A stretch of DNA of 64,000 nucleotides, from positions 32,001 through 96,000 of the forward strand of contig CAVTHO010000006.1 of assembly GCA_963734545.1 (NCBI GenBank), written 5' to 3'. The notes below the pieces were generated by a model. The model was not told where the DNA came from. It did no database searches and worked only from the letters and a program-made list of their open reading frames with translations. The position numbers and the translations under genes are program-made. The DNA is from an uncultured Spirochaetota bacterium (lineage in GTDB: Bacteria; Spirochaetota; Spirochaetia; SZUA-6; Fen-1364). Of this stretch, positions 1-64,000 are shown piece by piece. The first letter of the stretch is position 1. Every line of letters begins with the position of its first letter.

Positions 1-778
1 AGTGATAGGGGGTAGCGAAATAGCATTGCAAAGGAAAGTGTTGCTCGAGAACCTTGTAGTCATGGAACTCAGTTCCGTTGTCGAACGTGATTGTCTTGAA
101 CTTGGCTCTGTGCGCTGAGATTGCCTCTATGGCGGCTTGATTCACGGAAGCCGCCGTGCGAGAGCTCAGCTTCCGGATGATAGCGAATCCTGATTTTCGT
201 TCCACAAGGGTTAGGATGCAATTGTGAAGGTCCGTTCCTATTACAGTGTCACCCTCCCAGTGGCCCAGCTGCATCCTGGTTTCAACCTCGGGCGGACGCT
301 CCGAGATGTGGCGCTTGCCGGCCAGGATTCCTCGCGAATCCCTTGATCTGTAGCGTTTTCTGTGGGTCTTGGTAACGATTCGCAGGTGCTTGAAAAGCGT
401 GCCTCCATGCTTTTCGTCATCGTAGATGAACTGGTAGATGGTTTCGTGGCTAACGGTGAACGATCCGTTGCGACGTAAGGACCCAGAAATCTGTTCGGGG
501 CTGAAGTCCTGCTCGAGCAAAGCGATCACCTCTTGCCAGTAGCGGGGAGCCATGTGAAAGCCACGGCGGGACCGTTTTCGCCTGGTGGTAGCATAACTGT
601 GGGCAAGATCCGCACGGTACCAACCATCAACGATCTTCTTGTTACGAGCAATCTCGCGACTGATTGTGCTGGGGGAGCGCTGAAGAGCTCTGGCAATGGC
701 GGAAATGGTAGAGTGCCTATTGCGGAACTCGGTAATGGTGTAGCGTTCATCTTGAGAGAGTTGATGATATCTACGCAA
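1..778 (-). CDS. IS30-family transposase (runs off the left edge)
   Basis: Manual minus-strand translation from TTG at 778 (RBS AAGGGGA): LRRYHQLSQDERY..RSPSTISREIARN..SPEQISG..SHETIYQ..GHWEGDTVIG, all typical IS30 motifs. Confidence 0.93.
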   Translation of the reverse strand, partial: MRRYHQLSQDERYTITEFRNRHSTISAIARALQRSPSTISREIARNKKIVDGWYRADLAHSYATTRRKRSRRGFHMAPRYWQEVIALLEQDFSPEQISGSLRRNGSFTVSHETIYQFIYDDEKHGGTLFKHLRIVTKTHRKRYRSRDSRGILAGKRHISERPPEVETRMQLGHWEGDTVIGTDLHNCILTLVERKSGFAIIRKLSSRTAASVNQAAIEAISAHRAKFKTITFDNGTEFHDYKVLEQHFPLQCYFATPYH

Positions 779-855
779 GTATGGATCCCCTTTCTTGGCG
801 GAAAAGTGACACGTACCCAAGTAGCATCTCGACTCTCTCATTTGGTTTCCAGACC

Positions 856-880
856 CTTGCACTTACTTCTTGAATCCGCG
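856..880 (-). mobile_element. IS30 left terminal inverted repeat
   Basis: CGCGGATTCAAGAAGTAAGTGCAAG upstream of the transposase; near-identical copy at 14678-14702. Confidence 0.8.
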
Positions 881-882
881 AG

Positions 883-997
883 CCATAACAAATCGTTGCA
901 GTTGTCCCCTATGAGGCCGCCTGTAGCGGTGAATGCAGCTTGGCATTCCATAGAGTGTTGGGTTGATGCGGCGGGGCAACTGAACTCTATGTTAGAT
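883..997 (+). repeat. attC-type recombination site 1
   Basis: R'' CCATAAC; L'' GTTGCAGTTGTCCCC pairs with L' GGGGCAACTGAAC leaving two extra bases (G898, T905); R' GTTAGAT. Confidence 0.9.
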
Positions 998-1055
998 GCT
1001 TTGAAAGCGGTGCGCGCCGCAGAAACTAGACAATCCAGACCTATGGAGGTACAAT

Positions 1056-1982
1056 ATGTCATATCTTGCTAGTCTTAGGATAAGAACGCCTTTTGCACAT
1101 TTGTCAGTGCTTGCGGCTCTTTGTCTGCTACTTTTGTTGCCGGCCAATACGTCTGCTCAAGAAGTCTCGAGGCAACTTGATGTGGTCTTCTGCAACCACG
1201 ACGGAACCGACCTCAGAGCGGATATCGCATTCCCAAGCGAACTACAAGGTACATACCCCGCTTTGATATTCATCTCTGGGAGTGGATGGGGTAATTGGTG
1301 GGGATATGGAATGGATAGACACCAATTTAACAGCGCTATCGTCACTGCGGCTGAACACGGATATGTCGCGGCGACTGTAGACTATCGGCCCACTTCAATC
1401 AAGGAAAATGGCAAAGCGAAATACCCGCATCCGGCCCAACTTGCGGACGTTCGAAGCGCCATTCGATGGCTACGGGCAAATGCAGCAAAGTATCACGTTG
1501 ATGCCAATCACATAGGAGCGATTGGATGGTCGTCAGGAGGCCATTTGTCACTTATGCTTGGACTCGCTGGCCCTGAACCGGACCAAAAGGAGACCGACAA
1601 TGCTTCTTTTTCCAGTCAAGTCCAAGCTGTTGTAAGTCTGGCGGGACCTACAGAACTTTCTCGCATGTATCATGAGGCTTCTTACCCGGGCATCTCCGAT
1701 GCCTTATCGGATCTTATGGGAGGAACACCAGAGCAAGTTCCTGCAAACTATAGAAAGGCAAGTCCGCTGTACTATGTGACACGCAACGCTCCGCCTATCC
1801 TAATAATCCAAGGCGATAATGATACCGAGGTCCCCTATGATCAAGCAACCCTCTTTGTAGAGGCAATGAAGAACTTAGGTGCTCCGGTCAGCATGGTCGT
1901 ACTAAAGGGATTTGGACATCTTAATGCTTATTATCACGAGGCTATTTTCCCTTTCTTCGATAAAGCGCTAAAAACTAGGTAG
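1056..1982 (+). CDS. Secreted alpha/beta hydrolase (BD-FAE/esterase-like), gene cassette
   Basis: Signal peptide, GWSSGG nucleophile elbow, QGDND and GFGH motifs; cassette ends GTTAGATG (991) and CATCTAAC (3352) are complementary. Confidence 0.88.
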   Translation: MSYLASLRIRTPFAHLSVLAALCLLLLLPANTSAQEVSRQLDVVFCNHDGTDLRADIAFPSELQGTYPALIFISGSGWGNWWGYGMDRHQFNSAIVTAAEHGYVAATVDYRPTSIKENGKAKYPHPAQLADVRSAIRWLRANAAKYHVDANHIGAIGWSSGGHLSLMLGLAGPEPDQKETDNASFSSQVQAVVSLAGPTELSRMYHEASYPGISDALSDLMGGTPEQVPANYRKASPLYYVTRNAPPILIIQGDNDTEVPYDQATLFVEAMKNLGAPVSMVVLKGFGHLNAYYHEAIFPFFDKALKTR

Positions 1983-1996
1983 AAACGACATCGAAC

Positions 1997-3344
1997 TGAA
2001 CCGTTCGGGGACATAGGTAACAAAGTCTTCTGGAGACATAGGTAACACTTATTCTGGGGACATGGGTAACACTCTTCTCGCAAGAGGAGGTGGTGGCCAT
2101 GCCGTGGAAAGGGGTTACCGTGAGCGAACAGAGAGCAAACTTCCTCCGAGACTACGCGCTGAAGTACTACAGCGTGACTGAGTTGGGGGAGATGTACAGT
2201 ATTTCCCGAAAGACCGCCTACAAGTGGATCGATCGCCACGAGGAATTAGGACGCAGCGGTCTGGAGGACCTGTCGCGACGTCCTCATAGTTGTCCTTGGC
2301 AGACACCAGGGTACATTGCCGAGGAACTGGTGAAGGTGCGGGAGAAGCATCCGTACTGGGGACCGAAGAAGCTGCTGGATATCATGGAGCGCAGGCACCG
2401 CAGGTGGCAGCTTCCTTCGGTGGCCACCGCGGCACATATTCTGGCCGAAAAAGGTCTGGTACGTGAGAGGCGCCGGCATCGGCGGGCTCACCCCGGATGT
2501 CCGAAGAGCGTTGCCGAGGGACCGAATGATATCTGGGGATCCGACTACAAGGGTCAGTTCCGAATGGGCAACGGGCAGTACTGCTTCCCCCAGACCGTCA
2601 GCGACCTGCATACGCGCTTCCTTCTGGGGTGCGACGGCCATCCGCAGGTATCCGCGGAGCTGACCAAGGTGCATTTTACAGGGCTTTTTCGCACCTTTGG
2701 GCTTCCCCGACGGATTCGCACCGACAACGGTGTTCCATTCGCGTCCAACGCGCTGGGTCGGTTGTCAGACTTGTCGGTGTGGTACATCAAGCTGGGCATA
2801 TATCCTGAGCTCATCGAGCCAGGTCGGCCGCAACAGAACGGGATCCATGAGCGAATGCATCGAACGCTGAAGCAAGGCACCACTCATCCGCCTGGCAGCA
2901 GTCTGAAAAGCCAACAGGAGAAGTTCGAGACCTTTCGGAAGGAATACAACGAGGACCGCCCTCACGAGGCGCTGCAAATGAAGAGGCCAGCGGAGGTGTA
3001 CCAACCCTCATCGCGGGAACTGCCTGAGCGAATCGAAACCTATGACTACCCCAATCAGTTCCTGGTGAGGCGCGTCAGCCGTTGCGGAACGATTCGAGTC
3101 TTTGGAAATCAAGCGTTTGTCAGTCAGACACTGAACGAGGACTTCGTGGGCCTGGAGGAAGTGGATGACGGCGTCTATGACATCTACTTTTGCTTCTACT
3201 TGATCGGGCGCTATGAATTGCGCACCAATACGATTCATGACATTATTAGCAAGGTGGCGGTGAGCGTCAGTAAGGCAGAGGGGCCATCGAGGGTGTCACC
3301 TATGTCTCCAGAATAAAGTGTTACCCATGTCCCTTGATTGTACA
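1997..3344 (+). mobile_element. IS481-family element inserted between cassette ORF and attC
   Basis: Ends TGAACCGTTCGGGGACATAGGTAACA and (rc) TGTACAATCAAGGGACATGGGTAACA, with repeated GACATRGGTAACA motifs; no clear target duplication. Confidence 0.88.
2099..3316 (+). CDS. IS481-family DDE transposase
   Basis: MPWK start, HTH, W-x-x-DYKG, RTDNGVPF, PQQNGIHERMHRTLK, RPHEAL. Confidence 0.93.
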   Translation: MPWKGVTVSEQRANFLRDYALKYYSVTELGEMYSISRKTAYKWIDRHEELGRSGLEDLSRRPHSCPWQTPGYIAEELVKVREKHPYWGPKKLLDIMERRHRRWQLPSVATAAHILAEKGLVRERRRHRRAHPGCPKSVAEGPNDIWGSDYKGQFRMGNGQYCFPQTVSDLHTRFLLGCDGHPQVSAELTKVHFTGLFRTFGLPRRIRTDNGVPFASNALGRLSDLSVWYIKLGIYPELIEPGRPQQNGIHERMHRTLKQGTTHPPGSSLKSQQEKFETFRKEYNEDRPHEALQMKRPAEVYQPSSRELPERIETYDYPNQFLVRRVSRCGTIRVFGNQAFVSQTLNEDFVGLEEVDDGVYDIYFCFYLIGRYELRTNTIHDIISKVAVSVSKAEGPSRVSPMSPE

Positions 3345-3352
3345 AAGCATCC

Positions 3353-3467
3353 ATCTAACAAATCGTTGCAGTTGTCCCCTATGAGGCCGCCTGTAGCGGT
3401 GAATGCAGCTTGGCATTCCATGCAGTGCTGGGTCGATGCGGCGGGGGAACTGAACTCTATATTATGC
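3353..3467 (+). repeat. attC-type site 2 (R' reads ATTATGC)
   Basis: Near-identical to 883-997; the core G is replaced by A at 3461. Confidence 0.88.
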
Positions 3468-3570
3468 GTTCCTTAGGGTATTGCATTACTGCGAGCAAGT
3501 AGCATATTGTTTGGCTATCGACAGGAACTTTGAACTAGATCCTTGACTCGAAGCGGAAAGGTCAAAGGAA

Positions 3571-3933
3571 ATGAATGTCTTTGTTCACAACATAAATGGA
3601 ACTCAAGTAGCAGAGATGCAGTCTGAAGGCATAGTAGTACGGAGCGCTCGAGACGCAGCGGACATTACAGGTGAACTATTGATCAGCGGAATTACCAAAT
3701 TGATTCTGCACGAAAGGAATATGTCTCCAGAGTTCTGGCAGCTCTCCAGCGGTCTCGCCGAATTGATCCTGCAAGAATTCGCAAGCAAGGCTATTGATGT
3801 AGCTTTCGTAGGAAAGATAGGTCAGGATAAGGGTAAGGACTTTACGGCGCTAGTTGAGGAGAGCGGCCTTAGTAATAAGGCATTCTTCCTAGGCACTGTC
3901 GAATTGGCAAAGACGCAACTCTGCAGAGAATAG
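3571..3933 (+). CDS. DUF4180-like protein, cassette
   Basis: FWQLSSGLAELILQEF..AFVG pattern resembles DUF4180; directly follows an attC. Confidence 0.7.
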   Translation: MNVFVHNINGTQVAEMQSEGIVVRSARDAADITGELLISGITKLILHERNMSPEFWQLSSGLAELILQEFASKAIDVAFVGKIGQDKGKDFTALVEESGLSNKAFFLGTVELAKTQLCRE

Positions 3934-4144
3934 AAAACTACCATAGAGCTTTTACTTTGTCGTGACTCAATGAGGGGAAGATGCTTCATTGCAGATGACG
4001 TATCTATGATACGTTTCGCATGAATGCTCTAAAGATATTTTTTTACATGCATAAACTGTTGATTGAGATAAAAGTCGCCAACACGGAAAAAGGAACCAGT
4101 AGGTCAATAAGGAATGGCGAAGGGAACTAGTCTTGTCGAAAAAG

Positions 4145-5470
4145 TGAATGAGCCAAGGACATAGGTTACAGAACATACTAAAGACATAGGTAGCACTTAT
4201 TCTACGGACATGTGTAGCACTTTCCTCTCAGAGGAGGGTGCCAGCCATGCCATGGGAGGGTGTTACCGTGAGCGAGCAGCGTCAGAACTTCATTCGGGAT
4301 TACGCCGACGGCCACTACAGCAGAACGGAGCTGCTGAACGTTTCGGAATCTCGCGCAAAACCGCCCATAAGTGGGTCAAGCGCTCCAAGGCGGAAGGGCT
4401 GAAGGGCCTGGAGGAGCTCAGTCGGCGACCGCGCAGCCGCCCCTGGCAGACGGACAAGCGGATAGTTGAGGATCTGGTGGCGCTGCGCAAAGCATCCCCG
4501 TCGAAGGGTCCGAAGAAGCTCCTGGGGAAACTACGCAAGCTACACCGCTTTGTTGAATTGCCTGCGGAGTCGACAGTAGCGCACATCCTGGATCGTCAGG
4601 GATTGGTGAAAGTCAAGTGGCGGCATCATCGGGCGCATTCTGGCTGTCCCAAGCGTGCGGCCACCGCTCCCAACGACATCTGGGCGGCTGACTACAAAGG
4701 ACAGTTCCGCCTGAAGAATGGGCAGTACTGCTTTCCGTTGACGGTGAGCGACCTGTATTCGCGCTTCCTGCTGGGCTGTGAGGCACACCCAGTGGTCTCG
4801 ATGGAGCAGACAATTGCGTTTTTCCTGCGGCTTTTCCGCGAATATGGGCTGCCCAATCGGATCCGCACGGATAACGGGGTGCCGTTTGCTTCGTGCGCGT
4901 TGGGGCGGTTGTCGGCTCTGCAGGTAGTGTACATCAAGTACGGTGTCTACCCGGAACTGATTGAGCCTGGCAAACCCCAACAGAATGGGATCCATGAGCG
5001 GATGCACAGAGCCCTCAAGCAGGAGGCCACTATTCCGCCTGCAAGTAGCCTGAAGGCTCAGCAGCGGAAGTTTGATGCGTTTCGTCGACGCAATAACGAG
5101 GCATACCCGAGGGACGTTCTGGACCAAAGCACACCGCAGGAGCTCTACTATCGCTCTGCACGAACATATGACGGCAAATCAGAGCTGTGGCACTATCTAG
5201 ATGGAATCGTGGTGAAGTATGTATGCAGGAATGGGGCTATGCGTTGGGGGGCGGGCAAGTGGGTCATGGTATCCACGACGCTGATTGGCAAATACATTGG
5301 ATTGGAACAAATTGAAGAGGGCAAGTGGCTTGTGTACTATCGAAATATCCTGTTGGGCTACCTGGACGAGAAACAGATGCGTATCATGGACGGGCAGGGA
5401 CGGCTGAAGAGAAATGAAAAAGTGTAAAGGATGTGCTTAGAGAACTGTAAAGGATGTGTTCGGTAGTACA
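4145..5470 (+). mobile_element. IS481-family element, frameshifted and probably chimeric
   Basis: Left end carries GACATAGGTWRCA motifs; right end carries different TGTAAAGGATGTG repeats and ends in TACA. Confidence 0.8.
4247..5427 (+). pseudogene. IS481 transposase with N-terminal frameshift
   Basis: ATG 4247 gives MPWEGVTVSEQR, out of frame with the DDE body (shift near 4330); RPH motif lost. Confidence 0.8.
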
Positions 5471-5543
5471 TTTGCCTGACGATAGTGATTCTTTTGCATG
5501 CATTTTGAGTAGCTATTTGGGAACGTGAGGCATGGGGGAGCGT

Positions 5544-6119
5544 ATGAAAAGTATAGATCTTTACCTGCAACAAAGGGATCAGCGCTTCTATTGCAAGGAC
5601 AACACCGAAACCAGAGAACTAATCGTTGATCTGCAAAATATTGTTGGGGAACCTGCAACCCTGGATGAATTGCGGCTGCTAGATAGGATAGCCCGCAGGG
5701 AATCAAAACACCTTGCAGAACTTTACAGGACTTATAATGGGCTTCAGCTTCAAATCAATAAGAAAACTATTGGCTTGATCATCACATCTATAAGGAATCT
5801 CAAACAACTCAATAAGGACTGGAAGGATTGGTTTCGTCACTCGCCTAGAAGGGAATTGTATGACTATCAGAGAGAGGGGTTTGCTTTCGGAGAGATCTGC
5901 CATAGTGGGAACTATTTCGTAATGTACGGAGGCTATGTTTACTATAGTAGCCATGATTCCGCGGATGATGAGCAGTGGGGATATGGCCTCGATGTTTTTT
6001 TCGACAGAGCCCTGTCTGATCCAACAAGGTTTCTGTGGGAAGTCGGTTGCTACACCAGATATTCGGATGGAAAGACCGATGTGCAATATATACCCAACAA
6101 GTTCCTGTTCAAGCAATGA
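5544..6119 (+). CDS. SMI1/KNR4 (SUKH)-like protein
   Basis: LYRTYNG..FAFGE..SGNYF..VYYSSHD pattern; followed by an attC half-site. Confidence 0.55.
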   Translation: MKSIDLYLQQRDQRFYCKDNTETRELIVDLQNIVGEPATLDELRLLDRIARRESKHLAELYRTYNGLQLQINKKTIGLIITSIRNLKQLNKDWKDWFRHSPRRELYDYQREGFAFGEICHSGNYFVMYGGYVYYSSHDSADDEQWGYGLDVFFDRALSDPTRFLWEVGCYTRYSDGKTDVQYIPNKFLFKQ

Positions 6120-6126
6120 TCATTAA

Positions 6127-6157
6127 TGCGGCGGGGCAACTGAACTCTATGTTATGA
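6127..6157 (+). repeat. attC 3' half-site
   Basis: ATGCGGCGGGGCAACTGAACTCTATGTTATGA matches the right arm of site 1; the left arm is deleted. Confidence 0.85.
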
Positions 6158-6189
6158 CTACTTAGGGTTATAGTGGCTGGCAATGGAAG

Positions 6190-6232
6190 TCGGAACAGTA
6201 GTCCAGGCGTCCTGCCTGGACTACTGTTCCGA
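6190..6232. repeat. Perfect 19-bp-stem hairpin (REP-like)
   Basis: TCGGAACAGTAGTCCAGGC-GTCCT-GCCTGGACTACTGTTCCGA. Confidence 0.85.
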
Positions 6233-6337
6233 TGTGCGCTGAGTCTGCTGAAAGTAAGAAAGGAGCTTGCTGGTCGCCAGCTGAACACGTTTCCATCTGG
6301 GACTGGAGATGCTATCTTTTCTTAAGGCGGACATGAC

Positions 6338-6574
6338 ATGGACAGCCTCTATGACGAACTTTCCGAGAAGCTGAAGGCGCAGTCTCGCGCAACGAGACGC
6401 TCCACGGTGAGAGCAGACATCGGTCTACTACTGTTCTCCAATAGAGATGCGTTGCGCGACCTGTGGAAGGCGGCCGAGCAACATGAAAGGATCCATGACG
6501 CGGCTTCTTTGGAAGACCTTCACAACGCGGTCGAGAAGTTAAGTGGGTTGTTTGGGGAAAGACTCGCGCGGTGA
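6338..6574 (+). CDS. Small hypothetical protein
   Basis: 78-aa ORF with plausible RBS and helical, protein-like composition. Confidence 0.55.
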   Translation: MDSLYDELSEKLKAQSRATRRSTVRADIGLLLFSNRDALRDLWKAAEQHERIHDAASLEDLHNAVEKLSGLFGERLAR

Positions 6575-6954
6575 GCATGAAGCGCATGTTGGCAGTGTGG
6601 ACATGTCCGAAATGTAATAGATCGTTCCTCCGATAGAGTTGTGACCCTTGAACGGTATGTACTTCTGCGCAGCACCCAAATCTTCGCTGACCTGGTGGTG
6701 ATGACAGATGCCATCAGGACTGCAGTTCACATGGGGCGTAAGGTAGGAAGCGTACGACTTACGCTGCGGACCCAAGGTAAATAGACTCCGACTCTGGTAG
6801 CTCGGTTGGGCTTGAGTGCCGAATGACGGACGTGTGCTCTTGAGTCCAAGACCCGCGCGCCCTCGCCATCCCTGGCTCGCCCAAGAGACTTTACATAGGA
6901 TTCGATGGAGCAATAGAGTGCACCGGGCCTGACACATATTCCCGAACGGACAAG

Positions 6955-7150
6955 ATGAGTCGCGCAGAGATTAAGGGTAGATTTGACCAAGGAGTGGCCT
7001 CTCTCTGCAGCCAACGGGATCCAGTATGGCTTCCCGACCATATGCTTGCCTTGATTCCTCAATTGATCAGATCGCACAGCCAGAAGGACAGCGTAGTTCT
7101 TGACATCGGTGCGGGCACCGGGAATTTGTCGCGCTCGGTATATGGACGCT
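6955..7150 (+). pseudogene. SAM methyltransferase N-terminal fragment
   Basis: VLDIGAGTGNLS motif I, then truncated. Confidence 0.6.
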
Positions 7151-7345
7151 TTAAGGATCAGGGACCGCGCCAGAGGAGTGGCCATACATGAATGCTGCCC
7201 CACCGGCTTCATCAATCAGTGCCTCGATATCATCAATCTCCCGCTCAACCGCGCAAGGAAGGGTATGGCTGCTGTCGCCGCAGCCACGTCGGTCGTAGTT
7301 GAATACAGTAAACAACGGCGCAAGCCGTTCGATAGGCCTGGTCCG
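7151..7345 (-). pseudogene. Alpha/beta hydrolase fragment
   Basis: FTVFNYDRRGCGDS..EREIDDIEALI..YGHSSGA. Confidence 0.7.
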
Positions 7346-7489
7346 GATTAGGATAGCCTCGCGCGGAGCGCGCCGGTCACCAAGATGACCGCCGGTCCGG
7401 CACCCTCTGCTTGTCATAAGCAATCTTTGTTCCGTCTCGTGAAGATGGCAGGGTTCTCTTCACAGCCATACCAAAGGAGGGGTGACGAA

Positions 7490-7897
7490 ATGATCAGGTA
7501 TTCTATTGTGGGCATGGGGAGCGGCATTCTATTTGGCTTTATGGACGGCTTTATAAACGCCAATTCACTTGCTCAAAGGTTATACAGGGTCTTTGAACCC
7601 ATCGCCAGGAAGTCAATAAACATACCGGCAGGATTCGCTATTGACATCGTCTACGGTTTCGCCATGGCGGGGATCTTTCTTCTGCTTCGCTCAAGCTTGC
7701 CATTCGAATCTGGGGTACTAAAGGGATTGGTTTTTGGATTGTTAGTATGGTTTTTCCGGGTGGCAATGCAGGTGGCCACGCAGTGGGTGATGTTCAACAT
7801 CCCTATAGGCACACTAATATATGCCTTGGTCTGCGGATTGGGCGAAACGCTTGTACTTGGATTGCTTTACGGCCTCACCTTGAAGCCTTCTGCCTGA
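7490..7897 (+). CDS. Small four-TM membrane protein
   Basis: RBS AGGAGG; hydrophobic segments; KGLVFGLLVWFFRV. Confidence 0.75.
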   Translation: MIRYSIVGMGSGILFGFMDGFINANSLAQRLYRVFEPIARKSINIPAGFAIDIVYGFAMAGIFLLLRSSLPFESGVLKGLVFGLLVWFFRVAMQVATQWVMFNIPIGTLIYALVCGLGETLVLGLLYGLTLKPSA

Positions 7898-8137
7898 ATT
7901 AGGCGATTCCCCCTAATGCTTCGTCTGCACCTGCATGCTCGAGCGTCGATATCGGATTCATTTGTTTCGCGTTCCCCCCGGCAGATGGAATACACTTTGA
8001 CCTTTGCCGCCACATCAGAGGGGGATAGCCGCGGCTTTAAGCCCTCGCGGGATTCGGCAGTAGATCTCCGCGATGAATATTAATACATTGAAGCAGTCTG
8101 CAGATAGGCGAAATGTTGACGAATACAAGGAGGCAAT

Positions 8138-8425
8138 ATGCCAGAATACCTTTTCGATGGAAAGAAACTGAAGAAGCGCTCTGGACAAAAGGAAGGAGAA
8201 CTTGACGGGAATCAGGTTAAGGCCTGGAACGGTGAGAAAGTGGGTGAAATTGAAGGCAAGAACGTTAAGGATTCTCAGGGCAAGAAAGTTCTGGAATTTG
8301 ATGGAAAAAACATTAAGGATGACAAAGGAAAGAAAATAGCGACTCTCGAAGAAGTACGGAAAATAGTCGAAGGGGAGGCTGGAATCTCCCTGGTCGCAAT
8401 GTGGTATTTTTTTGTGTGGAAATAG
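8138..8425 (+). CDS. Small repetitive beta-rich hypothetical protein, cassette
   Basis: RBS AAGGAGG; repeated (D/E)GKxxKDxxGKK units; attC half-site 15 bp after the stop. Confidence 0.75.
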   Translation: MPEYLFDGKKLKKRSGQKEGELDGNQVKAWNGEKVGEIEGKNVKDSQGKKVLEFDGKNIKDDKGKKIATLEEVRKIVEGEAGISLVAMWYFFVWK

Positions 8426-8440
8426 CCAGGATGCCACTAT

Positions 8441-8470
8441 GCATAACGGTCGTTGGAGTTGTCGCCTTGA
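8441..8470 (+). repeat. attC 5' half-site
   Basis: GCATAACGGTCGTTGGAGTTGTCGCC resembles the left arm of the 11454-11565 site. Confidence 0.6.
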
Positions 8471-8854
8471 GGATCGAGAGTTTCTGAGGGTTCAATCATT
8501 CGAAGAAAACCCATGGTCTCCTTCAACTTCTTTGCATATCTCGTCCTTCTCACGTGCTACATGGCAATGGTGGTGCCCAAACCTGCATCAGGACAACGGA
8601 AGCGCAACGCGGACGCCCTGAGGGCCAATCAGAAAGGCGATCCGGCAAGAATGCCTATCCGGAACGATGAAGGCTGCAAATTCGCCTCTGCAACTAGACT
8701 CGACATTCTGTTCCCTATTTAGCACGGTAGAAATTATCCAGCCAATGGGCTACCCTTTGTGTCGGATACAAGGAATTGGGTCCAAGACTGCGATCCACCA
8801 TAGCGACGGAGTGCGCCTTAGCTGACGTGCGAAACAGGAAAGGGCGAAGATTGT

Positions 8855-9382
8855 ATGCAGCATAGTTTACTCATTCCCAGGAATCATAGTATTCGAAAGA
8901 AGGCACGGGGTTCAAAAAGAAAGCTACATTCGATTGAGCGTCGACTTGATTCAATACTTCTTAATATTCCTGATGAAAGCTTGCCTCATGACAAGTTCTG
9001 GCGCTACCACTTGCCTAATCCTGCCAAATTGATCGATTCCACCAATAGTTCTCGTAAATTACGCAAAAGGTTTCTTCAACTATTGGCTGATAAGCTATTT
9101 GAACTTGATAGCAGCATCAAAGGAAAGTACAAAACATTGTTGTTTCTTTCGCTCCCATTTCTTTCCCAATCTCGAATTGATATTTGCATTGATGCCAAAT
9201 ACTTCGAAAAATTGCTAAACAATATCGATGCACCTTCGACTTGGACGCCCTTGAGCCCGGATAGAAGCATCATTAGAGAACTCAACATTGCACTACCAAC
9301 CGAGTATCGAGCTAGGGGCTATCGGAATTCGACTGATCCGAAATCAACGGAAGAGAATTGGATAATATGGAAAGAGACATGA
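8855..9382 (+). CDS. DUF3916-like protein
   Basis: RKKARGSKRKL..WRYHLP..LPFLSQSRI pattern. Confidence 0.55.
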   Translation: MQHSLLIPRNHSIRKKARGSKRKLHSIERRLDSILLNIPDESLPHDKFWRYHLPNPAKLIDSTNSSRKLRKRFLQLLADKLFELDSSIKGKYKTLLFLSLPFLSQSRIDICIDAKYFEKLLNNIDAPSTWTPLSPDRSIIRELNIALPTEYRARGYRNSTDPKSTEENWIIWKET

Positions 9383-9419
9383 GACTCAGCGGGTGCGCGG
9401 ATTCCCTTGAGGCGGACCT

Positions 9420-9523
9420 TAACGAATCCACCGCCGGAGGCGGCTGATTTGAGCCAGGCCAGAAGAGGCCTGGTTTTTCGCGCTCCTTCTCTTAGAACCG
9501 CTCCTTTTCTTCCTGGTATTGCA
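9420..9523 (-). mobile_element. IS200/IS605 right-end remnant
   Basis: Encodes a QYQEEKERF TnpA tail plus hairpins; ~100-bp homologue at 10345-10450. Confidence 0.65.
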
Positions 9524-9578
9524 CGTTCGGAACCCCAAACTAGTGGACAGCAACCCTTAGATTCACGGGTCTACTACA

Positions 9579-10088
9579 CTATTTCGAACTCAGCTTTGGC
9601 CTAGTTCTATAGAACGTGATCAAGTCTGTCCCAATCGGCTTCGATCCAATCTGACGCAATAACGTGATGATCTGTCCCCGATGATAGGAGGAATGATTGA
9701 CCAAATGTTGCATCTGTTGGAATAGAGGCTCTGATTGTCGGTTCCCTTTGAGATCGCCGTAAGAGAAGGAGTCGTTGAGCTTGCGTTCATCGAGGTTTCC
9801 TAGATAGCTATCCAGGTCGGCTTGGTACTTCTTCCACTGACTTTTCAAAGATTCAAGGTTGGGTATCTCATTCGCAGTGACGGACGCCGATGGGGAGCTG
9901 CCATTCCATCGTTGAAGCCAGATCATGTTTGATCCGTAAATGTGCACGAGAGTTCCATGGATTCCGCCATGGCTGGATGTCAAGTCCGCAAGGTACTTCC
10001 GCTCCGGAACAGAAGAAACCGTTTCTAGAATCCGATCGATTGCCCATGCATCGTACTCGAACAAGGCGAAAATTTCTTGCAGCATCAT
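9579..10088 (-). CDS. DinB/YfiT family protein, cassette
   Basis: TLVHI..WLQRW..HLVNHSSYHRGQI. Confidence 0.9.
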   Translation of the reverse strand: MMLQEIFALFEYDAWAIDRILETVSSVPERKYLADLTSSHGGIHGTLVHIYGSNMIWLQRWNGSSPSASVTANEIPNLESLKSQWKKYQADLDSYLGNLDERKLNDSFSYGDLKGNRQSEPLFQQMQHLVNHSSYHRGQIITLLRQIGSKPIGTDLITFYRTRPKLSSK

Positions 10089-10305
10089 ATCATAAATCTG
10101 CTGACGCAACTCCAAAGGGTCAATAGGCAAATAATGGAGTCCGGCCGGGCTGGGCCATGGACAGAGACTTCTGGGTCTGGGATTGAATGCCAAAAACGCC
10201 GTGAGTTGCATGCCGACCAGATCTTCTGAGGGTGCTGTACATTGCGCGGATCGCCGCACTTCTGATCGAAGGAAGCTTATCCCACCGAAATTGAATCTAG
10301 ACCCT

Positions 10306-10345
10306 GCATAACATAGAGTTCAGTTTCGCCGCCGACAAGAGCTTA
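10306..10345 (-). repeat. attC 3' half-site (minus strand), interrupted by IS200
   Basis: rc CGGCGGCGAAACTGAACTCTATGTTATGC. Confidence 0.8.
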
Positions 10346-10500
10346 AAGAATCCACCGCCAGAGGAGGTGGACTTGAGCCAGGCCTCTAGAAGAGGCCTGG
10401 CTCTTTGCGCTCTTTCTCTTCGAACCGCTCCTTTTCTTCCTGGTATCGCATGTAACGCCATCTCTTTTTCTCGTCCCAGCCCTACGGTCGTTACGCTTTT
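10345..10500 (-). mobile_element. IS200-type TnpA C-terminus and right end
   Basis: SVTTVGL..RYMRYQEEKERFEEKERKEPGLF* followed by hairpins AGCCAGGCCTCT/AGAGGCCTGGCT and TCCACC/GGTGGA. Confidence 0.7.
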
Positions 10501-10662
10501 GCCGCGGCTCATTCCGAAGTGTGAAGGAACTGACTGCCAAGATCGACCAGTTCGTGTCGACCTACAACAAAAAGGCAAAGGCGTTCACCTGGGTCGCTAC
10601 CGCTGAATCGATCCAGCAAAAGTCGAGCGCTTAAGTCAGCAAATTTCTGGGACAGCACACTA
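10501..10662 (+). mobile_element. IS630-family 3' remnant inserted at the TA of an attC R'' box
   Basis: RGSFRSVKEL..FTWVATAESI..ISGTAH* ends in TAG; the flank TAGATGGCC is the inverted complement of the cassette start at 11450-11458. Confidence 0.8.
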
Positions 10663-10768
10663 GATGGCCACTCCTTTACCGCCTATCATCGCGCAACGGA
10701 TTCCAAATGGCCTTTAAAGGTATCCTTTGGCGAGCGTCGCAATCACCATTGTTTGTGTTTCAAATACG

Positions 10769-11377
10769 CTAATCTACTTTAACAAATTGAAATCCAAATC
10801 GTTGTCCAATTTCGCTTCTAGACTTCGTATCCATTAGATTGCGGTACCCCAGGCCTGGTACGTTGTACGGTAGCGCAAACAAGTTCCAAATCTCTGCCTG
10901 TCTATCATCCGCCGATGCATACTTTCCCTCTAGGACGGTCCTTAGTTTTGAAACATCTGCGCTCGGAAACGTGCTTTCAATGTCTTCCAGCCCCTGGATC
11001 GAAGAAGACTTTCCTGCCCCAGGGGACGAATCATATTCAAATACCTTCTCTCCATATGCGTAGGCTGCTATCGACAGCTCTTTGCTATCATGGTTGAGCA
11101 CATAAACAGCAATGGATTCTAAGCTTTTTGAAAGCCTCTTTGCCAGGTTCCTACCATAAACATCGTCCTGGCTGTCCATTGTCTTTTCGCAGATGACAGC
11201 CGCGTCAGGCTTCCCTAGGACAACAATCGCTGTGAGACCCATGTCCTTGGCTGCGTCAACGACAGCGTCGGGATTTGTGCCCACAATGGTTATGTTCGCA
11301 TAGAACGACCCCGCCCATGAAAGCACCGGCAACAACGCCAACCCAGCGGCCACCAACAGAACTAGTCGCAGTTTCAA
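10769..11377 (-). CDS. Exported hypothetical protein, cassette
   Basis: TTG start with AAGGAG RBS, signal peptide, GSFYANITI and LNHDS motifs; bounded by matched cassette ends. Confidence 0.75.
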   Translation of the reverse strand: MKLRLVLLVAAGLALLPVLSWAGSFYANITIVGTNPDAVVDAAKDMGLTAIVVLGKPDAAVICEKTMDSQDDVYGRNLAKRLSKSLESIAVYVLNHDSKELSIAAYAYGEKVFEYDSSPGAGKSSSIQGLEDIESTFPSADVSKLRTVLEGKYASADDRQAEIWNLFALPYNVPGLGYRNLMDTKSRSEIGQRFGFQFVKVD

Positions 11378-11453
11378 GGCGCTCGCTCCTTTCACTAAAG
11401 GAGCGAGCAGTATAATACATTTCCTGATGCAATGCACCAGCATATAGCGGGCC

Positions 11454-11565
11454 ATCTATCATAGAGTTGAGCTGTGCCGCCGAATAAGACTTGTAGTAGC
11501 GTAGCGGATAAGCCCCTTCAAACCAAACTGCACCCACGGCGACAGTTCCAACGATTTTGCTAGAG
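11454..11565 (-). repeat. attC-type site, variant (R'' CTCTAGC, R' GATAGAT)
   Basis: rc CTCTAGCAAAATCGTTGGAACTGTCGCCG...CGGCGGCACAGCTCAACTCTATGATAGAT. Confidence 0.82.
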
Positions 11566-11583
11566 CGTTCCCACCATGCGTTT

Positions 11584-12450
11584 CACTGAGCTTTTTTCTT
11601 CAGGTACTTGTCGAAAAAGGGCACTACCTGAGGGTGACTCGGGCATTCAGGTGCCCCATCGACGGCACCATGATCGACGTGTGGTTCGCACCAACTTCCT
11701 TCATCTTCTTGTCAAGCAGCTCTGCCTGCGACGGATAACCGTTCTCCCCCATGATGCCAAGCACAGGTGGGCTACCGCGACGAACATACGTGACTGCGCT
11801 CACGATGCGGTACTTCTCTGGCACTGCAGAAGGAGAGCCTCCAAGGAGTCCTTCAAGCACTTCGTGTACTTCTTCTAGCTCGTCATACGCTTTCTCTATG
11901 TCTGCGGCTGCTCCAATAGCGACGACCGCCTGCACGTCGCAGCGATATTCTCCGTTCTTGACGTCCCCGTCCGAGTTGTCCTGTTGCTTTGCAAGTCCAG
12001 CTAAAAGAGCCAACCGGCCTCCCGATGACCGGCCAATTAGGCCTATCTTCTGTGGATCAATGCCATACCGGTCTGCGCAAGCCCGTACCCATCGTGTTGC
12101 GTTCTTCACGTCATAGATCTGCGCAGGAAATTGGAACTTGGTCCTATTTCCATCCTTGATGCCTATTGGGACTGTAGTCTATTGAGATCGCAACGTATCC
12201 GCTTTCGGCAGTGTCCTTGATTGCGCAGGAGAATTGGCGGCGATCAAGCTGTGGTCCCCACAACTTGCCACATATGTTGCCTTGGGAGATCACTGCCGGC
12301 TGTTTCTCATGCTGGTCGGCTAGCCTGGCTACGTCAAGCCTCAGATTTAGCCCGTTTCAGCTGTAATAGACAATGTCCTTCTCGAAGGAGACTTTCTACG
12401 CCCGGAGCGGTACCCAGGGGCCAGCATCAACTATGTGCCTAGATAAGAGT
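11584..12450 (-). pseudogene. Degraded BD-FAE-like esterase, paralogue of 1056-1982
   Basis: LDRRQF..GYVAISIDY..FPAQIYDVKNA..IGRSSGG..PFFDKYLK with internal stops and frameshifts. Confidence 0.8.
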
Positions 12451-12632
12451 ACCATCGACTTCTGCCAAGCCCACGCATTTTCACGCACTCCTCTCTCTTT
12501 GCCGTAGAGACAGCAGCCGCCTAACCTCTTGTCATTCCTATGGACAGGGAGCAAACCCACTCCCGAATAGGCCCAATGGGCCATAGCGGCGCACGATGAG
12601 GTTGCTGTGCTCCCCTGACAATTCCCCAAACG

Positions 12633-12745
12633 CTCTAGCATAGAGTTAAGTTGCCCCGCATCAGCACAGAACTGCATCGAATTCCCAGACTGCACCGATC
12701 GTTCCAGGCGACCTCTTAGGGGACAACTGCAACGATTTGTCGGGC
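12633..12745 (-). repeat. attC-type site directly upstream of the recombinase (R'' GCCCGAC, R' GCTAGAG)
   Basis: rc GACAAATCGTTGCAGTTGTCCCC...GCGGGGCAACTTAACTCTATGCTAGAG; same family as site 1. Confidence 0.85.
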
Positions 12746-12812
12746 TGCTCTTTCCCTTTGTTTCTTTATGTTATCTTGTACCATCACCATTGACACTTAG
12801 GGGGACACAGCC

Positions 12813-13700
12813 ATGGGAACTTTGCGGGACTCAATGCGAACTGCAATGGAAATACGAGGTTATTCCAAAAGGACCGTGGAAATCTACCTGTCCTGTGTAC
12901 GGGTCTTTGCGAATCACTTTAAACGGTCTCCTTTGCTGATCTCCGCGAAGGAGGTAGAGTCCTTTTTCCACTTCCTCCGTCAACAGCATAAGAGCGATTC
13001 GACGATCCATCTCTACTACTTTTCATTAAGGCTCTTCTACCACATTAACAATATCAGCGACCGGCTACCGAGGTTTGCCTTTAGGAGAATACAGAATAAA
13101 GTTCCCATGATCTTGAGTCAAGAGAAAGTGGTGACAATACTAAGTAGCTGTAAAAGCCTCAAATTTAGAACGCTCTTCTCTTTGGCTTATGCTTCCGGAC
13201 TGCGGACCTCGGAACTACGAGACCTAACTGTGCGCGACATCGACTTTGACAGGAAGCAGGTATACGTCAGAAACGGAAAGTGTGGACGCAACCGATACTC
13301 AATCCTCGGGAACAGGATCATGCAACTACTACATACCTATATGAATGTGTACAGGCCGCACTCCTTTCTTTTCTACAATCGGGAGGACGGTACCACCAGA
13401 GTTGGCAAAGATGCAATCAGAAGAGAACTGAAGAAGCTTTTAGTCAAGAACGGAATAGATGCCCATGAGGTGCATCTGCACACGTTGAGACACTGCTTTG
13501 CTACGCACCTAATGGAAAACGGCACCAGCATATTTTACATTATGCACCTGCTTGGTCACGCAAGTATCTACACCACGATGGTGTACCTTCACATGCAGGA
13601 CCTGGAGAAACTGAACATTACGTCGCCAATCGACATACTTGAGCTGCGCCCGAATGAGGACACCGAACCTCAGAAAGAGCTATTCGGGGAAACCGCTTGA
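12813..13700 (+). CDS. Tyrosine recombinase with N-terminal SAM-like domain, lacking the IntI-specific insertion
   Basis: Catalytic set intact: SGLR, RNGK, HTLRH, LLGH, TTMVY; N-terminus RGYSKRTVEIY; only a short segment between the K and HxxR motifs. Confidence 0.92.
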   Translation: MGTLRDSMRTAMEIRGYSKRTVEIYLSCVRVFANHFKRSPLLISAKEVESFFHFLRQQHKSDSTIHLYYFSLRLFYHINNISDRLPRFAFRRIQNKVPMILSQEKVVTILSSCKSLKFRTLFSLAYASGLRTSELRDLTVRDIDFDRKQVYVRNGKCGRNRYSILGNRIMQLLHTYMNVYRPHSFLFYNREDGTTRVGKDAIRRELKKLLVKNGIDAHEVHLHTLRHCFATHLMENGTSIFYIMHLLGHASIYTTMVYLHMQDLEKLNITSPIDILELRPNEDTEPQKELFGETA

Positions 13701-13799
13701 AGTGGACCACAGCATAGGGCAAGACTCCGAGGAAGTCGGCCCAACATAGATGTCTCATCACTTCGCGATATTGCTTTTTCTCAGCAACCTTCCATTTCT

Positions 13800-14366
13800 T
13801 CAACTAAATTCCTTTAGCAATTCATTCGTTTTTCTCAGGTCGAAGGTTTCTGAATCAAACTTCGGACCAATGAATTCCCGTATTTCTTGATATCGTTTGT
13901 GTCTAGGGTTGTCGTAGATCTTTACTTTCTCCATGTACTCTCGCGAGCCGCCACTATCTTCAACTGGACCATGCCGAAAACCTTCAATGCATTCCGTCGA
14001 TTGTTTTTGCTGAAAACCATCATTCTTTGGTTCGTTGCAGAGCTCGATCTCCCAACGGTCACCAAAATCATATTCATACGTAATAACTGCTACGTCTTCT
14101 GCAAATATGTTGGAGAGTTTTGTGCGAATCGAACTTTGCCTTCCTATGTCCGCATCATGTTCACTAGGAGGAAAATACCGCTTTTTGTCAATCACAAACG
14201 CATAAAGATGATTGTCTCTCCATCCCATTAGTACTTGGAGGATCGCGTGCAACCTTTCAAGTGTAATGTCTGATGACACCAGCAGTTTTCTCCAGATCTC
14301 GGGCTTTACGTCCTTCACTGAAACTCTGAACTGCAGAGTTCGTGACTGAGTTCTATTTTGCTTCAT
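13800..14366 (-). CDS. Plasmid pRiA4b ORF-3 family protein
   Basis: PEIWRKLLV..LHAILQVLMGW..HLYAF..YEYDFGDRW..GPVEDSGG. Confidence 0.9.
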   Translation of the reverse strand: MKQNRTQSRTLQFRVSVKDVKPEIWRKLLVSSDITLERLHAILQVLMGWRDNHLYAFVIDKKRYFPPSEHDADIGRQSSIRTKLSNIFAEDVAVITYEYDFGDRWEIELCNEPKNDGFQQKQSTECIEGFRHGPVEDSGGSREYMEKVKIYDNPRHKRYQEIREFIGPKFDSETFDLRKTNELLKEFS

Positions 14367-14559
14367 TCAATTCCTTCTTGATGCAACTAATGTAACCATA
14401 AACGGTTCACTTGCATACATGAGTCGATCCGCACGTAATTCGGGCAAAGAGTTGCAAGACTCTCTATGCCGTGCATCTATGGAGTATGCAGGCCAGGATC
14501 CCCGTCTCGCCCTCCCGCCATGGAAAACTCACGCTACGTCACGCGGCAAAATTTCAGAT

Positions 14560-14675
14560 TTCTTATGAGAGGTTCAGTTGCCCCGCCATATCAGGCCAGA
14601 ATTGCGTGGAATTGCCGGGCTGCACCTGCCGATCCAAGCGGCCGCATAAGGGACAACTGCAACGATCTGTTATGG
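14560..14675 (-). repeat. attC-type site with degenerate R'
   Basis: rc CCATAACAGATCGTTGCAGTTGTCCC...GGCGGGGCAACTGAACCTCTCATAAG. Confidence 0.82.
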
Positions 14676-14677
14676 CT

Positions 14678-14835
14678 CGCGGATTCAAGAAGTAAGTGCA
14701 ACACTCCTCTGGTCAATAAATGAGAGAGTTGCGATGCTATTACGGTACGCCTCCATTTTCCGCCAAGAAAGGGGATTCATACTTGCGTAGCTACACTCAA
14801 CTCTCTCAAGACGAACGGTACCACATCATCGAGCT
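14678..14835 (+). mobile_element. IS30 left-end remnant (diverged second copy)
   Basis: Same IR and RBS as the first copy; TTG 14783 LRSYTQLSQDERY then truncated. Confidence 0.85.
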
Positions 14836-15129
14836 GGGAAGCAATCATTGCCTTACAGAACCGGCCGGTTGACCGTTGTCTTATCCTTTTCTTAAGCAAT
14901 AGCCCGCCGGGTGTAGTTTTCAATATCTCGAGTTCTATGTATGACCAATCTAGGCAGCAGAAGTCTCCGACTGCAAGAGCGAAATTCTTCGATGAAAAAG
15001 GATGTAGCTGAGGTGGACCTTAAAGCCAAGACAACGTCCTGGCGATCCGTTGATTGCTCAAGCAGCAGCCTCTATGCGACCTTTTGGGTAGACAGTACCC
15101 GGTGTTCGCCCACCAAGTGACTGATGACG

Positions 15130-15710
15130 ACGGAATGAATTGTAGTGCTCAATATAGCGACCGATCTCCAGCCGCGCCTCGTTCAGATTGGCGTACTCCT
15201 TCAGGTAGAACTCCTCGTATTTCAGACTCCGCCCAGAAACGCTCTATGGCGACGTTGTCCAGCGCCCGCCCTTTGCCGTCGGTACTCATGTGTACCCCAG
15301 CGGCAAGAAGCGGCTCGACGAATCCCGGATAGGTGAACTGAGACCCTCTTCTCATTCTCACTCCCGCCGTGATGGTATTATGAAGAGCGCGCCACGCCCG
15401 CCAGCTGACACTGTTCACATGCGGGAAGTTCAGTATCGGCCACGATCATGGCCTTTCGTTGGGCAGATCCGAGACCTGAGTTTTTCTTAACCAGGACATG
15501 ACCACCTGCCGATGCCCGAAGGTCTTGTACAATTCCTCTCGCTCGGCATCAAGGCGCTTTCCGTCGCGCTCAACTTGGGCGGCGAATAGCGCGGGGCCCC
15601 TTCTCTAGGAGCTCTAGTTTCCATTGCGTCACCTGCTGCGCGTGCACGTGGTACTCTTCAGCCATCTTCGCCGATTGCTTCTCGCCGTGGATCGCCTCGA
15701 GGGCATGGCG
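15130..15710 (-). mobile_element. IS3-family remnants
   Basis: GSQFT..MSTDGKGRALDNVAIERFW OrfB fragment and an OrfA tail (WLRKNSG). Confidence 0.75.
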
Positions 15711-15849
15711 GCAGAGTTATTTGCCGGATTCTGCAAGAGCAGAGAATCGGTCGACACTATGTTGCGCGGTACGGCGACTGAACCTCTTGACATGAATCAT
15801 CAGGGCTTTCCCAAGTAGGTTCCTTCCTGATATCCTTTGGTGTCAGGCA

Positions 15850-16737
15850 ATGCAGTACACGCATGTCTCCTTCAGTGACGAATCAAACTGGACCAGCGGT
15901 CGCTATCGTTCGATTGGAATGCTGTCAGCTTCACGGAGTGATGCTCGCTCACTCCACCACGAGACCAGCAGACTGCTCTCTGAAAGCCGGGTAAAAGAAC
16001 TAAGATGGAACAAGATTCGGACCGCAAAGCACCGACTTGCAGCCACGAAGGTCATTGATTCATGCGCGAAGGCACTGTCCGACACCAGCCTAAGAATCGA
16101 CGTTCTGATCTGGGACAGTCAAGAGGACCGGCAAGGAGCACGCAATCCTGACTTGAAGGCAAATCTCCAGATCATGTACTCTCATCTCTTTGGAAACGTC
16201 ATGTCACACAGATGGCCTTTTGACCGCATTTGGCGTCATATTCCAGACGAACGTATTGGTATGAACTGGGATACACTCGAAAGCTGCCTGTCCCCAAAAG
16301 ATTTCCGGAGCACGGACGAGCCATCATCTTGCACCATTTTGCCTGCCACGGAGAGCTTCGGCGCCGCAATCAGGCGACTTTTCAAGGTGGCTGAGATCGT
16401 AGACTGTCCCGCGCAGGAAATGTGTTTGACACAGCTCGCGGACCTATTCGCTGGAATGGGGGCATTCTCTAGAGAAAGATTCAACGACTATCGCTCTTGG
16501 AAGCGAAATATGGGATATGCGTCAACCCTATTCGAGGCAGCGTCCAAACGTGATTCAACACCTGGCCTTCTGGAAAAGTATCAAGTGCTTTCCCACTTCG
16601 AAGGGAAGCTGGCTGAGCTTGGATTCCCGGTTGCCCTAGACCAAACGAGAGGCCTCCGAACGCTGGATCCAAGTATTCCAGTCAACTTCTGGTGGTATGA
16701 GACGCAATCGCGGATCGACAGGGCTTGCCCAATCTAG
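15850..16737 (+). CDS. DUF3800-like protein (acidic SDES and QLAD motifs)
   Basis: N-terminal FSDESN, central PDE, C-terminal QLADLFAG. Confidence 0.65.
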   Translation: MQYTHVSFSDESNWTSGRYRSIGMLSASRSDARSLHHETSRLLSESRVKELRWNKIRTAKHRLAATKVIDSCAKALSDTSLRIDVLIWDSQEDRQGARNPDLKANLQIMYSHLFGNVMSHRWPFDRIWRHIPDERIGMNWDTLESCLSPKDFRSTDEPSSCTILPATESFGAAIRRLFKVAEIVDCPAQEMCLTQLADLFAGMGAFSRERFNDYRSWKRNMGYASTLFEAASKRDSTPGLLEKYQVLSHFEGKLAELGFPVALDQTRGLRTLDPSIPVNFWWYETQSRIDRACPI

Positions 16738-16760
16738 CTTTCTCCATGCAGGTCTGGTAG

Positions 16761-17828
16761 ATGAAAAAGGAAATGGAAATGACAAACTGGAGGGTCTGCC
16801 TTAAAGCAGACGCAACCGCCTGGCTACTGGAAAAGAGCAATCCATCAGTTCGGTACCTCACATTGACCAATCTCCTGGACAGGGAGAAAACGAACCCTGA
16901 AGCGAAGCGTGCAAAAGAAGAGATCATGCTGTCGGGTGTCGTACCGAAGATACTCAAAAGGCAAGAAGCGGGAAGCTGGAATAGTCCTGGTCGATTCTAT
17001 GTGGACAAGTACAAGGGGACAGTCTGGCAACTAATCATACTTGCAGAACATGAGGCAGATGGTAACAGCAGACAAGTAAGGGATGCCTGCGAATACATAT
17101 TGCGCTGCTCGCAGGATCCGGATAGCTACGGATTTGCCTATCATCAAAGAGGCGGTAATGACGGCGGTCGACATGGTGAAGTAGTTCCCTGCCTCACGGG
17201 AAACATGATCTGGAGTTTGATCAAATTGGGCTACCTAAATGACGAACGTGTAAGCAAAGGAATAGAGTGGATCGCCAAGTATCAGCGGTTCGATGATGGG
17301 GCCGACACTCATCCAGAAGGCTGGCCGTACGACAGGTATGAAATGTGCTGGGGAAACCACAGTTGTCATATGGGTGTAGTAAAGGCGCTTAAAGCTCTTT
17401 CTGTGGTCCCGAAAGAACAAAGAAGCAGGAACGTCAGTGCAGCCATCGAACGAGGTTGCGACTATCTCCTGGCGCATCGCATCTACAAGCAAAGCCATAA
17501 CTTGTCGAAGACAGCAAAGCCCGGCTGGCTCAGATTACAGTTCCCGCTGATGTATCAAACGGACATTCTGGAAAATGCCTTGGTCCTTCTCGACTTGGGA
17601 ATTAAGGACACGCGCATGCAGGAAGCAATTGACAAGATCAGTTCGAAGCAGAATAGCGATGGAAAGTGGAACCTGGAAGGAACATTCAACGGCAGATTCC
17701 AGGTGGACATCGAGGTGAAGGGCAAGCCGAGCAAATGGATAACATACAGAGCACTGCGCGTCCTTAAGAAGTACAACGAAATGAACGGCGGCGCAGTTCG
17801 ACTCCAGGCTGACATGACTCTGAGCTAG
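16761..17828 (+). CDS. Prenyltransferase/squalene-cyclase-repeat alpha-barrel protein
   Basis: WLLE..PSVRY, YQRFDDG, KQNSDGKW QW-like repeats, PSKWIT. Confidence 0.75.
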   Translation: MKKEMEMTNWRVCLKADATAWLLEKSNPSVRYLTLTNLLDREKTNPEAKRAKEEIMLSGVVPKILKRQEAGSWNSPGRFYVDKYKGTVWQLIILAEHEADGNSRQVRDACEYILRCSQDPDSYGFAYHQRGGNDGGRHGEVVPCLTGNMIWSLIKLGYLNDERVSKGIEWIAKYQRFDDGADTHPEGWPYDRYEMCWGNHSCHMGVVKALKALSVVPKEQRSRNVSAAIERGCDYLLAHRIYKQSHNLSKTAKPGWLRLQFPLMYQTDILENALVLLDLGIKDTRMQEAIDKISSKQNSDGKWNLEGTFNGRFQVDIEVKGKPSKWITYRALRVLKKYNEMNGGAVRLQADMTLS

Positions 17829-17843
17829 GTGGGTATTGAAACG

Positions 17844-18758
17844 ATGCAAACAAATGACATCAGCCGATGGCAGCATTCGCACGACTTTGGCACCGACTCT
17901 CCTGCTGCCGAAAGGCGAACTTGGGTAGTTGTCACGATCACGACATCAATGATGCTCGTCGAGCTTGTTGGTGGATGGCTTTTTGGCTCAATGGCGGTTG
18001 TTGCAGACGGCTGGCACATGAGCACGCATGCGGCGGCCTTGGGTTTGGCAGGAATAGCCTTTGCATATTCTAGACGTGCGGCAAAAGACACGCGATTTGC
18101 ATTTGGACCTTGGAAGATCGAAGCTCTCGGCGGATACACGAGCGCCCTGCTACTTGTGGGAGTGGCTTTGTACATGGCATGGCAGTCGATTCAACGACTC
18201 TACCAGCCACTGCAAATACAATATGGGCAAGCGCTCATAATCGCCATAGTCGGCCTTGCAATCAATGTTGTATGTGCATTTATACTTCGAGGGCATGAAA
18301 GTCATGTCCACTCCGCAGGTCATGCCCATGGTCCAGTAGACTTGAACACCAAAGCAGCGTATCTGCATGTGATGGCAGATGCATTGACTTCAGTCCTCGC
18401 TATTATTGCCTTGCTGGCAGGCATGTACTTTCAGATCAGGATACTTGACCCACTAATGGGCTTCGTTGGCGGATGCCTCATTACGGCTTGGGCAATCGGA
18501 TTAATCAGAGATTCGAGTCAGGTTCTCTTGGATCGCGAAATGAACCATGAGATTGTTGCCAGAATCAAAACGCTGATCGAAGCAGATGGTGACTCAAGAA
18601 TTTGTGATATGCACTTATGGAGAATCGGCAAAATGAAGTTTGCCTGTGCTTTGGCAGTTGTTTGTTCGAATGGACTGCGTGCCGCAGACTACCGTGAGAG
18701 ACTTAGGGAGCTTCAGGAACTTGCGCATTTGACAATCGAAGTCAATCAGAATGGATGA
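17844..18758 (+). CDS. dmeF: CDF-family Co/Ni/Zn efflux transporter (DmeF-like)
   Basis: ADGWHMSTH, His-rich loop, AAYLHVMADALTS, HLTIEV. Confidence 0.85.
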   Translation: MQTNDISRWQHSHDFGTDSPAAERRTWVVVTITTSMMLVELVGGWLFGSMAVVADGWHMSTHAAALGLAGIAFAYSRRAAKDTRFAFGPWKIEALGGYTSALLLVGVALYMAWQSIQRLYQPLQIQYGQALIIAIVGLAINVVCAFILRGHESHVHSAGHAHGPVDLNTKAAYLHVMADALTSVLAIIALLAGMYFQIRILDPLMGFVGGCLITAWAIGLIRDSSQVLLDREMNHEIVARIKTLIEADGDSRICDMHLWRIGKMKFACALAVVCSNGLRAADYRERLRELQELAHLTIEVNQNG

Positions 18759-19087
18759 GGATCATGTCAGAATGTACTATCCGTCGACTATTTTCTGGTC
18801 TATTCATATCGGCTTTTGAGAAGAGATATCTTCATACCTGGCCTTTTTAGGCTACTGTGGAGGTCCTGCTCTCAATGCATTTGCATAGAGAAGTAGAGCA
18901 TTTGGGAAATATGTCTTTTGCTAGCTTCCTTGAGGCAGGTGCACGTACTCTACGAGCTAATGAGGCTCGGGAGGCCACTGTGAAAGCATAGGCGTTGATC
19001 GGAAAACTGTCCCGGTGTTATTGTGTTCAAGGAAGCAACCTCTGGCACGTCGAGACACTAGATTGAGCACAACACGGAGGTGACACA

Positions 19088-19828
19088 ATGTCCGACAGAA
19101 ATGGCGGGACGTCCGCAAACGGAACCTGGCGCACTCTCTATGTCATCGGAGGGGTCGCCGCGATCCTTGTTCTTCTGGGAACACTCGGCGACATCGTCAT
19201 CATTTCGATTCCGGGCTGGCAGACGTCGACCGTGCCGACATCCGTCGCGCAATGGTTCGCACAGTTCTCGGAAAATCCGCTGCTCGGTCTTCGCAATCTC
19301 GATCTTCTAAACATCACTCTTTCGGTTGTCGGGATCCCCATGTACGTAGCCCTGTACGGTGCGCACCGTCGGGATAGCCAGGGGCTCGCCACGCTCGCCT
19401 TGGTTATGGCTGTAATGGGAACAACTGTCTTCGTGGCGCGAAACGCGGCTCTTTCGATGTTCGAGCTCAGCCGGCAATTATCGCTCGCGACTACCGATTC
19501 GCAACGACTAGTGTTGCAGGGCGCCGCTCAAGCCCTTCTCGCCACCGGGGCTCATGGCAGTGCGGGAGCCTTCGCAGGCTTCTTTCTCTCGAGCGTTGCT
19601 ACCTTGCTGATGGCTTTCGCGATGCTGGAGGGAAAGGTCTTTGGACGCCTCACCGCGTGGATTGGCATCACGGGAGCGCTTCTCTTGCTGGTCTACGTTG
19701 TCGGGAGCACGTTCGCTCCTACGTCGGCCGGCTTTCTCATGGCGTTCGCGGTGCCGGGAGGACTCATGATGATCGCGTGGGATGTCCTTGTTGCGCAGAA
19801 ACTGCTCCGGCTTGCCACGACGGGATAA
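19088..19828 (+). CDS. DUF4386-like membrane protein
   Basis: Multi-TM; WFAQFSENPLLGLRNLDLLN. Confidence 0.7.
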   Translation: MSDRNGGTSANGTWRTLYVIGGVAAILVLLGTLGDIVIISIPGWQTSTVPTSVAQWFAQFSENPLLGLRNLDLLNITLSVVGIPMYVALYGAHRRDSQGLATLALVMAVMGTTVFVARNAALSMFELSRQLSLATTDSQRLVLQGAAQALLATGAHGSAGAFAGFFLSSVATLLMAFAMLEGKVFGRLTAWIGITGALLLLVYVVGSTFAPTSAGFLMAFAVPGGLMMIAWDVLVAQKLLRLATTG

Positions 19829-19912
19829 CGCATCGGTGGGGAGGTGCTTCTCGGTGGAATCACGCAAGATAGCGGCCATTCGTGGTTGTTGGCGACGGAG
19901 GCGCATGAAAAC

Positions 19913-20479
19913 ATGCGAAACAGACTGACAAAGGCATATTCTACTGTCGGATGTTGTGGAATAGATTGTGGACTCTGTCCAAGATATCACACCGAAGGAA
20001 AGTCAAGGTGCCCTGGTTGCGCTGGCAAGGACTTCTTTGAAAAGCACCCCTCGTGTTCTATTGTCACTTGCTGCTTCATAACCAGGAAATTGGAGACATG
20101 TGGCAACTGTGAAAGATTCATCTGTGAGAGAATCAAGAATTGGGACAGTGCTGATTCTTTTGTCACGCACCGCACCTGCATCTCCAATCTTGAAAACATA
20201 AAGGAAAATGGATTGGCCGTAGTCATCAGGCAGAAGGAGCAGCGACTGAAATTGCTGTACGATTTACTTAGAGACTATGATGACGGTCGGTCGAAAAGCT
20301 TCTACTGCCTGTCGGCAGCATTGCTTCCGATTGACGAACTTAAAAAGGCAATTGCAGAGATCGGAGACCCCGAAGAAAAATCAAACGACAGAACGCAGGT
20401 AGCGAAGCGGCTCAAGGAGGCGTTCCTGGCAATCGCCAATAGAATTGATGTCGAACTGTCATATCGGAGGAAGACATAA
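19913..20479 (+). CDS. DUF3795-like Cys-rich protein, cassette
   Basis: CCGIDCGLCP..CPGC..CSIVTCC..CGNC; the stop codon overlaps an attC R''. Confidence 0.8.
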   Translation: MRNRLTKAYSTVGCCGIDCGLCPRYHTEGKSRCPGCAGKDFFEKHPSCSIVTCCFITRKLETCGNCERFICERIKNWDSADSFVTHRTCISNLENIKENGLAVVIRQKEQRLKLLYDLLRDYDDGRSKSFYCLSAALLPIDELKKAIAEIGDPEEKSNDRTQVAKRLKEAFLAIANRIDVELSYRRKT

Positions 20480-20502
20480 CAGATTGTTGCAGTCGTTCCC
20501 CC
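20474..20502 (+). repeat. attC 5' half-site
   Basis: ACATAACAGATTGTTGCAGTCGTTCCCC versus family CCATAACAAATCGTTGCAGTTGTCCCC. Confidence 0.7.
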
Positions 20503-20565
20503 AGCAATTGCTGCCAGAGCTTTCCTCGCTTGACGAGAATACTGTCACTTCCTATCTTGTAGCAA

Positions 20566-21102
20566 GTGACCCCGCTGCAGCCATGGTTTGAACGACAATT
20601 CACGTTCGATCTCCCCTCGTCGCGCTTTCCGAATATCATAGAGAGACTCCGTGGGAGCCCGGCTCGCGTTGAAGAACGCGTTCGGTCTCTTTCGCCCGCT
20701 ACTCTCGTCGCCCGCTTCCGCGACGGGTGGTCGATTCAGGAAAACGTCGGCCACCTCTGTGACTTGGAGCCCCTCTGGATTCGTCGTGCCGAGCAGCTGC
20801 TGGAGGGGCATGGCGAACTCGCCGTCGCCGACTTGACAAATAGGGGCACGGACGAAGCGAACCATAACGCTACTCCGCTCGATGATCTGCTGAAGCGCTT
20901 TCGCGACCTACGGCTTCAGTTGATCATAATTCTGGATAGTGCGAACGGGTTGGCGCTCGAACGTACTGCGCGCCATCCGCGGCTAGGGACGCATATGCGT
21001 CTGATCGACATAGCGTTCTTCACCGCGGAGCATGACGATCATCATCTCGCAAGGATCACGGAGCTGCTGCAGTTGGGGGCGTCAAACCGTTCGCCCTCCT
21101 AG
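20566..21102 (+). CDS. DinB family protein
   Basis: WSIQENVGHL..HPRL..AEHDDHHL. Confidence 0.88.
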   Translation: MTPLQPWFERQFTFDLPSSRFPNIIERLRGSPARVEERVRSLSPATLVARFRDGWSIQENVGHLCDLEPLWIRRAEQLLEGHGELAVADLTNRGTDEANHNATPLDDLLKRFRDLRLQLIIILDSANGLALERTARHPRLGTHMRLIDIAFFTAEHDDHHLARITELLQLGASNRSPS

Positions 21103-21401
21103 ATGAGGGCGGGAAGGCATGAAGAATCTCGACGGGCACTGGCAATCAGTTCTACGAACCAGTCGTGCGGGAAAATGACGGGAGTATTGGAAAGATTTGA
21201 CAAATGCAGGCGAACCATCGATTCGCTGAGGTCGGCATAGCACTTGATCGCGGCGTAGAGTATCTACTCATACATAGACTTTTTAGGTCGAGTGAAACGA
21301 ATGAAATAGCAGACGCGAAAAGGTCAATCGAATTGCTCAGGCTATTGAATCGTGCTGGCAGATAGCCCCGTCCAGGGTGAACTGACGTCAGGAGGAATTG
21401 T

Positions 21402-21812
21402 ATGAAACCGAGAGGGCAGTTGATGATTGAACACCGACTCATCGAGAAGTGCCTGGCATCTGCCGCGGAATCGACGAAGGACATGAAGGAAGGTCGATAT
21501 GACCCTGACCTGATTGATACAATCGTCGATTTCATCAAGACCTATGCAGACCGAACGCATCATGGAAAGGAAGAGGACATACTTTTCCGAACGCTGTCGC
21601 AGAGACAAATCAGCGGAGATGATCTTGTTGTCATGAATGAACTGATTGACGAGCATAAACGAGCACGGCAAAAAGTTGGCAGAATAGTGGAGTCGAATAG
21701 GCAATTCACTGAGTCGACGCGGGCAAAGACAGCGAATACGAACGACATACAATCCGAGTTCCCACTTTGTTACGGCATCTGCGGCATTGCGCGCAGCAAA
21801 ACTGTTCTTTAG
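21402..21812 (+). pseudogene. Hemerythrin-domain protein, C-terminally truncated
   Basis: LMIEHRLI..HHGKEEDILF..EH; the final HIxKE motif is missing. Confidence 0.7.
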
Positions 21813-22378
21813 TTGCCGGGGGTGTAGGCCGCGGTTACATCAGAAATGAGCATTCCCGATAGTTGTGATTCATTCGGGCTATAGGCTGGAGCAGCCCGGG
21901 ACAACTGGGCCTGGTTCCCAACCGCTATAATGCCGGACCATACTACCCTCTTTTCCCAATAAATGTTTCCTTCTATTAGGTATCGATACCTGCCAGAAGC
22001 TACCAACTGTCCCTTCGAATCCCGCAAATCCCAGTCCACCTTATGAGGTCCGCTTCCAGGGGTCGCGCCGCTAATGGCGTCGAGTTCTTTCTGGGGAAGA
22101 TTGCCCACACCCGCAGCCCTGATCCAAGTGGGAACAGTCTGGGGGCGTTTTTTCCAACCTGCTTTCTTCGCCACAAAGTTCGTGGCGAAAAGAGTCCGTA
22201 CAAAGGAGCCTTTTTCATCCTCAATCCAAATGGCATATTGATTGCTCGCTATTCTTGTCAAACGGGATAGCGTATAGGAAACAGTAACAGAGCCAGTTGG
22301 GACCGGGGACTGAGCATGACAACTCAGCGTGACGAAGAAGATCAGCGCGGCGCCAAGAGCATACCTTCGCAATGACAT
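21809..22378 (-). CDS. DUF2271-like exported protein
   Basis: Signal peptide; QYAIWIED..RTLFAT..DAISGATP. Confidence 0.8.
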   Translation of the reverse strand: MSLRRYALGAALIFFVTLSCHAQSPVPTGSVTVSYTLSRLTRIASNQYAIWIEDEKGSFVRTLFATNFVAKKAGWKKRPQTVPTWIRAAGVGNLPQKELDAISGATPGSGPHKVDWDLRDSKGQLVASGRYRYLIEGNIYWEKRVVWSGIIAVGNQAQLSRAAPAYSPNESQLSGMLISDVTAAYTPGN

Positions 22379-22562
22379 GAGCGATGCCTCCTAGACTGCC
22401 AAGGATCAATCGGGATCGTCAATCGCGCACAAAAACAATGCAGCGATGATACGGCTTTTGCTGGATTTTGAAAACAGGTCAATTTGTCATACTGGTCGGA
22501 AAAAAGCCGCGTTGACGGAGGCATCGCGTTTCGACACTATGGGGTACAGAGGCAATCGGGCA

Positions 22563-23324
22563 ATGAGCTCCCACGTATCAATTTGGAAGGACCAACGTAC
22601 AATCGAATCCCATGAAATTGACGTGAACGGAAAGCTCAGAGCGCACATACTTTTCGCCTTTCTTCTCAATAGTGCCTGGAATCACGCAAAGCAGCACTTG
22701 TTCGACTATCAGACGTTGTCGGCGCGCAACTTGATGTGGGTAATGTCGAAGTTGCAGCTCGCCGTTGTGAGGCTCCCCAAATGGGGCGATCGAATAGTCA
22801 TCGAAACGTGGGGAAAAAGAATAGAGAGATTTTATGCACTAAGAGATTTTGTCGTGTCGACCGACGACGGAGAACGACTGGCATCTGCGACGTCCGCGTG
22901 GATGATCCTGAACAAGAGCTCGTATCGACCTCAAAGAATAGAGGAATTGATGAAGGACTTTCCATGGAGGAATGACCGAAGCGAGATTGAAACCAGCTTG
23001 AAGAAAGTACAGGAATTAGCCAATGAAAAAGGTTGCGGTGAGTTTCGCGTCACATTCAGCGATATCGATGTCAATAGCCACGTTACGGCGGCGAGATACC
23101 TGCATTGGATACTGGATAGTTTTCCCCCGGCAGTCCTGACTGAAAAGGAAGTGCAGTCAGCGGAAATCAGCTTTATTGCAGAAGCGGTGCTGGACGATCG
23201 GGTTTCGGTATCCATGGAAACCAGTTCCAATCAGGATTTGTGCAGCGTCAGGAGAATCAACGACAATCAAGAACTTTGCAGAGCGAGACTCCAGTGGAAG
23301 CCGTCAGGCGACGGATCGCTGTAG
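22563..23324 (+). CDS. Acyl-ACP thioesterase
   Basis: Double hot-dog pattern; DIDVNSHV..YLHW. Confidence 0.85.
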   Translation: MSSHVSIWKDQRTIESHEIDVNGKLRAHILFAFLLNSAWNHAKQHLFDYQTLSARNLMWVMSKLQLAVVRLPKWGDRIVIETWGKRIERFYALRDFVVSTDDGERLASATSAWMILNKSSYRPQRIEELMKDFPWRNDRSEIETSLKKVQELANEKGCGEFRVTFSDIDVNSHVTAARYLHWILDSFPPAVLTEKEVQSAEISFIAEAVLDDRVSVSMETSSNQDLCSVRRINDNQELCRARLQWKPSGDGSL

Positions 23325-23376
23325 TTGCCTCTGAAGGAACGGAGGCAGCGACATAACGGTTGCTGCGCGCTGCCGG

Positions 23377-23666
23377 CTATCCTGGGACTATCATATTACC
23401 GCGATCGTCGAACTCGAACTGCAGATTGCAGGCGACTTCCCATAAATGCCCTTCTGGATCGGCAAAGTATCCGCTGCAGCGGCCCCAAGCCGCTCGCTGT
23501 GGCGCCTTGACTACTTTGCCCCCTGCCTCCCTGGCCTTGGAGAATGCTGCGTCCACCAGGCTTTCGTTTGGCACATTTTGTGAGAGCCAAGGCAGGTTCT
23601 GTAACAGGCAAGCTCGACCGCAAAGTCCTTCGCGGTTATTGTGATAAAGCCCAGTCTTTGATCCAT
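23377..23666 (-). pseudogene. VOC/glyoxalase fragment
   Basis: MDQRLGFITI and GYFADPEGHLWEVA lie in different frames. Confidence 0.75.
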
Positions 23667-23772
23667 GTCCCTGCTACCCTTGGCTCGCATACACAGAAGC
23701 ATCCCGCGGGGAAGAGCGATTTAGGCAATAACATTTCCCGGCAATCGTCTACAAATGTGCAGGAGGCAAAAC

Positions 23773-24342
23773 ATGGCGCATGGCGTCTGTCCTTGGTGGA
23801 TAGGATACTGGCTTGCGAGTCCCATAAGGAAGTTACGTCACAACCCCGTCTCGATTCTCGCGCCTTTCGTGCATGAAGGAATGACTGTTCTCGAACCAGG
23901 GCCAGGGATGGGCTTCTTTACCCTTGAAATGGCCCGCATGGTAGGCAAAAACGGACGGATAATCGCTATAGACATTCAGCCCAAGATGCTTCGCGGCCTG
24001 AGCCGCAGAGCACAAAGGAAAGGCGTGCGCGGTCTCATTGAGCTCAGGCTGGCGGATTCCTTCAGTTTGAGGACCAGCGATTTGAATGAATGTGTGGATT
24101 TTGTCCTGGCCTTTGCCGTGGTTCACGAGCTGCCAGACTCAGGACTCTTCTTTAGGGAATCGTATGGAGTGCTCCGGCCAGGAGGAAAACTATTGTTCTC
24201 AGAACCTGCTCACCATATCGAAAGATCAGAATTTGCAAAATCGCTCGACTCTGCAAGGCTGGCTGGATTTGAAGTTGAAAGTATGCCGACCATCAAATCG
24301 AATTTATCCGCTCTCTTGACCAAAAAGCTGGCAGAGCACTGA
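23773..24342 (+). CDS. Class I SAM methyltransferase
   Basis: VLEPGPGMGFFT; RBS AGGAGG. Confidence 0.88.
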   Translation: MAHGVCPWWIGYWLASPIRKLRHNPVSILAPFVHEGMTVLEPGPGMGFFTLEMARMVGKNGRIIAIDIQPKMLRGLSRRAQRKGVRGLIELRLADSFSLRTSDLNECVDFVLAFAVVHELPDSGLFFRESYGVLRPGGKLLFSEPAHHIERSEFAKSLDSARLAGFEVESMPTIKSNLSALLTKKLAEH

Positions 24343-24438
24343 CAACGAATGTGGCAGAAAAACCGAGCTCCCCATTGGCATGTTCAGCAACATCGTACTT
24401 GACGGCTCTCTGCCGGCAGGCAACACTTGGACGCAATT

Positions 24439-24837
24439 ATGAAGATCCTCGCGCTATGGAGGCAGTGGGCTCGCGCCCTTACGCTGGAGACATACACCCT
24501 CTATTATGCATTTAGAAATCCAAGAACACCGTGGTACGCCAGGCTCTGGGGCGCAATTGTCGTTGCTTACGCATTCAGTCCTGTTGATCTTATTCCTGAT
24601 TTCATTCCGGTCCTCGGCTTCATAGATGACCTTGTTTTGATTCCCCTTGGCGTAGTGATAGCAAGAAAGCTGATTCCGAGAGACATACTAATGGAAAGCA
24701 GGCAGCTCGCCCAAGACCGGGTTGACAGCAAGAAACCAGTCAATTGGCTGGCCGGAGGCGTCGTTATCGCAATCTGGGTTGCGCTGGTTTCATTTGTCCT
24801 TCTTCGAGTGATGCGCGTGTTCGGAAAGTGCCTATAG
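24439..24837 (+). CDS. YkvA/DUF1232 membrane protein
   Basis: YAFSPVDLIPDFIPVLGFIDD. Confidence 0.9.
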   Translation: MKILALWRQWARALTLETYTLYYAFRNPRTPWYARLWGAIVVAYAFSPVDLIPDFIPVLGFIDDLVLIPLGVVIARKLIPRDILMESRQLAQDRVDSKKPVNWLAGGVVIAIWVALVSFVLLRVMRVFGKCL

Positions 24838-24849
24838 AAAGGAGGAGTG

Positions 24850-25552
24850 ATGCTGCCTGACTATGACAGATTGTTCGCGGATCATGCCGAAGAATATGAT
24901 CGCTTCATCGCCGCAGAAGACTCTCAAGGCCATCTGCTGAAAGCTTTGAAACAATTCGGCCACCTCAACAGGGAACAGGCAGTTGCAGATCTAGGGTACC
25001 GGCACGGGTAGAATCGCGTTCCTTGTGGCTCCGATTGTGCGACATGTGTACGGAATAGAGCCTGTGGGAGGGATGCGACTTGTCGCAGAGTCGAAAAAGC
25101 TCAAGCTTGGTGTCAAGAATGTTGACTTCTTGCCGGGAGAACACAAGGACATACCGCTTCCCGACAACAGCATCGATCTGATAATAGAGGGGTGGGCGTT
25201 TCTGAAGGCTTTCCATAGCACATATCCAGAATGGCGTTCTGAATTTGAGGCTATTGTGCCAGAGATGAAAAGGATACTAAGGCCCAGGGGAGCTGTTATC
25301 TTGATTGAGACAATGGGTTCCCTGCATATCTGGAGTGAAATACCTGATCGAACAGTTGTGCTATATGACTATTTTGAAAAGGAACTGGGCCTTCGAAAGA
25401 CCATAATCAGGACAGACTATAGATTTTCCAGTGTGGAAGAAGCGGTCGATCTTTCGACGTTCTTCTTTGGTGACGAAATTGGAGCTGAAATACAACAGAT
25501 TGGAGAACCCATTGTTCCGGAAGCTACCGCAATCTGGCATGGGAGAATATAG
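24850..25552 (+). pseudogene. Class I SAM methyltransferase, frameshifted near motif I
   Basis: ATG 24850 frame reaches VADLGYR; GTGRIAF continues in another frame. Confidence 0.72.
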
Positions 25553-25569
25553 TGGAAAGGAGGAAGAAG

Positions 25570-26439
25570 ATGCCCCAATCGCCCTGGCAGGGACTTCACT
25601 ACAGGCAGGTAGATGTATTTGCCGACAAGGTGCTGAGTGGTAATGGCGTCGCCGTATTCTGGAACTGCGACGATCTGGCGATAGAGACCATGCAGGAGCT
25701 CACCCGGGAGCTTCGTCAATTCGAGGCCATCTTCCTTCGCGCCACGAGCGTGGCGGGAGAGTTTCGGGCGAAAGTGTTCACGATGGAGGAGCAGCTGGAC
25801 TTCGCAGGTCATCCAGTATTGGGCGCTGCGGCAGTGCTGCATGAGAGGTATGGACAAAATGAGGTTGAGACTTGGCGAGTCGTTCTGAACACCCGCACAA
25901 TTGAGGTCACCACGCGGCGGAATGGGAAAGCTTTTTTTGCTGCCATGCTTCAGCCTGCGGCCCAGTTCTATCCGGCAATCCGGCTGCCCTCTGAGATTGA
26001 GACAGTCATGCACTCCGTCAACCTGAGTGTGGATGACAAGCATCCGACTTTGCCTTTGGAAGTGGGGTCTACAGGCCTCGCATACCTTATTGTGCCCATA
26101 ATAAGGAACCTACAGAAGGCGGGGATAGTGATAGACAATATGGAAGAGATGCTCGCCAAGATTGGCGCAAGATTCGTGTACATATACGATGTAGGAAAAT
26201 CCGAAGGTCGAAATTGGGACAACAAAGGATGGGTGGAGGATATCGCAACGGGAAGTGCTGCAGGACCGATCGCAGCGTATCTTTGCAGGCATGGCCTTCT
26301 TGAAATTGGACAAGCCCTGAGCATCAAACAAGGCGGATATGCGGGTCGACCGAGTGAAATGGTGGCGAAGGTGGTAGAATCAGGCCAAATCGAGGTGTCA
26401 GGCGCTGTTCAAATGGTTGCATCAGGAAATTTTGACTGA
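25570..26439 (+). CDS. PhzF family isomerase
   Basis: QVDVF..GNGVAV..FAGHP..EDIATGSAAGP. Confidence 0.9.
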   Translation: MPQSPWQGLHYRQVDVFADKVLSGNGVAVFWNCDDLAIETMQELTRELRQFEAIFLRATSVAGEFRAKVFTMEEQLDFAGHPVLGAAAVLHERYGQNEVETWRVVLNTRTIEVTTRRNGKAFFAAMLQPAAQFYPAIRLPSEIETVMHSVNLSVDDKHPTLPLEVGSTGLAYLIVPIIRNLQKAGIVIDNMEEMLAKIGARFVYIYDVGKSEGRNWDNKGWVEDIATGSAAGPIAAYLCRHGLLEIGQALSIKQGGYAGRPSEMVAKVVESGQIEVSGAVQMVASGNFD

Positions 26440-26517
26440 CGGTGATGCGCCATAGACAACTGCAGTTGGCTGAAGGTAGTCCTTGGTCCGTGAGAATCGC
26501 ATCCATGGGGGTGAGCG

Positions 26518-26865
26518 ATGATAAGGGAAACAGCACGGAAGTCCGAAACAGCAGCTGTTGAAAGCCCGGTGGGGATCTTTCGCACCACGATTGCGTACAA
26601 TGAGCAACTCATGCTTTGTCACTTCTTTCTCAAAAAGGGTGTCCGCATACCTTTTCATGAGCACCCTGCCGCGCAGAATGGTTATCTGATAAGCGGGAAG
26701 CTGCGAATGCTCTGGGAGACGGGTCGGGAGTTCATCGCAGAACCCGGGAGCGGCTGGTGCTTCGACTCAAATGTTCGGCATGGTGCGGAGGCACTTGAGG
26801 ATTCCGAAGCGATTGAGTGTTTTGCCCCAACACGACCGGAATATGTGCCCGAACGACCAGTGTGA
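26518..26865 (+). CDS. Cupin domain protein
   Basis: HEHP..GYLISG..H..FAPTRPEY. Confidence 0.85.
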   Translation: MIRETARKSETAAVESPVGIFRTTIAYNEQLMLCHFFLKKGVRIPFHEHPAAQNGYLISGKLRMLWETGREFIAEPGSGWCFDSNVRHGAEALEDSEAIECFAPTRPEYVPERPV

Positions 26866-26979
26866 ACCGGGATCCAAACCTGATGAATGGGAGCGAAAGG
26901 TCTCTCGCCGCACCAGCGGCAAATTGAGAATTTCCTGCGTCTCACGTATCCTTGCATCCAGGTGAGGGGAGGGCTGATC

Positions 26980-27354
26980 ATGGCAGAATCCAAGAAATAC
27001 TCAATCGATCTGGAAATAAAGCTCGGATATCTTCGGTTGATTGATGTGCCGGCGATCATCTCAAAGGTAACTGATGACTGGTCGAATCAGACGCTCTGTG
27101 AAGTAAACGATTGCGTTGTGCGCCTGGGGGTATTCAAGAAGGGAGAGTTTCATTGGCATAAGCATGACAAGGAAGACGAATTCTTCTTTGTCCTTGAAGG
27201 CCGATTTGTGATCGAATTGGAAGGCGAGACAATCACTCTTCTCAAACACCAAGGCTTTACAGTTCCGAAGGGTGTGCTTCACAAGACAAGCGCGCCTGTG
27301 CCGACTTCGATACTTATGATGGAGGCAGCGACGGTCAAGCCAACCGGAGACTGA
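26980..27354 (+). CDS. Cupin domain protein
   Basis: GEFHWHKHDKEDEFF..VPKGVLH. Confidence 0.88.
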   Translation: MAESKKYSIDLEIKLGYLRLIDVPAIISKVTDDWSNQTLCEVNDCVVRLGVFKKGEFHWHKHDKEDEFFFVLEGRFVIELEGETITLLKHQGFTVPKGVLHKTSAPVPTSILMMEAATVKPTGD

Positions 27355-27534
27355 AGGGCATGGACTATCACGGAGTGGCGAGCTCCCCAATGCCGATCCG
27401 CGGGAAAAACAGATGGATATCGAAGGTCTCAGAAGACTAGGCAAACCTTATGTCCTCGGCATCGGTCCACAGGAAGTGCCTGCAAGCAAAGAGGTCAAGA
27501 CCGTCAGCATGAGGAAAGCAAACGAGGAAGTGAT

Positions 27535-27972
27535 ATGCCGCACAATGAATATTGTCTGGGTGATTACCTCATAAGCACAAATCGTGAGAAGTTGGACCTG
27601 AGGGTGATCCACGAGTATCTATCTGGCCAATCATATTGGGCACAAGGCAGGCCGATCGACATTGTCAAACGGTCTGTCGAGAACTCACTTTGTTTCGGCC
27701 TGTACCGCTTATCCGGTGGGCAGATCGGCTTCGCCCGCGTCGTGACCGACTATGCAACTTTCGGCTGGCTGTGTGACGTGTTCGTTCTAGACGAAGGAAA
27801 AGGCAGGGGCTTGGGCAAGTGGTTGATACGAACCATAGTAGACTGTCCAGAGCTGAAGCAACTCAAGAGGATCATGCTCGCAACGAGGGATGCGCATGCG
27901 CTCTACAAGCGGTATGGTGGATTTGAAAGTCTCAAAGAACCCGCAAAATGGATGGAGCGCACGGGGGTCTAG
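27535..27972 (+). CDS. GNAT acetyltransferase
   Basis: GFARVVTD..DVFV..GRGLGKWL..DAHALY. Confidence 0.9.
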   Translation: MPHNEYCLGDYLISTNREKLDLRVIHEYLSGQSYWAQGRPIDIVKRSVENSLCFGLYRLSGGQIGFARVVTDYATFGWLCDVFVLDEGKGRGLGKWLIRTIVDCPELKQLKRIMLATRDAHALYKRYGGFESLKEPAKWMERTGV

Positions 27973-28133
27973 CACACTGATCGGGGGCGCGGCTCAACCC
28001 CCTATTGCTCGCGCTTCCCTTGAAATGTGTGATGGAACAACCTTACCATGCATATTGTAGGTATTCATTGACGAAAGCATTGCGGGCAATCCAGGCCGTA
28101 TTTGCAGGAAATGTAGAGTTGGCGAGGAGACAA

Positions 28134-28745
28134 ATGGGTAAGTTGCTCATTACGACCTTCTTGACAGCGGCGATGATCGCATCATCGGTTCAGGTATCTG
28201 CTGGCTCAAACGAAAACCAGAGCACAGCATGCATTGTCATGATAGTCGCTCCAAAGGACTTTACCGATCAAGAGTATTTTGATCCACGGAAGGTCTTCGA
28301 AAATGCGGGAGCGCGTGTAAGGGTGGCGAGTACCACGACCCGGCCAGCGGTGAGCCACAACCTGGCAAAAGTCAGGGTTGACCAGGCAATTTCCGACATC
28401 AGACTTGACCAGGTGGATGCGATAGTAGTAGTCGGGGGGATGGGGGCTGCAACCTACCTCATGAATGACGAAAGCCTGCGAAATCTTCTCGTTGCAGCCA
28501 GTAAATCAAACAAGGTTGTGTCGGCCATCTGCATCGCGCCGGCAGTCCTTGCGCGCGCGGGGGTATTGCGAAACAGGGAAGCGACCTGCTATGCCGATAA
28601 GACGATAATTGGTGCTTTAAAAATGAACGGAGCGGCGTACCTGGACAGGGAGGTTGTGGTATCTGGAAGGATCGTGACCGGGAACGGACCAGGTGCGGCA
28701 AAGGAATTTGCAGCCACGGTCCTTGCGGGAATCGGCAAAAGCTGA
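28134..28745 (+). CDS. DJ-1/PfpI family protein with signal peptide
   Basis: DQEY..VVGG..AICIAP..TGNGP. Confidence 0.88.
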   Translation: MGKLLITTFLTAAMIASSVQVSAGSNENQSTACIVMIVAPKDFTDQEYFDPRKVFENAGARVRVASTTTRPAVSHNLAKVRVDQAISDIRLDQVDAIVVVGGMGAATYLMNDESLRNLLVAASKSNKVVSAICIAPAVLARAGVLRNREATCYADKTIIGALKMNGAAYLDREVVVSGRIVTGNGPGAAKEFAATVLAGIGKS

Positions 28746-28788
28746 ATCAAGCATATCTGCTTTGAGTCCGTTCGATGGGAGGCGAAAA

Positions 28789-29577
28789 ATGAAGGTCATT
28801 GATCTGCCTGCAGAACACGAAAAATCATACTTCCAATGCCTTGAGGAATGGTCAGACGAAATACGTGAGGCCGGTGACCATAAGAAACAATGGTTCGAAA
28901 AGATGAAAGGTCAAGGGCTTCGCGTAAAGGTTGCCGTAGACGAACAAGGGACAGTGGGGGGCATGATACAATACATTCCAATAGAGAAAGTGCTCGTTGA
29001 CGGAAAAGGCCTCTACTATATGTATTGCATCTGGGTACATGGACACAGCAAAGGCCGGGGCAATCACCAGAAGAAGGGCTTGGGGAAGGCACTCCTTCAA
29101 GCTGCCGAGGACGATGTGAAGCAGCTTGGAGGCAAGGGTTTCGTCGTGTGGGGCCTGTCTCTTCCATTTTTTATGAGAGCCGCCTGGTTCAGGAGACAAG
29201 GATATCAACGGGTTGATCGAGACGGGATTCAAGAGTTGCTCTGGAAGCGATTTGACGAGGATGCTGCTCCGCCAAGATGGATCCGGCAAAGGAAGAAACC
29301 GTCGGCAGAACCAGTGAAGGTGGTTGTTACATGTTTGAAGAATGGGTGGTGCCCGGCACAGAACCTCAGCTATGAACGCGCAAAGCGTGCCGCAAATGAG
29401 CTTGGGAACAATGTAGTATTCAGGGAAATCGATACCTTCAATAGAGAGGTTGCTGCTGAATGGGGAATCTCCGATGCGCTGTTTGTTGATGGCAAGCAGG
29501 TACGAACAGGACCCCCTCCTACCTATGACAGGATCAGGAAATTGATCCAAAAGAAACTCAAGGCGCGTAACCGCTAG
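28789..29577 (+). CDS. GNAT protein with C-terminal thioredoxin-like domain
   Basis: CIWV..QKKGLGKALL; GWCP..GPPP. Confidence 0.8.
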   Translation: MKVIDLPAEHEKSYFQCLEEWSDEIREAGDHKKQWFEKMKGQGLRVKVAVDEQGTVGGMIQYIPIEKVLVDGKGLYYMYCIWVHGHSKGRGNHQKKGLGKALLQAAEDDVKQLGGKGFVVWGLSLPFFMRAAWFRRQGYQRVDRDGIQELLWKRFDEDAAPPRWIRQRKKPSAEPVKVVVTCLKNGWCPAQNLSYERAKRAANELGNNVVFREIDTFNREVAAEWGISDALFVDGKQVRTGPPPTYDRIRKLIQKKLKARNR

Positions 29578-29640
29578 GGTTGGCGACGTCCCTTTGACCT
29601 CGCGCATCGAAACGGTATAGAATTTGCCGAGGGCTGAACA

Positions 29641-30276
29641 TTGCCGGAATTGTCTTCCATTTCCGTATTCCTTCTCGCCGCGCTCGGCCTGCTCCTGATT
29701 CCGGGCCCGGCGGTTCTCTATATTGTGACGCGAAGCGTCGCTCACGGCAGAAAAGCCGGACTCGCCTCGGTTTTAGGAATTGAACTTGCGACCCTTTGCC
29801 ATTCAATGGCCGCAGCTTTCGGGCTGTCAGCGATCCTTCTCGCCTCTTCTCTGGCATTCAGCCTGGTCAAATATCTCGGTGCAGGCTACCTGATATACCT
29901 GGGCATCAGAACGATTTTCTCGAGGTCCGTTTCCCCGGCGAAGGACGATTCGTCAACTCCGAGTCTTTCGCAGATGTTCCAGAAGGGGTTCCTTGTCAAC
30001 CTGTTGAACCCAAAGACGGCGCTATTCTTTTACGCATTCCTTCCGCAATTCGTTGACCCGGCCCGTGGTTCGTCGATTCTACAGATACTGCTGCTGGGGG
30101 CGCTGTTTGTTGTTTTGGCAACTATTACGGACAGTACGTATGCGCTCATCTCCTCGGGTGTCGGCAGAATGATCACTCAAAGAGCGGGCTTCCAGCGAAT
30201 CCAGAAGTATGTCACCGGCGGGATTTACATTTCTCTCGGAGTAGCTGCTGCAGTGTCAGGATCCGGAAAGAAGTAG
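29641..30276 (+). CDS. LysE/RhtB translocator
   Basis: IPGP..GAGYLIYLG..NLLNPK. Confidence 0.9.
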   Translation: MPELSSISVFLLAALGLLLIPGPAVLYIVTRSVAHGRKAGLASVLGIELATLCHSMAAAFGLSAILLASSLAFSLVKYLGAGYLIYLGIRTIFSRSVSPAKDDSSTPSLSQMFQKGFLVNLLNPKTALFFYAFLPQFVDPARGSSILQILLLGALFVVLATITDSTYALISSGVGRMITQRAGFQRIQKYVTGGIYISLGVAAAVSGSGKK

Positions 30277-30299
30277 GATCACATCGCAAAGGGGGGGCA

Positions 30300-30737
30300 A
30301 TGAAAGCCTTGGTGGTTTTTGACTCAACCTGGGGCAACACAGAGAAAATAGCGCACGCTGTTGCATCAGGAATTGGGGGAGGCACGAAAGCGCATCGGGT
30401 CGGCGCCATCGATGCAAAGCGATTTGAGGCCATAGATCTTCTCGTGGTGGGATCACCAATACTCGGGGGGCGGCCTTCTCCTGCCATTCAGGGATATATC
30501 AATTCCATTCCCGAGGCGGCTGCCAAGAAATTGCGCGTTGCGACCTTCGACACCCGGCTGATGATGAGATTCGCAAAGATATTTGGATACGCCGCAGTAC
30601 GGATGGCAGATCAACTGAAAGACAAGGGATGTACGCTGAGATCGACGGAAGGATTTTTCGTGAAAGGTCGCAGCGGTCCGCTGGCTGACGGAGAATTGGC
30701 TCGCGCAAGTGAATGGGGCAGCAAGCTAAGGTCCTGA
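30300..30737 (+). CDS. Flavodoxin family protein
   Basis: DSTWGNTEKIA..VGSP..FDTR. Confidence 0.88.
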   Translation: MKALVVFDSTWGNTEKIAHAVASGIGGGTKAHRVGAIDAKRFEAIDLLVVGSPILGGRPSPAIQGYINSIPEAAAKKLRVATFDTRLMMRFAKIFGYAAVRMADQLKDKGCTLRSTEGFFVKGRSGPLADGELARASEWGSKLRS

Positions 30738-30869
30738 TCGGCTGCATCCAACTCCTTTCCCGGCTATTCTCAGGGACCGGAAGCTTCGAAGACACCGCGA
30801 CGGTTATTGGCTTCGGGATTGGAGTGGACACCTGGGCGAGTCTTGTGCGTGACCTGACGGATGCGGTAC

Positions 30870-31100
30870 TGGCGCGCTAGGGATTATCGACATGAAGGCC
30901 TACGAGGCCGCTCTCTTTTTCGCTCAGCGATCCTAATTCGTTCTCTTGCAGTTTTGTTCAAGAGCTGCTCCGCCACGCGGATCGCCGATGTGTTGAGCCC
31001 GGCGCTCCTCTTGCCGATGTTCCGCAAGGCCCCGCTCACCGCCTTCTTGACATAGTTCCTCTCATCGGCTGCTCCCGCAATGATGTGGGGGTAGAGATCA
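30870..31100 (-). pseudogene. DNA alkylation repair (AlkD-like) fragment
   Basis: rc gives AADERNYVKKAVS, then LRNIGKR..LN after a frame change. Confidence 0.55.
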
Positions 31101-31250
31101 GGTGCTTATATGAATTCCCGCACGGACATGTGCGAAGTGAAATTTAATATAGTAGACATCGAAGTCGGCGTGAATTGCGGAGTATGACGATGAGTGAGAG
31201 TTGCATTGCGCGAAGCGTCGGATATACTTCTATTCGAGGAGAAGCGAGAA

Positions 31251-31682
31251 ATGCTGATGGAAATCTCCAGTCTCATCACTCCTGAAGTCTATGAAGTGAT
31301 ATACCGAATGGGGCATATGGACGAACTGGTAATAGCAGACGCGAACTACTGCGCGTCTGCGTTGAGCGGCAAGGTGGTATTCTGCTATGCGCAGGAGAAC
31401 CATGCACTATTGGCTGAAATCCTGAAATACTTTCCGCTGGACGACGATGAAGAGTTTCCCATCAACGTTATGACCCCCGACCATGGATACATCCACGAGC
31501 CACAGATCTGGAACGATTACCAGAATGTTCTCGCCCGTACGTATGATTCAAGGAAGCTGCAGCTCAACAAGATCTCGCGGCAGGAATTCTATCTGAGAAC
31601 CAGGAATGCATACGCCACGATACAAACGTCGGACCCCCGGCTTTATGCGGACATCATACTCAAGAAAGGCGTGGTGCTGTGA
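31251..31682 (+). CDS. RbsD/FucU mutarotase family
   Basis: MGHMDELVIADANY..FY..YADIILKKGV. Confidence 0.9.
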   Translation: MLMEISSLITPEVYEVIYRMGHMDELVIADANYCASALSGKVVFCYAQENHALLAEILKYFPLDDDEEFPINVMTPDHGYIHEPQIWNDYQNVLARTYDSRKLQLNKISRQEFYLRTRNAYATIQTSDPRLYADIILKKGVVL

Positions 31683-31755
31683 TCGAGAAGGGGATGTACG
31701 TCGCTTCCGGCAGCTTGCCTGGCATGTGCCGCCGCGCAGACGCGCTGCCTGCATA

Positions 31756-32391
31756 GTGGCAACAAAGCTGTGTCCAAAACTCATCCTGGAAGGCACTCGG
31801 CTCACTCTGAAGACCGAAATCGCTTTTGCCCTCAATGAAGATGCACGCATAGTCGGCCCGCGAAAGTATCGATACCATTCCCCGCTGATATCAGCTGAAT
31901 GGTGCTCCTTCACGAACTTCCCCTGGGGGCGAGGACTCATCAACTTTTTGCCCGAAGAGGAAGACCAGGCGATCGAAACGTATCACACGTGGGCGCGACT
32001 GTTCGAGCTGCAACGATACTACTCCTGGATTATCGATCGGTTCCACCTGTCAACCATGATGTATCAACTGAGGGCACATGGCAAGAAGTATGACTTTACC
32101 TGGCTCGAGGATCGCCTGCTGCCGCTTGGATTCCGTCTGATATTCTGTGCAAGAAGTGATGACTCCTTTGCCAGGGCTCGGGATGAGCGGCTCAAGGTAT
32201 CCGGCAATCCCTCGCAATACGATGATCTGCGGCCGTTTATTGAAGAGCAGAAGCTGATGCATCAGCTGGTTGCGGAATCGAAGCTCCCCGCGCTCACTGT
32301 CGATGTCTCCGAGAACAATGTCACGAATGCGGTGGGCGCCATTGCAGGATGGCTTGAGCTGACGAATGGACTTCATATGCAGGACACCTGA
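31756..32391 (+). CDS. Nucleotide-kinase-fold hypothetical protein
   Basis: LILEGTRLTLKT degenerate P-loop; IIDRFHLS. Confidence 0.6.
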   Translation: MATKLCPKLILEGTRLTLKTEIAFALNEDARIVGPRKYRYHSPLISAEWCSFTNFPWGRGLINFLPEEEDQAIETYHTWARLFELQRYYSWIIDRFHLSTMMYQLRAHGKKYDFTWLEDRLLPLGFRLIFCARSDDSFARARDERLKVSGNPSQYDDLRPFIEEQKLMHQLVAESKLPALTVDVSENNVTNAVGAIAGWLELTNGLHMQDT

Positions 32392-32472
32392 GCGGCTGCC
32401 GGGGGTATTCCCGCAAGACGGGCCAGGTTCCAGACGCAGGGCTATCCGGTACAAAGGAGGAAGGCGCAGGTT

Positions 32473-33075
32473 ATGCGTAAGGGCAGGCTGGAAGCGTTCA
32501 GCGATGGCGTAATCGCCATACTGATCACAATAATGGTGCTCGAGCTGAAAATCCCTCATGGTACGGGAATTGCGGACCTTGCCGGGTTGTTGCCGCACTT
32601 CCTGACATATGTCCTGAGTTTCGTTTTTCTTGCGATTTATTGGAACAATCATCATCATTTGCTGCATGCGGCAACCAGGATCAATGGAAAAATACTCTGG
32701 GCCAACATGCATCTTCTTTTTTGGCTTTCACTGATTCCCTTCGTAACCGGTTGGATGGGAGAGAATCACTTTGCCTCAGCTCCCACCGCGGCCTATGGAG
32801 TTGTTCTGCTTTTCGCGGCAATTGCGTACTATGTATTGCAGACTCTCATCAAGTCGGAAGAAGGGCCGGGTTCGCGGATTTCCCTCGCGTTGGGTGCCGA
32901 TTTCAAGGGAAAACTGTCGCCCGTGCTGTATCTCGTGGCAATTCCAATGGCGTTTGTCCTGCAGTGGATATCTGAGGCGATTTACGTGTTCGTGGCGCTC
33001 TTATGGCTGATTCCCGACCGAAGAATCGAATCAAAGCTGATGGAGAAGAGGAATGAAAAAACGCCTCTTTACTGA
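32473..33075 (+). CDS. TMEM175-family potassium channel
   Basis: RLEAFSDGVIAILITIMVLE..YWNNHH. Confidence 0.92.
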   Translation: MRKGRLEAFSDGVIAILITIMVLELKIPHGTGIADLAGLLPHFLTYVLSFVFLAIYWNNHHHLLHAATRINGKILWANMHLLFWLSLIPFVTGWMGENHFASAPTAAYGVVLLFAAIAYYVLQTLIKSEEGPGSRISLALGADFKGKLSPVLYLVAIPMAFVLQWISEAIYVFVALLWLIPDRRIESKLMEKRNEKTPLY

Positions 33076-33466
33076 CTCGAATGTCACGCCGACCGAAGCC
33101 CTTCTTCGAAAGCAACTGGGCGCTGCCATGGGCTACTATACGAGCATTCTGTCGAAATCCGGCGACTATCGCAAGCAGTGGCAATTCAGCCGTGGCAATG
33201 GCTGGATCCTCAAGGTTGATGATATGCGTAGGGCGCTTTTCTATCTTGTGCCATTTGACGGCGGAATCGAGGTCAGCCTGACGGTCCGCGACGGCGAAAG
33301 GGCGAGCCTCTTGCAGAACGGCGAGCAGGAAATCCTCTTCCCCCAGCTCGAGGCCGCGACCAAGTATTCGGACGGGTATGCCCTCCGATTCGGAATAGAG
33401 AGCCCTGGGGAGTGCAGATCAGTCACGAAGTTCCTCACCACACTGATGCGGATGAGGGCGACATGA
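33053..33466 (+). CDS. DUF3788-like protein
   Basis: GWILK..LFYLVP..KYSDG pattern. Confidence 0.55.
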   Translation: MKKRLFTDSNVTPTEALLRKQLGAAMGYYTSILSKSGDYRKQWQFSRGNGWILKVDDMRRALFYLVPFDGGIEVSLTVRDGERASLLQNGEQEILFPQLEAATKYSDGYALRFGIESPGECRSVTKFLTTLMRMRAT

Positions 33467-33650
33467 ATTCTCGCGCCCACATGATCGGTGGGACGCGGGA
33501 AGTTTGTCTGCATGGTGGTGCGACGGCGCGGCCTGTCTCAAAAAACTTGCATTGCGAAAACCTATGAATATAGTTGAGGGAGAGAGGCAGTCTGACTGGG
33601 GAGGAATGCTCTTGCCCGCGAAGTCATGAGGGCTTCGACAGCATAAACCA

Positions 33651-34418
33651 ATGCAAATGATCCTGGAGACGGTCATGACGATTCTCTCCCTGGTGGAGAA
33701 GCTCATTCCTGTCATCTCCCTGGCTCTCATTCTCCTTGTCTATCTCACGCTGCGAGAAGTCTCCCGGCAAAGGAGGGAAACATACCGGCCGCGGCTGTTT
33801 GTCGGGAAACAGCTGTACTCCGTGCAGAAGAATCCGAATGGAACGCCGTGTTTCCTGAAGAACGACAACAAGAAGCTGCATGACCTGCACGCGAAGCCTT
33901 ACGAGCTGGAGCTCGCCAACATCGGATTGGGCGCGGCCCACGCAATCAGGCTGAGCTGGAAGTACGACAAAGCCAAGATCATCAAAGAGCTGTCGGAGCT
34001 TGGCCGACAGTCCGGTCGACTCCACAATATCAGCAACGGGCATTTTCAGTACATGTTCAATGTCAACGACGCGGAACATGGCTACCGGTTCAGAATTGCC
34101 CGTCCTGCAGAAATCAACAGCGAGATACCTTTCTTGAAAGCCGGGAACATCATCAGGTTTACGCTGCCGGATACCGTCAGACACATCCTGACCTTCTTTC
34201 CGTATCTCAAGCTCTTGACCCTGGAGTTCCCCCATCGCATCGACATCGCGAATCGCGACGTCTTCATTCAAATCGTCTATCTGGACATCTCCGGGCAGGA
34301 GCACAGGCAATTGTTTCAAATGGTCGCCACCGGCTTCGCGTTCGGAAAAGAAGATCAGAATGGCAACTATGGCTCGGGCTCACTGGTCTTCCAAATGGTG
34401 AAAGAAAAGGACGCCTGA
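33651..34418 (+). CDS. Membrane-anchored hypothetical protein
   Basis: N-terminal TM, YRP, NIGLGAA; candidate promoter TTGCAT-16-TATAGT at 33547-33574. Confidence 0.7.
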   Translation: MQMILETVMTILSLVEKLIPVISLALILLVYLTLREVSRQRRETYRPRLFVGKQLYSVQKNPNGTPCFLKNDNKKLHDLHAKPYELELANIGLGAAHAIRLSWKYDKAKIIKELSELGRQSGRLHNISNGHFQYMFNVNDAEHGYRFRIARPAEINSEIPFLKAGNIIRFTLPDTVRHILTFFPYLKLLTLEFPHRIDIANRDVFIQIVYLDISGQEHRQLFQMVATGFAFGKEDQNGNYGSGSLVFQMVKEKDA

Positions 34419-34431
34419 GAGAGAGCAGGGG

Positions 34432-35271
34432 ATGTACTATCCAAGAAACTTCGATCGAGGCCGCGCGATCGAGCTGGGTGGGCTGGTCAAACAGGCGTAC
34501 TCTCAGTTGAAAAGCTTTCAAGACGATGTAGAGTGGAACCTCAAGGGGAACTACTCTCTCGTCAGCGAGCTGAAATACCAGGGGACGCAGGCGTCTCCAG
34601 GCAAGACGGTCAATCAGTTCGACAAGGAATTGAGAGAGTTCGCAAGGTCCAAGCTGCAGAGAGGGAAAGGTCTTCCGATAGGTTTCATCGCGCAAGACCC
34701 GGGGGATGTGTTTCTGATTTTTCGAGGAACCATGACTGCGGGCGAATGGCTTCGCGACCTCAATATCCGCCTGACCTCCTACCCGCACCTCGATTCCTGC
34801 AGGGTGCATGAAGGATTTCTTCAGACCTACAACGTGTTCCGCTCGGAAATCACAGACACTCTGGCCCGCCTCGACGCCAGGAAACGCTTTTTCATAGCAG
34901 GCCACAGCCTCGGGGCTGCACTGGCGACTCTGGCTGTTCCGGATCTTGCGGCCTCCACTGGCTTCAAGTCGCCTTTTGTCTATACGTATGCCTCGCCCCG
35001 CGTGGGTGATAAGGAATTTGCCCAATTCTATGATCGCCAATGCGGCAAGAGATCGTTCCGGATCGCAAATACAGCAGATCTCGTCGTCTCCATTCCCCCG
35101 CCTGTCCCGTTCTTGAGATTTATCGGGGGCTTCTTTACTCATGTCGAAACGCCGATCGATTTTACCATTCAAAACGAGGATCTGGAGAAGAATCATGTCA
35201 TCGACACCTATATTACGGCACTCGAGGAAGATCGAGACACGCAGGGATTCCTGAAGAGACTATTCAGGTAG
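34432..35271 (+). CDS. Lipase class 3
   Basis: FRGT, VHEGF, GHSLGAALA, SPRVG. Confidence 0.92.
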   Translation: MYYPRNFDRGRAIELGGLVKQAYSQLKSFQDDVEWNLKGNYSLVSELKYQGTQASPGKTVNQFDKELREFARSKLQRGKGLPIGFIAQDPGDVFLIFRGTMTAGEWLRDLNIRLTSYPHLDSCRVHEGFLQTYNVFRSEITDTLARLDARKRFFIAGHSLGAALATLAVPDLAASTGFKSPFVYTYASPRVGDKEFAQFYDRQCGKRSFRIANTADLVVSIPPPVPFLRFIGGFFTHVETPIDFTIQNEDLEKNHVIDTYITALEEDRDTQGFLKRLFR

Positions 35272-35297
35272 GCGCCCTGCGAGAACGGAGGAATTCC

Positions 35298-36104
35298 GTG
35301 GGCGTTCGCCGCTTCATGCCGGCATTTTTCTTTGTCGTCCTTGTTTCATGCGGCTCTCTGGGCATCGCACAGACCGACCCCGGCGCGCATTCGGCGGGGC
35401 CGGCCGATAAAAACACCACGAACGGGAATTCCCGCACGGGCACGCCCGCCGGGAGCCGCAATCAGCCATCCCTTGAAAAGGTTCCGCCCCTCGAATCCAT
35501 GTCCTCGAAATGGAGGAGAGAAACAGTCGATACGGGAGCCTCCGCAGAGTACCTGACGGAAACAGAAAGGCAGGTAGTGCTTGAGATCAACAAGGTGCGC
35601 GCAGATCCCGCTGAATATGCGAAAAGGTACCTTGCGCCTCTGCGACAGTTTTACAATGGAAAGCTTTTCCGCGTACCCGGGGAAACCGCCATCTCCACGA
35701 ATGAAGGGACCGCGGCTCTTGATGAATGCATCAAGGAGCTGCAGCAGACAAGGCCGCGGCAGGTGCTCTCCCCCAGGAAAGGCATGAGTCAGGCCGCACG
35801 CGACCATGCAAAGGACCAGAGCAGAACAGGGGCCACCGGTCACACCGGAAAAGACGGTTCGACCGCCTCGGAGAGAATCAATCGATACGGCAAATGGGAC
35901 ATCGCCGCGGGGGAGAACATCGACTATGGGAACGGCAGTCCAAGAATGATCGTGGTTTCCCTGCTTGTCGACGACGGTGTGCCCTCCCGCGGACACCGGC
36001 GGAACCTGCTGGACAGAACATTCAGGCTCATAGGACTTTCTGTCGGATCCCACCCGTTGTATCGGTACATGTGCGTCATGGATTTCGCGGGAGCGTACAA
36101 CTAG
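35298..36104 (+). CDS. CAP/SCP domain exported protein
   Basis: INKVRADP..GH.G.DGS..GENI..DDGVPSRGHRRN. Confidence 0.88.
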   Translation: MGVRRFMPAFFFVVLVSCGSLGIAQTDPGAHSAGPADKNTTNGNSRTGTPAGSRNQPSLEKVPPLESMSSKWRRETVDTGASAEYLTETERQVVLEINKVRADPAEYAKRYLAPLRQFYNGKLFRVPGETAISTNEGTAALDECIKELQQTRPRQVLSPRKGMSQAARDHAKDQSRTGATGHTGKDGSTASERINRYGKWDIAAGENIDYGNGSPRMIVVSLLVDDGVPSRGHRRNLLDRTFRLIGLSVGSHPLYRYMCVMDFAGAYN

Positions 36105-36170
36105 GGGCTGCAAATGAGAGCCGCGTGACCGCCGTGAGGAGCCGACGCGGTCTCTCCGGGGACACGCTTC

Positions 36171-36614
36171 TCACCACAACTCGGGAAGCGCCCGACCTGA
36201 CTCCATCAATGATTTCAAGCTCGAAAGGACTTTCGGCCAGCCCTGCATGATGCCTTGAAGCATGTCGGAGCCAGGCTCGAGCCGGTCATGAGTCACCGTC
36301 AGGCGCACGACATCGCCGATCGGCTCGAGCTCGAATGTGACCCGCGTATGCCTTTTCTCCTGTGTCTCATCGGCCGGAAAAGCCCACGTCAGGACGAGAC
36401 GACGGGGTGGAGAGCTCTCGATAACCTTCCCGACCAGGAGAACCGCTCCGTCCTTGCCGGCGCGGCGATGCTCCCATCGGGAGCCGGGCCGCCAGTCGGA
36501 GACGTTGACGTGCTGCCAATACTTCGTGGTCATCTCGGCGTCAATAAGCGCATTCCAGAGTTTTTCCGGCGTCGTTGAAATGTACGTGACATAGACGAAC
36601 TGGGGCTTATCCAT
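36171..36614 (-). CDS. SRPBCC/AHSA1 domain protein
   Basis: YVTYISTTPEKLWNAL..GWPKVLSSLKS. Confidence 0.9.
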   Translation of the reverse strand: MDKPQFVYVTYISTTPEKLWNALIDAEMTTKYWQHVNVSDWRPGSRWEHRRAGKDGAVLLVGKVIESSPPRRLVLTWAFPADETQEKRHTRVTFELEPIGDVVRLTVTHDRLEPGSDMLQGIMQGWPKVLSSLKSLMESGRALPELW

Positions 36615-36930
36615 GATGGTCTCCTTCCGACCTTTTCTTGAGGTCATGCAAGGCGTCCAGGTGCTGACGCTCGTATTTTTCGATCCAGCGTCCGTATATT
36701 TCGTGAATGGGGACGGGATTGAGATAATGCAGTTTTTCACGGCCTCTGCGAATTGTCACAATCAGGTTTGCGTCTTCCAGCCGCTTGAGGTGCTGCGTGA
36801 CCGCCTGACGCGTCATGTCGAGCTGTGCACAGAGCTCTCCCAACGTCTGGCCGCTGTGCGCACGCAGGGTATCGAGCAGACGCCTCCTCGTGGGATCAGC
36901 AAGGGCTTTGAACACATTATCAATATCCAC
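36607..36930 (-). CDS. ArsR/SmtB family regulator
   Basis: VFKALADPTRRRLL..RQAVTQHL..GREKLHYLN. Confidence 0.92.
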   Translation of the reverse strand: MDIDNVFKALADPTRRRLLDTLRAHSGQTLGELCAQLDMTRQAVTQHLKRLEDANLIVTIRRGREKLHYLNPVPIHEIYGRWIEKYERQHLDALHDLKKRSEGDHHG

Positions 36931-36942
36931 GCAGGCGAATAT

Positions 36943-36962
36943 ATGCAAGAAAAAACTTGCAT
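36943..36962. promoter_or_regulatory. Probable ArsR operator palindrome
   Basis: ATGCAAG-N6-CTTGCAT directly upstream of the regulator. Confidence 0.65.
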
Positions 36963-37010
36963 GTCAAGCTCGGACCTGATTAGTATATTGCATGCGGGAG
37001 GGAACACAGG

Positions 37011-37463
37011 ATGAACCTCGCAGAATTGGCTGATTTTCTGGTTGAGGCCAAGGTAAATACCTACGCGGCCCAAAAGGGCAAGGTCGATTCGTCCAGGAAA
37101 GGGTCCCACGATCTCGCCTACCGGAATGGCAGCTACTTCTATCTCGACAGCTACCTTGGCGAGAAGGATTTTTCAGGGGAAGAGATAGTGTATCGGGAAG
37201 AAAAACCGGTCTGGAGCATGAATTACTATGGAAAAATGCTGCGCGACAATGTTCCTGAAGGTTTCATCGAAACGCTGAGAGAGGCATTGCTGAAGATCGG
37301 TACTGAGGAACCATACAGGGGGTGCAGGCACCACAAGAGGGGCCGGTATGAGTACTTCTGCGCAGTCGAAGGCGGGATCGGTTTCTTCCACGGAGTCGAA
37401 AGGATAGAGTACGAGGCGGAAGAAGTATATCGTCTCTACTTTCACGGAGGGCTGGTCGATTAG
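37011..37463 (+). CDS. DUF5680-like protein
   Basis: FLVEAK..YLDSYLG..WSMNYYG..FHGG. Confidence 0.75.
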   Translation: MNLAELADFLVEAKVNTYAAQKGKVDSSRKGSHDLAYRNGSYFYLDSYLGEKDFSGEEIVYREEKPVWSMNYYGKMLRDNVPEGFIETLREALLKIGTEEPYRGCRHHKRGRYEYFCAVEGGIGFFHGVERIEYEAEEVYRLYFHGGLVD

Positions 37464-37595
37464 CCTGCCTGTTCCCCGCGTCCCGAGGCCCACCGGGTCT
37501 GGATTGACAGCCGGCGTCATTCAGGGTACGAGACCCACTGAGGGGACCCGCGCCGACCGTGCTCACGGCAACCGTGAATTGGATGGAGGACAATC

Positions 37596-38450
37596 ATGAA
37601 ACGAGTAGCCATACTCCTGCTGGTGGCGTTGCTCATTTCCTGTCGTGAAAGACCGGCCAGGGGCCAGGGATCGGCCGCTTCCGGGCCCGAGACGTCCTCG
37701 CCAGAGACGTCGGTATCCGCAGTGTCCGGGTCCATGGTATTCACGTCAATGCAGCAGCTCAAGGACGTCCGCATCGGATCGATTCATAACCAGATCATGG
37801 GGTTGGAAGGGGACATCCCGAACGCACCCATATCCGCAAACATGCTGACGCTGGGCCCCTTGCAGCAGTCGCTGGAGGTCAGGCTCACCAGAGAGACACA
37901 GATCGACCAGGGGGTAAGAATCATCGCCCGGGGAAACCAGGTTGAGTATTCCGTGGAGGTCGAAAGAGATGCCATATCGGTGGCCGGTCACGACGATACG
38001 ATTTTCGGATTCTATTTCAACGTTCCATTCGAGAACAAACCCTGGAGCCGGATCACCAGTTGGCGTCTCACGGTGTCTGCCGGCAATGAGATCGTCATAG
38101 AAAAAGAGCTCGAGATCGCCGCACGAGATCTCATCCTGTACACGAAAGCGGCGGACAATCCTTTCGATGCCATTGATATCACCCATCTCTCCAAAGGGCA
38201 GACGTACAAGATCTTCTACCAGAACCTTCAGTCTGATCTGTTGATCGCGTACTACACGAGCGACTATTCCACGTACACGCCATTCTACGCAGGCAAGGCG
38301 GATTCACGTCTCGACCCCCATTCCGCGCCTGAAATCACGATCAGCACGCACGCGCCCTCCGGCTCGTATTTCTTCACTCACAAGGCACGGGAGGCGATCT
38401 CCCGGAGCGATGAAGAGTTGCCCGTCTTCGGCTACAGGGTGATTGAATAG
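37596..38450 (+). CDS. Hypothetical lipoprotein
   Basis: LLISC lipobox; RBS GGAGG. Confidence 0.75.
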   Translation: MKRVAILLLVALLISCRERPARGQGSAASGPETSSPETSVSAVSGSMVFTSMQQLKDVRIGSIHNQIMGLEGDIPNAPISANMLTLGPLQQSLEVRLTRETQIDQGVRIIARGNQVEYSVEVERDAISVAGHDDTIFGFYFNVPFENKPWSRITSWRLTVSAGNEIVIEKELEIAARDLILYTKAADNPFDAIDITHLSKGQTYKIFYQNLQSDLLIAYYTSDYSTYTPFYAGKADSRLDPHSAPEITISTHAPSGSYFFTHKAREAISRSDEELPVFGYRVIE

Positions 38451-38523
38451 GAGGGGGATCCGGCGCGACACACGGGACCTTTGGCCGGCGTGTCCGCTAT
38501 TCTTGACATTTACCGGCCGGGAT

Positions 38524-39015
38524 ATGACATTGCAGCATGGAGGATGTTCCGCCTTGAGGAGAGCCATTGCAGCAGTTATCTTCGTCTTTCTTGCTTACGG
38601 TTCATTCGCATCGGACTTCCGCAAGACCTCGTGGTTGATGAGCAAGGAACAGGTTCTCGCCTCGGAGGATGGCACGCTCGTCACGGAGAGGAATGTCGCC
38701 GGCCAGCAGGAAGTGGTCTATCGTGCGCGGTTCGAAGGATACGAGGGCTCCGTCACGTACGTGCTGGAAAACGACAAGCTGCTCGCGGCAAGCTACAACT
38801 ACAAGAAGGACGACACCCGGCAGGTCTACAGCCACATGAAGGAAAGTCTGACGCGTCAATTCGGAAAGCCGGCGCTCCAGACGGACAGCCTTGCCGTCTG
38901 GCGCTCGGAGCGCACCGAGATTGCCCTGGCGTATCGCGCCGAGAAGACCTGCTACGTCGCGTTCTGGGAGAAAGGCTATTTTGCGCGGATCAACAGGCTG
39001 ACCACCGCGGAATAG
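38524..39015 (+). CDS. Exported hypothetical protein
   Basis: Signal peptide followed by DFRKTSWLMSKEQV. Confidence 0.65.
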   Translation: MTLQHGGCSALRRAIAAVIFVFLAYGSFASDFRKTSWLMSKEQVLASEDGTLVTERNVAGQQEVVYRARFEGYEGSVTYVLENDKLLAASYNYKKDDTRQVYSHMKESLTRQFGKPALQTDSLAVWRSERTEIALAYRAEKTCYVAFWEKGYFARINRLTTAE

Positions 39016-39030
39016 TCCCGGCCAGATCCT

Positions 39031-39627
39031 TTACCTTCTTTTCAAATTCTCGAGAATCCTGCGATAGATGAGCGTGAACCGGTCGATGCGGCGCAGCTTT
39101 GCGCGCGAATCCGCACTCCAGACGCTGTCCGGATGATCTTCCACTACCCGCGAGAAGTATCCGTATGCAGCCTGCAGGAAGCCCAGGCTGCCGGCGATGT
39201 CTTCCGCCGCTGTGTAGCGCCGCGTGAAATGGGGCACCCGTCCGGCGGCGATTTTCCTGTTGATCTCCGCAATCCCGTGGATCGCGAGAGAAAAGTTGAT
39301 AAACCCCTGCTTGTAGTACGCGTAGGAAGGATCGCGATGCGCGGCAAGGCCCGGCCCTGACGCTTGCGGGGAACGGCTTTCCCGTCGGGCAGTCGGATGC
39401 GGGGGAGCATGATCCTCCCGCATGGTAAGGGAGCTCATGAGCGCGGTATAGGCCTCCGTGAGAGTGATCGTCGTGAGCTCCTGCAGCGCCTTTTTCTCGC
39501 TTGGGAACCTGTCCGGATGGTTCTCCATCACGAGCCTGCGGTATGCCTGTTTGATCTGGTCCTGCGTGGCGTTTCCCGTGACGCCCAGAATGTCCCTGAA
39601 ATGCTGCTCACTCATAGAAAAGGCCAT
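39031..39627 (-). CDS. J-domain protein
   Basis: ILGV..IKQAYRRL..HPDRF. Confidence 0.88.
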   Translation of the reverse strand: MAFSMSEQHFRDILGVTGNATQDQIKQAYRRLVMENHPDRFPSEKKALQELTTITLTEAYTALMSSLTMREDHAPPHPTARRESRSPQASGPGLAAHRDPSYAYYKQGFINFSLAIHGIAEINRKIAAGRVPHFTRRYTAAEDIAGSLGFLQAAYGYFSRVVEDHPDSVWSADSRAKLRRIDRFTLIYRRILENLKRR

Positions 39628-39643
39628 GGAACCCCTGCAGGGC

Positions 39644-41026
39644 TCAGCCCTCGCCGTTCTCCCTGTACTCGTGTCGACGCTGGTTGCCCTTCACGATGCT
39701 GTTCTTGATCGCGAGAAGCTCGATCTTGATCCCTCGCGAGGTTTTCTTCTCCTGCGCCGCCTTGTCATGGAAGTACGTGTTGAGGCTCCCGAGGCGGCGA
39801 TGGATGAGGAGCAGCTCGTTCAGCTGCTTGTCCACGAAGGCCGCCAGCTGCCGCTCACCGGTGCTCTCCAGCCTTCGGAGCGCGGGGCCGGTGCCCGAGG
39901 CGAGTGTCGCCATGAGGCTCGATTTTTTTCGCGCTTCTTCCAGCAGCTTGGGGAAATCCACGACCTCTGTCTTGGGAGCCGGGACGCCGGGCTCCGCGTA
40001 TTGCACCTTGTACGCGCGATCCACGGTGCGCGGGGTCGCTCTCCTGCGCAGGAGGCGCCTCAACCAGCCGCCGCCTGATCCGCGATTCTCGAGGAGAAGG
40101 AGACGCTCGTTTTCCTCGAGGATGGCGAGAGCTGTCGCAAGCTCCTCGTGCGGACGGGAAAGTATCCGTACAGCCTCCAACAGGATCGGCTTTCCCTCCG
40201 GGAGCACCGTTGTCTTCACCGGTTCCGCCTCGACAACAGCCAGCGACGCGAGGACCTTCTCCTTCATGGCAGCGCCGTCACCCGCGAGCTCTTCCTCCAG
40301 GACTTCTTCCGCGAGAGCGGGATACCACGGTCTGCCCGGCATCCACTGCCCGAAACCCCTGCGGACAGCGCGCAGCGCCTCCTCTTTCCGCATGCGCGCC
40401 TCCGGCGCGCCGAGCGGGACCTGCTGCAGCACTTTGCTCCGCAGCTCCGCCTTCCATGATTCGCGGTGGTATGCGATCAGTTCCGCGACCATCCCGCGAA
40501 TCTGGTGAATGGTCTTTACGGCCTGGATATCGCAGTCCTTGAGGATCTGGGAGGCCATCGAGTCCGTGCCCATGCGCACCTTCATGAATACCCGGGCGAA
40601 CGCGCGCGTGGTGGGGCTCGTGGAGCCTTCGCCGAACTCCAGCCAGTTGATGAATGTCACGAGGGCCGAGATTTTCTTGAGCCGGACCAGGGTGAGCGCG
40701 TGGAGGTCGAAGGCGGCTTCCGTGGTCAGGAACTTGAGCTGGCGCCTGAACGCGGCCAGCCGGTAGCTCACCTCGTCCGTGTTTTCAAAATCGGGGAGCG
40801 GCTCGTCCTTGGGAATGACGATTTCCGTGAAGACCTGCTCGTAGTTGTACGGATCCTCACGGAGCAGGCCCTTGCGGATGAGCATGGCCATGGCGCCGTC
40901 GAAAAGCGCCTGATAGGAAAGGAGGGCGTCCTTCAGACGCGGGATCTGCGTTTCTGTCAGCCATTTTGAACGCTTCTCCAGCGCCGCTTCGAGCTGCCCG
41001 AGGTAGTCCGCAGATCCTTCCATCAC
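39644..41026 (-). CDS. Conserved helical hypothetical protein
   Basis: 460-aa ORF with high-GC codon pattern; KGLLREDPY. Confidence 0.8.
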   Translation of the reverse strand: MMEGSADYLGQLEAALEKRSKWLTETQIPRLKDALLSYQALFDGAMAMLIRKGLLREDPYNYEQVFTEIVIPKDEPLPDFENTDEVSYRLAAFRRQLKFLTTEAAFDLHALTLVRLKKISALVTFINWLEFGEGSTSPTTRAFARVFMKVRMGTDSMASQILKDCDIQAVKTIHQIRGMVAELIAYHRESWKAELRSKVLQQVPLGAPEARMRKEEALRAVRRGFGQWMPGRPWYPALAEEVLEEELAGDGAAMKEKVLASLAVVEAEPVKTTVLPEGKPILLEAVRILSRPHEELATALAILEENERLLLLENRGSGGGWLRRLLRRRATPRTVDRAYKVQYAEPGVPAPKTEVVDFPKLLEEARKKSSLMATLASGTGPALRRLESTGERQLAAFVDKQLNELLLIHRRLGSLNTYFHDKAAQEKKTSRGIKIELLAIKNSIVKGNQRRHEYRENGEG

Positions 41027-41130
41027 AATAGATTATAGGGTAAAGTCGAGGCGGACGCAACGCAGGAAAGGGCGGCCACGGCGCCTTTCGCGGTACACCG
41101 CGCCCTTCCGTGGCATTACAGGCATGCACG

Positions 41131-41655
41131 ATGGGAACCGCCGGGGTTTTCAGCAGGGAGAAGCTTGTCATCGCGATTCTCATCTCCGCTCTCGGCAGGA
41201 GGGACGAGCTGGTGGCATGTCTTGCCGACCGCTGGGGTCCCGTCGACTATGCCTCCGAACCTTTCCCTTTCGCATTCACGCACTATTATGACGCCGAGAT
41301 GGGTACGCCGATCGACCGGCTCTTCATCTCCTTCGAGCGCCTGGTCGATCCCACCTGTCTCGCGAGGACCAAGCAGGAGACAAACGGTATTGAGGACCTG
41401 TTTCGCGAGAAGGGGAGCCGGAAGGTCAACCTGGATCCCGGTCTTCTGTCCCTTCCACGGTTCGTCCTTGCTACGACCAAGGAGAACGCTCACCGCATCC
41501 CCCTGGCGGAAGGCATCTACGCGGAGATAACGCTCCTGTACGGAAAGGGCAGCTACCGACCGCTTCCGTGGACCTACCCCGATTTCCGATCGGAGCCCAC
41601 CCTCTCGATCCTCAACAGGATCCGCGCACAATACAAGAAGCAGCCAAGGCGATAG
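41131..41655 (+). CDS. DUF4416 family protein
   Basis: YYDAEMG..RKVNLDPG..LATTK..HRI..WTYPD. Confidence 0.88.
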   Translation: MGTAGVFSREKLVIAILISALGRRDELVACLADRWGPVDYASEPFPFAFTHYYDAEMGTPIDRLFISFERLVDPTCLARTKQETNGIEDLFREKGSRKVNLDPGLLSLPRFVLATTKENAHRIPLAEGIYAEITLLYGKGSYRPLPWTYPDFRSEPTLSILNRIRAQYKKQPRR

Positions 41656-41718
41656 AGAGAGCTTTCCTGGCGGAATCCTCCTGCAAGCACGGAGAACCCG
41701 GGACGCGTATCTAGTAGA

Positions 41719-42489
41719 GTGACGCCCTTCAAAGCCCTGGCTCTCATTGCCGGTACCCACAGTCTCCTGTCTTGCGGGGCCTTTGGACCCCAGGCGCATA
41801 TCGAGGTGCTCATTCCGGCCCCGCCCGTGCACTGGACACGGGCATTTCCCGACCTTGCTTTTCTCCTGGTTTTTCCGGATGCCGCGGGGCGCGAGCAGGT
41901 GGTGAGGGTTTCTGACCCGGTGAATCCGGTCACGATAGACTGCCCAAAGACCGGGAACACCCCCGTTCTTGCCTACCCCTTCAGCTCCATGGACGAAGAA
42001 GGGGGGATCGGCCGAGAGGGTATGCTCCGCCCCGCCGGCGGGATGTATCCGGACTCGCTGGATGACTCGCGCCTGGAGCCGGCCCTCGTGCTGGACTGGC
42101 GGGACGGGGCGGTTGCCACGGTGCTGTCCCGGCTCATCTCGCTCGGGCGGGACACCTCTCTGGTCAATGCGGCGCGTCTTGCCCGGTACTTTCGGGAAAG
42201 AGAAGACCCATGGAAGCTCGATTTGCCGAGGATCGAGGAGGCGCTCGCAAGAGGAGAGTTTACCGCTTATGACATGGATGAGCTGCCCTGCCGGGACGTA
42301 TACGTGAACGCAGGCCCAGGCGAATGGTTCATGGAAAGTCCCTTTTCCAGTGTTACCACGCTGACCAGGGAAGGGAATCTCGGCTTGACAGGTGTAAGCC
42401 TTGGTATGCACGGGTTGTTCTCGGTGGATGGGCACTTGACGCTGATCAATGTGAGCGGGACCGAAGTCGTCGTGATGCCGGTTCGCTGA
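41719..42489 (+). CDS. Hypothetical lipoprotein
   Basis: LLSC lipobox; PVLAYP, RPAGG, DPW motifs. Confidence 0.7.
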   Translation: MTPFKALALIAGTHSLLSCGAFGPQAHIEVLIPAPPVHWTRAFPDLAFLLVFPDAAGREQVVRVSDPVNPVTIDCPKTGNTPVLAYPFSSMDEEGGIGREGMLRPAGGMYPDSLDDSRLEPALVLDWRDGAVATVLSRLISLGRDTSLVNAARLARYFREREDPWKLDLPRIEEALARGEFTAYDMDELPCRDVYVNAGPGEWFMESPFSSVTTLTREGNLGLTGVSLGMHGLFSVDGHLTLINVSGTEVVVMPVR

Positions 42490-42644
42490 AGCGCGGCAGT
42501 ACGGGGTACTCCCGTACCCGGCGGATTTGGGAGCGCCGCCGTTCCGAAGAGCGCGCATGCAGCGCGGGGACGGGCCCGGACAAAAAAGGACGTCGGCGGC
42601 TCCGCCGACGTCACGCCTCCGAGGCCGCCTTCCCGTGGGGGGGA

Positions 42645-43055
42645 CTACTTCCACACGGTGAAGAGAAACCCTTCGGCAATGTAAACGACCAGGAAATAGA
42701 AGAACCCGATGACCCAGAGGGCCGTCGGTCTTGCCTCGAACACACCCGCCGTGAGCATGGCCGACGCTCCCACGCCTACCCAGACCACGGCTCCCGCGAT
42801 CAGCCCCATCCACCAGGTGGTGGTGCCGAAGGCGATGATGATGAGATCCAGGACCAGACAGGAAACAAAGGCGCTGACGAGCGGCAGAAGGAACGTCACC
42901 GCCGACATCTTCATGTCCGACTGCTTTTTCCCCATCTTTGCCATGGCCGCCAGCCAGGGCTTTCCCAGGATGGGACCATACCACAGGAAACCAAGGACCA
43001 TGTTGAACACCGTGCCCGCAATGACCGCAAGCCAGTTTACCTGTGCGAACTGCAT
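42645..43055 (-). CDS. DUF1761 membrane protein
   Basis: NWLAV..GFLWYGP.LGKPW. Confidence 0.85.
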   Translation of the reverse strand: MQFAQVNWLAVIAGTVFNMVLGFLWYGPILGKPWLAAMAKMGKKQSDMKMSAVTFLLPLVSAFVSCLVLDLIIIAFGTTTWWMGLIAGAVVWVGVGASAMLTAGVFEARPTALWVIGFFYFLVVYIAEGFLFTVWK

Positions 43056-43137
43056 TGAGTCCTCCTGGCCTAATAAGGTAGCAAAACCGGCTGCGGAGAA
43101 GAAGCAAAATCGATCGATGGCCCCAGGGTCTGCCCGC

Positions 43138-44310
43138 TCAGTCCACGCGGATGATCGTCGCCTTCGTCAGCACCTGCGCCCCTGTTTCCGTCATCAGCAC
43201 GTCGTTTTCCCACCGGACGCCGCCGTGTGCAGGGTGGTAGAGTCCCGGCTCGATCGTGAAGATCATGCCGGGAAGAAGCGTCGGATCCCTGTTCTGGTCC
43301 TGGTTTCGCACCAGGGGGGCTTCGTGCACGTCCATGCCGATTCCATGGCCCAGCGCGTGAGGCATTCTCCAGCCCGAGGGAGCAAACAGGTCATCGACAG
43401 CCATGGCGGGATCACGTGTCGAGGCGCCTGGCTTCGCCGCTCGCACCGCCGTTGCGTACGCCTCCTTCACGAGCCCGATCATCCGCTCCTGCTCCTCGGC
43501 GAGCTTTCCGCGCGCCACGGTGATCGTCACGTCGCTCGAGTAGCCATCCACCTTGATGCCGAAATCGAGGATGGACAGGCCCGGCGCGGCGAATGGCCCG
43601 CGCGAGAATGCCGGAAAGGGGTGGATGGCCCAGCTGCGCGCGGGTCCCGCGGCGAGCGTCTCGAATCCCATGCCCTCGGCGCCGAGGGAGAGCGCTTCCC
43701 GTTCAACGAACTGGGCAATATCGAGCTCGCGCAATTCGTCGGCGCCGCCGGGCGCCGTCAGCAGCGCCTCGACCTTCCCGATGACGGTGTTCGTGATCTC
43801 AGCTGCCCTCAGGACAGCCGCGATCTCCGAGGCATCCTTGATCGTCCTCCACCTGCCGACAGAGGATTCGAACCCGTCCTCCCGGAGAATGACTTCCACG
43901 CCCGGCAGGTCAGACGCCAGCTCCTGGCGGCGAAGGTGGGAGGTTCTCTGCAGAAACTCCACTTTCCTGGGAGAGGCAGACGCCGCCGAGGCACCCAGGC
44001 CTTCCGCTTCCAGCACGCCGATCACTGCCTGGCGAAACGAGCGCTTGAAATCCGTATAGGGAACCACCCGGTCCACCGTGCTCCTGTCCTTCGCCATGTG
44101 CTCGTCCCACGGCACCAGCACGGTCTTGCCGGCGGCGAAGACGAAGAGCACGCCGTCCATTGGATGACCGCAAAGCCAGCGCAGCACGCTCGTGCGCTGG
44201 TTCTCGAAATCGTCCACGACGCATGCGTCGATGCCCGCCTCCGCGAGCCAGGCCGCCAGACGGGCCTGCCGCTCCCGAAACATGGCGGCGGCCGGGTCAG
44301 AGGGTTGCAA
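43138..44310 (-). CDS. Xaa-Pro peptidase (M24)
   Basis: [32 protein letters not shown]. Confidence 0.92.
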
Positions 44311-46717
44311 CGATATTCACCAGCTTGTTGGGAACCACGATGACTTTCCGGATCTCCTTGCCGGCAAGGAGTTCCTTGATCCTCTCGTGAGTGAGGGCCC
44401 GTTCCCTCAGACCGTCTTCAGCGGTACCGGCCGGCATGCTCTCCTTGGCCCGGTTCTTTCCATTGATCTGGAACACGATCTCCACCAGATCCTCGACCGT
44501 GAGAGATTCCTTCCAGTCCGGCCACGCCTGCCGGGCGAGTGAGGGCGCGTTTCCCAGTTTGCCCCAGAGCTCTTCGGCCAGGTGCGGGGCGTACGGAGAA
44601 AGCAGGAGGACGAACGGCGTCCAGAGCGCCCGCGGCATCCTGTCGAGTCCCGCGGTCTCGTTGAGGAATATCATCATCTGGGCAATGGCGGTGTTGAACT
44701 CCAGCCTCTCCGTGTCGTGGGTCACCTTCTTGACGGTCTTGTGCAGCACGCGCATGAGCGGCTCAGGGGGCGCATCGTCCGTCAGAGGCAGCTCCCCCGC
44801 GCGCCAGATTCTTTCCAGGAATCTGCGTGCGCCCGCGATTCCGCGGGTGGACCATGGCTTGGACACTTCAAGCGGACCCATGAACATCTCGTAGACGCGC
44901 ATCGTGTCCGCCCCGTATTCCTTCACGATGTCGTCGGGATTGATCACGTTTCCCATGCTCTTCGACATCTTCACGCCGCCCTCGCCGAGTATCATGCCCT
45001 GATTGATCAGCCGCATGAACGGCTCCGAGGTGTTGACCAGTCCTTCGTCGAAAAGGAATTTGTGCCAGAAACGCGCGTAGAGGAGATGAAGGACCGCGTG
45101 CTCCGCCCCCCCGACGTACAGATCCACCGGCATCCAGTAGTCGATCTTCTCACGCGCCGCGAAGACCTTGTCGTTCCTGGGGTCCAGAAACCGAAGGTAG
45201 TACCAGCAGGATCCCGCCCACTGAGGCATGGTGTTGGTTTCCCGCTTCGCCGGGCCTCCGCATTTCGGGCATGTCGTGTTCACCCAATCCGGGATGGCGG
45301 CCAGCGGGCTTTCGCCCGTGTTGCTAGGGATGACGGTCTTCACCTCCGGGAGGGTCAGGGGAAGCTGTTCATACGGCACGGCGACCGTGCCGTCCCGGGG
45401 GCAGTGCACCAGGGGAATCGGCTCTCCCCAGTAGCGCTGACGCGAGAAGATCCAGTCGCGCAGCTTGTAATTGACCGCGCGCTTTCCGATGCCCCTTTTC
45501 TCCAGCCAGGCGATGATCCTGTCCTTGAACTCGGCGGTGGCCAGGCCGTTGAACTCCCCTGAGTTGACCGCGATCCCCGGCTCGGGATCAGCGGCGGACA
45601 TCTCGGACTCGGTGCCGTCCTTCGAGACCACCTGCACGATGGGCAGCCCGAACTTCTTTGCGAACTCGAAGTCCCTCTCGTCGTGCGCGGGCACCGCCAT
45701 GATGGCGCCGGTGCCGTAGGAGATGAGGATGTAGTCGGAAATCCAGACCGGGATCCTCTGCCCGTTGACGGGATTGAGCGCGTACGCACCGGTGAACACG
45801 CCCGTTTTCTCCTTGGCAAGCTCGGTGCGTTCCAGATCCGATTTCATTGCCGCGGCGGCGACGTAGCGGCCAACAGCATCCTTCTGCGCGGGGGTCGTGA
45901 TCTTTCCCACGAGTGCGTGCTCGGGCGCGAGCACCATGTAGGTGGCGCCGAACAGTGTATCCGGCCGCGTGGTGTACACCTCGATCGGGTCAGCGCCCTT
46001 TTCCAGCTCGAAGCGGACGTTCGCGCCCTCGCTCCTGCCGATCCAGTTGGTCTGCATGAGCTTCAGGGAATCCGACCAGTCCAGCAGGTCCAGGTCCGCC
46101 AGGAGCCGCTCCGCGTACGCGGTGATCCTGAGGATCCACTGACGCAGGTTGCGCCTCGTGACCGGCGTGCCGCACCTGTCGCACAGGCCGTCCTTCACCT
46201 CTTCATTGGCCAGACCTGTCAGGCAGGAGGGACACCAGTTGATGGGAACCTCGGCCTCATAGGCCAGCCCTTTCTCCCAGAGTCTCAGGAATATCCATTG
46301 GGTCCACCGGTAGTATTCGGGCTCGCAGGAAGAGAGGCACCTGTCCCAGTCGTAGGAGAATCCCAGCGATTTGATCTGCGCGGTGAAGCGCGCGATGTTC
46401 TGTTCCGTGGAGACCCGGGGATGAGTGCCCGTCTTGATGGCGTAGTTTTCCGCGGGCAGACCGAATGAGTCGAAGCCCATTGGATGGAGAACCTGGTATC
46501 CCTTCATGCGGAGATAGCGGCAGTAGATATCCGTGGCGAAATAGCCCTCCGGGTGACCCACGTGAAGTCCCGCGGCGGACGGGTAGGGGAACATGTCGAG
46601 GACGTACTTGCGCTTCTCCCGCGGGACGGCGGGATCTTCCGTTGTGCGGAAGGTCTTGTGCTTCTCCCAATATGACTGCCACTTGTGTTCGATGTCACTG
46701 AATGGATATCCGGCCAT
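44297..46717 (-). CDS. leuS: Leucyl-tRNA synthetase
   Basis: MFPYPS..HVGH, TTRPDT editing domain, KMSKS. Confidence 0.98.
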
Positions 46718-46836
46718 GGCGGGATGATAATCATGCGGTGGGCCGGGGTCAACACTGCGCAACGGCCATGTCTGCGCGACGGGCGAGGCTTTTCCGGAAG
46801 GAGGAGGCCCCGGGGGCCTCCTCCGCATTCAGGTCA

Positions 46837-47559
46837 TTACTTGGGCGAGTAGGTCGGGTAATTCACTTCCGGATCGTATTCGCCTTCCCTCGTTTCCCCG
46901 CTGGCGCTGGGAATGACGAAATGCTGGCCGGGCTCGATCAGGTCCGGGTTGTCCGGATTCTCCAGAAGGGACTTGTTCGCGTTGTACAACAGTCTCCACT
47001 TCCAGGGATCGTTGTAGACCCACGGGAATCCGGCGATCCTCCAGAAGCAGTCCCTCTTTGAGATGACGAGCCGCACCGTGTAGTACTGCGGCAGCGCCGG
47101 CTCCGAAGGGGTCTTGGCGACCACCGGGGCGACGTTCGCCAGGGCAGCGAGGGCGGTCTTGGAAAGCCCGATGCTCTTCTCATAGTCTTTCGCATCGAGC
47201 GCTTCCTTGGCGCCGCCTGCGGCGGTCACGGCCGTGTTGTACGCGTCCTTGTAGTTCGTGTCCGCCTTGATGGACTTCGCGTACGCAATGCGGTCCTTGG
47301 CCTGCGCCAGCCACCCATTGGCCCTGTAGAACATGAGCATCGTCTCGACGTATTCGTCGGATTTTGCGAGGTTGTCTTTGGCCTCAGCCGCCAGGCTTGC
47401 CGCTTCATCGTAGTCTCCCGCCTGCAGCGCCTGTTCGGACTGCGCCACCAGGTCCTTGGCCTTGTTGTAGAACTCATTGTCCAGGAGGGACTGGGCCGAG
47501 AGGGTCGAGATGCCGAGGAACAAGGCGATAGAGACGGCCACAAGAATTGTTTTCTTCAT
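46837..47559 (-). CDS. LysM-containing treponemal membrane protein B-like protein
   Basis: DCFWRIA..YNDPWKW..NPDLIEPG C-terminal LysM; signal peptide. Confidence 0.8.
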   Translation of the reverse strand: MKKTILVAVSIALFLGISTLSAQSLLDNEFYNKAKDLVAQSEQALQAGDYDEAASLAAEAKDNLAKSDEYVETMLMFYRANGWLAQAKDRIAYAKSIKADTNYKDAYNTAVTAAGGAKEALDAKDYEKSIGLSKTALAALANVAPVVAKTPSEPALPQYYTVRLVISKRDCFWRIAGFPWVYNDPWKWRLLYNANKSLLENPDNPDLIEPGQHFVIPSASGETREGEYDPEVNYPTYSPK

Positions 47560-48216
47560 TTAGAAACCCTCATCCTTCAGCGCCTTCTGTGCGTCCGCGG
47601 CCTTCTTTTCAGAGGCCGTCATCGCATCCTTCGTGTCCGCCAGGGATTTCGTGGCGTTCTGCATCTTCAGCAGCGCCTGGGCAGCCACGGCATCGAACAA
47701 GTCGCGGGCCTTTGCGAAATCCGTCACCGCGTTTTCGAGGTCTCCGGCATCCTTCTCCTTCAAGGCGCGCTGGTACACGTCATTGGCTTCCGCGTATTGA
47801 TCTTTGACCGCGACCGACGCCTTCAGGTCATCCGCCGCCTTTTTTTTCGCCTCGGTCTGCGCCTGCACCTTGGCGAGGTAGAGAGCTCCGCCCTTGGTGA
47901 TGACGGAGTTGAACTCGTCGATTGCCTTGGTCAGGGACTCCTTTGCAGCTGCGTTGTCCTTGCCGTACGCATCCTGTCCCGCCTTCAGATCCTTTGTTGC
48001 AGCGGCGTAGTCCTCGGGATCGTATTCACGGAGCCCGTATTTGTCCGCCTTTTGCTGCAGGCTCTGCGCCTGCGCCAGCTCTGCGTCAGGCGCGGCAACC
48101 GCCGGCTTCTCCGGCGGCTGCGGGGCCTCCGGGGGTGTGGCAGGAGGCGTGCTTGCGCAGGAGACGGCAAGGAGGAGCGCCGCAAGAAGCGCTGCCCATG
48201 GAACTATCTTTCTCAT
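47560..48216 (-). CDS. Helical lipoprotein (TmpA-like position)
   Basis: AVSC lipobox; Ala/Lys-rich helices; abuts the LysM gene. Confidence 0.75.
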   Translation of the reverse strand: MRKIVPWAALLAALLLAVSCASTPPATPPEAPQPPEKPAVAAPDAELAQAQSLQQKADKYGLREYDPEDYAAATKDLKAGQDAYGKDNAAAKESLTKAIDEFNSVITKGGALYLAKVQAQTEAKKKAADDLKASVAVKDQYAEANDVYQRALKEKDAGDLENAVTDFAKARDLFDAVAAQALLKMQNATKSLADTKDAMTASEKKAADAQKALKDEGF

Positions 48217-48347
48217 ATTCGCTCTCCTCTCTCTCGAACACCAGTTCTGATGACTAGTATACTACTTTGCCGGGGGCCATTTGTCCATGCGATATCCGTG
48301 CTCCCGGATACCCTATCCGGAGAGCATTCACGCAGTATACTGCGGAT

Positions 48348-49523
48348 GTGAGTGATGCGCGATATGCCTGTGTCGCGGCTGCGAGCTTCGGCCTCGAATC
48401 CATTGTCCGTGTCGAGCTGGAGAACCTCGGGATACAGGGCGCGCGCGCCTCTGACCGGCGCGTCCTGTTCGAAGGATCCGCGCGGGATATCGCCCGCAGC
48501 AATCTCGGATTGCGGACGGCTGATCGCGTGCTCATCCAGCTTGCCGAGTATCCCGCTGCGGATTTCGATGCCTTGTATGAAGGAGTGCGCGCCGTCCCCT
48601 GGAAGGACCTTCTGAGCAAAGGAGCCGCGGTCGATGTGGCTGCGCGAAGCGCAAAATCGAGGCTGACAGCGACCCCCACGATTCAATCCGTGGCCAAGAA
48701 AGCCATCGTCGACGCTCTTCGCGGCATCCGCGGCAGGGAGCGGTCATCGGCGCGCATGGAGGAGACCGGCATTCACTATGATGTCGAGGTTGCCCTTCAT
48801 TCCGACCGGGCCTCCGTCTGCCTCGACACGACGGGGCCGGGCCTGCACAAGCGCGGCTACAGAGCGGCGGCCGGAGAAGCGCCGCTGCGCGAGAACCTCG
48901 CCGCTGCCCTCGTGCTGTTGTCCCGGTGGGAAAGCCCGCGTCCATTCGCGGATCCTTTCTGCGGATCCGGGACCATCCCCATCGAGGCTGCCCTCGTGGC
49001 TGCTCACATCGCTCCGGGCATCCGGCGGTCATTTGCCGCCGAGGCGTGGCCCCTCATCTCTTCGGCAGTCTGGAGAGATGCGCGGGAGCAGGCGCGCGCG
49101 GAAGAACAGAAGCGCGTCCCGACAGAGATCGCGGCCTCCGACCGCGACGGGAGGATCGTCGAGATTGCCGCGGAGAACGCCCGGGCGGCGGGTGTGGCTG
49201 ACATGGTCCGGTTTCGACACGCGCCATTCGAGGGATTCACTCCGCAAGGCGACTATGGCTGCATGGTGTGCAACCCGCCCTATGGGCTGCGCCTGGGAGA
49301 GCAGAGGGAGGTGGAGCTGCTCTATCGCGCAATGGGCACGCTCTTTCGCGGCCTGCCCACCTGGTCCCTGTTCGCCCTCTCCGCACGAGATGACTTCCAG
49401 AAGTTCTTCGGCGCGCGCGCTTCCCGCAACCGCAAGCTTTACAATGGGAATGTGCGCTGCTGGTACTACCAGTACTTCGGCCCGCTGCCGGGAGCAAAGG
49501 ACCTGCCGCCGGCGAGTGGCTGA
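48348..49523 (+). CDS. THUMP-domain rRNA m2G methyltransferase (RlmL/YpsC-like)
   Basis: LHKRGYR..APLRENLAA..DPFCGSGT..NPPYG..RKLYNG. Confidence 0.92.
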   Translation: MSDARYACVAAASFGLESIVRVELENLGIQGARASDRRVLFEGSARDIARSNLGLRTADRVLIQLAEYPAADFDALYEGVRAVPWKDLLSKGAAVDVAARSAKSRLTATPTIQSVAKKAIVDALRGIRGRERSSARMEETGIHYDVEVALHSDRASVCLDTTGPGLHKRGYRAAAGEAPLRENLAAALVLLSRWESPRPFADPFCGSGTIPIEAALVAAHIAPGIRRSFAAEAWPLISSAVWRDAREQARAEEQKRVPTEIAASDRDGRIVEIAAENARAAGVADMVRFRHAPFEGFTPQGDYGCMVCNPPYGLRLGEQREVELLYRAMGTLFRGLPTWSLFALSARDDFQKFFGARASRNRKLYNGNVRCWYYQYFGPLPGAKDLPPASG

Positions 49524-49545
49524 GGCCCCGCCCCGCCGCAGCGCC

Positions 49546-50499
49546 TCACTCCTTCTTCCGCATCCGGCACACGAAGAATCCCTCTTTCTCCGAGTCGGGA
49601 AACACACGCAGCGCCAGGGCGAGACAGGGCAGCAGGCCGCGTGTCATTCCTGCATACGCGCCCGGTATCCGGACCGGCACTTTTTCCACTTGCAGCGGAA
49701 AACTCTCCAGCGCCCATTGCACCAGACGCTCGTTCTCCTCCAGGTTCAGTGTGCAGGTGGAATAGACGAGAACGCCCCCCGGCTTCAACGCCCGTACTCC
49801 GCTTGCCAGGAGCTTGCGCTGCAGCCGCACACTCTCTGTCACGACCTTCCTTGACCAGCCTCGTGATGTCGCCGGCTCGAACACGATGAATCGGCCTTCA
49901 CCCGAGCAGGGAACGTCGAGAAGAACCCTGTCAAAGCTCTCCGGTGCGAGCTCCCCGATCTTCTCACCCCTGCCCTGCCTCACCTCGACGATGCTGCATC
50001 CCTGCATCCGGACGTTATAGGCCAATCGCTCCACGCGTATTGCGTCAGCGTCGTTGGCCAGGATCGAGCCGCTGTTTCCCATGAGCGCCGCCATCTGCGT
50101 GGTCTTGCTCCCCGGTGCCGCGGCCAGGTCCAGCACGCGCTCTCCCGGCAGGGGACCGAGCGCAAGGGCAGGGATCATGCTCGAAAGGTTCTGAAGGTAG
50201 ATCCGGCCGTCCGCGTACACGGCCCATGCCTCGGCATCCCGCTCGCGCAGCTCGGCGAGCACAAACGCATCGTGATACCAGGGCACGCGGCGGTACTTGA
50301 CCGCGTTGTCGTGGAAGAACCGCATGAGCGCCTCTGCCGAGCCGCGCAGAGTGTTCGCCCGGAGCGTCGTGCAGCGCCTGCCTCCCATGCCCCGGAGGAT
50401 TGCTTCCGTCACGGGCTGGGGAAAGGTCGCGTCAAGTATTTCGAGGAACTCGCCGGGAAGACGCCGCCGCGCCTCCCCCACTGATGCCCGATGCGCCAC
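49546..50499 (-). CDS. RsmB/NOP2 RNA m5C methyltransferase
   Basis: DLAAAPGSKT, DVPCSGEG, YSTCT. Confidence 0.93.
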   Translation of the reverse strand: MAHRASVGEARRRLPGEFLEILDATFPQPVTEAILRGMGGRRCTTLRANTLRGSAEALMRFFHDNAVKYRRVPWYHDAFVLAELRERDAEAWAVYADGRIYLQNLSSMIPALALGPLPGERVLDLAAAPGSKTTQMAALMGNSGSILANDADAIRVERLAYNVRMQGCSIVEVRQGRGEKIGELAPESFDRVLLDVPCSGEGRFIVFEPATSRGWSRKVVTESVRLQRKLLASGVRALKPGGVLVYSTCTLNLEENERLVQWALESFPLQVEKVPVRIPGAYAGMTRGLLPCLALALRVFPDSEKEGFFVCRMRKKE

Positions 50500-50570
50500 G
50501 CCGTCACTGTAACATGGAGGGCCTTGACTTTCCCTCCCGGTGTCAGCTATTTTTCTCCCGGTATTTCCCC

Positions 50571-51431
50571 ATGCTTGCCCGCATTTCCGCGCACGCTGCG
50601 CTTTGGACGGCCTGGCTGAGGGACGTCGCGAAGCCGGCCCGGATTGCCGGAAAGCTCGCGCGGGCGCTCCTCCTCCTGGTCCTCCTCTGCCATGCAGCGC
50701 TCATACTATTCGTCCTCGTTGCCAGCCTGGCGCTCCTGCGCTGGAATCCGCCGGTGACGGCGCTCATGCTCTACCGCGGCGCCACCGCCCACCAGAAGAC
50801 GCAGCCGATCCGATTCGTGCCGCTGCGCAGCATCCCGCGCGTGGTGCGCACCATGGTGATCCGGCTCGAGGACTACAAGTTCTACCGTCACGCGGGAGTC
50901 GACCTGGGCGCCATCCGTGACGCGTGGGTCATCAACCGGTCCATCAAAAGGACCGCGGTGGGCGGCAGCACCATCCCGATGCAGCTGGCGAGAAACCTCT
51001 TCCTCACGCCTCGCAAGACCTACTTCCGGAAATACCTCGAGGCAGTCATCGCCCTCGAGATGGATCTCATTCTTCCCAAGGACAGGATTCTCGAGCTGTA
51101 TCTGAACTGCATCGAGTGGGGCAGGGGGATTTTCGGCATCGGCGCCGCCGCCGCCTACCATTACGACTCCGGCGTGGGCAACCTCGGACTCGACGAATTG
51201 CGTCGTCTCGTTACCATCATCACCAATCCCCTGCGCTACAACGTGACGACTTTCGAGAAGAGCCGCCAGATGGCGGCCCGGTACGCGTACCTGGTCAGCC
51301 GGTTTCCCGATCCCGCATCGACGTACCCGGCGGATTCTTCCGCCGAGCCATCGGAGTTCGAACCGGTTGCGAAGATACCTGACGCGCCCGAGATCGAGGC
51401 CTCTCCCCCGCCTCTGCCCGCTCCCCCTTAG
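50571..51431 (+). CDS. mtgA: Monofunctional peptidoglycan transglycosylase
   Basis: EDYKFYRH.G.D, GGSTI.MQLARNLFL, RKYLE, K..ILELYLN. Confidence 0.88.
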   Translation: MLARISAHAALWTAWLRDVAKPARIAGKLARALLLLVLLCHAALILFVLVASLALLRWNPPVTALMLYRGATAHQKTQPIRFVPLRSIPRVVRTMVIRLEDYKFYRHAGVDLGAIRDAWVINRSIKRTAVGGSTIPMQLARNLFLTPRKTYFRKYLEAVIALEMDLILPKDRILELYLNCIEWGRGIFGIGAAAAYHYDSGVGNLGLDELRRLVTIITNPLRYNVTTFEKSRQMAARYAYLVSRFPDPASTYPADSSAEPSEFEPVAKIPDAPEIEASPPPLPAPP

Positions 51432-51508
51432 CCCCAGCTCCTGCCCGCACGCGGCGCACTGTTTGACGGGATTGATGGCAGAATGCGGCGCCAGGTCCGC
51501 CGAACACG

Positions 51509-51654
51509 GCGATGCGAATCCGCGGACTACCGCGATGCGAATCCGCGGACTACCGCGATGCGAATCCGCGGACTACCGCGATGCGAATCCGCGGACTACC
51601 GCGATGCGAATCCGCGGACTACCGCGATGCGAATCCGCGGACTACCGCGATGCG
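51509..51654. repeat. Perfect tandem repeat, 23-bp unit x6 plus 8 bp
   Basis: GCGATGCGAATCCGCGGACTACC at 51509, 51532, 51555, 51578, 51601 and 51624. Confidence 0.97.
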
Positions 51655-51936
51655 CTATTTTCTGTCGATTTCTTTCCTGTGCGTGTCACACAGCCTGTAG
51701 AGGGCGCCGGTGAGCGGGTTCTTCCGGGTGACCTTTGCCCCACAGCGGACGCAGAGACCTTCGTCCCGTCTCTTCCTGTACAAGAGCGCCGATCTTTCCG
51801 TGCCCGAAGATTTGTAGCGACTGACCTGCACCCTGTAGCCCTTGTACAGCCAGGTTCCGATCGCCTTCTCGTTGCCGGTCTTCAGGTCCGAAAAAACGCG
51901 TTTCAGCGCCTCTGGCGCGATTTTCCTCGGTTCCAT
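51655..51936 (-). CDS. Small basic zinc-finger-like protein
   Basis: RBS GGGAGG; CVRCG..LCDTH. Confidence 0.75.
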   Translation of the reverse strand: MEPRKIAPEALKRVFSDLKTGNEKAIGTWLYKGYRVQVSRYKSSGTERSALLYRKRRDEGLCVRCGAKVTRKNPLTGALYRLCDTHRKEIDRK

Positions 51937-52040
51937 GGTGTGCCCTCCCTGTGACTTTTGTGTATGAAAAAATAATAGTCCCGGTCCCGGGAGAAAGCAA
52001 GCAAATGCGGTGTGCGGCGGCGGGCGCCTGACAGCGGTCA

Positions 52041-52086
52041 GAATCCGCGGGGTACCGCGGCGCGAATCCGCGGGGTACCGCGGCGC
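52041..52086. repeat. Two 23-bp REP-like units
   Basis: GAATCCGCGGGGTACCGCGGCGC x2 just beyond the stop of the ComFB gene. Confidence 0.9.
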
Positions 52087-52087
52087 C

Positions 52088-52804
52088 CTATGCGGGCTCC
52101 AGGGTCAGGGTTCCGATGTCGAGGAGTTTGTCGCCGCGGATGTAGTCGTGGACGAAAAACTCTCCCGGAACCTTCATGGTCTTCTTGAACGTATAGGGCC
52201 GGTAACGGCCGTGCGCGAATCCGATGCGCATCTCCGCGCGGAAGCTGTCCGATTCTCCCATTTCGACCTGCGGCCAGAAGCTGAAGTAGCCCCGTGTCTG
52301 CTCGTTGGTCATGTAGGGATTGCGCCAGCCCGGCTCCGCGGGAACCGATACCTTGTCATTGACCCACAGAGTGGCCTCGGCGGCTATGACGGGCTTGCCG
52401 TCACCGGCATCCACCACCCGCCCGAAGATGTGCGGCATGTTGTAGTAATACGTCAGACGGGGCGTGCCATCTTCCGGGGACAGGGACGGCGCCGCGCGGC
52501 CCGCCCGTATCGGCGCGATGTCATGGCGTCTCTTTGCCACCACCTCTACCGCCCGGTTGACCAGGGTGATCAACTCGATGACGTTGATAAGCTTTTCCCC
52601 GTCATCGCCGTTGCCGTTGCCCGGCTGCACTACCTCACGGGTGAATCCGCGCTCGCTCGTGATGTACTTCGGCGGGATTCTGTTCAGCGCATAGGCGGCG
52701 ACATCGAGGATGAATGACCGTGTGAGGTGAATATCCTTCCTGTCTTTAAGGACGATCTTCACCGTGTCGAGGACAAGGTCCTCATTGTAGTTCTTCAGGC
52801 GCAT
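52088..52804 (-). CDS. ComFB-family protein with C-terminal beta-sandwich domain
   Basis: KNYNEDLV..DVAAYALNRIPPKY. Confidence 0.82.
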   Translation of the reverse strand: MRLKNYNEDLVLDTVKIVLKDRKDIHLTRSFILDVAAYALNRIPPKYITSERGFTREVVQPGNGNGDDGEKLINVIELITLVNRAVEVVAKRRHDIAPIRAGRAAPSLSPEDGTPRLTYYYNMPHIFGRVVDAGDGKPVIAAEATLWVNDKVSVPAEPGWRNPYMTNEQTRGYFSFWPQVEMGESDSFRAEMRIGFAHGRYRPYTFKKTMKVPGEFFVHDYIRGDKLLDIGTLTLEPA

Positions 52805-52944
52805 TGCGATCCCTTGTGTCCTTCCACGTACATTGTATCACGTTCCCCAATCGTGTACAGATCTTTTTGCAGATTCTGGATCTTTGCGTCCAGGGCCCTC
52901 CGTGTTGCCCGCCGGCCGTTCCCCGGCGTATACTTCGCCACACA

Positions 52945-53616
52945 ATGGAAGCGCGCGCACCTTCCCGAATTCGTGCCCTGATCTACGACTTCGACGATAC
53001 CATCGTGGAGAGTGAGCGAATCAATGACCGGCTCTTCTCCGAATTCCTGCGCAGCGAGCACGGCATAGATCTCAGCCGGGAGGAGCTGGACTACTTGTAC
53101 GGCTTTTCCTGGAGCGGGGTATTTGCGTGGCTGAGGGAGCATCGGGGGCTGCGTCCTGCCCGGGAGGAAGTCTGGCATCGATTTCTCGAAATCAAGCGGG
53201 AGTTCCTCCGCGGTACGAATCTGCGGGTGGCCACCGGGTTCCCCCAGATGCTCGCGCTCCCCGTTCCCCAGGCCATCGTGAGCGGGGCCACCCGTGAAGA
53301 GGTCCGGATGATGATGGACAATATTCACTTGCCCGCGGACTCGGTGAGCTTCATTCTCTGCGACGAGGACACCGACGCGGGAAAACCGGACCCGGAAGGC
53401 TTCCTTCGCGCCGTTGCCCGTCTCGGGGTCCCGGCGGCCGAGGCCCTGGCATTCGAAGACTCGCCCGCGGGCATCGAGGCGGCGCAGCGCGCCGGCATCG
53501 CGGTCGCATTCGTCGCGGAACTGGCCTCCCGCGACAACGCGAAGCTTGCGGACATGCGCTTCGGGAGCTTCCTGGACGCCTGGCAATGGGTGCACGCAAG
53601 GATCGGGGAGGCGTAG
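52945..53616 (+). CDS. HAD-family phosphatase
   Basis: DFDDT, GKPDP, FEDS. Confidence 0.9.
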   Translation: MEARAPSRIRALIYDFDDTIVESERINDRLFSEFLRSEHGIDLSREELDYLYGFSWSGVFAWLREHRGLRPAREEVWHRFLEIKREFLRGTNLRVATGFPQMLALPVPQAIVSGATREEVRMMMDNIHLPADSVSFILCDEDTDAGKPDPEGFLRAVARLGVPAAEALAFEDSPAGIEAAQRAGIAVAFVAELASRDNAKLADMRFGSFLDAWQWVHARIGEA

Positions 53617-53620
53617 CGGC

Positions 53621-55150
53621 GTGAACCAGGGGGAGAAGCTTCCCGACAGGTACGAAATCCTTCGCGAGCTCGGCCGCGGAGGGGCAGGGGTCACCTACCT
53701 GGCGCGAGACACTCTCCTGGGGCGTGAAGTCGTGGTAAAGCTCCTTCATTTCGGGCTCCTGGAGGACTGGAAGGCGGTCGAGCTCTTCGAGAGAGAAGCC
53801 TCGGTTTTCAAGGGGCTGCATCACGAACGGATCCCCGCCTACGTGGATTTCTTCTCGACCGACGAGGAGGGAGTGCCCCGGTTCGTCCTTGTGCGCGAGT
53901 ACGTGGAGGGCGTGAGCCTCCAGGGACGGGTGGACGGCGGGTGGCGCGGGACAGAGGCGGAGATCTGCGACCTCGGCGTCCGGCTCGTGAGGATCATCGC
54001 CCATATCCATTCGGTCCGTCCGCCGGTCATCCACCGCGACATCAATCCCCGCAACATCATCGTGCGCGAAGACTCCGAGGTATTCCTCGTGGACTTCGGC
54101 GGCGTGCAGGACGCCATCCGGTTGTCCGCTGGAGCGACCTCGACTATGGTCGGCACTCCCGGCTATACCCCCATGGAGCAGTTCGTCGGCCGCGCCAGTG
54201 TCCGGTCAGACCTGTATGCCGCGGCCGCCACGCTGCTCTTTGTCCTCACGCACAGAAATCCCGCCGATCTCCCCCTCAAGGACATGAAGGTCGACTTTTC
54301 CTCGGTCATCCAGATCTCCTCCCCCGGACTCTCACGTGTGCTTTCCAACTGGCTCGAGCCCGACGAGAACAAGCGCTCTCTCAGCGAGCAGGATGCGATG
54401 GCGCTGCTGGAAGGAACGGGGTATCGCGCCGCCGTACCCGGCGGATTTGGGGGCGCCGCCGTACCCGGCGGATTCGGGAGCGCCGCCGCTACCCAGGAGG
54501 GGCCCGGGGCCCGGCCGCCGGGAAGCGTCCCCGATCGACCGCCGTACGGATCCCGGATATCCAGGGAGGTCATTGACGGAGTTGTCACGTTCCTCATGCC
54601 GGCGGGGGGAAGAGGGCGAGGGACGCCCATGTTCGGTTCTCTCTGGTTCTTCGTGCTGATGTTCGGGGGATTCTGGACCTCCTCGCGGGTCACTCTGGGA
54701 CGCCCGCTCATCGTCACCCTCATGTCGCTGCCGCTCCTGGCCGTGGGACTCAGCATGCTCTTCTGGACGTTCAACAAGGTGTTCGGCAGGCTGCGGATCG
54801 AAATCGGCAAGGAGGCAGTGACGTACACGCGCCGGCTGTTCTTCTTCTCCGTGCGGAGAAGCGTTCCGCTCTCGGACGTGGGTGAATGCAGGCTCGAGGA
54901 AGGCCGGCTCGGCGCCGACGTACGCGGCGGATTCGGCGGCGCCCGCGCCCGCAGCGACTGGGGCCGCGGATACGGCTTCGGGCCCCGTGCGCGCTTCCAC
55001 GATCGTGACATGATGGGATCGTCACGCAGGCTGAGTCTCGATGTCGGCGTCCGCACGCTGCGTTTTGGAGAGAGCCTTTCCTCCCGTGAACGCGAGTGGG
55101 TGCGCGAATCGATCAATGAGGCGCTGGGTAACGCGCGGAGACCGGTCTGA
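53621..55150 (+). CDS. Membrane Hanks-type Ser/Thr kinase
   Basis: GRGGAG, VVK, HRDINPRN, DFG, GTPGY; two C-terminal TMs. Confidence 0.92.
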   Translation: MNQGEKLPDRYEILRELGRGGAGVTYLARDTLLGREVVVKLLHFGLLEDWKAVELFEREASVFKGLHHERIPAYVDFFSTDEEGVPRFVLVREYVEGVSLQGRVDGGWRGTEAEICDLGVRLVRIIAHIHSVRPPVIHRDINPRNIIVREDSEVFLVDFGGVQDAIRLSAGATSTMVGTPGYTPMEQFVGRASVRSDLYAAAATLLFVLTHRNPADLPLKDMKVDFSSVIQISSPGLSRVLSNWLEPDENKRSLSEQDAMALLEGTGYRAAVPGGFGGAAVPGGFGSAAATQEGPGARPPGSVPDRPPYGSRISREVIDGVVTFLMPAGGRGRGTPMFGSLWFFVLMFGGFWTSSRVTLGRPLIVTLMSLPLLAVGLSMLFWTFNKVFGRLRIEIGKEAVTYTRRLFFFSVRRSVPLSDVGECRLEEGRLGADVRGGFGGARARSDWGRGYGFGPRARFHDRDMMGSSRRLSLDVGVRTLRFGESLSSREREWVRESINEALGNARRPV

Positions 55151-55349
55151 CGGGCGCGCGCGGAGTGCTCTGCGCCGGCGGGCGCGGGCGGAACGCGGGG
55201 CTCGAGAGGACGCTTCACGCATGCGCCGGTGTTCTATATGTATTGTATGAGATCACGGGCGCCGTCCAGCTCCGCGGGATACCGCGGAAGGGCTGTGCCT
55301 TGACAGGCCGAAATACACCCGCAATCATGCAGGAAACAAAGGAGAAGAG

Positions 55350-55880
55350 ATGAAAATGGTGTCACTCGTCGACGGCATCTTCTGGGGAGTGCTGCTCATC
55401 GTCGTGGGAGTGTGGTTCCTCGTGCGCCGGTACGTCCCATTCCACATACCTCTCATCCGCGTCATCATCGCGGTGATCTTCGTGTACATCGGAATTCGAG
55501 TTCTCGTCCGAGGCCCCGTCATCCAGGACAGGAACACAATGGTGTTCTCCGAGTCCTCCCTCCAGTGGTCACCGGCGCATGGCCGCGACTACAACGTGAT
55601 CTTCAGCAGCGGGACGGTCGACCTTTCCGGGGTCGCCCTTGCCGGGGAGACGATCCGCACGCAGGTGAACGTCATATTCGGAAGCGGGACCCTCCGCTTG
55701 AACCCGGCGATGCCGGTCAGGGTGAACATGTCTTCCGCGTTCGGCACGGTCGAGGCGCCCGGAGGCCGCTCGATCGCCTTCGGAGATTCCGTGTACACGA
55801 CCCCCTCGTACAAGGACGGCGCCCCTGCCCTGGAAGTCCATGCAACGGCGGTATTCGGGAGGCTGATGATCCTGCCCTGA
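55350..55880 (+). CDS. LiaF/DUF2154-like membrane protein
   Basis: FWGVLLIVVG..NVIF.SG..AVFG. Confidence 0.72.
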   Translation: MKMVSLVDGIFWGVLLIVVGVWFLVRRYVPFHIPLIRVIIAVIFVYIGIRVLVRGPVIQDRNTMVFSESSLQWSPAHGRDYNVIFSSGTVDLSGVALAGETIRTQVNVIFGSGTLRLNPAMPVRVNMSSAFGTVEAPGGRSIAFGDSVYTTPSYKDGAPALEVHATAVFGRLMILP

Positions 55881-55975
55881 CGGACGGGTCGCGCGTGCAC
55901 GCGCCCCGTCCTCCGCACCCGACGCGCCCCTGTGCGACTGCCCGCTGAATGGGTACATTCCCTTCGGAGGCTCAG

Positions 55976-56503
55976 ATGAACGAAACCACCCCTGGCCGGC
56001 AGGAGCGGGCGACATTCGGCGGCGGGTGCTTCTGGTGCACGGAGGCGGTGCTCCAGCGGATCGACGGCGTGCTGTCCGTGCGTTCGGGGTATGCGGGAGG
56101 AACGAAATCAGATCCCACCTATGAAGAGGTGTGCACGGGGGAAACCGGCCACGCGGAGGTGATCCAGGTGGCATATGATCCCGGCAAGATCACCTTTGAC
56201 GAGATCCTCGACATATTCTGGCAGGCCCACGACCCGACCACGCTCAATCGGCAGGGGGCGGACACCGGCACGCAGTACCGTTCCATCATTCTCTATGCGG
56301 ACGAGGGGCAGAAGGCGGCGGCGGAGAAGTCGAAGAAACGCGCGCAATCGAAGTATCGCGATCCCATCGTCACCGAGATCAAGCCGCTCGAGAAATTCTG
56401 GGACGCTGAGGGCTACCATCAGAACTACTACAATGGCCACAAGTTCGAAGGGTACTGCAGGATGGTCATCTCTCCGAAGCTGAAAAAGCTGCACCTGGAC
56501 TGA
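55976..56503 (+). CDS. msrA: Peptide methionine sulfoxide reductase A
   Basis: GGGCFWC, GHAE, QYRS, AE.YHQNYY. Confidence 0.96.
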   Translation: MNETTPGRQERATFGGGCFWCTEAVLQRIDGVLSVRSGYAGGTKSDPTYEEVCTGETGHAEVIQVAYDPGKITFDEILDIFWQAHDPTTLNRQGADTGTQYRSIILYADEGQKAAAEKSKKRAQSKYRDPIVTEIKPLEKFWDAEGYHQNYYNGHKFEGYCRMVISPKLKKLHLD

Positions 56504-56562
56504 GCCGTCCCCACCCCGGCAGGCATTGTGGAACCGGAGGGTTTCTGGTAGCGTGGGCCACC

Positions 56563-57486
56563 ATGAACCCCCACGCCACGATGCGCGCGTCACCCCGCAC
56601 ACTGCCGCTGCTTGCCGTCTGGGGGACGGTTCTCTTCTGGGGTCTTTCGTTCGTGAGCTCGAAGACGATTCTGAACACCGGCGTGCCGCCGATGACCATG
56701 GTGTGCATCCGTTTCGTGATTGCCACCGTTATCCTGAACCTGTTCCTGCGCAAATTCGATCCCGCGGCGCGCCTGCGCGCGAAGGACATTCCCGCGCTCG
56801 CTGCCAGCGGACTCGTCGGAGTGACGATCTACTTCTTTTTCGAGTCACGCGGCATCAAGCTCACCTCCGCTTCTCATGCGTCCCTCATCATCGCCGTCAT
56901 TCCCGTGGTCACCGTGCTGGCCGAGGCTCTCTTTTTCCGCACACGCATCTCGTGGCTCTCTGCCGCAGGAGTCGCGCTCTCCGTGGTGGGTGTCGTGTTC
57001 GTCGTGCAGCGGCCCGGGACGGGCGCCGGGGCCGCTGTCTCTCTGGCAGGGGACTTGTTCATGTTCGGCGCCTGCGTGTCGTGGGTCGTCTACATCATCC
57101 TCAGCAAGAACCTGCACAAGCGGCTCTCCGAGATCGCCATTACCGCCTATCAGTCGTTGTTCGGGACCCTCTTCCTGGTCCCCCTCGCTCTCCTGGAGAT
57201 GCGGCAGTGGGTGCCCCTCACTCTCTCCGCAGGGCTCAACCTCGCCTATCTTGCCGTGTTCTGCTCGGCGCTCTCGAACTTCCTCTATGTATACGCGCTG
57301 TCGCGGCTCGGGCCGATCGCCGTCAGTCCGTTTGTCAATCTCATTCCCGTCGTGGGAGTCCTGGGCGGCGTGGTCCTCCTGGGGGAGGCAATCGGGTGGA
57401 GCCAGGTCCTCGGCGGGGTCGTCATCCTGGCAGGCGTTCTGATGGTAAGCCGGCAGCAACCGGCCGGACCGCCGATCGAAGGCTGA
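56563..57486 (+). CDS. DMT/EamA transporter
   Basis: Ten-TM pattern; FWGLSF, NLIPV. Confidence 0.9.
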   Translation: MNPHATMRASPRTLPLLAVWGTVLFWGLSFVSSKTILNTGVPPMTMVCIRFVIATVILNLFLRKFDPAARLRAKDIPALAASGLVGVTIYFFFESRGIKLTSASHASLIIAVIPVVTVLAEALFFRTRISWLSAAGVALSVVGVVFVVQRPGTGAGAAVSLAGDLFMFGACVSWVVYIILSKNLHKRLSEIAITAYQSLFGTLFLVPLALLEMRQWVPLTLSAGLNLAYLAVFCSALSNFLYVYALSRLGPIAVSPFVNLIPVVGVLGGVVLLGEAIGWSQVLGGVVILAGVLMVSRQQPAGPPIEG

Positions 57487-58321
57487 GCAGCGAGCGCGCG
57501 GTCACGGCGACCAGGATGATGGCGCCTCCGGCAAGCGCGCGTGGTCCCGGCCGCTCGCCGATGACCAGGAAGACCCACAGGGGATTGAAGATCGGTTCGA
57601 TCACCGCGGTGAGAAGGGACTGCAGCGCGGTCACATGCTTCATGCCGTACGAGAGCAGGATCGAGGAGATCCCGATCTGGAAAATCCCGAGGAAGGCGAG
57701 ACCTCCCCAGCCGGCGAGACTCGGCCAGCTCGTCCACAGGAACGGGATGGACACGACGAAGGTGACGGCATGGCTGAGCAGGATCGACTCCAGGGACGAT
57801 CCGTCCTTCTGCGCGCGGAACGCGACGATGGCGCCGGCAAAAAACACCCCGCTCGCGATGGCCAGAAGGTTGCCCTGCATGCCGCCGAGAGAGAGCTTGT
57901 CCATGAAAAAAAGGACCATGCCCCCGACCACCACTGCAATCGTCACCCAGTCGAGGAACGAGGCTTTTTCCTTCAGGAATATCCACCCGAACACCGCGGC
58001 ATAGAGAGGCGCCGTGTACTGCAGAAGGATCGCGTTGGCAGCGGTGGTGAGCTTGTTTGCCGAGACAAATCCGATCATGCACCCCGCGTAGCACAAGGCT
58101 CCGGCGATCTGGGCGAATGACCACGTGAATCGCGGGCGGCGGATGTACACCAGGATGACGATTCCGCCGACAAGGCTGCGCACCCCGGCCAGGGCAAAGG
58201 GGTTCCACGAAACGATCTTGATGAACAGCCCGCCCGTGCTCCACAGCAAAGCGCAGAGGGCCACCGCGACGATGGCGCCGCCCCGGGTGCGCGCGGTCTC
58301 CGCCACAGGCGCTCCCCCCAT
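57422..58321 (-). CDS. DMT/EamA transporter
   Basis: LWSTGGLFIK, ANAILLQYTAP, IEPIFNPLWV. Confidence 0.9.
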   Translation of the reverse strand: MGGAPVAETARTRGGAIVAVALCALLWSTGGLFIKIVSWNPFALAGVRSLVGGIVILVYIRRPRFTWSFAQIAGALCYAGCMIGFVSANKLTTAANAILLQYTAPLYAAVFGWIFLKEKASFLDWVTIAVVVGGMVLFFMDKLSLGGMQGNLLAIASGVFFAGAIVAFRAQKDGSSLESILLSHAVTFVVSIPFLWTSWPSLAGWGGLAFLGIFQIGISSILLSYGMKHVTALQSLLTAVIEPIFNPLWVFLVIGERPGPRALAGGAIILVAVTARSLLSLRSAVRPVAAGLPSERLPG

Positions 58322-58371
58322 GACGCGGTCGGGAGCCGTGTCCCCGCGTCCCCGCGTCCGGGGCAGCCCCT

Positions 58372-58901
58372 CTATTTCCACCCGTTTCTTTCCCGCAGGC
58401 CGGCGATGTGCGCGATGTGGTGACGGCAGTGCCACGCATAATTCTGGAGCGTGCGGTCCAGCGACTGGAGACCGGACTCGGGGTGCCGGAAGGTGCGCGC
58501 AAAGTCTCCCGGCGTCAGGGAGGAGAGCAGCGCCGTCCATCGCCCGTGAAGCCCCTCCAGGAGAGCGAGGGAAAGTGCGATGTCGGCGGCCGCGGCATCC
58601 GCGGTCGCCGCCCACGCATCCTGGTCGTAGGGCTTGATCAGCGGATTGTCTTCCGTGAGGGCAAGCTTGAAACGCGCGAAGGAGTTCATGTGGCTGTCGG
58701 CCAGGTGATGCACCACCTGGCGTACGGTCCAGCCGCCGTCCCGGTAGGGGGTGTCCAGCTGCGCGGGGGAGAGCCCGTCCACTGCACGCCGCGCCTTGTG
58801 GGGGAGCTGCGGCGATCTCCCGGATGCAAGTCGCTCCTCTTTTCAGGCGTCACGTCCTTGTCGAAATGGAACCGTCCGATCGGATATTGAAGGTTTTCCA
58901 T
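58372..58901 (-). CDS. YfiT-like bacillithiol transferase (apparent frameshift)
   Basis: MENLQYPIG and LDTPYRDGGWTVRQVVHH..WHCRHH lie in different frames. Confidence 0.85.
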
Positions 58902-59002
58902 GCCGTGAATGTATCTGATTGCGCGCGGTTCGAAAAGCGCGGTTCGGAAACTCAAATGCCGGCATCGTTGACACCGCCCCGGCAGGGCGTATATACAGAA
59001 AC

Positions 59003-60248
59003 ATGATCCGGATCAACGAGAACTATCGAAAAGCTCTCCTCCTCGTACCTGTTCAGCGAGGTGGGGCGGCGCGTGGCGGCTTTCCAGAAGGCGCATCCCG
59101 AGACCCCGGTGATCCGGCTCGGCATCGGGGACGTGACCCTTCCCCTCACCCCGGCCGTGCTCGCCGCGTTTCCACAAGGCCGTGGACGAGATGGGCAGCG
59201 AATCCACCTTCCACGGCTACGGCCCGGACCTCGGCTACGATTTCCTGCGCGCGCCGATAGCGGAGATCGACTACCGGGCGCGCGGGGCGGACATCAGCCC
59301 CGAGGAGATCGTCATCAGCGACGGCTCCAAGTGCGATACGGCCAACATCCAGGAGCTTTTCGCGCACGACCTTCACATCGCCATCCCGGATCCGGTCTAT
59401 CCCGTGTATGTCGATACGAACGTCATGGCGGGACGCACCGGTGCCGTTCCGGGACGGGCGATACGGCGCGCTGATCTATCTGGACTGCACGGAGGACAAC
59501 GGGTTTGTTCCCGATCCGCCGAAGTCACGGGTGGACCTCGTGTACCTCTGCTTCCCCAACAACCCCACGGGGGCAACGATCACCCGCGCGCAGCTCGAGG
59601 CCTGGGTGGAATACGCGCGGAAGAGCAAGGCGCTGATCCTGTACGATGCGGCGTACGTGTCGTTCATCCGCGATGAGACGCTTCCCCGATCGATCTACGA
59701 GATCCCCGGGGCGCGCGAGTGCGCAATCGAGTTCAGGAGCTTTTCCAAGACCGCGGGATTCACCGGCACGCGCTGCGCGTACACGGTGGTGCCCAGGACG
59801 TGCATGGCCTGGGATTCGTCGGGCACCGCGCATTCCCTGCATGCTCTCTGGAGCCGGCGGCAGGCCACGAAGTTCAACGGCGTTTCCTACCCCGTGCAGC
59901 GGGCTGCCGCGGCCGTCTACACGCCCGACGGGACAGAAGGAGACCCGCGGCCTCTCCGACTACTACCTGGGCAACGCGAAGATCATCCGGGAGAAGCTTG
60001 CCGGCATGGGGTTCGCCTGCACCGGCGGGGAAAACTCCCCGTATATCTGGGCGAAAGTCGGCACGGATTCGTGGAAGTTCTTCGACGTTCTCCTGGAAAA
60101 GGCGGGCGTGGTGGTCACGCCGGGCAGCGGGTTCGGCCAGTGCGGCGACGGCTATGTCCGCATCAGCGCGTTCAACAAGAAGGACAAGGTGGAGCAAGCC
60201 ATGCGGCAGATGGCTGCCGTGGCGGGCGAGCTGAAAAACCTGGCATAG
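59003..60248 (+). CDS. dapL: LL-diaminopimelate aminotransferase (several apparent frameshifts)
   Basis: [46 protein letters not shown] spread over several frames. Confidence 0.9.
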
Positions 60249-60254
60249 CGCCTC

Positions 60255-60977
60255 CTACAGCATGTGTCTCATCTTCTGCTTTTTCACGTCCAGGTAGCCC
60301 CGGTCATGATGGTTGGCGGGGATAACGATGGGGATCCTGTCCACCACGTTGATTCCCTCCGCGGTCAATTGCTCGATCTTGTCGGGATTGTTGGTGAGAA
60401 GCGCCACGGAGCGGATCTTCAGCAGCTTGATCATCTTGGCCGCCACCTTGTAGTCCCGCGCGTCCACCGGCAGGTCCAGGTACTGATTGGCCTCCACGGT
60501 GTCCAGCCCGAGCTCCTGCAGCTCGTACGCCCTGATCTTGTTGAGAAGCCCGATGCCCCGCCCTTCCTGCTTGAGGTAGATCACCACCCCGCACTCCTGG
60601 GCGGACACGTAGCGCATGGCTGCTTCGAGCTGGTCACGGCAATCGCAGCGCAGCGATCCCCAGACGTCGCCCGTGTGGCATTCCGAGTGCACCCGCAGAG
60701 GAACGCTGTCGCAGTCCTCCACGTTCCCCTTGACCATGGCCGTGTGCTCCTTGCCTTCCCGGTTGTCGTAGAATCCATACAGGGTGAATGTCCCGAACCG
60801 GGTGGGAAGGCTGGCCTTTGCCGCGAGCTGCACGCAGAGCGCGTTGTCGATGCAGTATTCTCCCACGCCCTTGCAATAGCATTCCTCGAGGACAAAGTTC
60901 GGCTTTCCGGTCATTTTTGCTGTGAGCTCTTCTTTTGAAATGGTACGTTTGGAACTCGTGTCTATGGCTCCGGCCAT
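60255..60977 (-). CDS. ribA: GTP cyclohydrolase II
   Basis: [27 protein letters not shown]. Confidence 0.95.
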
Positions 60978-61100
60978 TTTGCAATTCCTTTCCGGCAGAC
61001 TTCGGCCCGATTCTAAGTTAGTGCTCCACGGGTGCTCCGTCAAATTCGCGAGAAGATTCGCGGTTGACGCTTCCCTGCTTCTTTCATAGACTCCGACGCC

Positions 61101-61575
61101 ATGATACCGGAAAAGGTGAGCAGGATTCTCGAAGCGAATGGCCTGGCCGCCATCGAGTTCGCGCCGGGGAGCACCGCCACCTCCGTGCTCGCCGCGCAGC
61201 AACTGGGTGTCGCGGTGGGGCAGATCGCCAAGTCCCTGTTGTTCAACGGCAAGGACGGGAAGTTCTTCATGGTGGTGTGTCCCGGGGACCGCAGGCTCTC
61301 CACTGCGAAGGTGAAAGCGGTCACGGGCGTCAAGTCGCGGATGGCGACGGCGGAAGAGGCTCTTGGCGCGACGGGATTCGGTCCCGGCGGCGTCTGCCCG
61401 TTCGGCATCGACGCCGGCATAAGCGATCTTCATCGACAGGAGCCTCTCGGAGTACGCCACGATCTATCCCGCAGCAGGGACCGATTCTTCCGGTGTGCCG
61501 ATGACATTCGACCGCCTGGTGGCGATTACCGGCGGCACGGTGGGAGATTTCCTGGCGGAAAGCGCCGAAGCATAG
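61101..61575 (+). CDS. YbaK/EbsC family protein (apparent frameshift)
   Basis: QIAKSLLF..GGVCPFG, then IYPAAG in another frame. Confidence 0.82.
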
Positions 61576-61589
61576 CAGGAGGGATGCAC

Positions 61590-62009
61590 ATGGACGCAAC
61601 CGTGGTCTGGAAAAAGGGCCTCAGCTTCGACGGCACGGGTCACACGAGCGGCTTCACCCTTCCGCTGGGGGCAGATCCATCCGGGGGCGGTGACAACGAC
61701 GGGTTCCGTCCGACCGAGCTCCTCCTGGTGGGGCTTGCCGGCTGTACGGCAATGGACGTCATCTCCATTCTTTCGAAGAAGCGGCAGAATGTCACCGGTT
61801 TCGAGGTGAAGGCTCACGGCGAGCGCGCGCCGCAGGATCCGAAGCGCTTCACCAGCTTCCTGGTGGAATACGTGGTGAGAGGCGAGGGGATCGATCCCGC
61901 CGCAGTGGAGCGGGCCGTGGAGCTCAGCGAGACCAAGTACTGCTCCGTCATGGCTACCCTGCGTTTCGCAGGTCCCGTCGAGAGGAAAATCACGATTCTC
62001 GGGGCGTAG
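61590..62009 (+). CDS. OsmC family protein
   Basis: RPTELLL..GCTAMDV..KYCSV; own RBS GGAGGG. Confidence 0.9.
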   Translation: MDATVVWKKGLSFDGTGHTSGFTLPLGADPSGGGDNDGFRPTELLLVGLAGCTAMDVISILSKKRQNVTGFEVKAHGERAPQDPKRFTSFLVEYVVRGEGIDPAAVERAVELSETKYCSVMATLRFAGPVERKITILGA

Positions 62010-62011
62010 GC

Positions 62012-62632
62012 TTACGCGGGTGCCATCCGGTAGAAGTCCAGACGCGCCAGCTTGATCTTCTCTATCGATTGAAATCCCGCGCCCTTTGCGAGCGCGAGTA
62101 TTTTCGAGGGCCTCATCCGATGCGCCAGCGGCGGGCCGATCTCCTCGGACCGGTACGGCCACTCGAGGAGCGCGACCCGGTGCCGCGCGACACGCCGCGC
62201 CTCCTGAAGGGCCGCCGCGGGATCATCCGTTTCATGCAGGACCTGTCCGAGGAAGACCAGGTCGAAAGAGCCGTTTTCGAACGGCAGCTGCTCTGCCACG
62301 CCTTCCGCGAACTCCGCGTCCGGCACGAGATGCCGTGCGACATCGAGGAAGCCGGCATTGGGGTCGATGCCCGCGACTCGAAGCGACGCGCCGGCAAAGG
62401 CCTGGGCAAACACGCCGGTTCCCGTGCCGATGTCCAGCGCGCTCTCGATCGGCACGCCTTCCCTGCACAACCGAAGGACGCGCTCTACCTCCAACAAAGC
62501 CAGCCTTTCCGGCGTCCGCAGCTTCTCGGCTCCCAGGGGAAACCGTCGTTCGTGCTTATGCGGATCGGAAGGGCCGAATCCGTCGGGTACGGGACGACCC
62601 GTTCGGGGAGTACCCCGTGCGTCGGCGCTCAT
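62012..62632 (-). CDS. Class I SAM methyltransferase
   Basis: LDIGTGTG, LPF..SFD, LHE. Confidence 0.88.
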   Translation of the reverse strand: MSADARGTPRTGRPVPDGFGPSDPHKHERRFPLGAEKLRTPERLALLEVERVLRLCREGVPIESALDIGTGTGVFAQAFAGASLRVAGIDPNAGFLDVARHLVPDAEFAEGVAEQLPFENGSFDLVFLGQVLHETDDPAAALQEARRVARHRVALLEWPYRSEEIGPPLAHRMRPSKILALAKGAGFQSIEKIKLARLDFYRMAPA

Positions 62633-62904
62633 TCCGGCATGTCGTCCAGGCCGCCCGCGTTGATCACATCCGTGAAGCCGGCCTGTCTCAGGAGGCGCGC
62701 TCCCTGCCCGCTGCGGGCACCCGAGGCGCAGTACAGTACGACGGGCGCGTCCCTGGGCTCCAGCTCATTCATGCGCGCCAGAAGCGAGGAGAGCGGTATG
62801 TTGATCGCTCCCTGATACGCTCCGTCCTTGAACTCGGCCGGCGACCTTACGTCCACGATCCGCGCTCCGGCAGCAATCTTCTCTCTTACCGTGTTTCCCG
62901 CCAT
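62629..62904 (-). CDS. Rhodanese-like protein
   Basis: DVRSPAEF..YCASGARS..NAGG. Confidence 0.9.
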   Translation of the reverse strand: MAGNTVREKIAAGARIVDVRSPAEFKDGAYQGAINIPLSSLLARMNELEPRDAPVVLYCASGARSGQGARLLRQAGFTDVINAGGLDDMPE

Positions 62905-62940
62905 GTCATTTACTCCTTGAAAACGGCCTGCATGCGCCGC

Positions 62941-64000
62941 TTAAGATTCCTCGATGTCAAACCCGCCGTGAGCGAGCGCGATGATGAACCCGCCGGTCAT
63001 GTTTCTCACATCATCCCAGCCATTCTGTTTCAGGATGCGAAGGGCCAGGTGGGCGCGGAACCCCGAGCGGCAATGCACGATGATCGGCCTGCCTTTTGGA
63101 ACCTCGGCCAGTCGAAAACGCAGCTCGTCCACCGGTATGTGCAGAGCGTTCCTGATGTGAGAGGCATCGTACTCGTTGAGGTTGCGCACGTCCAGAAGGA
63201 GCGGAGAATCGACCGTGCCCGCTCCGCTCAGCAGGCGCTGCACGTCGGGAACCGTGACAAGCGGGCTGAATCCGCTGATGTCGTTCAAGCCGACGAACGC
63301 CGCCATGTTGATTGGATCGTTCGCGGATGAATACGGAGGCGCGTAGGCCAGGTCGATCTCCGCAAGATCGTGCAGGGTCATCTTCCCGTGCAGGGCCACG
63401 GCGAGTGAGTCGATCCTCTTCTCCACGCCTTCCTTGCCGAATGCCTGCGCGCCGAGCAGCCGCGCGGTTTTTCGGTCGTACAGGATCTTGAGCACCAGCT
63501 CTTTTCCACCGGGATAGTAGCCGGCATGATGATCCTTGGCCACGATTGCCGCGCCGACATCGAATCCCGCCGCACGAGCGGCGGCTTCAGTGAGGCCGGT
63601 GGATGCGGCGGTGGAGTCGAAAACCTTCACGACGCTCGACCCGAGCGCGCCCGAATATTTCATGGCGATGCCGAGCGCATTGGACGCCGCGATCCTTCCC
63701 TGCCGGTTCGCCGGGCCTGCCAGCGGTATGCGCACTTTGCGGCCCGGACACCGACTGCAGCACCTCGACCATGTCTCCGGCCGCCCAGATGTGGGGATCC
63801 GAGGTGCGCATGTGGTCATCCACGAGGAGACCGCCCGTCTCTCCAATCGCCAGACCCGCTTTTCGGGCAAGACCGAGCTCCGGCCTTACCCCCACGGAGA
63901 CCAGAACCAGCGCGCCCGGAAGCCGGGAGCCATCCGAGAGCTCCACCTCTCCCGCGGCATGCACAGCCCCGAGCCCGACACCCGTCCGCACGCGCACCCC
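62941..64000 (-). CDS. CoA-disulfide-reductase-like flavoprotein with C-terminal rhodanese (partial, apparent frameshift)
   Basis: GVRP..TSDPHIWAAGD, LAGPANRQGR, YAPPYS, HCRSGFR. Confidence 0.9.

Follow-up and report, generated by a model that had tools for sequence, protein, structure and literature searches.

An IS30-family clade of insertion sequences that very probably targets integron attC sites

The window analysed here is a stretch of 64,000 nucleotides from a Spirochaetota genome of 5.14 Mb in 10 contigs, and corresponds to positions 32001-96000 of contig C6 (G000:C6:32001-96000). The first ~38 kb of the window consists of small units, mostly single-gene, and has a G+C content of 47-57%, versus 59-65% beyond. 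An nhmmer search with a profile derived from the first attC located 39 attC sites in the genome: 29 on C6, five at the end of C9, two at the start of C5, and three on C3. The integron integrase gene intI lies at C5:2875-3807, beside the two C5 attC sites at the contig end, and scores 403.9 bits against TIGR02249 (cut-off 265). The contigs are not joined, so we infer that intI belongs with the C6 array. Both Spirochaetota genomes considered in this work, this one and a sister-genus genome described below, are metagenome-assembled, and misjoining of array repeats is possible.

The features of the window needed for the analysis are given below with their coordinates and strands. R1 denotes a covariance model built from the attC sites of this genome, and IRL and IRR denote the left and right inverted repeats.

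1..880, minus strand: IS30-family copy A, cut by the window edge; complete at G000:C6:31792-32880, ~1089 bp (NF033563, Pfam, copy comparison)
857..880, plus strand: 24-bp IRL of copy A, shared without change by copies B, C, and E
C6:31792-31815, upstream of the window: IRR of copy A (copy comparison)
881..883, plus strand: target-site duplication AGC of copy A, 3 bp, with a twin at C6:31789-31791, just beyond the IRR
883..997, plus strand: attC beside copy A, with R'' CCATAAC at 883-889 and R' GTTAGAT at 991-997 (fold; R1 133.5 bits over 879-1000)
1997..3344, plus strand: IS481-like element with a 408-aa transposase (Pfam rve/rve_3/HTH)
3349..3470, plus strand: attC after the IS481-like element (R1 121 bits)
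4144..5470, plus strand: second IS481-like element (Pfam, junction reading)
11451..11569, minus strand: attC in an inverted block (R1 45.5 bits)
12630..12749, minus strand: attC in the inverted block (R1 101.9 bits)
14557..14677, minus strand: attC beside copy E, with an AGC-CATAACA junction (R1 103.1 bits)
14678..14850 (end approximate), plus strand: IS30-family copy E, a 5' fragment of ~175 bp covering the first ~43 codons, with its IRL at 14678-14701 (tblastn)
15061..15243, minus strand: DDE transposase remnant, a C-terminal rve_3/rve_2 piece (Pfam rve_3 41.3 bits, rve_2 34.1 bits) with broken neighbouring frames

An attC site is bounded by R boxes of the form RYYYAAC (R'') and GTTRRRY (R'). 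The attC sites of the array are ~81% alike. In their folds, the R box pairs over 5 bp (TAACA/TGTTA), followed by 4 unpaired spacer nt and by an L box in which the R''-L'' arm has two bases left unpaired. Compensatory changes are visible across 21 aligned sites. The sites display an imperfect R''/R' and L''/L' palindrome around a centre that varies, with one arm carrying the unpaired bases, and they lie in an array of co-oriented cassettes in a genome that encodes an integrase. R1 detects six attC-like places in the window, the first of which it also matches on the opposite strand; beyond 15 kb, the attC sites of the array are diverged or decayed. Two home-made attC finders, an arm-pair count and an arm alignment score, failed to tell attC from background, with overlapping controls and four matches in a shuffled sequence. 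The analysis therefore relies on nhmmer, the covariance model, and the reading of folds.

Copy A contains a single ORF, a transposase gene of 340 aa that runs leftwards from window position 841. The ORF scores 303.7 bits against the IS30 model NCBIfam NF033563 (cut-off 80) and is composed of an N-terminal helix-turn-helix (Pfam HTH_38, 51.6 bits) and an rve domain (36.4 bits). The ends of the element were set by comparing copies A, B, and C. The IRL and IRR have in common an inner block, AAGTGCAA, and TTCAAG; the IRR starts with CCTGAGTTCAAG..., and the IRL ends with ...CTTGAATCCGCG. Members of the IS30 family have a single ORF, a length of about 1-1.25 kb, and terminal inverted repeats of 20-30 bp. 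The element has a length of ~1089 bp, a single 340-aa ORF, 24-bp inverted repeats, and a 3-bp duplication. An uninterrupted form of the target site, GAAGGGAGC-CATAAC, is present at a paralogous junction at C6:2219-2233. No convincing -35/-10 pair for an outward promoter was seen by eye at the IRL.

The junction between copy A and its attC recurs in the window. As the first-pass annotation had noticed, a 34-mer at 857-890 on the plus strand is repeated with 0 mismatches at 14668-14701 on the minus strand. These are the only two matches in the window, and none of 100 dinucleotide shuffles of the window contained two such matches. The 34-mer is composed of the 24-bp IRL (857-880), AGC (881-883), and CATAACA, the first 7 bp of the attC. 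The sequences on both sides of it have diverged, also as annotated. Copies A and E share 70% identity over transposase residues 1-43 (tblastn) and roughly 79% over 150 aligned interior nucleotides, an approximate value with start offsets at least 1 base off. Likewise, the attC centres at the two junctions are unlike in pairwise alignment (81% column identity overall), and the transposase is directed away from the attC at both. The annotated distance of 2 bp between the IS left end and R'' holds if R'' is taken as the 7-mer CCATAAC. The attC beside copy E has a degraded R' end, with CTCTCATAAG in place of TCTATGTTAG.

The exact 34-bp identity results from a conserved IRL, a conserved R'' start, and 3 flanking bp in common. 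Both the IRL and the R'' start serve a function. The IRL of copy E matches that of copy A at 24/24 positions, against 21/24, counted by eye, for copies D and F; the interior of copy E is approximately 79-83% identical to copies A and D and to the sister-genus element. For the identity of the IRL together with the shared AGC-CA, the explanation is only partial. The AGC-CA flank common to A and E may derive from related cassettes, since the same GAGCCATAAC is found at a third attC, or from conversion between copies.

Six IS30 places were identified by tblastn in the 5.14-Mb genome, all in the attC array and none elsewhere. The first-pass annotation had named random flanks at other copies as the outcome that would point to one old, later duplicated insertion; in this genome, the flanks are not random. 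The six copies fall into three lineages: A/B/C, with identical proteins; D/F, at 62-66% amino acid identity; and E. Protein identity to copy A is 64.5% for D and ~61-63% for F, which lies on C9 and is interrupted. In each of the six copies, the IRL is turned towards an attC R'' box. The distance from the IS end to TAAC is exactly 5 nt in five copies and 6 nt in copy D. Full-length R1 matches adjoin copies A, B, C, and D, and the attC is left whole. The sequences beyond the IRRs are unrelated cassette bodies. The 3 bp next to the two ends of the full-length copies are as follows.

Copy A: AGC at IRR, AGC at IRL, perfect duplication
Copy B: CAA at IRR, GGT at IRL, no duplication
Copy C: ATG at IRR, ATG at IRL, perfect duplication
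Copy D: AGA at IRR, CGC at IRL, no duplication
Copy F: CCA at IRR, CCA at IRL, perfect duplication

Three of the five full-length copies (A, C, and F) are hence flanked by perfect 3-bp duplications. For copy A, the first-pass annotation had proposed to look at the right end, upstream of the window, for a 2-bp duplication or a cassette start; a duplication is found there, of the 3 bp AGC. An empty site of the same cassette was sought, and none was found. In the genome itself, blastn of the upstream flanks gave as sole match a paralogue with an IS481-like element in place of the IS30 element. In 24 genomes of the family, DNA searches with two flanks gave no match for the copy C flank, and three distant homologues for the copy B flank, one of which carries the IS (G023) and two of which have no recognisable attC after them. 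In low-depth contigs of four public runs, one IS contig begins at the IRR tip; no IRR-IRL joint, circle junction, or empty site was seen, at a depth too low to tell.

Among 40 relatives searched, one carries a matching IS30 element: G023, which belongs to another genus of the same family. Its nine copies, of 1086 bp, encode identical or near-identical transposases with 67% identity to copy A, and lie within 60 kb on one strand. The IRL flank reads NNN-NN-TAAC in 9/9, and a full-length attC, as detected by R1, begins right at the IS end at all nine loci. Perfect 3-bp duplications flank seven of the nine copies and are all different (AAA, CCG, CAA, CCA, AGA, GGG, and CTG). A cassette body of 276-1241 bp is located between the previous attC and the IRR in all nine cases, as it is for copies B, C, and D here. 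The placement of the attC sites around the IS in G023 therefore indicates that the IS lies at the 3' end of ordinary cassettes and is no cassette by itself.

These data bear on two alternative readings. In the first, a single old insertion beside an attC was later copied together with that attC by cassette duplication or integrase shuffling, and the conserved junction reflects common descent. The AGC flank and the CA before TAAC shared by copies A and E would fit such a history, as would the ~81% likeness of the attC sites in the array, a cassette body duplicated between C9 and C6 at 99.5%, and the lack of duplications at copies B and D. The target duplications, however, differ among copies, three here and seven in G023, which contradicts common descent of the junctions. 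In addition, neither the upstream cassette bodies nor the centres of the attC sites are alike, nine sequence-identical copies occupy nine different sites in G023, and the same position is used in unrelated attC families of other phyla, as described below. We consider this reading highly improbable.

In the second reading, also raised by the first-pass annotation, the IS30 element and its attC constitute a gene cassette that is moved by the integron integrase and does not transpose. A full-length attC does follow each IS, R'' is never parted from R', and cassette exchange could help explain the occurrence of the clade in the arrays of three phyla. The idea that the IS30 element alone is the cassette nevertheless conflicts with the structure of the loci. 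The inverted repeats and 3-bp duplications flank the IS itself, and no preceding attC directly adjoins it: the 276-1241 bp of cassette body before the IRR (9/9 in G023; B, C, and D here) mean that the IS is not the sole cassette content. Members of the clade are also dispersed outside attC with perfect duplications, 14/15 in Candidatus Endobugula. We regard exclusive movement as a cassette as quite improbable. An IS riding along inside a cassette is possible; since the attC is left intact, the integrase could in principle move the cassette with the IS.

Relatives outside the Spirochaetota were collected by a combined pattern and tblastn scan of one genome per species. The scan returned 556 relatives, and the best 80 of the 556, representing 78 loci, were used. 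Among these best 80, the next relatives, at ~50% identity, come from Gammaproteobacteria and the verrucomicrobial genus Rubritalea. The IRL of these elements reads GCCGAATTCATA..., and the IRR CCTAGTATCAAG.... Candidatus Endobugula was treated separately. Among the other gammaproteobacterial and Rubritalea loci of the best 80 of 556, the IRL flank contains GTTA-NN-NNN at the exact offset in 20/28, and perfect 3-bp duplications are found in 14/26. Canonical attC hairpins ending in GTTRRRY were recognised by reading at 12 loci of the best 80 of 556. Examples are Alcanivorax hongdengensis (L035), Reinekea (L058), Microbulbifer harenosus (L070), Halioglobus (L034), Saccharospirillum (L055/57/59), a Xanthomonadaceae MAG (L066), and Rubritalea (L049). 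The reverse orientation, with TAAC adjoining the IRR, occurs at 1/47 loci among the best 80 of 556 relatives. Since the attC sites of one array are related, not all of the attC counts represent independent events.

In Vibrio campbellii, tblastn of plasmid records found 15 matches on a 2.06-Mb replicon, located in two clusters and one single place. Nine of the 13 readable IRLs adjoin TTTGTTA-NN-NNN of a Vibrio-type attC. A plasmid copy with the NCBI product name 'IS30-like element ISVa6 family transposase' is also positioned at TTTGTTA-NN-NNN of a Vibrio attC, and the pJM1 copy is without its left end. Metagenome contigs were also scanned, with a degenerate pattern of the IRL; this yielded 125 stretches, of which 80 made loci, with 75 unique flanks. 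TAAC is present at the exact offset in 31 of the 75, another base precedes AAC in five, and neither is found in 39; the chance of TAAC at the offset is 1 in 256 per site.

Targeting is not absolute. TAAC is absent at the offset in 8/28 non-Endobugula flanks, 13/15 Endobugula flanks, 4/13 V. campbellii flanks, and 39/75 metagenome flanks. The 15 copies in Candidatus Endobugula (among the best 80 of 556) are dispersed over the chromosome, 14/15 with perfect duplications and 2/15 with TAAC. The non-attC flanks of the metagenome set are concentrated in particular IRL variants, and part of that set probably represents other, related IS30 lineages that have a similar IRL and lack the attC habit.

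A tree of 60 transposases was computed by a quick IQ-TREE search with SH-aLRT support only; near-duplicate loci of G023 and Endobugula were left out, as were L073 and L084, which are truncated matches. All 24 transposases with TAAC at the offset fall into one clade of 43, on a branch of length 0.75 with an SH-aLRT of 100. The sister group of 17 has TAAC in 0/12 labelled members. Within the clade, seven transposases labelled as without TAAC occupy positions among the tips. The clade contains five sequences from Spirochaetota, three from Rubritalea, and 35 from Gammaproteobacteria. ISVa6 is placed inside the gammaproteobacterial part with a support of 95.

The same nucleotide position and the same orientation could in theory be left by selection, if insertion were random and only copies at the harmless boundary between gene and attC survived. 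Arrays are described as mostly silent and tolerant of insertion, and other IS families gather there, according to the relevant passages of PMC11089894 and PMC11023631. Such selection, however, cannot hold 9/9 identical, recent G023 copies to one nucleotide and one orientation. Insertion at the mirror position beside R' would do just as little harm, yet 6/6 copies here and 9/9 in G023 leave it unused, and TAAC adjoins the IRR at 1/47 of the other loci. The positional precision contradicts random insertion, and the chance that this account is correct appears negligible.

The combined evidence argues that a clade of IS30-family insertion sequences targets attC, and that the two junctions in the window are its footprints; we consider this very probable. 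The suggestion of an attC-targeting IS30 subgroup, made from the window alone, is thereby borne out: 3-bp duplications, cassette bodies, and attC sites differ from copy to copy at a constant nucleotide position and orientation. The pattern is seen in this genome, the sister genus, Gammaproteobacteria, Verrucomicrobiota, and metagenomes, and belongs to one IS30 transposase clade.

The elements are ~1.09 kb long, with a DDE transposase and terminal inverted repeats of 24-26 bp, and their insertion is into the duplex, at the edge of attC on the cassette side. The duplicated target is the 3 bp lying 2 bp upstream of the R'' TAAC core. The left end of the IS, at the 5' end of the transposase gene, is always turned towards the attC, which stays whole, and the transposase is therefore antisense to the cassettes. 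Movement presumably proceeds by copy-out-paste-in via an IR-IR junction. The transposase may read a bipartite duplex motif in the R''-L'' arm, composed of TAAC(A/AAG) at +6..12 and G-N-C, mostly GAC, at +24..26, where N would be a base that is unpaired in the folded attC.

The flanks suggest that recognition is by readout of duplex sequence. The 15 Endobugula flanks match TAACAAG at +6..12 with a mean of 4.47/7, compared with 2.03 at control offsets, none of which (0/36) reached as high a value. The frequencies of the second half of the motif, GAC at +24..26, are as follows.

Endobugula flanks: 6/15
Other non-TAAC flanks: 3/8
G023 targets: 9/9
Gammaproteobacterial and Rubritalea attC targets: 10/20, and 16/20 within one or two bases
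Metagenome attC-type flanks: 15/32, and 21/32 as G[AT]C
This genome: 0/6, with GTC in 5/6
Control offsets: a frequency of 0-0.016

Comparison of the arms of the attC sites shows that, of the two unpaired bases in the R''-L'' arm, the second is the middle base of G-N-C. Read as its reverse complement, the R'-L' arm likewise begins with TAACA, and the place of G-N-C is occupied by CCC, CGC, or CCG in 21/21 sites here; in G023, it is GCC in 7/9, and CTG and GCT in the other two. Since the unpaired base is present only in the R''-L'' arm, the spacing in the R'-L' arm would be wrong, and this would account for why one arm is chosen and only one orientation is used. An R'' core plus a G-N-C located 14 nt further in would thus fit the targets, the off-targets, the arm choice, and the single orientation. 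The motif is of low information: only some 50% of the attC targets have an exact GAC. We also considered a target that mimics the end of the IS itself and rejected it: the in-register match to IRL or IRR was no higher than at offsets -6..+6 in four lineages.

Alternatively, targeting may be real and operate with no duplex motif, with the transposase recognising a folded attC, as a single-stranded hairpin or cruciform, or being guided by the integrase. The targets vary widely after TAAC (TAACCC, TAACTT, TAACTG, and others), TAACA alone is too frequent in a 5-Mb genome to account for 15/15 Spirochaetota insertions at attC, and the second half-site is a base that becomes unpaired only on folding. 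However, Endobugula sites that have no attC hairpin (L071 and L040) keep TAACAAG-like and GAC signals in register, and DDE enzymes of the IS30 family use duplex targets, as described for IS30 in the sections available of PMC9333248. Recognition of the fold is unlikely, though less so than the other alternatives discussed here, and readout of the duplex is the reading we prefer.

The array in the window has also been rearranged. The attC sites in a block at ~9.4-14.7 kb are in reverse, the sign of the GC skew flips over the interval from 10 to 16 kb, and the right edge of the inverted block is the truncated copy E. The DDE transposase remnant at 15061..15243 sits in a decayed stretch after the truncated copy. 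In the V. cholerae chromosomal integron, IS3 copies were shown experimentally to mediate inversion, as reported in the relevant section of PMC11023631. Recombination between copies would give IS30 copies that lack duplications, as found for B, D, and two copies in G023.

The two IS481-like elements of the window represent another transposase lineage in the array. The transposase of the element at 1997..3344 shares 67% identity with a 408-aa protein that scores 217.6 bits against NF033577, below the cut-off of 224. This element ends on the right with ...TTGTACA, 9 nt before the TCTAAC of the attC that follows. Seven IS481-like copies are present in the genome, and the right end adjoins an attC in all of them but 4144..5470. 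Matches between the 3-bp flanks are found at ~3/9 of the IS481-like junctions.

To our knowledge, the attC-seeking mobile elements comprise only two lineages, RNA-guided IS1111-type elements and group IIC introns. The IS1111-attC elements have subterminal repeats. Members of this group (ISPst6, ISKpn4, and ISPa21; IS1111/IS110) insert at a specific spot at one attC end (PMC11187229, in the parts available; cited in PMC3971601 and PMC11089894), and their DEDD transposase is guided by an element-encoded seekRNA, according to the same parts of PMC11187229. The passages on attC targeting in recent integron papers name only the IS1111 group (PMC11089894, 10.1101/2025.06.18.660453, PMC3971601). The elements described here resemble IS1111-attC in site choice, but are no members of that group: they have a DDE transposase of the IS30 type, terminal inverted repeats, and a 3-bp duplication. 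We know of no RNA guide in the IS30 family.

The group IIC-attC introns are retroelements, composed of a ribozyme and a reverse transcriptase, which insert into the bottom strand. Those exemplified by S.ma.I2 form a monophyletic, attC-specific subset and lie between the cassette gene and the attC, against cassette transcription (PMC3001079, in the passages available). The IS30 clade occupies the same place with the same polarity. In contrast to the introns, the only ORF of the IS30 element is a transposase, target duplications are made, and a reverse transcriptase is absent, as presumably is an intron RNA.

IS30 of E. coli generates a 2-bp duplication, and its hot spots are not attC. It prefers nearly palindromic hot spots or its own inverted repeats with orientation-specific junctions, and moves by copy-out-paste-in with short duplications (PMC9333248, sections available). 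Target binding requires an N-terminal H-HTH, according to work cited in the portion available of PMC1525189. The elements described here belong to the same transposase family as IS30 and IS1655, but have a 3-bp duplication and use the R''-L'' arm of attC as target. ISVa6 of Vibrio anguillarum is named in PMC4572688, whose relevant passages make no mention of target choice. ISVa6 and the Spirochaetota elements share the attC clade, but are different elements, with ~50-57% identity and other inverted repeat sequences. A same-IS call in ISfinder requires near-identity of the transposase and the ends. A search of the full-text literature found no report of attC targeting by IS30-family elements. 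While attC-seeking elements as such are known, attC targeting by a clade with a classical DDE transposase appears, from this search, to be new.

A wider scenario has, in our judgement, slightly less than an even chance. It combines three parts: the IS30 clade of Spirochaetota, Verrucomicrobiota, and Gammaproteobacteria, including ISVa6, would have evolved a protein-based reading of attC, through the R'' core and the position of the extrahelical base, by which the arms are told apart; an unrelated IS481-like DDE lineage would have converged on docking 9 nt upstream; and both would ride with cassettes. If true, cassette riding would explain the spread across phyla, and the elements would be drivers of array inversion and deletion.

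Repeated IS copies provide homology for deletions and inversions of the array. Such elements mark, interrupt, and rearrange cassette arrays, as seen here in the inverted block bounded by a truncated copy and in the copies without duplications. They would also inflate the counts of "transposase" cassettes in surveys. The junction IRL-NNN-NN-TAAC could serve as a tag for attC sites and arrays in taxa where attC models do poorly. A DDE clade that inserts at attC with single-nucleotide precision would represent a third, mechanistically different solution, and would offer a simple protein-DNA system for the reading of an asymmetric target by a transposase.

The attC site, the recombination site that ends integron gene cassettes, is a docking place for an IS481-like element as well as for IS30. 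The 408-residue transposase of this element scores 217.6 bits on NF033577, slightly below the cut-off of 224. Seven copies lie in the genome under study (G000, contigs C6 and C9); further loci are L227, L228, L232, and L233.

IS481-like element copies in G000
window 1997-3344
window 4144-5470
C6 870-2227
C6 7039-8387
C6 16885-18241
C6 30435-31783
C9 346563-347915

The right end of the element docks at attC in six of the seven copies. The junction is composed of the right end TGTACA or TGTACC, a spacer that measures 9 nt except in a single copy with 10, and NNTAAC. The same docking is present in all four complete copies of two other genomes, G017 and G021; it was not seen in relatives at 40% identity. 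One cassette body is present in two copies of 99.5% identity, at C9 351095-351494 and C6 478-869. The C9 copy has IS30 copy F after its 3′ end and the C6 copy has the IS481-like element there; two different insertion sequences thus landed at the 3′ end of duplicates of a single cassette.

A block of the array at window ~9400-14860 is in reverse orientation relative to its flanks, as judged from the attC strand and a reversed GC skew. The truncated IS30 copy E forms the right edge of the block, and no remnant of an IS30 element turned up at its left edge. The block also contains a tyrosine recombinase gene directed opposite to its neighbors, whose product scores 121.5 bits on Phage_integrase and only 89 bits, under the cut-off, on the integron-integrase model. 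Two BD-FAE/α/β-hydrolase genes, one whole and a shorter one within the block, may represent duplicated cassettes.

Features of the inverted block and the hydrolase genes (window coordinates)
1056-1982, plus, whole hydrolase gene, 308 aa
11451-11569, minus, attC
11624-12109, minus, shorter hydrolase gene, 161 aa
12630-12749, minus, attC
12813-13700, plus, tyrosine recombinase, 295 aa
14557-14677, minus, attC

Window 15000-38000 holds single, cassette-like genes of low GC content, including DinB, methyltransferases, GNAT, DJ-1/PfpI, LysE, and cation efflux, among others. The attC model, which was derived from the initial part of the array, misses the intergenic attC sites of this region. One diverged attC is discernible at ~20476-20610.

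A Ca. Endobugula metagenome-assembled genome carries at least 15 near-identical copies of one member of the attC-associated IS30 clade (L036-L046, L050, L071, and L080), constituting a burst scattered across two contigs, one of them 2.36 Mb long. Perfect 3-bp duplications flank nearly every copy, at sites other than attC. The burst is a natural data set on the relaxed target motif.

Follow-up and report, generated by a model that had tools for sequence, protein, structure and literature searches.

The triplet pair GTT/AAC is treated as the one fixed sequence feature of integron recombination sites, and the tools that detect attC sites rely on the triplet. The IntegronFinder paper says no more of the triplet positions than that they are 'more conserved than the others' (PMC4889954). 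For the core of a folded attC site, a change of sequence needs two complementary mutations (Frumerie et al. 2010, PMC2811028), and the IntI1 assays reported in that paper give the consequences at the second core position (T2), which is there called 'quite tolerant'. Recombination of the compensated site attCaadA7-GCT with wild-type attI1 was ~6-fold below wild type, a cross of GCT by GCT was down 30-fold and that of wild-type attC with attI1-GCT was unaffected; with a non-complementary core (GTT-ATC), in contrast, the frequency was 6e-6 versus 2.2e-3 for the wild type, i.e. ~370-fold down (PMC2811028). Thus, the greater weight of pairing over base identity at position 2 is already published knowledge, and not the sign of a special enzyme. 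The sites attCaadA7-GCT and attCVCRd-GCT carry the same T2-to-C change, with the complementary base changed, as the gene cassette described here (the GCT/AGC cassette); however, those sites were engineered and assayed with IntI1, whereas the GCT/AGC cassette is natural and belongs with another attC family and another IntI. What is new here is therefore a natural cassette with a core change previously tested synthetically; no natural compensated core is reported in the titles or abstracts found by literature searching.

The locus also has counterparts in the sedentary chromosomal integrons, e.g. the array of VCRs in Vibrio cholerae, with which it shares a single integrase, tens of similar attC sites of ~115 nt and short promoterless genes. 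Also shared are the R''-L''-variable-L'-R' layout, an unpaired spacer, bulged bases, complementary R arms that are specific to each cassette, and a degenerate distal end. It differs from VCR-type arrays in that the position-2 pair of the GCT/AGC cassette is C:G rather than T:A and in that the block holding this cassette is inverted relative to the rest. With CALINs (attC clusters with no integrase nearby) and eroded distal ends (PMC4889954), it has in common triplet loss, truncated sites, pseudogenes and the insertion of insertion sequences in rarely recombined parts. However, the changes produced by erosion are unpaired, whereas the two arms of the GCT/AGC cassette have changed in step.

The window, i.e. 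the whole stretch of 64,000 nt that was analysed, corresponds to C6:32001-96000 of a 5.14-Mb, 10-contig genome, and it probably forms the far end of the array of a large, sedentary chromosomal integron, the integrase of which is encoded on another contig. The integrase gene (C5:2875-3807, outside the window) scores 403.9-404.4 bits against TIGR02249, for which the cut-off is 265, and its product aligns full length to VchIntIA (2A3V) with an E value of 1.7e-80, including both the IntI-specific extra segment and the GKG lysine; judged by these matches, it is an ordinary, canonical IntI. The attC family is a repeat of ~115 nt with the layout xxxTAAC-AAATC-GTTGCAGTTGTCCCC...GGGGCAACTGAAC-TCTAT-GTTAxxx, and its copies lie at the start of C5 (minus strand) and along C6:1-38154 (plus strand), with others at the end of C9 and in a small C3 cluster. 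The two attC sites that precede intI closely on C5 are on the strand opposite to that gene, while ~27 plus-strand sites occupy C6:1-38154, a contig separate from C5, the contigs breaking at repeated cassettes. Including this genome, 36 of 101 genomes (the remainder being relatives) contain the family. The DNA of the arrays has a GC content of 47-53 %, versus 62-65 % for the contigs. Since the genes precede their own attC on the same strand, the 'top' strand here is the conventional one.

A covariance model of attC, built from 30 sites of the family and applied to the window and the genome, recognizes 35 family sites in the genome and, within the window, five full sites plus one that is truncated at about 6126-6163 on the plus strand. 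The features on which the analysis rests are collected in the table below.

Table. Integron features in the window (positions are those of the 64,000-nt stretch)
Feature	Position	Strand	Details
attC site 1, canonical (AAC ... GTT)	877..1003	+	Covariance model 126.6 bits; strand opposite to the GCT/AGC cassette
attC site 2	3347..3473	+	Covariance model 112.5 bits; R'' AAC, R' ATT (3461-3463)
attC site 3, truncated, L'-R' half alone (GTT)	6126..6163	+	Partial model match, 19.6 bits
Site D, L'-R' arm (GTT) without a recognisable R''-L'' half	10306..10334	-	Missed by the full model
attC site C, own attC of the GCT/AGC cassette	11448..11571	-	Covariance model 57.9 bits, E 2.7e-11
Gene cassette (GCT/AGC)	11460..12638	-	From C 12638 (first base past the crossover, upstream R') to G 11460 (R' of its own attC)
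R'' (inverse core) plus extended stem arm, AACGCTCTAGC	11559..11569	-	Triplet AGC (11561-11559), not AAC
Cargo, BD-FAE / alpha-beta hydrolase pseudogene	11624..12521	-	Pfam BD-FAE 1e-28 (184-aa piece)
R' core plus extended stem arm, G-CTAGAGCGTT	12629..12639	-	Triplet GCT (12639-12637), not GTT
attC site B, upstream attC	12627..12751	-	Covariance model 105.9 bits
attC site A	14555..14681	-	Covariance model 80 bits

The minus-strand sites surrounding the GCT/AGC cassette depart from the family in several ways. Site C has diverged further than any other member of the family in this genome, with the lowest score of the 35, and it shows ~6-7 differences from the sites of the nearest relatives over ~45 conserved arm positions; its in-array R', which is part of the next cassette, reads GAT (11460-11458). 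At site B, R'' reads GAC (12741-12739), not AAC, and R' consists of G 12639 followed by the CT with which the cassette begins. Site A has retained AAC in R'', and its R' region is destroyed, being without GTT and reading CTCTCATAAG.

The ends of the cassette form a perfect 11-bp inverted match. On the minus strand, 12639-12629 reads GCTAGAGCGTT and 11569-11559 reads AACGCTCTAGC; viewed on the plus strand, 11559-11569 is GCTAGAGCGTT and 12629-12639 is AACGCTCTAGC, the two being exact reverse complements at 11 of 11 positions. The upstream site reads, on the minus strand, ...AACTCTAT, then G (12639) and, past the crossover, CTAGAGCGTT; in a longer minus-strand reading, the 3' end of that element is ...CAACTTAACTCTAT, G and CTAGAGCGTTTGG. 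The downstream arm is AACGCTCTAGC-AAAATCGTTGG, with AGC at 11561-11559, and the downstream element as a whole starts with ...GGGAACGCTCTAGC AAAATC GTTGGAACTG... and ends with ...CTCAACTCTAT GATAGATGG. Hence the core pairs are G(12639):C(11559), C(12638):G(11560) and T(12637):A(11561), and both arms are altered at one and the same base pair, T2/A2' having become C/G, such that GCT/AGC replaces GTT/AAC. The register of the cassette was taken from the attC family model, and the first bases of the cassette (CTAGAGCGTT) are complementary to the R'' arm that it carries, with all 11 bases paired as compared to a family norm of 12-13. The conserved triplets 5'-AAC-3' and 5'-GTT-3' that typify attC sites are lacking from this cassette, and the spacer following its R'' arm has 6 nt (AAAATC), versus 5 nt in the family. 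Because the family fixes the register of both arms through homologous R' and R'' positions, the 11/11 match is not due to chance. A shifted register, whereby the outer CGTT/AACG would hold a real GTT/AAC pair 7-8 bp away, was rejected, in that complementarity stops there and the register of the L boxes puts the core at GCT/AGC. The earlier note on this DNA, which had reported the 11-bp match with both arms deviating from GTT/AAC, as well as GAT at the next site and ATT at site 2, was accurate on all of these points (GAT on the minus strand, ATT on the plus strand). It had also seen a cassette at 11559..12639; the cassette is a true one, but it does not end at 11559 and instead runs from 12638 to 11460 on the minus strand. 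As end pairing of 12-13 bp is usual in the family, the 11-bp match is ordinary, and the R'' arm stops at 11559, which is not a crossover point. In short, the inverted match is the normal cassette-end stem of this attC family, and 11460..12638 represents a true gene cassette of an integron that has become a fossil.

How ordinary such a stem is, and how rare its core, emerges from a survey of cassette ends in this genome and in 20 array stretches from six relatives, which yielded 306 matches, 305 sites and 287 consecutive same-strand pairs. R' was placed by the register of the ten bases outside the triplet, and so the triplet itself was not assumed. Among the 287 pairs, 216 have no more than two mismatches in the ten outer bases, 66 are worse and five are without an anchor, the 66 probably representing undetected sites, insertions or decay in between. 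In 163 distinct canonical cassettes, positions 5-12 may be any base and yet are paired in 88-100 % of cases, percentages that are upper bounds given that the set was chosen for having two or fewer outer mismatches. Past position 13, pairing in these cassettes drops to chance; a perfect run of at least 11 bp is present in 126 of the 163, with a mode of 12. The R core is usually quoted as 7 bp, versus the R stem of 12-13 bp in this family. The core is GTT/AAC in 209 of the 216 cassettes, and the GCT/AGC cassette, which the survey tabulates as TGC/GCA owing to the 6-nt spacer of site C, is the only compensated non-canonical core among the 216. The other six departures from GTT/AAC comprise GCT/AAC in a cassette on C3 of this genome, GTT/AGC in one on its C9, and four register or anchor artefacts, two of which (in relative G023) have GTT together with an indel of one base in the stem and two of which (on contig C6 of G000) are mis-anchored.

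Searches aimed at each arm separately brought up further single-arm variants. A metagenome scan for the family's L'-R' arms with G[A/C/G]TA gave 11 loci (seven GCT, three GGT and one GAT). An attC lies downstream of four, and each of these is GCT/AAC, with a stem that is otherwise well paired. A search of 92 genomes from the order gave six matches to the R'' pattern with AGC, versus one for a reversed control. The partner R' could be placed in two of the six, and it is GTT in both (the C9 cassette of this genome and G034:C13); for the other four, the 1.5 kb upstream contain no attC arm, and a single sequence occurring in two genomes accounts for two of them. The R' pattern with GCTA gave two matches, i.e. 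the GCT/AGC cassette itself and a site (G006:C4) that has no downstream attC in the sequence at hand. When genome contigs were scanned for family R' sites with GCT, 0 of 120 matched the attC profile at E <= 1e-3 among the matches listed, so that all of those listed are chance matches. Altogether, no second compensated pair was found among the 215 other cassettes, the four evaluable metagenomic GCT loci and the two evaluable cassettes with R''-AGC. Single-arm variants run at ~1 % each among at least 315 family sites, and the product of the single frequencies predicts ~0.04 compensated doubles versus the one seen, a comparison that is post hoc, as the case prompted the test. By unbiased counts, R''-AGC singles are at least as common as R'-GCT singles. 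Consequently, the route through a bottom-strand wobble cannot be called the one taken, and the idea that the form leaving such a wobble (GCT/AAC) is favoured over GTT/AGC was dropped, the unbiased counts giving it no support.

The predicted folds of the excised form and of the in-array form differ. Folded as the bottom strand, the attC of the circular junction reaches -20.4 kcal/mol, with a long paired R stem, a bulged L stem and an unpaired spacer, cassette 2 giving -18.8 kcal/mol as a comparator; site 1 folds as a canonical hairpin. Together with the model matches of sites B and C, these folds of the circular junction and of site 1 display the imperfect inverted repeat R''-L''...L'-R' of an attC site, with its hairpin, unpaired spacer and bulges. 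As they stand in the array, however, the bottom strands of site C (R'' AGC with R' GAT; -8.4 kcal/mol) and site B (R'' GAC with R' GCT; -15.1 kcal/mol) have no R stem in the minimum-energy fold and fold no better than shuffles. Since the adjacent half-sites fail to pair with those of the GCT/AGC cassette, the cassette can probably not be excised now, and these predicted folds suggest that it is probably immobile today. A search of the whole window for partner arms to R'' GAC of site B and R' GAT of site C gave self matches only, and the same search genome-wide gave scattered near-matches with one or two mismatches, none of which adjoins an attC arm of the arrays. The site-B 13-mer also has two exact copies on contig C7, likewise not next to array attC arms. 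The 22-mer of the cassette's own R'' arm had 0 matches in the metagenome scan. When the DNA of the cassette was compared with 100 relatives, its attC parts matched and its body had no homologue, and neither a circle junction nor a second location of the cassette was found in the 100 relatives, the metagenome 22-mer scan or the contigs of a public read run.

The cargo has two in-frame stops (TAG and TGA) and at least one frameshift near 12144-12178, its translation reading ...LRA*KVSFEKDIVYYS*NGLNL..., and its pieces align, in different frames, to residues 49-112 and 112-291 of an intact BD-FAE paralogue (1056-1982, cassette 2). With protein identity at just 39-42 %, the paralogue's cassette was rejected as a guide to the ancestral core. 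Compared with 401 genomes of the phylum, the protein fragment of the cargo had best matches of 44-46 % identity, meaning that no orthologous cassette was found. Within the block, 5 of 33 core-triplet positions are changed. Non-GTT R' triplets number 5 of 36 aligned sites in this genome, compared to 2 of 183 in the relatives' arrays, and three of the five are in the distal block, with two in the C3 cluster. The block's sites A-D are inverted relative to the ~27 plus-strand sites, and a diverged inverted duplicate, consisting of a transposase start and the 5' half of an attC (728-945 versus 14613-14833), brackets the block. Insertion sequences interrupt cassettes, and rve-type transposase genes are present in plus-strand cassettes. 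The change from T:A to C:G entails AT-to-GC transitions in both arms, as would be expected of low-GC DNA that drifts within a genome of 62 % GC.

The reading preferred here, held at a probability of about 0.5, is that GCT/AGC is a tolerated compensated variant. In the excised circle, the two arms would form the R-box stem that is bound and cut by the integrase. One arm would have changed first by transition, leaving one of the two strands with a G.T wobble, and the partner arm would have changed next, at a time when selection for pairing of the hairpin still acted on the cassette. Later, the cassette would have been stranded in the inverted, eroding block, where its gene died and the adjacent half-sites ceased to pair with it. 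We infer this order of events, and the past mobility that it entails, from what is observed directly, namely the identity of the cassette, its compensated pair, its fold and the erosion around it. Speaking for a tolerated variant are the results with IntI1, for which position 2 is the best tolerated in experiments, the strong family-wide selection for stem pairing along with the clean stem of this cassette, and the single-arm intermediates in otherwise intact stems (those on C3 and C9 of this genome, G034:C13 and the four metagenomic loci). Speaking against it, the sole compensated core is the very case that prompted the search and is sited where erosion is highest, the cargo is a pseudogene, the changes run in the AT-to-GC direction, and no copy elsewhere shows movement with a GCT/AGC core. 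That the cassette was actually mobile while carrying its non-canonical core is a more doubtful proposition, and should be entertained only tentatively. If true, it would be a natural demonstration that selection in the wild keeps the pairing of the R stem at core position 2, and not the identity of the base, and the near-universal GTT would persist because partners must be compatible, and not for reasons of chemistry, an idea put forward by Frumerie et al. on the basis of their IntI1 assays (PMC2811028). A natural cassette with both arms changed in step would support the laboratory view that position 2 is structurally rather than chemically constrained, and it would caution that real sites are lost when triplets are filtered strictly. 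Being one case, from a decaying block, the GCT/AGC cassette offers a lead toward surveying covariation systematically, and not a result in itself.

Coincident decay is a serious contender, being a quite plausible though not the favoured account: an ordinary GTT/AAC cassette would have acquired two independent neutral AT-to-GC transitions after it was stranded, with no selection for pairing. The block is eroded, given its changed triplets and its truncated or destroyed sites, site C is far off its nearest relatives, the cargo is broken by stops and a frameshift, and this genome exceeds its relatives in non-GTT R' triplets; moreover, the sole compensated core lies in the eroded block, with none in well-kept arrays, and the direction of both changes suits a GC-rich host. 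Taking ~10 % change per position, the AT-to-GC bias and the block's two evaluable cassettes, there is a rough chance of 1-2 % of such a coincidence, which is small, but very many windows were scanned. Decay should, however, have left ~2 unpaired changes in the other 20 stem positions, and there are none in pairs 1-11 (P ~0.1), and for the surveyed family the product of single-arm frequencies given above falls well short of one double. The factor for a clean rest of the stem weighs alike on decay and on a tolerated variant, unless selection continued. The earlier note had judged the paired change unlikely to be simple decay, a fair statement at the ~1-2 % level for the block, although, with the pseudogene, the eroded surroundings and the many windows scanned, coincidence is still plausible. 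A tolerated variant also has to be set beside the possibility that the second change was not selected at all and was copied in one step, a single-arm mutation being transferred to the other arm by template switching or quasi-palindrome correction while the arms were ~100 nt apart in the circle. Quasi-palindrome correction is a known mechanism for imperfect inverted repeats, and in the circle the arms do pair into a long, perfect stem; nonetheless, they are 1.07 kb apart in the chromosome, and single-arm variants with otherwise perfect stems stand uncorrected in at least six cassettes, making such copying improbable.

The earlier note's own explanation was a recombinase that needs pairing rather than the triplet. 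The excised form does have a paired R stem, but a need for pairing is nothing special to this locus, as IntI1 takes compensated GCT (PMC2811028), the IntI of this genome is ordinary and 209 of 216 cassettes of the family are GTT/AAC; as for the genome-wide check for core covariation that the note had proposed, it yielded single-arm variants and, in all the material surveyed, no other compensated core, an outcome that the note itself had named as counting against its reading. A more specific version, in which the Xer-like product of the ORF at 12813-13700 or an IntI of altered specificity uses GCT cores, the odd cores of the block being its signature, is highly improbable. The ORF is a tyrosine recombinase gene located 67 nt from site B and divergent from the minus-strand cassettes, and non-canonical cores do cluster in the block. 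However, its product is below all curated cut-offs (XerA-like, 192.6 versus 220 bits; integron integrase, 150.4 bits in two stretches versus 265), it is without ~40 residues of the IntI-specific segment, model positions 182-237 being bridged by ~16 residues, and none of 60 related genomes with this attC family encodes a relative of >35 % identity. Judged by the curated cut-off plus the IntI-specific segment, it does not qualify as an integron integrase. In addition, the neighbouring odd cores are all different (GAC, GAT and ATT) and are without paired partners, and the IntI encoded on C5 is canonical. Compared to a tolerated variant, an error of assembly or sequencing, i.e. one or both of the changed bases being wrong or the bin being chimeric, likewise has very little to commend it. 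The assembly is in 10 contigs, with 89 % completeness and 4.9 % contamination, and the one public read run (8 % of sampled words) gives contigs that cover 11400-11543 and 12701-12740, outside the core bases. Two complementary errors 1.07 kb apart would be very unlikely, however, and the piece of the public-run contigs covering 11400-11543 is identical to the window.

The minus-strand cassette with the GCT/AGC core lies in a 13.7-kb stretch that holds attC sites of both orientations and is flanked by an inverted duplicate, each copy of which combines the 5' half of an attC site with the adjoining start of a gene for an IS30-like transposase. That the duplicates bracket both site orientations suggests a history of inversion. 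In the second copy, the transposase is split into small frames.

Features in the neighbourhood of the cassette (window coordinates)
Feature	Position	Strand	Description
IS30-like transposase ORF	2-862	-	HTH_38 + rve
Inverted duplicate, first copy	728-945	+	81-87% alike to second copy
Insertion sequence 1	2008-3333		within + strand cassette; rve/rve_3 transposase
Insertion sequence 2	4157-5480		within + strand cassette; rve/rve_3 transposase
Direct repeat, first copy	9415-9526		~112 nt; 85-89% alike to second copy
DinB-family gene	9579-10259	-	between direct-repeat copies
Direct repeat, second copy	10339-10453		~112 nt
Xer-like tyrosine recombinase	12813-13700	+	Phage_integrase + SAM-like N domain
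Inverted duplicate, second copy	14613-14833	-	

The two insertion sequences are related to one another, with transposases of 408 and 405 aa, and the first is bounded by 41-nt terminal inverted repeats (2008-2048 and 3293-3333). Both copies of the direct repeat around the DinB-family gene contain a perfect GC-rich hairpin, AGCCAGGCCTCT..AGAGGCCTGGCT, and the 3' arm of site D, which is represented by its L'-R' arm only, adjoins the upstream copy.

A gap of 67 nt separates the R'' end of site B, the attC upstream of the cassette, from the start of the Xer-like recombinase gene. This gene and the minus-strand cassettes have divergent transcription, an arrangement that mimics the layout of intI and its array. 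The protein lacks the IntI-specific segment and scores under the curated cut-offs both for integron integrases (150.4 vs 265) and for XerA-like proteins (192.6 vs 220); its closest relatives among 60 related genomes share 33-35% identity. As for the integron integrase of the source genome, on contig C5, its open frame (937-2436 of DNA stretch L001) reaches ~180 codons further upstream than the conserved core, this extension passing through a proline-rich stretch, and its start codon is putative.

Beyond position 14681 in the window, the model found no attC except an R''-L'' remnant at ~20474-20499 (+). The DNA from 14700 to ~36 kb has a low GC content (47-55%) and many short unrelated genes, and may be an old cassette array with decayed attC sites. 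The first attC of contig C6 (9-124) and the last of contig C9 (351845-351960) are near-identical copies with identical flanking bases, located at two contig ends of the source genome, and the far ends of both arrays continue into chromosomal DNA. Hence, repeated cassettes are the points at which the assembly is interrupted, and two arrays or two strain variants may be present in the genome.

Compared with the sites of its nearest relatives, site C, the cassette's own attC, has one additional A in the spacer and two G->A changes in the top strand of the L stem (GGAACTG for GGAGCTG, and GGCACAG for GGCGCAG), either of which yields a T.G wobble in the bottom strand. Among relatives, R'' reads TATC rather than TAAC in four attC sites of genome G034 (contig C1), in two of genome G023 (contig C1, ~1961-1967 kb) and in the metagenome locus L170. 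All of these sites are preceded by a shared conserved sequence of >40 nt, in two sequence types, which appears to be the terminus of a mobile element with a fixed insertion point within R''.
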